This document shows, piece by piece, positions 1 to 11,657 of a stretch of 11,657 bases of DNA; the stretch's first letter is position 1; every line of letters begins with the position of its first letter. The notes under the pieces were generated by a model. The model saw only the letters and a list, made by a program, of their open reading frames with translations, did no database searches and was not told the DNA's origin. Position numbers and translations under genes: made by a program. Source of the stretch: a bacterium (GTDB lineage: Bacteria > Sysuimicrobiota > Sysuimicrobiia > Sysuimicrobiales > Humicultoraceae). The stretch spans positions 1 to 11,657 of the forward strand of contig JBGQGY010000114.1 of assembly GCA_041497675.1 (NCBI GenBank), read 5' to 3'.

Positions 1-171
1 ACGGGCCAGCCGGCCGCGACGGTGCCCTGCGGGTTTTCATCCGACGGCCTGCCGATCGGCCTCCAAATCGTCGGGCGGCGCCTGGACGACGCGACAGTGC
101 TGCGCGCCTGTGCGGCCTTCGAGGCCGCCAGGCCGTGGACAGGGAAACGGCCGGCGCTGACCGCAGTCTGA
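1..171 (+). CDS. Amidase signature family protein (GatA-like amidase), C-terminal 56 aa only; 5' part lies outside the window
   Basis: Not in the ORF track. Frame +1 from base 1 reads TGQPAATVPCGFSSDGLPIGLQIVGRRLDDATVLRACAAFEAARPWTGKRPALTAV*, stop TGA at 169-171. The pattern G.PA.[ST]VP.G....GLP.GLQ.VG....D..VL..A.A.E...PW is the characteristic C-terminus of amidase-signature enzymes. Confidence 0.9.
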   Translation, partial: TGQPAATVPCGFSSDGLPIGLQIVGRRLDDATVLRACAAFEAARPWTGKRPALTAV

Positions 172-208
172 CCTGCAGGAACCTTCGGTCGACCCGCGAA
201 CGAACTGC

Positions 209-233
209 GGCACAGCATATGTATTGTGGCACA
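209..233. promoter_or_regulatory. AT-rich patch at the iclR start with an imperfect inverted repeat; candidate promoter/operator
   Basis: GGCACA-GCATATGTAT-TGTGGC (209-230) is an imperfect inverted repeat (CACA/TGTG core) around an AT-rich stretch in the 54-bp intergenic region. GGCACA recurs at 228-233. It overlaps the GTG start at 226, and there is no SD upstream of 226. Confidence 0.3.
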
Positions 234-1080
234 AGTGACTAACTCCTCCATCGCGGACCATTCGACGCGAAGACCCAATCGGGTCCAATCGCTGCGGAGG
301 GCGCTGGCAGTACTGCGGGCATTCGATGACGTGCAGCCAGAGCTGGGCATTACCGAGATTGCGCGCAAGGTCGGTCTCAGCAAGAGCATCGTGATGCGGC
401 TCGTGGCCACGCTTCGCGACGAGGACTTTCTCCAGCGCAGCCCCGGGAGCGACAAGTATCGGATTGGGCTGGCTGCGTTTGAGATCGGCAACCTGTACTA
501 CCTGAGTGCGTCGCTCCGCCGCGAAGCCGAGCCCATGCTGTTGGAACTGGCCGAACGATTCGGGCACAGCGCCTATCTTGGCACTCTCAGCGGCGACCGG
601 GCCATCTACGTCTCGGTGATCGAGGGACCCGGGCCGATACGCGTCGGACCTCGGATCGGGAGTTCCGCGCCGGCGCACACCACCGCCGCGGGCAAGGCGC
701 TGCTCGCCTACCAGGGTGCCGAAGAGATGGAACGATACTTCGCCACCGCCCACCTCACCCCCGAAACGCCGCGCAGCATCACCTCCAAAGCCGCGCTGCG
801 GGAAGAACTCGGGGCCGTGCGGGCGCAGGGCTTTGCGGTCAATCGCGGCGAGCACCTCAACGGTGTGGGATCGATTGGCTCGCCGATTTTCGACCGCCAC
901 GGCGCGGCGGTCGCATCGATCAGCGTATCGTTCCCGATGTACCTGGTCCCCGAGGATCGCTGGCCCGGGATCGCCGCCGCGGTCGTGGACACAGCGAAGG
1001 AGATCTCGCGGCGTCTGGGGACCGGACACACGGACACCATCAGGGAGGCGAAGCGCCATGGAACTGCTTCGAACGCTTGA
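226..1080 (+). CDS. IclR family transcriptional regulator (284 aa; GTG start uncertain, alternative GTG at 235)
   Basis: N-terminal wHTH VQSLRRALAVLRAF...LGITEIARKVGLSKSIVMRLVATL..EDFL...DKYRIG. C-terminal effector domain with the IclR signature PAHTTAAGKALLA and AVRAQGFAVNRGEHLNGVGSIGSPIFD...AVASISVS. Confidence 0.95.
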   Translation: MAQVTNSSIADHSTRRPNRVQSLRRALAVLRAFDDVQPELGITEIARKVGLSKSIVMRLVATLRDEDFLQRSPGSDKYRIGLAAFEIGNLYYLSASLRREAEPMLLELAERFGHSAYLGTLSGDRAIYVSVIEGPGPIRVGPRIGSSAPAHTTAAGKALLAYQGAEEMERYFATAHLTPETPRSITSKAALREELGAVRAQGFAVNRGEHLNGVGSIGSPIFDRHGAAVASISVSFPMYLVPEDRWPGIAAAVVDTAKEISRRLGTGHTDTIREAKRHGTASNA

Positions 1081-1750
1081 GCAAAAAGTCGATCCAGCCC
1101 GCGCCGCCGTCGTCACGGTCGACGTGCAAAACGACTTCTTCCACAACGACGGCTACCTCGGCAAACTTGGGGCACCCATGAAGCTGGTCCAGGACATGGC
1201 GCCGCGGCTCAACCAGTTTCTCAACGCGGCGCGGCAGCACGGTGTCCGGGTGATCCACGTGATCTCGTGGCACGATGAGCAGTACGCGTCCCCGGTCGTC
1301 ACCGAGCAAAAACTCCGCCATGGGCATCGGATGGAGCTCAACGGCCGCCAATTGAAGGATGCAGCCTACTGCCTCCGCGGTACCTGGGGCGCCGACTTCT
1401 ACGGGATCGACGCGCGGCCGGGGGAGGAGATCGTCATCAAACACCGCTACGGGTCGTTTACGGGGACCAATCTGGATCTCATCCTCCGCAGTCAAGGGAT
1501 TCAGACCGTTATCCTGACCGGTGCGGCCACGAACGTGTGCGTCGAATCCACCGCGCGCGAAGTCTACATGCACGACTACTATCTCGTCTTCGTCGGCGAC
1601 TGCACCGCCACCATGTCTCAAGAGGCCCACGACTACACGCTCAAGATGATTGATACCTACTTCGGTCAGGTGGCGGGCTCCGACGACATCATGAAAGCCT
1701 GGGGCGTGACCGCGGTGCCGGCGCAAGTCGGCGGGCGCGCAGCGCGGTAA
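1058..1750 (+). CDS. Isochorismatase-family cysteine hydrolase (amidohydrolase, RutB-like), 230 aa
   Basis: The real start is most likely ATG 1058, with SD AGGGAGG at 1042-1048 inside the iclR 3' end (23-nt overlap), rather than 716. The Asp-Lys-Cys triad motifs are present: VDVQNDF, IKHRYGSF, GAATNVCVESTAR; also C..GTWGA.F and VGDCTAT. Confidence 0.92.
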   Translation: MELLRTLEQKVDPARAAVVTVDVQNDFFHNDGYLGKLGAPMKLVQDMAPRLNQFLNAARQHGVRVIHVISWHDEQYASPVVTEQKLRHGHRMELNGRQLKDAAYCLRGTWGADFYGIDARPGEEIVIKHRYGSFTGTNLDLILRSQGIQTVILTGAATNVCVESTAREVYMHDYYLVFVGDCTATMSQEAHDYTLKMIDTYFGQVAGSDDIMKAWGVTAVPAQVGGRAAR

Positions 1751-1765
1751 CCGATTCGGGGCCGC

Positions 1766-2644
1766 ATGGCAGAGTTTCTCAGTCAGGTGATCTTTGGCCT
1801 GGCCATCGGGTCGATTTACAGCCTGATCGCCATCGGGTTCAGCATGATCTTCCGAGCCACGGGTCTGCTGCACTTTGCCCACCCCGACCTGATGATGATC
1901 GGCGCGATGATCGGGTACACGGTGGCCACGCGCACCCACGCGCCACTGCTGGGCGTGTTCATCGTGGCCGGGGCCGGCGTGGCCATTCTTTCGGCCGCTA
2001 TCGATCGCATTGGTTTCCGCCCCATGCGCCGCAAGGGCGCGCTGGTGAACCTCATCATCGCCACCATCGGCTGGAGCATTGTCCTGGTCAACGTCGCAAT
2101 CTTCATCTGGGGGATTGAGCCGCTGGCGTACCCACAGCAATACCTCCCGCGGGGCCGGCAGATCGGCGGCCTGGTGATCGTGCCGCAAAACCTCGTGATG
2201 CTGGGCGTGGGCGCCGTGGTCATGCTCGCGCTGCAGGCCTTCTTCACACGAACGCGGATCGGCCAGGCGATGCGCGCGACGGCCGAAAACCCGGTCGCCG
2301 CGCAGTTGATGGGCATCCGGGTCGAACGGATGATGTCCCTCACGTTCCTCGTGAGCGGCTTCCTCGCGGGCGGGGCGGGTGTCCTGATCGCGACGATCGT
2401 CTATGCGAACTTCGACCTCGGGCTGATCGGCATCAAGAGCTTTGCCGCTGCGGTCCTTGGAGGCTTCGGTCAGATCGGCGGCGCGATGGCCGGGGGGCTG
2501 GTCCTGGGGCTCATCGAGGCGTTGGGCGCGTTCTACATCTCCTCGGCGTTCAAGGATCTGATTGCGTACACCCTGCTCATCCTCGTCTTGCTCCTGCGAC
2601 CGACGGGTCTGTTCGGCAGTGGGCGGGGCCGGCCCGACGCATGA
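1766..2644 (+). CDS. livH: HAAT (branched-chain amino acid-type) ABC transporter permease, LivH family
   Basis: Hydrophobic 292-aa protein with GLAIGSIYSLIAIGFSMIF, HFAHPDLMMIG, TRIGQAMRATAENPVAAQLMGI and KSFAAAVLGGFG.I.GA..GGLVLG..E, all LivH-family motifs. The symbol denotes family only, not the substrate. Confidence 0.92.
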   Translation: MAEFLSQVIFGLAIGSIYSLIAIGFSMIFRATGLLHFAHPDLMMIGAMIGYTVATRTHAPLLGVFIVAGAGVAILSAAIDRIGFRPMRRKGALVNLIIATIGWSIVLVNVAIFIWGIEPLAYPQQYLPRGRQIGGLVIVPQNLVMLGVGAVVMLALQAFFTRTRIGQAMRATAENPVAAQLMGIRVERMMSLTFLVSGFLAGGAGVLIATIVYANFDLGLIGIKSFAAAVLGGFGQIGGAMAGGLVLGLIEALGAFYISSAFKDLIAYTLLILVLLLRPTGLFGSGRGRPDA

Positions 2645-3609
2645 CGGTCTCCTGGCTCCAACCCTTCTGGACGCCTGCTCGGGTCGCGGTCATCCTGGCC
2701 GCCGCGGTCCTGCCGGTGGTGATCGGCCACAACCCGTACTATCTGCTCGTCGCGGCGACCATCTTGATCTTCAGCATGCTTGCCGCCGGGTTGCAACTCG
2801 TGTTGGGGTTTGGCGGTATCCTGCAACTCGGCTATGCGGGGTTCTTCGGGTTGGGCGCATACGCGTCGGCGCTGGTCACCACGCGTTTGGGTTACCCATT
2901 CCTCGTGGGGTTTGTGGCGGCCATTGGCGCGGCCACATTGGGCGGCGCCATCATGAGTCCGATCATCCGTCTGCGCGACGTCTACTTTGCGATGGCGTCG
3001 TTTGTGTTCGGGTTGATCCTCGAACTCGTCTTCAACCAATGGTCGAGCGTGACGAACGGGCCGATCGGCTTCAGGGGTATCCCGACGCCTGTGGTCTTTG
3101 GATGGACGATCCACCAGCCTGAGCACTTTTACTACCTGCTCGTGTGCGTGCTGCTCGCGCAGTACTGGCTCATGTTTCGCGTGCTCCAGTCGCCCTTCGG
3201 CACGGCCCTCCAGGCGATGCGCGAGCGCGAGGTGGCGTGCCGGACGTCCGGGCTCAACACAGCGGCGATCAAAATCAGATTGATCCTCATCAGCTCAGCC
3301 ATCGCGGGGGCTGCGGGTAGCCTGCTCGCGCACATGAACGGATTCATCAGCCCGCCGTCGTTCGGGTGGGCCCAATCGGTCACCCTGCTGATGATGGTAG
3401 TGGTCGGCGGCCTCCGGTCGCTGCCGGGCGCCCTACTCGGCGCTGCCACCATCCGGCTCGTGCTCGAGCGGACGAGCATCCTCGGTCGTCAGAGCAACAT
3501 CGTCTTTGGCATCGCGCTCATTCTCTTCATGGCCTTCCTGCCCAACGGGCTGGCAGGTCTTGCGCGATGGCGAACCAGGCAGGTGCAGGATGCCCGTGCC
3601 GGCGCTTGA
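2641..3609 (+). CDS. livM: HAAT ABC transporter permease, LivM family
   Basis: ATGA overlap with the livH stop. Motifs GLQLVLGFGGILQLGYAGFFGLGAY, RLRDVYFAMAS, VTNGPIG..GIP, SPFG.ALQAMRE.E.A...SG.N and MVVVGG..SL.GA..GA. Confidence 0.92.
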   Translation: MTVSWLQPFWTPARVAVILAAAVLPVVIGHNPYYLLVAATILIFSMLAAGLQLVLGFGGILQLGYAGFFGLGAYASALVTTRLGYPFLVGFVAAIGAATLGGAIMSPIIRLRDVYFAMASFVFGLILELVFNQWSSVTNGPIGFRGIPTPVVFGWTIHQPEHFYYLLVCVLLAQYWLMFRVLQSPFGTALQAMREREVACRTSGLNTAAIKIRLILISSAIAGAAGSLLAHMNGFISPPSFGWAQSVTLLMMVVVGGLRSLPGALLGAATIRLVLERTSILGRQSNIVFGIALILFMAFLPNGLAGLARWRTRQVQDARAGA

Positions 3610-4357
3610 GACCAAAGCCGTGAGTAAACGGTTCATCGGGCTGGTCGCCCTCGATGAGGTCAACCTCGCGGTCGAGGATGGGGAAATTCGCGCCATCGTC
3701 GGGCCGAATGGCGCCGGCAAGACGACCCTGTTCAATCTGATCAGCGGGCTCTACCCGGTAAGCGCCGGTCGCGTCCTCTTGCAGGATGTCGACATCACCC
3801 GCTGGCCCGCGCACGCGCGGGCGTCGTCCGGGCTCGGGCGAACGTACCAGACGCCCCAGATCTTTCCGGATTTGAACCTCTTCGACAACGTCGCCATCGG
3901 GGGCGCCGCCTGGTGGGCGCCAACGCTCCGTGAAGCGATGATCGGTTCGGGGGGCTGGCGCCGCCAGATCATCGCGGAAGCCGAGGCGGTCCTGGAGTTT
4001 TGTGGGCTCCCGGCGATGTTGCACCGGCGCGCCGGCGATCTGCCGTTCGTGATGCAGAAACGGCTGGAGCTGGCGCGGGTGCTGATGGGAAAGCCGCGCG
4101 TGGTGTTGCTTGATGAGCCTGCCGCCGGGTTGAACTCGGTCGAGGTGCGCGCGCTGGACGATCTCATCCGTGCGGTGCGTGACCGGCAGATCACGGTCGT
4201 GTTGATCGAGCACAACATGCGGCTCGTCATGGGACTCTGCGACCGTGTCACGGTCCTGGACTTCGGCCGTCGGATCGCGGACGGCACACCCGAGCAGGTG
4301 CGCGCGGACGCGCGGGTCATCGAGGCGTACCTGGGGACGTCGCGTGCTGATCTGTGA
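3590..4357 (+). CDS. livG: HAAT ABC transporter ATP-binding protein, LivG family (255 aa)
   Basis: Start assigned to ATG 3590 (20-nt overlap with livM) rather than 3506. Walker A GPNGAGKTT, GLGRTYQ Q-loop, Walker B VVLLDEPAAGLN, H-loop LIEHNM, C-terminal V..D.RVIEAYLG. Confidence 0.92.
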   Translation: MPVPALETKAVSKRFIGLVALDEVNLAVEDGEIRAIVGPNGAGKTTLFNLISGLYPVSAGRVLLQDVDITRWPAHARASSGLGRTYQTPQIFPDLNLFDNVAIGGAAWWAPTLREAMIGSGGWRRQIIAEAEAVLEFCGLPAMLHRRAGDLPFVMQKRLELARVLMGKPRVVLLDEPAAGLNSVEVRALDDLIRAVRDRQITVVLIEHNMRLVMGLCDRVTVLDFGRRIADGTPEQVRADARVIEAYLGTSRADL

Positions 4358-5045
4358 GCACCTGTCCGTCCGATACGGGGCCGTTCCGGCGCTGCGGGAT
4401 GTCTCGCTCACCGTCCGTCCCGACGAACTCGTCGCCCTCATCGGCCCTAACGGCGCCGGCAAGACGACGGCGCTGATGGCGATCGCCGGGGTGCTTCGGC
4501 CTGAGCGCGGGCAGGTGTCGTTTGGCGGCCGGCCGCTCACCGGGCTCGACCCGGCGGACATCGTTGCCTGCGGGATCGCGCTGGTGCCCCAGGGCCGAAT
4601 GATCTTCCAGTCCTTGACGGTACGCGAAAACCTGCGGATGGGAGCGTTCCGCGTGAGCGACCCCTCGGTCGTGCGCGGCAGACAGGAGACCGTGCTCGAC
4701 GTGTTCCCGGCGCTCAAACACCGCTTGGACCAGTTCGGTGGCACGCTGTCGGGGGGTGAGCAGCAGATGTTGGCCATTGCCCGCGCCCTGATGTCCGAGC
4801 CGTCACTCCTGCTGCTCGACGAACCGTCCACCGGTTTGGCCCCAAAGCTGATCGAGTCGATCTTCACCACGCTACTCGACCTACACCGCCGGGGCACGAT
4901 GATGTTGCTCGTGGAGCAGAATGCCCGGGTCGCGTTGAGTCTGGCGACACGGGGCTATGTCTTGGAGACCGGCGCGATCGTGGCCGAGGGGCCGGCACTA
5001 GCGCTGCGCACGGATGCACGACTCGTTGAAGCCTACCTGGGCTGA
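4344..5045 (+). CDS. livF: HAAT ABC transporter ATP-binding protein, LivF family (233 aa)
   Basis: Start assigned to GTG 4344 (14-nt overlap with livG) rather than 4245. Walker A GPNGAGKTT, signature LSGGEQQMLAIARALM, Walker B LLLLDEPSTGLAP, LivF-typical LLVEQNA, C-terminal EAYLG. Confidence 0.92.
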   Translation: MLICEHLSVRYGAVPALRDVSLTVRPDELVALIGPNGAGKTTALMAIAGVLRPERGQVSFGGRPLTGLDPADIVACGIALVPQGRMIFQSLTVRENLRMGAFRVSDPSVVRGRQETVLDVFPALKHRLDQFGGTLSGGEQQMLAIARALMSEPSLLLLDEPSTGLAPKLIESIFTTLLDLHRRGTMMLLVEQNARVALSLATRGYVLETGAIVAEGPALALRTDARLVEAYLG

Positions 5046-5075
5046 AGACGGGACGCTGAGAAGGGGGGACGAACG

Positions 5076-6257
5076 ATGCAACGACGCAGCAAGGTTATGC
5101 GGATGGCGGGAGGATGGGTGCTTGCAGTCGTCGTCGTGGCGCTGGTTGCGGCGATGCCCGTAGCGTACTCTGCGCCCGCGGAGCCCATTAAGTTCGGATT
5201 CTCGGCGCCGCTGACGTCGCCGATCGCCTTCGCCGCAGTACGGGCGAGAAATGGCACCGAATACGCGGCGGAGCAACTCAACGCGAAGGGCGGGCTGATG
5301 GGCCGGAGGGTCGAGGTGCTCTACGGGGACACTCGATTGGACCCCAACGAGGCCATCAACATCGCCCGGCGCTATACGTTGCAGGAGAACGTCCGCGCCT
5401 ACTTCGGTGACTTCACCAGCAGCGGCACGCTGGCCATCATCGACATGATCGCCCGGGCCAACATCCCGCAGATCACATACACCAACGCCATCAAGATCAC
5501 CCGCTCAGGATACAAACACGTCATCAACCTCAAGCCGAACTCCGATCATCTGACGGCCGCCGCCCTGGACTATGCCGTGCGCGTGCGCGGCTACAAGCGT
5601 ATGGCGATCATGGAGCTGGATGACGAGTATGGCAAGGGTAACATCGACGCGATCGAGCGGTACATCAAACGGTACGGCGGCGCCGAGATCGTAGGGCGCG
5701 AATCGTATCGTCTTGACGCGAAGGAGTTTCGGCCCTTGTTGAGCAAACTCGCCGGGCTCAAACCCGACGCCATCATCCTGACTGGGTCGCTGGCTGATAC
5801 GGCATTGATCGTCAAACAGTACGGCGAACTCGGTCTCAAGATCGCGCTGGTCGGCGGTGGTGGGCATTCCAGCCGGGCCTTCCGAAACATCGCGGGGGCC
5901 GCGTCGGACGGCATGATCGTGGCGCCGGCCTACTGGCCCGACTACTTCAAGAACAAGGAAGCGGCGGATTTCGAGGTCGCATACAACGCCCGGTACGGCG
6001 CGCTCGCGGGCGACGAATGGTCGACATTTGCCTACGACGCGGTCATGATCGTCGCCGCCGCCATGGAAAAGGCCGGAACGGTAGATGGCGCCCGCGCCGT
6101 GCCCGAAATGTTCAAACTGGGGGCGATCCGCGGAGCCTCCGGGACGTACACCATCACCCCAAACGGCGAGATCGACACCGTCGTCTTCGTCGGATACTGG
6201 ACATCCGACGGCACCGTGAAGATCATCCGCGGCTGGAAGCCGCCGAAGTTGAACTGA
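5076..6257 (+). CDS. ABC transporter substrate-binding protein, LivJ/LivK-like (periplasmic binding protein type I), 393 aa
   Basis: Purine-rich SD region (GAGAAGGGGGGA, about 5058-5069). Sec-type signal peptide (basic MQRRSK, hydrophobic VLAVVVVALVAAM, AYS/A cleavage, no lipobox Cys). IKFG..APLT, NAKGG.MGR.VE..YGDT, DDEYG and AYDAV motifs of Leu/Ile/Val-binding-like proteins. Confidence 0.9.
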   Translation: MQRRSKVMRMAGGWVLAVVVVALVAAMPVAYSAPAEPIKFGFSAPLTSPIAFAAVRARNGTEYAAEQLNAKGGLMGRRVEVLYGDTRLDPNEAINIARRYTLQENVRAYFGDFTSSGTLAIIDMIARANIPQITYTNAIKITRSGYKHVINLKPNSDHLTAAALDYAVRVRGYKRMAIMELDDEYGKGNIDAIERYIKRYGGAEIVGRESYRLDAKEFRPLLSKLAGLKPDAIILTGSLADTALIVKQYGELGLKIALVGGGGHSSRAFRNIAGAASDGMIVAPAYWPDYFKNKEAADFEVAYNARYGALAGDEWSTFAYDAVMIVAAAMEKAGTVDGARAVPEMFKLGAIRGASGTYTITPNGEIDTVVFVGYWTSDGTVKIIRGWKPPKLN

Positions 6258-6282
6258 CCGCTCAATCAACTGGAGGCACTCG

Positions 6283-7482
6283 ATGCTGCTGAACGTCGCA
6301 CGGGCGCAGGCAGTGCTGGCCGAAGCGCATCTTGATGCGCTTCTCGCCACCACGCAGGAAAATGTCTTCTACACGACGGGCATCTTGAACACCAATAGCT
6401 TCGTGTTGCCGAGGATGGTGCAGGGTTACGCGCTGCTCCCAGCCGACCGGCTGTCGCATCCCACAGTGGTCATGAGCGTCGGAGATGCGGATCAGTTCCT
6501 GGCAGCGTTTCCCGGCGTCGATTCACTCGTGTGCTTCGGCACGTTCTATCGGGAGCAACCACACCCCGAGGTCCTCACCGACGGCGAGCGGCGGGTGGCG
6601 GCGCTCACGACCGAGGATCGACGTCATCCGGGGCCGGCCGAGGCGCTCGCCGCCGCGATCCGCGAGGCCGGTCTGACCCAAGCGGCGATCGGCATCGATG
6701 AAGAAGGCATCCAGCCCGCGATCCGCGCGCAGGTCGCCGCCCACTTGCCCGATGTGCGCTTTGCCGACGCCGCGCACACGTTTCGAACGATCCGCATGAT
6801 CAAGACCGCCGGTGAGATCGAACGGCTGGCGCGGGCGCAGCTCGCGTGCGAAGCGGGGATCAAGGCGGTCGCCGCCATGGCGCGCGCGGGGGTCACAGAG
6901 CGCGAGATGGTCGATGCGTACGGCATCGGCGTCATACGGGGTGGCGGCCGCCCGACCTTCGCCCTCATCCGCACGGGTCGCAACGCCGCCCTCGGCCAGC
7001 TGCCGGCGGACGACACGAAGCTCAAGAAAGGCGACCATGTCTGGTTCGACGTCGGCGCCCGCGTCGACGGGTATCATGCGGATCTGGCACGCATCCTCGT
7101 CTTGGGGCAGCCGTCGAAAAAACTGCGCGACTACTATGGGGCCGTCCTGCGCGGTGAGGAACACGCGTTCGCCGTCACACGTCCGGGGATCAGCGCCGCC
7201 CGTATCTTCCACGAGACGGTCGACACGGTGCGCGCGTCAGGTCTCCCGCACTACCGGCGCCACCATGTGGGCCACTGCATCGGCGTCGAAGTGTACGATC
7301 CACCGGTATTGAACGCCTCGAGCCAGACACCGATCGAGGCGGGCATGGTCGTCAACATCGAGACCCCGTACTACGAGCTTGGGTGGGGCGCCGTCCATGT
7401 CGAGGACCCGTATCTCGTGGGGGCGGATGGCCGCAATACGTGGCTGACGACGATGAGTCGTGATCTGATCATCGTGGAATGA
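6283..7482 (+). CDS. M24 family (pita-bread fold) metallohydrolase with N-terminal creatinase/prolidase domain; annotated-type 'Xaa-Pro peptidase' but substrate uncertain
   Basis: SD GGAGG at 6272-6276. N-domain LDALLAT..ENVFY.TG and linker IRMIKTAGEIERL. Five metal-ligand motifs are recognisable: WFDVG, GYHADLAR, VGHCIG, NIETP, HVEDP. Confidence 0.9.
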   Translation: MLLNVARAQAVLAEAHLDALLATTQENVFYTTGILNTNSFVLPRMVQGYALLPADRLSHPTVVMSVGDADQFLAAFPGVDSLVCFGTFYREQPHPEVLTDGERRVAALTTEDRRHPGPAEALAAAIREAGLTQAAIGIDEEGIQPAIRAQVAAHLPDVRFADAAHTFRTIRMIKTAGEIERLARAQLACEAGIKAVAAMARAGVTEREMVDAYGIGVIRGGGRPTFALIRTGRNAALGQLPADDTKLKKGDHVWFDVGARVDGYHADLARILVLGQPSKKLRDYYGAVLRGEEHAFAVTRPGISAARIFHETVDTVRASGLPHYRRHHVGHCIGVEVYDPPVLNASSQTPIEAGMVVNIETPYYELGWGAVHVEDPYLVGADGRNTWLTTMSRDLIIVE

Positions 7483-7492
7483 GGTGCCAGGG

Positions 7493-8773
7493 ATGAATCA
7501 CGTCACCGGGTTTGCGTGTCTGCGGTGCGGCCGGTTCTATACGGAGAAGAAGATGTTCAAGGGGTGCCCCGACTGCGCGAAGCGGGGCAAACCAAGCAAC
7601 GTGAGCGTGCAGTACGACTACGACGCGCTGCGCAAGGCCTTCAGCGTGAAAAAGCTCGAAGGCCGACCCGCGACCATGTGGCGCTACCGGGAACTGCTGC
7701 CGCCCGATGAAGACGATATCGTCACCCTCGGCGAAGGGCTGACGCCCCTGCTCCCGGTCCAACGCCTCGGCGCGCGCGTGGGGCTGCCCCGGCTCTACGT
7801 GAAGGACGAATCTCGCAACGCCACCTGGTCGTTCAAGGACCGCATGTGCAGCTCCGCCGTGTCGGTGGCCAACGAGTTCGGCGCCGGCGTGATCACCACA
7901 TCGTCCTCGGGGAACGCGGGCGCAGCCACCGCCGCCTACGCCGCACGCGCCGGGAAGGAGTGCGTGATTTTCACGCTCCAGCGGTTCCCCATTGCCATGA
8001 AAGTGGGGATGGCCGTCTACGGCACCCGCCTGATCGCCTGCCCGACGCTCCTGGACCGTTGGCGGATGGTCGAGAAGTGTGTGGACGAATACGGCTGGTA
8101 CCCGACGGCGGGATTCACGTGGCCGCTGATCGGGAGCAATCCGTACGGCATCGACGGCTACAAGACCGTCGCCTACGAGATCTGCGAGCAGATGGGCTGG
8201 AAGGCGCCGGATGTCGTCGTGGTCCCGGTCGGCGCCGGCGATGCCTTTTTCGGCGCGTGGAAGGGCTTCAACGAGCTGCGCGACTTCGGCATCATCGACA
8301 CCGTGCCGCGCATGGTGGCGGCCGAAGTCCTGGGGCCGATCGAAAACGCCATCCGCAAGGGCCTCGACTACGTCGAAGAGGTGCCCTACCGGCAGAGCGT
8401 TGGCATTTCGGTGGGCATGTACATCAGCACCTACCAGGCGCTCAAGACGGTGGTGGACAGCCGGGGCGCCGCGCGCAGCGCATCGGATGATGAAATGTTG
8501 GAGATGCAGCACGCGCTGGCCGCGTCAGAAGGCATCTATGTCGAATGCTCGTCCGCGCTGTCGGTGGCGGTGGCGGCCAAGCTCACCGCCGAGGGTGTGA
8601 TCCGCGAGAGCGAGACCGTCGTGTGTTTCCTGACCTCCAGCGGTCTGAAGGACCCCGAAACGAGCCTGCGGTATCTGCCCGACATCCCACTGATCGAGCC
8701 GAACCTGGACTCCCTGCGGGACGCCCTTGAAAAGACGTACGGCACGCAGATCAAGATGCCGGCGCGAGTCTAA
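7493..8773 (+). CDS. PLP-dependent fold-type II enzyme, threonine synthase-like, with N-terminal Zn-ribbon (426 aa; alternative GTG start 7484)
   Basis: SD-like GAGGTG at 7481-7486 before ATG 7493. CLRC...CPDC, MWRYRELLP, TLGEG.TPL, PLP-lysine motif KDESRNATWSFKDR (Lys at 7835-7837), SSGNAG, GYKTVAYEI.EQ..W..PD, EGIYVE.SSA, LTSSGLKD. Substrate residues deviate from true ThrC, so no symbol is given. Confidence 0.88.
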   Translation: MNHVTGFACLRCGRFYTEKKMFKGCPDCAKRGKPSNVSVQYDYDALRKAFSVKKLEGRPATMWRYRELLPPDEDDIVTLGEGLTPLLPVQRLGARVGLPRLYVKDESRNATWSFKDRMCSSAVSVANEFGAGVITTSSSGNAGAATAAYAARAGKECVIFTLQRFPIAMKVGMAVYGTRLIACPTLLDRWRMVEKCVDEYGWYPTAGFTWPLIGSNPYGIDGYKTVAYEICEQMGWKAPDVVVVPVGAGDAFFGAWKGFNELRDFGIIDTVPRMVAAEVLGPIENAIRKGLDYVEEVPYRQSVGISVGMYISTYQALKTVVDSRGAARSASDDEMLEMQHALAASEGIYVECSSALSVAVAAKLTAEGVIRESETVVCFLTSSGLKDPETSLRYLPDIPLIEPNLDSLRDALEKTYGTQIKMPARV

Positions 8774-8790
8774 CCGCGGGGAGGCATAGA

Positions 8791-9801
8791 ATGCTTTTTA
8801 GCGTGGCGATACCCACCTGCGTAGAAGGGTTGATCTATCCGGTTCCCTACGTCACGCCTGAAAAACTGATCGAGGTTGGCGTGGCCGCCGAGCGGCTCGG
8901 ATATCACTCCGTATGGGGGAACGATCACCTCCACACCCAGAACTACGTGTGGGACGAGTGGCACGCGGTGCCCAACTACTACGAGCCGCTCATCTCTCTG
9001 GCGGCGCTGGCCGGCCACACGAAGCAGATCAAGCTCGGTACCTCGGTGATCGTGATGCCGATGCGCGAGCCGTCGCTGCTCGCAAAGCAGGCTGCCACCC
9101 TCGACCAGCTGAGCGGCGGCCGGCTGCTGCTCGGGATCGGCGTCGGCGCCTACCGCGAGGAGTTCGAGGCCGTGCGGCCCAGGGCGCCTCGCAGCACCAA
9201 CCGCGGCGACATGGTGGATGAAGGCATTCGAGCGATTCAAGAACTGTTCACCAAGGAGACGGCGTCGTTCACGGGCCGGTACTATGCCTTCGAAGGCGTC
9301 AAGATGGGTCCCAAGCCCAAGCAAAACCCGTTGCCGATCTACAGCGGTGGCAACAGCGATGCCGGTGCGGCGCGGGCCGGCCGCTACGCGCAAGGCTGGC
9401 TGCCGGCGGTGCTGCCCATCGACGTCCTCAAGCGGAAGATCGGCATCCTGCGGGATGCGGCGGCAGCCGTCGGCCGATCCATTGCGGGAATCGACATCGC
9501 CCCGCAGATGTCGGTGAGTCTGGGCAAGACATCTGAGGAGGCCGTACGCCGGTTCCGCGACAGCCAGGTCTATCAGCACATGCTGTCACTCAAGCGGTCC
9601 ACCCTGAAGGATCTTGACCTCACGCAGGTCGAGCGCATGAACCTCGTGGGGACGCCCGCCCAAGTGACGGAGCAGATCGCGGCCTATCGTGACGCTGGGG
9701 TCACGCACTGCTGCGCGTTGATTTTCCCGGCCAACACGATCGAGGAGACCATCGACCAGATGGACTGGTTCGCCCGCGACGTGATGCGCCGCTTTCACTA
9801 G
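8791..9801 (+). CDS. LLM-class (luciferase-like) flavin/F420-dependent oxidoreductase, resembling the Rv2161c-like group (336 aa)
   Basis: SD GGGGAGG at 8778-8784. AERLGYHSVWGNDH, EPLISLAALAGHT..IKLGTSV.V.P.R.P..LAKQAATLDQLSGGRLLLGIGVG, F.G.YY.F, PKP.Q.P.PI..GGNS..A..RA..YA.GW.P, VGTP..V.EQI..Y..AGV. Confidence 0.92.
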   Translation: MLFSVAIPTCVEGLIYPVPYVTPEKLIEVGVAAERLGYHSVWGNDHLHTQNYVWDEWHAVPNYYEPLISLAALAGHTKQIKLGTSVIVMPMREPSLLAKQAATLDQLSGGRLLLGIGVGAYREEFEAVRPRAPRSTNRGDMVDEGIRAIQELFTKETASFTGRYYAFEGVKMGPKPKQNPLPIYSGGNSDAGAARAGRYAQGWLPAVLPIDVLKRKIGILRDAAAAVGRSIAGIDIAPQMSVSLGKTSEEAVRRFRDSQVYQHMLSLKRSTLKDLDLTQVERMNLVGTPAQVTEQIAAYRDAGVTHCCALIFPANTIEETIDQMDWFARDVMRRFH

Positions 9802-9807
9802 AGGCGC

Positions 9808-10836
9808 TCAACCGACCAGCCGGCGCACGCGGGGCATGACGTCGTCTATGAAGCTGCGCATGATCGGATCCACCGGTTGGCCGCGCGGTGGATGTGGCAG
9901 GATGCAGATCTCGGGGATGCCCAGGCTCACAACCGCAGCCACCTGGCGCGCGACTTCGTCGGGCGTCCCGGCCCAGGTGAAGGCGTCAACGAACTCTTCG
10001 GGCACAAGATGCCCGGACCCGAGGGCCCGGGTTTCGTTCTTCGCCTTCATAACGTCCAACAGTTCGTCCGGCACACACAACCCAGAGTGCCGGACGAACT
10101 GTTGATCTGGGTAACTGCCCATCAACAGCATCGCGATCATCGGCTTGACCGCGTCGCGCGCCTCTTTGCTGCTCGGCCCGACCGACACGTCGATCCGGGT
10201 TATCAGCGTCAGGTCCTTCAGGGTGCGCCCGGCGGCCCTGGCGCCCTTTTCGATCAGCCCCAACGCGTGCTGCACGCCCGGCGGCGTCGCGTACGTCGCG
10301 ATCATCACGCCATCCGCGACCCGTCCGGCGAGCTGGTACATGCGGTCGCCGCGCGTCGCGATCCAGATCGGCAGGTCGCGCCGCACCGGAAACTGCAGAC
10401 GCGCCTCGTGTGTCGTGAACACCTCGCCCTTGAAGGTGACCGTTTCGCCGTGGAAGAGGCGCCGGATGATCGCGATGCCCTCTTCCATCGTGCGCAATGG
10501 ACGGGTACGCTCCAGCCCGACCTCTTTGAAATTGGCCCCACCGGTGCCCAGCGTCAGGATGATGCGGCCGCCACTCAACTCATCAGCCGTGGCCACGGCC
10601 GCGGCGACGAGCGCCGGGTGAAGCGAGTACAGGTCGGCGATAAACGTCCCAACCTGCGCCCGCTGCGTGGCGATCGCGGCGGCGGTCAGCGTGACGTACA
10701 GGTCGCGGTGGAGCTTGTGGTTGGCGCACCAGACGTGATCGTATCCCCACGCCTCGGCCTGGCGGCACAAATCGACAAATCGGGGCATCGTTTCAAAGAA
10801 CCATATCCCAACGCCGACTCGAAGCTGCATGGCCAT
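9808..10836 (-). CDS. LLM-class oxidoreductase, Mer (methylene-H4MPT reductase)-like, probably F420-dependent (about 342 aa; alternative ATG at 10830)
   Basis: The LLM domain begins at MAMQLRVGV (ATG 10836), not at 11181. AEAWGYDHVW, HPALVAAAVATADELSGGRIILTLGTG, PL..MEE...IIR.L..GETV.F.GE.F, PIWIATRG.RM..LAG.VADGV, F..AGTPDEV. Confidence 0.88.
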   Translation of the reverse strand: MAMQLRVGVGIWFFETMPRFVDLCRQAEAWGYDHVWCANHKLHRDLYVTLTAAAIATQRAQVGTFIADLYSLHPALVAAAVATADELSGGRIILTLGTGGANFKEVGLERTRPLRTMEEGIAIIRRLFHGETVTFKGEVFTTHEARLQFPVRRDLPIWIATRGDRMYQLAGRVADGVMIATYATPPGVQHALGLIEKGARAAGRTLKDLTLITRIDVSVGPSSKEARDAVKPMIAMLLMGSYPDQQFVRHSGLCVPDELLDVMKAKNETRALGSGHLVPEEFVDAFTWAGTPDEVARQVAAVVSLGIPEICILPHPPRGQPVDPIMRSFIDDVMPRVRRLVG

Positions 10837-10852
10837 GAGTTTCTGTGGATGC

Positions 10853-11287
10853 CTAGGCCTCCCTGCCCGGACTCCACAAGCGCACATGCGTTGGTGTGAC
10901 CCGTATGAGCGGCCTGCGTTCCAAATCCATCGTCCGGTACTGCGGGTAGCGATCGCGCAGCGCGACCAGTGCCGCCGCCCGCTCCGCCACCGCCTCGACA
11001 AAAGACGCCGTGCCTCGAACCTGGAGCCAGGCCAAGCGGGTCCAGTCCTCCTCGTAGTGATCCCAGACCAGACAGACCTGTGGGTGCGCCAGGATGTTGC
11101 GGACACGGCGCAGCGACGTCGCCGCGACCCGCTTCGGCTTCTCGTCGATCGGCGTGTAGATCGCGCCCCGCACGGCCGCATAGCACACGGGGATCACGTG
11201 TGGCCGGCCTCCCTCATCGACCGTCGCCAAGCGCGCCACGCGCAGGCGCTCAATGAAGAGCACGTGCCGCGGTGTCAGTGTGGTCAT
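10853..11287 (-). CDS. Pyridoxamine 5'-phosphate oxidase-like (split beta-barrel) protein, Rv0121 family, probable F420-dependent enzyme (144 aa; alternative GTG at 11290)
   Basis: SD GGAGGT on the - strand (11299-11294). RVARLATVD..G.PH.IPVC.A, IYTPIDEKPK....LRR.RNI...PQV....DHY.EDW..L.W..VRG.A and L..RYPQY match the Rv0121-type PPOX subfamily as I recall it. Confidence 0.88.
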   Translation of the reverse strand: MTTLTPRHVLFIERLRVARLATVDEGGRPHVIPVCYAAVRGAIYTPIDEKPKRVAATSLRRVRNILAHPQVCLVWDHYEEDWTRLAWLQVRGTASFVEAVAERAAALVALRDRYPQYRTMDLERRPLIRVTPTHVRLWSPGREA

Positions 11288-11293
11288 CACCGT

Positions 11294-11309
11294 ACCTCCG
11301 ACAGGAGGT
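11294..11309. promoter_or_regulatory. Perfect 6-bp hairpin ACCTCC-GACA-GGAGGT containing the SD of the PPOX gene
   Basis: ACCTCC (11294-11299) and GGAGGT (11304-11309) are exact reverse complements with a 4-nt loop. On the - strand mRNA this reads ACCUCC-UGUC-GGAGGU-ACG-GUG-AUG. Confidence 0.55.
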
Positions 11310-11326
11310 TTTCCATCCCGACGCCA

Positions 11327-11332
11327 AGCATA
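11327..11332 (-). promoter_or_regulatory. Candidate -10 element (TATGCT) for the leftward PPOX-LLM transcript
   Basis: The - strand reads GCGG-TATGCT-TGGCG, matching TAnnnT, about 40 nt upstream of the PPOX start. No convincing -35 hexamer is seen. Confidence 0.3.
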
Positions 11333-11336
11333 CCGC

Positions 11337-11657
11337 ATGCTCGACGTCGTGACGTTTGGCGAAGCGATGATCCGCCTCTCGGTGCCTGCGGGTCAGGCCC
11401 TCGAGGCCGCGGCGCACTTCGACGTCCATGTGGCCGGCGCCGAGGCGAATGTCGCGGTGACGCTTGCGCGGCTGGGCTTCCGCGCCGGGTGGGTGTCCAA
11501 ACTGGTCGACAATCCGCTCGGCCGCCGGGTGGCCGGCGAACTCCGGCGTCACGGCGTCGACGTCTCGGCGGTGGTCTGGACGCCGAAGGGCCGGACCGGT
11601 CTCTACTTCGTTGAACATGCGCCCCCACCGCGCGGCGTCACGGTGCACTACGACCGG
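11337..11657 (+). CDS. kdgK: PfkB-family sugar kinase, 2-keto-3-deoxygluconate kinase-like; N-terminal 107 aa, runs off the window
   Basis: Not in the ORF track. From ATG 11337: MLDVVTFGEAMIRLSVPAGQALEAAAHFDVHVAGAEANVAVTLARLGFRAGWVSKLVDNPLGRRVAGELRRHGVDVSAVVWTPKGRTGLYFVEHAPPPRGVTVHYDR. DVVTFGE, AGAEANVA..LARLG, RTGLYF.E and V.YDR are typical of KdgK-type PfkB kinases. The family is secure; the exact substrate is less so. Confidence 0.8.
   Translation, partial: MLDVVTFGEAMIRLSVPAGQALEAAAHFDVHVAGAEANVAVTLARLGFRAGWVSKLVDNPLGRRVAGELRRHGVDVSAVVWTPKGRTGLYFVEHAPPPRGVTVHYDR

Follow-up and report, generated by a model that had tools for sequence, protein, structure and literature searches.

A recurring M24 metallohydrolase and ThrC-like PLP enzyme core in a putative bacterial uptake-and-degradation cluster

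Results

Organization of the gene cluster

The window, by which we mean the whole 11,657-nt stretch of DNA analysed here, carries ten genes on the + strand between positions 226 and 9801, as assigned from the ORF listing and a Pfam/NCBIfam profile search. The first encodes an IclR-family transcription regulator (226..1080; Pfam HTH_IclR and IclR_C) and the second an isochorismatase-like (cysteine) amidohydrolase (1058..1750; Pfam PF00857, 1.4e-40). These are followed by a five-part HAAT-family ABC importer, which consists of a LivH-like permease (1766..2644; BPD_transp_2, LivH model 158 bits vs cut-off 379), a LivM-like permease (2641..3609; BPD_transp_2, LivM model 158 bits vs 366), a LivG-like ATPase (3590..4357; ABC_tran and BCA_ABC_TP_C, LivG 222.5 bits vs 362), a LivF-like ATPase (4344..5045; ABC_tran, LivF 225.6 bits vs 441) and a Peripla_BP_6 periplasmic or extracellular substrate-binding protein (5076..6257; Pfam 3.8e-61). 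Three core enzymes complete the series: an M24 metallohydrolase with a Creatinase_N domain (6283..7482; Pfam), a ThrC-like fold-type II PLP enzyme (7493..8773; PALP, 4.2e-61) and LLM1, an F420-class luciferase-like oxidoreductase (8791..9801; TIGR03619). The ThrC-like ORF opens at 7484, and 426-aa homologues favour the ATG at 7493 as its start.

Neighbouring genes overlap by 23, 4, 20 and 14 nt or are separated by gaps of 15, 30, 25, 10 and 17 nt, so that the regulator, importer and enzymes are packed for co-transcription. This agrees with the first-pass annotation, which had reported the same ten genes and spacing, and the profile search likewise confirms its layout of regulator, importer, hydrolases, PLP enzyme and oxidoreductase. 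As to its statement that the series lacks an internal terminator, a simple terminator scan gave 2 terminator-like sites in the window vs 5.0 +/- 2.4 expected from shuffles, and the one on the + strand is a weak 5-bp stem inside livH (1972-1984). Searches of the window for Rfam families and tRNAs gave no match.

The same annotation had described the cluster as self-contained and IclR-headed, and neither description survives. Upstream of iclR and on the same strand lies the 3' end of an amidase-signature (AS family) amidase gene (1..171; 56 codons plus stop), which is cut by the contig start and was recognized from its translation and its alignment with locus L116, where the full-length counterpart (ORF 300-1526) scores 514.8 bits against the NCBIfam amidase model PRK06169 (cut-off 506). 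When the intergenic stretch between amidase and iclR (172..225, assigned to neither strand) is aligned with two metagenome relatives, L116 and L118, its last ~45 nt are conserved, and positions ~195-225 are nearly invariant across all three sequences (alignment A2) despite a different upstream gene in L118. An inverted repeat was looked for in 172..225 and not found; the conserved end may be a promoter or operator. At the other end, the conserved set extends to LLM2, a Mer-like F420-class oxidoreductase on the - strand (9808..10830; Pfam Bac_luciferase, 5.4e-62), which is convergent with LLM1, with 6 nt separating the two stop codons.

Sequence features of the binding protein and enzymes

The binding protein has a signal-like N-terminus and, among solved structures, is closest to those that bind amino acids (3td9, 2.8e-29; LivJ, 3.3e-21). 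The LivJ positions that we take to contact the ligand are mostly not kept, in an alignment of only 23% identity.

The M24 enzyme represents a distinct subfamily, with the motifs HYRRHHVGH and ETPYYE. Its nearest solved structures are prolidases (5giu, 9.6e-34), followed at greater distance by DoeA (8e-13) and creatinase (1.4e-9), and against the NCBIfam equivalogs every score falls far below cut-off, including those of the prolidase models PepQ (112 vs 630) and PRK09795 (95.8 vs 393). Residues D256, D267, H331, E360 and E374, presumably the metal ligands, are all kept and are invariant in alignment A1.

In the ThrC-like enzyme, the motif NPYGIDGYKT corresponds to NPxR[IL]EGQKT in four solved threonine synthases, with Gly replacing an Arg that we take to be the phosphate-binding residue; in every aligned cluster-linked homologue this position is Gly or Ala. 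Of the 47 alignment rows, 41-42 retain an N-terminal four-Cys ribbon. The enzyme narrowly misses the cut-offs of TIGR00260 (166.5 vs 167.1, 0.6 bits short) and PRK08197 (290.8 vs 303, 12 bits short), and the genome holds a separate thrC candidate on contig C4 that scores 289.6 against TIGR00260. Given the replaced Arg, the missed TIGR00260 cut-off and this second gene, we rejected its identity as a canonical threonine synthase.

LLM1 is predicted to belong to the F420 class on the strength of its TIGR03619 score (220.9 bits vs cut-off 166.9), while the best NCBIfam match of LLM2 is Mer (PRK02271, 200 bits vs 276). In Rhodopseudomonas palustris, the LLM1 orthologue (TIGR03619, 194.1 vs 166.9) adjoins an npdG-type NADPH:F420 reductase gene (177.1 bits vs 149.8). 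F420 supply in the window's own genome is documented only in part. CofE (276.5 vs 180.65 bits) and npdG (197.1 vs 149.8) lie side by side on contig C174, and a PF01933 match is present, though this family also matches genomes without F420; in the assembly, which is 98.6% complete and in 272 contigs, neither FO synthase (CofH) nor CofD was found above cut-off.

Conservation of the cluster across genomes

The same genes occur in the same order in a same-genus genome (G001) at 83-92% protein identity, with LLM2 kept at 90%. For a broader view, we surveyed 80 loci anchored on M24 relatives, one genome per species, scoring neighbours by tblastn (E <= 1e-15, cover >= 60%). Because the loci were chosen by their M24 gene and hold near-duplicates (three Nitratireductor, two Rhodopseudomonas, L108 identical to L109, and L031 being the same-genus genome), the counts overstate independence. 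A ThrC-like gene is present in 37/80 loci, LLM1 in 35/80 and LLM2, mostly co-directional there vs opposite-strand in the window, in 32/80; chance expectations for a 20-kb window, estimated from how densely paralogues occur in the genome that contains our sequence, are 2.0%, 7.1% and 2.5%, respectively. ThrC-like and at least one LLM accompany M24 in 29/80 loci from several phyla, and the combination of IclR, HAAT permease, M24, ThrC-like and LLM is found in ten (five Chloroflexota and five Alphaproteobacteria). A fold-II PLP gene, whether ThrC-like or CysK-like, occurs in 73/80 loci and lies <=300 nt from M24 in 38/80. Since the gene order is kept within the genus and the enzyme set recurs across phyla, the arrangement exceeds chance.

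M24 itself is patchily distributed: of 41 relatives, eight have it, as do 17 of 94 genomes from the same phylum. In seven of those eight relatives it abuts the ThrC-like gene, and in the eighth both genes lie at contig ends. With the ThrC-like gene as anchor instead, 11 relatives have a homologue of at least 44% identity, and in four of them (G008, G012, G029 and the unpublished G019) no M24 gene is adjacent. M24 plus ThrC-like form the conserved catalytic core, joined in the window's architectural class by one or two F420-class LLMs. No LLM lies near the M24 relative in 44/80 loci, mainly from actinomycetes, and the AsnB-like, HpaB-like, ATP-grasp and SARP genes found at such loci give them a context that looks biosynthetic.

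Around this core, regulator and transporter types are interchangeable: the regulators are IclR or GntR and the importers HAAT, Dpp-type, TRAP or TTT, as would be anticipated if the cluster catabolizes a compound that it imports. A minimal module of IclR, M24, ThrC-like and TTT transporter is carried on a conjugative plasmid of Agrobacterium pusense. Alphaproteobacterial versions carry NADPH:F420 reductase and some also F420 biosynthesis genes; across the survey, an Fno-like gene is present in 9/80 loci, and 4/80 have both CofD and an FbiC-like gene. RidA/YjgF genes, found in 9/80 loci, fit a PLP step that forms an enamine or imine (PMC3565831). The co-occurrence proposed for four enzymes mostly holds, for M24, ThrC-like and LLM, and fails for the isochorismatase-like enzyme, whose gene is present in 1/80 loci. 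It is linked to IclR in L116 and L118 and to Liv genes in L033 and L111-L114, the latter linkage being seen only within the window's lineage (at least 73% identity), which makes it a lineage-specific accessory outside the widely conserved set.

Discussion

Comparison with known pathways

The core, which recurs in several bacterial phyla, appears to fit no described pathway. No cluster enzyme reaches the curated NCBIfam cut-off for Rut, ectoine, creatinine, biuret or beta-hydroxyaspartate models, and a full-text literature search found no description of the gene combination; the initial impressions that the parts resemble Rut, ectoine and creatinine catabolism without matching them, and that the combination is unlike any described pathway, are both upheld. 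The likeness to Rut is weakened because LLM1 is of the F420 class rather than a RutA-type flavin monooxygenase. The isochorismatase-like enzyme scores far under the RutB cut-off (107.3 vs 378). The M24 enzyme is nearer to prolidase than to the DoeA of ectoine catabolism or to creatinase. Biuret hydrolase (6xjm, 1.1e-26) is the best solved relative of the isochorismatase-like enzyme; the BiuH score is also far under cut-off (106.3 vs 370). The window's IclR scores below the cut-off of its best NCBIfam match, BhcR of the beta-hydroxyaspartate pathway (185.9 bits vs 350).

Proposed function and alternatives

With moderate confidence, we read the window as the form that a widespread cluster takes in one lineage, the cluster serving to import and degrade a nitrogen-rich small molecule that resembles an amino acid; we infer the substrate, the reaction types and the step order, given here as we think it most likely. 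The compound would be imported by the binding protein and the LivHMGF-like permease, and M24 would then hydrolyse an amide or amidine C-N bond, giving an alpha-amino acid with a beta or gamma leaving group that is freed or formed by ring opening. PLP-dependent beta/gamma-elimination by the ThrC-like enzyme could yield an enamine/imine or a 2-oxo acid plus ammonia. LLM1 and LLM2 may then reduce either this product, as an imine, ene or keto compound, or else a leaving group that is heterocyclic. The F420H2 for this step would be regenerated by the NADPH:F420 reductase whose gene lies elsewhere in the genome. F420H2-dependent LLMs are described in the review PMC8498797 as reducing endocyclic imines of pyrroline-2-carboxylates, dehydroalanine and ketones. 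In the window's lineage, the AS-amidase and the isochorismatase-like cysteine hydrolase would remove terminal amide or carbamoyl groups, so that the substrate could also be taken in an amidated or ureido form.

A more specific variant of this reading seems unlikely; it takes the substrate to be a beta-substituted alanine that bears a heterocycle or a ureido group, or else some other N-heterocyclic acid. Here, beta-elimination by the ThrC-like enzyme would free the side group to give pyruvate and NH3, with RidA cleaning up, F420H2-dependent LLMs would reduce the electron-poor ring, and the M24, amidase and isochorismatase-like hydrolases would open and deamidate it. The three different C-N hydrolases of the window and the RidA genes suit this scheme, as do the nearest solved relatives of the isochorismatase-like enzyme, biuret hydrolase and RutB, which act on ureido or amide groups. 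Genes of xanthine-dehydrogenase-family Mo-hydroxylases (MoCoBD, FAD_binding_5, 2Fe-2S) also occur in 9/80 loci, all alphaproteobacterial, and relative G022 has MoCoBD and XdhC genes close to its core. For picrate reduction, the review PMC8498797 lists the same placement of an npdG-type F420 reductase next to LLMs. However, neither the window's contig nor the examined Chloroflexota versions hold a Mo-hydroxylase, the only enzymes of the plasmid module are M24 and ThrC-like, the binding protein has not kept the LivJ-type contacts (albeit in that low-identity alignment), and no feature points to a heterocycle.

We consider it very unlikely that the genes are housekeeping, with M24 acting as a prolidase on Xaa-Pro dipeptides taken up by the cell, the ThrC-like enzyme serving as an additional threonine synthase and the LLMs being unrelated chance neighbours. 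The prolidase structures nearest to M24, the slight shortfall of the ThrC-like enzyme against TIGR00260 and PRK08197 and the Dpp-type binding proteins flanking the core in four same-family relatives would all accommodate it, but the prolidase models are far from reached, the ThrC-motif Arg is lost in all the cluster-linked homologues aligned, a separate thrC candidate exists, the distribution of M24 is too patchy for a housekeeping gene, and LLM co-occurrence is 5- to 20-fold over the chance estimate. A biosynthetic or salvage role is quite unlikely: the ThrC-like enzyme would act as a beta/gamma-replacement synthase that converts an imported precursor into a non-proteinogenic amino acid, with M24 and the LLMs tailoring the product. 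The classic role of ThrC and CysK relatives is that of a synthase, and the actinomycete M24 relatives sit with CysK-like, ThrC-like, AsnB-like, HpaB-like, ATP-grasp ligase, MFS and SARP genes in what resembles a secondary-metabolite cluster. In the window's class, by contrast, genes for a ligase, an NRPS, an exporter or a SARP are absent, and binding-protein-dependent importers with IclR or GntR regulators are present instead; RidA and the amidases point toward breakdown, and the minimal plasmid module consists of a regulator, two enzymes and an importer.

Gene organization of the cluster

The source genome, G000, is a metagenome-assembled genome of 3.97 Mb in 272 contigs (98.6% complete), and the window is the whole of its contig C114. 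ORF listing together with Pfam and NCBIfam scans confirms the ten co-directional genes of the first-pass annotation, all on the forward strand: an IclR regulator (226-1080; Pfam HTH_IclR 2.9e-13, IclR_C 1e-43), an isochorismatase-like hydrolase (1058-1750; PF00857 1.4e-40), the LivH-, LivM-, LivG-, and LivF-like components of an importer (1766-2644, 2641-3609, 3590-4357, and 4344-5045, respectively), a Peripla_BP_6 binding protein (5076-6257), an M24/Creatinase_N hydrolase (6283-7482), a threonine synthase (ThrC)-like PLP enzyme (7493-8773), and a luciferase-like oxidoreductase, LLM1 (8791-9801). The overlaps of 23, 4, 20, and 14 nt and the gaps of 10-30 nt are likewise as described. Our terminator scan returned 2 terminator-like sites, fewer than the 5.0 ± 2.4 of shuffled sequences. 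The unit had, however, been reported incompletely: overlooked were the 3′ end (last 56 codons) of an amidase-signature (AS) family amidase gene on the same strand as the ten genes (1-171) and a second, convergent, Mer-like LLM, LLM2 (9808-10830, reverse strand). We found no Rfam families or tRNAs in the window, and a sigma-70 promoter scan gave 3 sites versus 1.6 expected, none of them 5′ of any gene start.

The amidase 3′ end and iclR are separated by a spacer of 54 nt. Its last ~30 nt, together with the opening codons of iclR, are near-identical in two metagenome relatives, of which one (L118) has a different gene upstream. This conserved stretch is a candidate operator or promoter; neither an inverted repeat nor a palindrome was detected before iclR. 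At the other end, a partial PfkB kinase gene (11253-11657, forward strand), whose best match is a KDG/KDGal kinase model (135.8 bits vs. 440), points away from LLM2, with a spacer of 422 nt (10831-11252) between the two. As it is kept only in the same-genus genome, the PfkB gene is probably a separate unit.

Conservation across genomes

For a survey of the cluster, the M24 alignment was scanned against one genome per species, and the resulting 80 loci were searched with the window proteins (tblastn, E ≤ 1e-15, cover ≥ 60%). These loci were selected through M24 and are not independent, several being close kin; with that sampling, homologs were found of the ThrC-like enzyme in 37/80, LLM1 in 35/80, LLM2 in 32/80, LivF and LivG in 25/80 and 24/80, IclR in 20/80, LivM and LivH in 18/80 and 17/80, the binding protein in 12/80, and the isochorismatase and PfkB in 1/80 each. 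The co-occurrence of M24, ThrC-like, isochorismatase, and LLM genes considered in the first-pass annotation holds for the most part: M24 is accompanied by a ThrC-like enzyme together with an LLM at 29 of the 80 loci, while the isochorismatase falls out of the set. Based on paralog counts in the window's own genome, the chance of encountering such a gene in a random 20-kb stretch is 2.0% for ThrC-like, 7.1% for LLM1-like, and 2.5% for LLM2-like sequences. The fuller combination of IclR, HAAT (Liv-type) permease, M24, ThrC-like enzyme, and LLM occurs at 10/80 loci, five in Chloroflexota (L041, L050, L061, L078, and L095) and five in Alphaproteobacteria (Afipia, two Rhodopseudomonas, Bradyrhizobium, and a Rhizobiales MAG). 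Further carriers include MAGs of Planctomycetota, Rokubacteria, Dormibacterota, Acidobacteriota, and Actinomycetota.

Closer to the window, the genes from LivM to LLM1 are retained in the same-genus genome, as are LLM2 and PfkB, with protein identities of 83-92%. Four same-family genomes share the order LLM1 (51-53%), M24 (41-44%), ThrC-like (44-48%), with frames that overlap or nearly abut, and three of them also have an LLM2-like gene upstream of the trio. In all four genomes, the neighboring transporter is of the Dpp type (SBP_bac_5) and the regulator of the GntR/UTRA type, in place of HAAT and IclR genes. An M24 orthologue was found in 8 of 41 relatives and, in a setting unlike that of ThrC, it abuts the ThrC-like gene in 7 of these 8, the eighth being broken by contig ends. 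Anchoring on the ThrC-like gene instead gives a similar picture: among 11 relatives with a homolog at ≥44% identity, M24 is adjacent in 6, both genes lie at contig ends in 1, and M24 is not beside it in 4 (G008, G012, G029, and the unpublished G019). In two of these (G008 and G012; loci L021 and L023), the ThrC-like gene is 46-49% identical, is missing the ThrC motif Arg, and stands alone in a conserved NUDIX/ThyX/Band7 context; membership of the subfamily is therefore not confined to M24 clusters. Across the window's phylum, an M24 match at E ≤ 1e-80 is present in 17 of 94 genomes, and the cluster is a patchy accessory trait.

The isochorismatase and amidase are lineage-specific parts. The isochorismatase query matched 9 metagenome loci, 7 of them at ≥73% identity; of these seven, LivH and LivM follow the isochorismatase gene in 4, and an IclR gene precedes it with the same overlap in 2. 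One Liv-linked locus, L114 (73%), contains a partial ThrC-like gene, an LLM2-like gene, LivHMGF, a binding protein, LLM1 (48%), and M24 (39%) in a different order, whereas at L115 the isochorismatase, whose gene runs into a contig end, is the sole window homolog. In an Armatimonadota-labeled MAG (L033), isochorismatase through M24 are present at 68-86%. The isochorismatase-like translation contains the stretch NVCVEST, which we take to be the nucleophile motif of isochorismatase-like cysteine hydrolases, and the protein is not a member of the BiuH family (106.3 bits vs. 370, NCBIfam). AS-amidase genes near the core also occur in the relatives G009 and G022.

With the window's 135-aa N-terminal PfkB fragment as the query, the single relative among the 80 loci belongs to the same-genus genome, and we rejected PfkB/KDG-kinase as a pathway member. 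For the PfkB gene of G009, no tblastn match to this fragment was reported (E ≤ 1e-10, over half of the query). A sugar-acid or glucosaminate reading, prompted by PfkB and DHDPS neighbors, was dropped on the same PfkB evidence.

The M24 hydrolase and the ThrC-like enzyme

The nearest solved structures to the M24 protein are prolidases (9.6e-34), followed at a distance by DoeA (8e-13) and creatinase (1.4e-9). Yet the protein fails the prolidase and aminopeptidase models (PepQ_Arch, 112.4 bits vs. 630; PRK09795, 95.8 vs. 393; PRK10879, 46.5 vs. 465) as well as that of DoeA (TIGR02993, 67.5 vs. 613), and it approaches no NCBIfam equivalog; an ESM Atlas look-up returned only generic "Xaa-Pro peptidase" clusters. 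Across six M24 orthologues, D256, D267, H331, E360, and E374 are invariant, as is the motif HYRRHHVGH. From the M24 pattern of D, D, H, E, E, the five residues are presumably the metal ligands of the pita-bread fold.

The ThrC-like protein aligns with four solved ThrCs (2zsj, 2d1f, 6cgq, and 1uim) over ~340 residues at 1e-43 to 5e-51. It shares with them the fold and the PLP-lysine motif SFKDR (NATWSFKDRM in the window), but three other motifs differ: NPxR[IL]EGQKT, STGNT, and GNAGN of the solved ThrCs read NPYGIDGYKT, SSGNA, and GAGDA, respectively. The Gly or Ala in place of the motif Arg, along with GYKT, is common to all cluster-linked homologs aligned; this Arg is, we assume, the ligand of the substrate phosphate (Arg160 in Thermus thermophilus ThrC). 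The ThrC equivalog model TIGR00260 is narrowly missed (166.5 bits vs. 167.1), and PRK08197 is below its cut-off (290.8 vs. 303). A separate thrC candidate on contig C4, flanked by ligA and lgt, scores 289.6 bits with TIGR00260. An N-terminal four-Cys ribbon is kept in 41-42 of 47 aligned rows and is present in the C4 ThrC as well. In a quick tree of ThrC-like proteins, the window protein falls in a starred clade of 10 rows that also contains sequences from Chloroflexota, Actinomycetota, and Dormibacterota; the clustering of M24-near proteins in this tree is not used as evidence because the rows were picked through the M24 anchor. The cluster points to a large ThrC-like subfamily that public records annotate as "threonine synthase" but that is probably not ThrC.

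Regulator and importer

The IclR protein has both the HTH_IclR and the IclR_C effector domain in Pfam and reaches no equivalog model in NCBIfam. The HAAT importer is complete, with two BPD_transp_2 permeases, two ATPases (one with BCA_ABC_TP_C), and the Peripla_BP_6 binding protein. None of the five parts reaches the NCBIfam equivalog cut-off of its E. coli LivHMGF/J counterpart, and branched-chain specificity is thus not implied. Residues T102, Y202, and E226 of E. coli LivJ, which we take to be the positions holding the ammonium of the ligand, read N, S, and G in the window's binding protein, in an alignment of 23% identity that makes this comparison too uncertain to build on.

LLMs and the link to F420

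LLM1 passes the F420-class model TIGR03619 (220.9 bits vs. 166.9), and LLM2 is closest to Mer, albeit below the cut-off. The LLM1 orthologue of Rhodopseudomonas palustris also scores above this model's threshold (194.1 bits). In R. palustris 2.1.18, the genes run in the order LLM2-like, ThrC-like, YjgF/RidA-like, npdG-type NADPH:F420 reductase (177.1 bits vs. 149.8), and LLM1; this row is divergent from M24, and IclR and the HAAT importer come after. Fno-like genes occur at 9/80 loci, every one of them alphaproteobacterial. At 4/80 loci, from Nitratireductor and Aquibium (L036, L038, L039, and L040), genes for an FbiC-like radical-SAM protein, CofD, an Fno-like reductase, and LLM1 stand in a row (~3160-9790) that directly adjoins a unit of M24, IclR, ThrC-like, and TRAP genes, with CofD and the FbiC-like gene directly upstream. 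In Alphaproteobacteria, F420 biosynthesis genes are physically linked to the putative catabolic cluster.

In the window's own genome, a CofE gene (276.5 bits vs. 180.65) adjoins an npdG-type NADPH:F420 reductase gene (197.1 vs. 149.8) at 3741-5137 of the 5.9-kb contig C174. Across the 272 contigs of the assembly, CofH was not found and CofD gave only 21 bits with TIGR01819, below the cut-off, so that only part of an F420 supply is documented for this organism. Either the assembly has a gap here or the F420 route is incomplete or unusual.

A further parallel is offered by F420H2-dependent LLM hydride transferases of the same enzyme class, namely Apd6, LxmJ, and picrate reductase with its NADPH:F420 reductase. 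According to a 2021 review, LLM-type F420H2-dependent reductases act on substrates that include endocyclic imines of pyrroline-2-carboxylates, dehydroalanine, ketones, and picrate, and hence on cyclic imines and electron-poor rings (PMC8498797). As with picrate reductase, an npdG-type reductase adjoins the LLM in alphaproteobacterial versions of the cluster. The parallel is one of enzyme class: Apd6, LxmJ, and the picrate enzymes are actinobacterial and act in biosynthesis or on xenobiotics, whereas the present cluster is import-linked and is hosted by the window's small phylum, Chloroflexota, and Alphaproteobacteria.

Comparison with known pathways

The first-pass annotation saw a resemblance to known pathways without a match, and this is borne out by NCBIfam, where all membership tests against the ectoine Doe/Eut and Bhc families fail. 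Ectoine and hydroxyectoine catabolism, in which EutB is a fold-type II PLP dehydratase and EutC a reductase, likewise places importer and regulator genes next to enzymes of three kinds: M24 C-N hydrolase, fold-type II PLP enzyme, and reductase. The scores, however, are far from those of DoeA (67.5 bits vs. 613) and EutB (29-32 vs. 413), the reductase is an F420-class LLM rather than an ornithine-cyclodeaminase-type enzyme, and the transporter and regulator families differ. The β-hydroxyaspartate cycle, in which the dehydratase BhcB is followed by the iminosuccinate reductase BhcD, has in common with the route proposed below the succession of a fold-type II PLP dehydratase and an imine reductase, and BhcR is the best NCBIfam match of the window's regulator. 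It differs in that BhcR (185.9 bits vs. 350) and BhcB (52.9 vs. 550) remain well below threshold, the window is without an aldolase or aminotransferase, and M24 and the importer are extra. With the Rut pathway, the window shares an LLM and an isochorismatase-like amidohydrolase, and some loci add a RidA-like protein and a cofactor reductase. Against this, the isochorismatase-like protein is distant from RutB (107.3 bits vs. 377.95), LLM1 is of the F420 class with a PDB match to RutA of only 7e-12, RutA is not among the best 25 of the 32 NCBIfam matches of LLM1, and no surveyed locus was found to have isochorismatase and RidA together. The enzyme combination has no match among curated family sets, and its distribution is wide but patchy. 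Nor was a description of the gene set found in the full texts searched, which were main articles from outside subscription journals.

Proposed route

As a genetic unit, the cluster is of an ordinary kind, namely a substrate-inducible unit for uptake and degradation. Its constant part is M24 plus the PLP enzyme; the LLMs define the architectural class of the window, and importers and regulators are exchanged around them. A constant core with swapped importers and regulators is consistent with uptake of a carboxylate-bearing compound for catabolism. The gene content, its packing, and its conservation are direct observations, and from them we infer a mechanism in which import of the substrate would be followed by hydrolysis of an amide or amidine bond by M24. 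The ThrC-like enzyme would then carry out a PLP-dependent β- or γ-elimination on the amino acid set free; an enamine- or imine-forming PLP step is supported by RidA genes at 9/80 loci. The LLMs, with F420H2, could reduce the resulting imine, ene, or keto product or, alternatively, a heterocyclic leaving group. In the window's lineage, the amidase and isochorismatase-like hydrolase would provide deamidation. Mo-hydroxylase genes, which occur in alphaproteobacterial loci and also close to the core of G022, keep an N-heterocycle variant of the substrate in play. By analogy, this chemistry would resemble that of the ectoine Doe/Eut route and the BhcB/BhcD dehydratase-reductase pair.

A further-reaching reading, held with rather less than even confidence, is that the M24/ThrC-like pair constitutes an undescribed two-enzyme catabolic route, in which C-N hydrolysis leads into PLP-dependent elimination by a threonine synthase descendant that no longer acts on a phosphate ester, coupled in the window's class to F420H2-dependent LLMs and acting on a natural compound unrecognised as a bacterial nutrient. 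If true, F420 would have a dedicated nutritional role in Chloroflexota, Alphaproteobacteria, and the window's small phylum. Because the cluster occurs in cultured Rhodopseudomonas palustris, Nitratireductor, and Agrobacterium pusense, it is testable, offering a physiological role for F420 outside Actinobacteria that can be examined in cultured hosts. Finding the substrate would add a pathway for a nitrogen or carbon source and put many annotations right. The 2021 review names, among its unanswered questions, the reason for which F420 is made by Proteobacteria and Chloroflexi (PMC8498797); the cluster recurs in these named groups and gives a concrete handle on this question.

M24 and PLP enzymes beyond the window's class

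Once the search also covers CysK-like sequences, fold-type II PLP genes turn up at 73/80 M24 loci, and at 38/80 one lies ≤300 nt from the M24 gene. An M24 subfamily annotated as "Xaa-Pro peptidase" is nearly always paired with a fold-type II PLP enzyme and, like the ThrC-like subfamily, is probably misannotated. What looks like a minimal unit is carried by a conjugative Agrobacterium pusense plasmid (NC_022536.1; locus L125), with IclR, M24 (37% identical), ThrC-like (42% identical), and TTT transporter genes. On this plasmid, the ThrC-like region spans 11188-12471, and the tblastn match to the window's enzyme opens at 11188, directly after the M24 stop; the annotated start of the "pyridoxal-phosphate dependent enzyme" at 11431 therefore probably cuts off the N-terminal Cys ribbon. 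In Nitratireductor, the transporter at the M24 locus is a TRAP system.

Other contexts are of a different character. In actinomycete loci such as L037, L044, L067, and L087, the M24 relative occurs with a CysK-like and sometimes a ThrC-like PLP enzyme, together with one or two AsnB-like amidotransferases, an HpaB-like monooxygenase, an ATP-grasp ligase, MFS transporters, and a SARP regulator. Such surroundings resemble an unassigned biosynthetic cluster, one that is shared by Streptomyces, Nocardia, Nocardiopsis, Actinoplanes, and Micromonospora. In a Desulfobacterales MAG (L104, 6890-13282), genes for a sigma-54 activator, a CysK-like PLP enzyme, an M24 relative, a corrinoid-binding protein, and an MtmB-family methyltransferase stand in a row, a hint that an anaerobe here degrades an N-methylated compound. 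Finally, within G000 itself, contig C151 carries an M20 hydrolase, a Mer-like LLM, M24, and a ThrC-like gene at the contig end, contig C181 carries an amidohydrolase, a ThrC-like enzyme, and an enolase-superfamily enzyme, and LLM1 paralogs adjoin M24 paralogs on contigs C12 and C30. Modules of a hydrolase with ThrC-like or LLM genes seem to have multiplied in the window's lineage.
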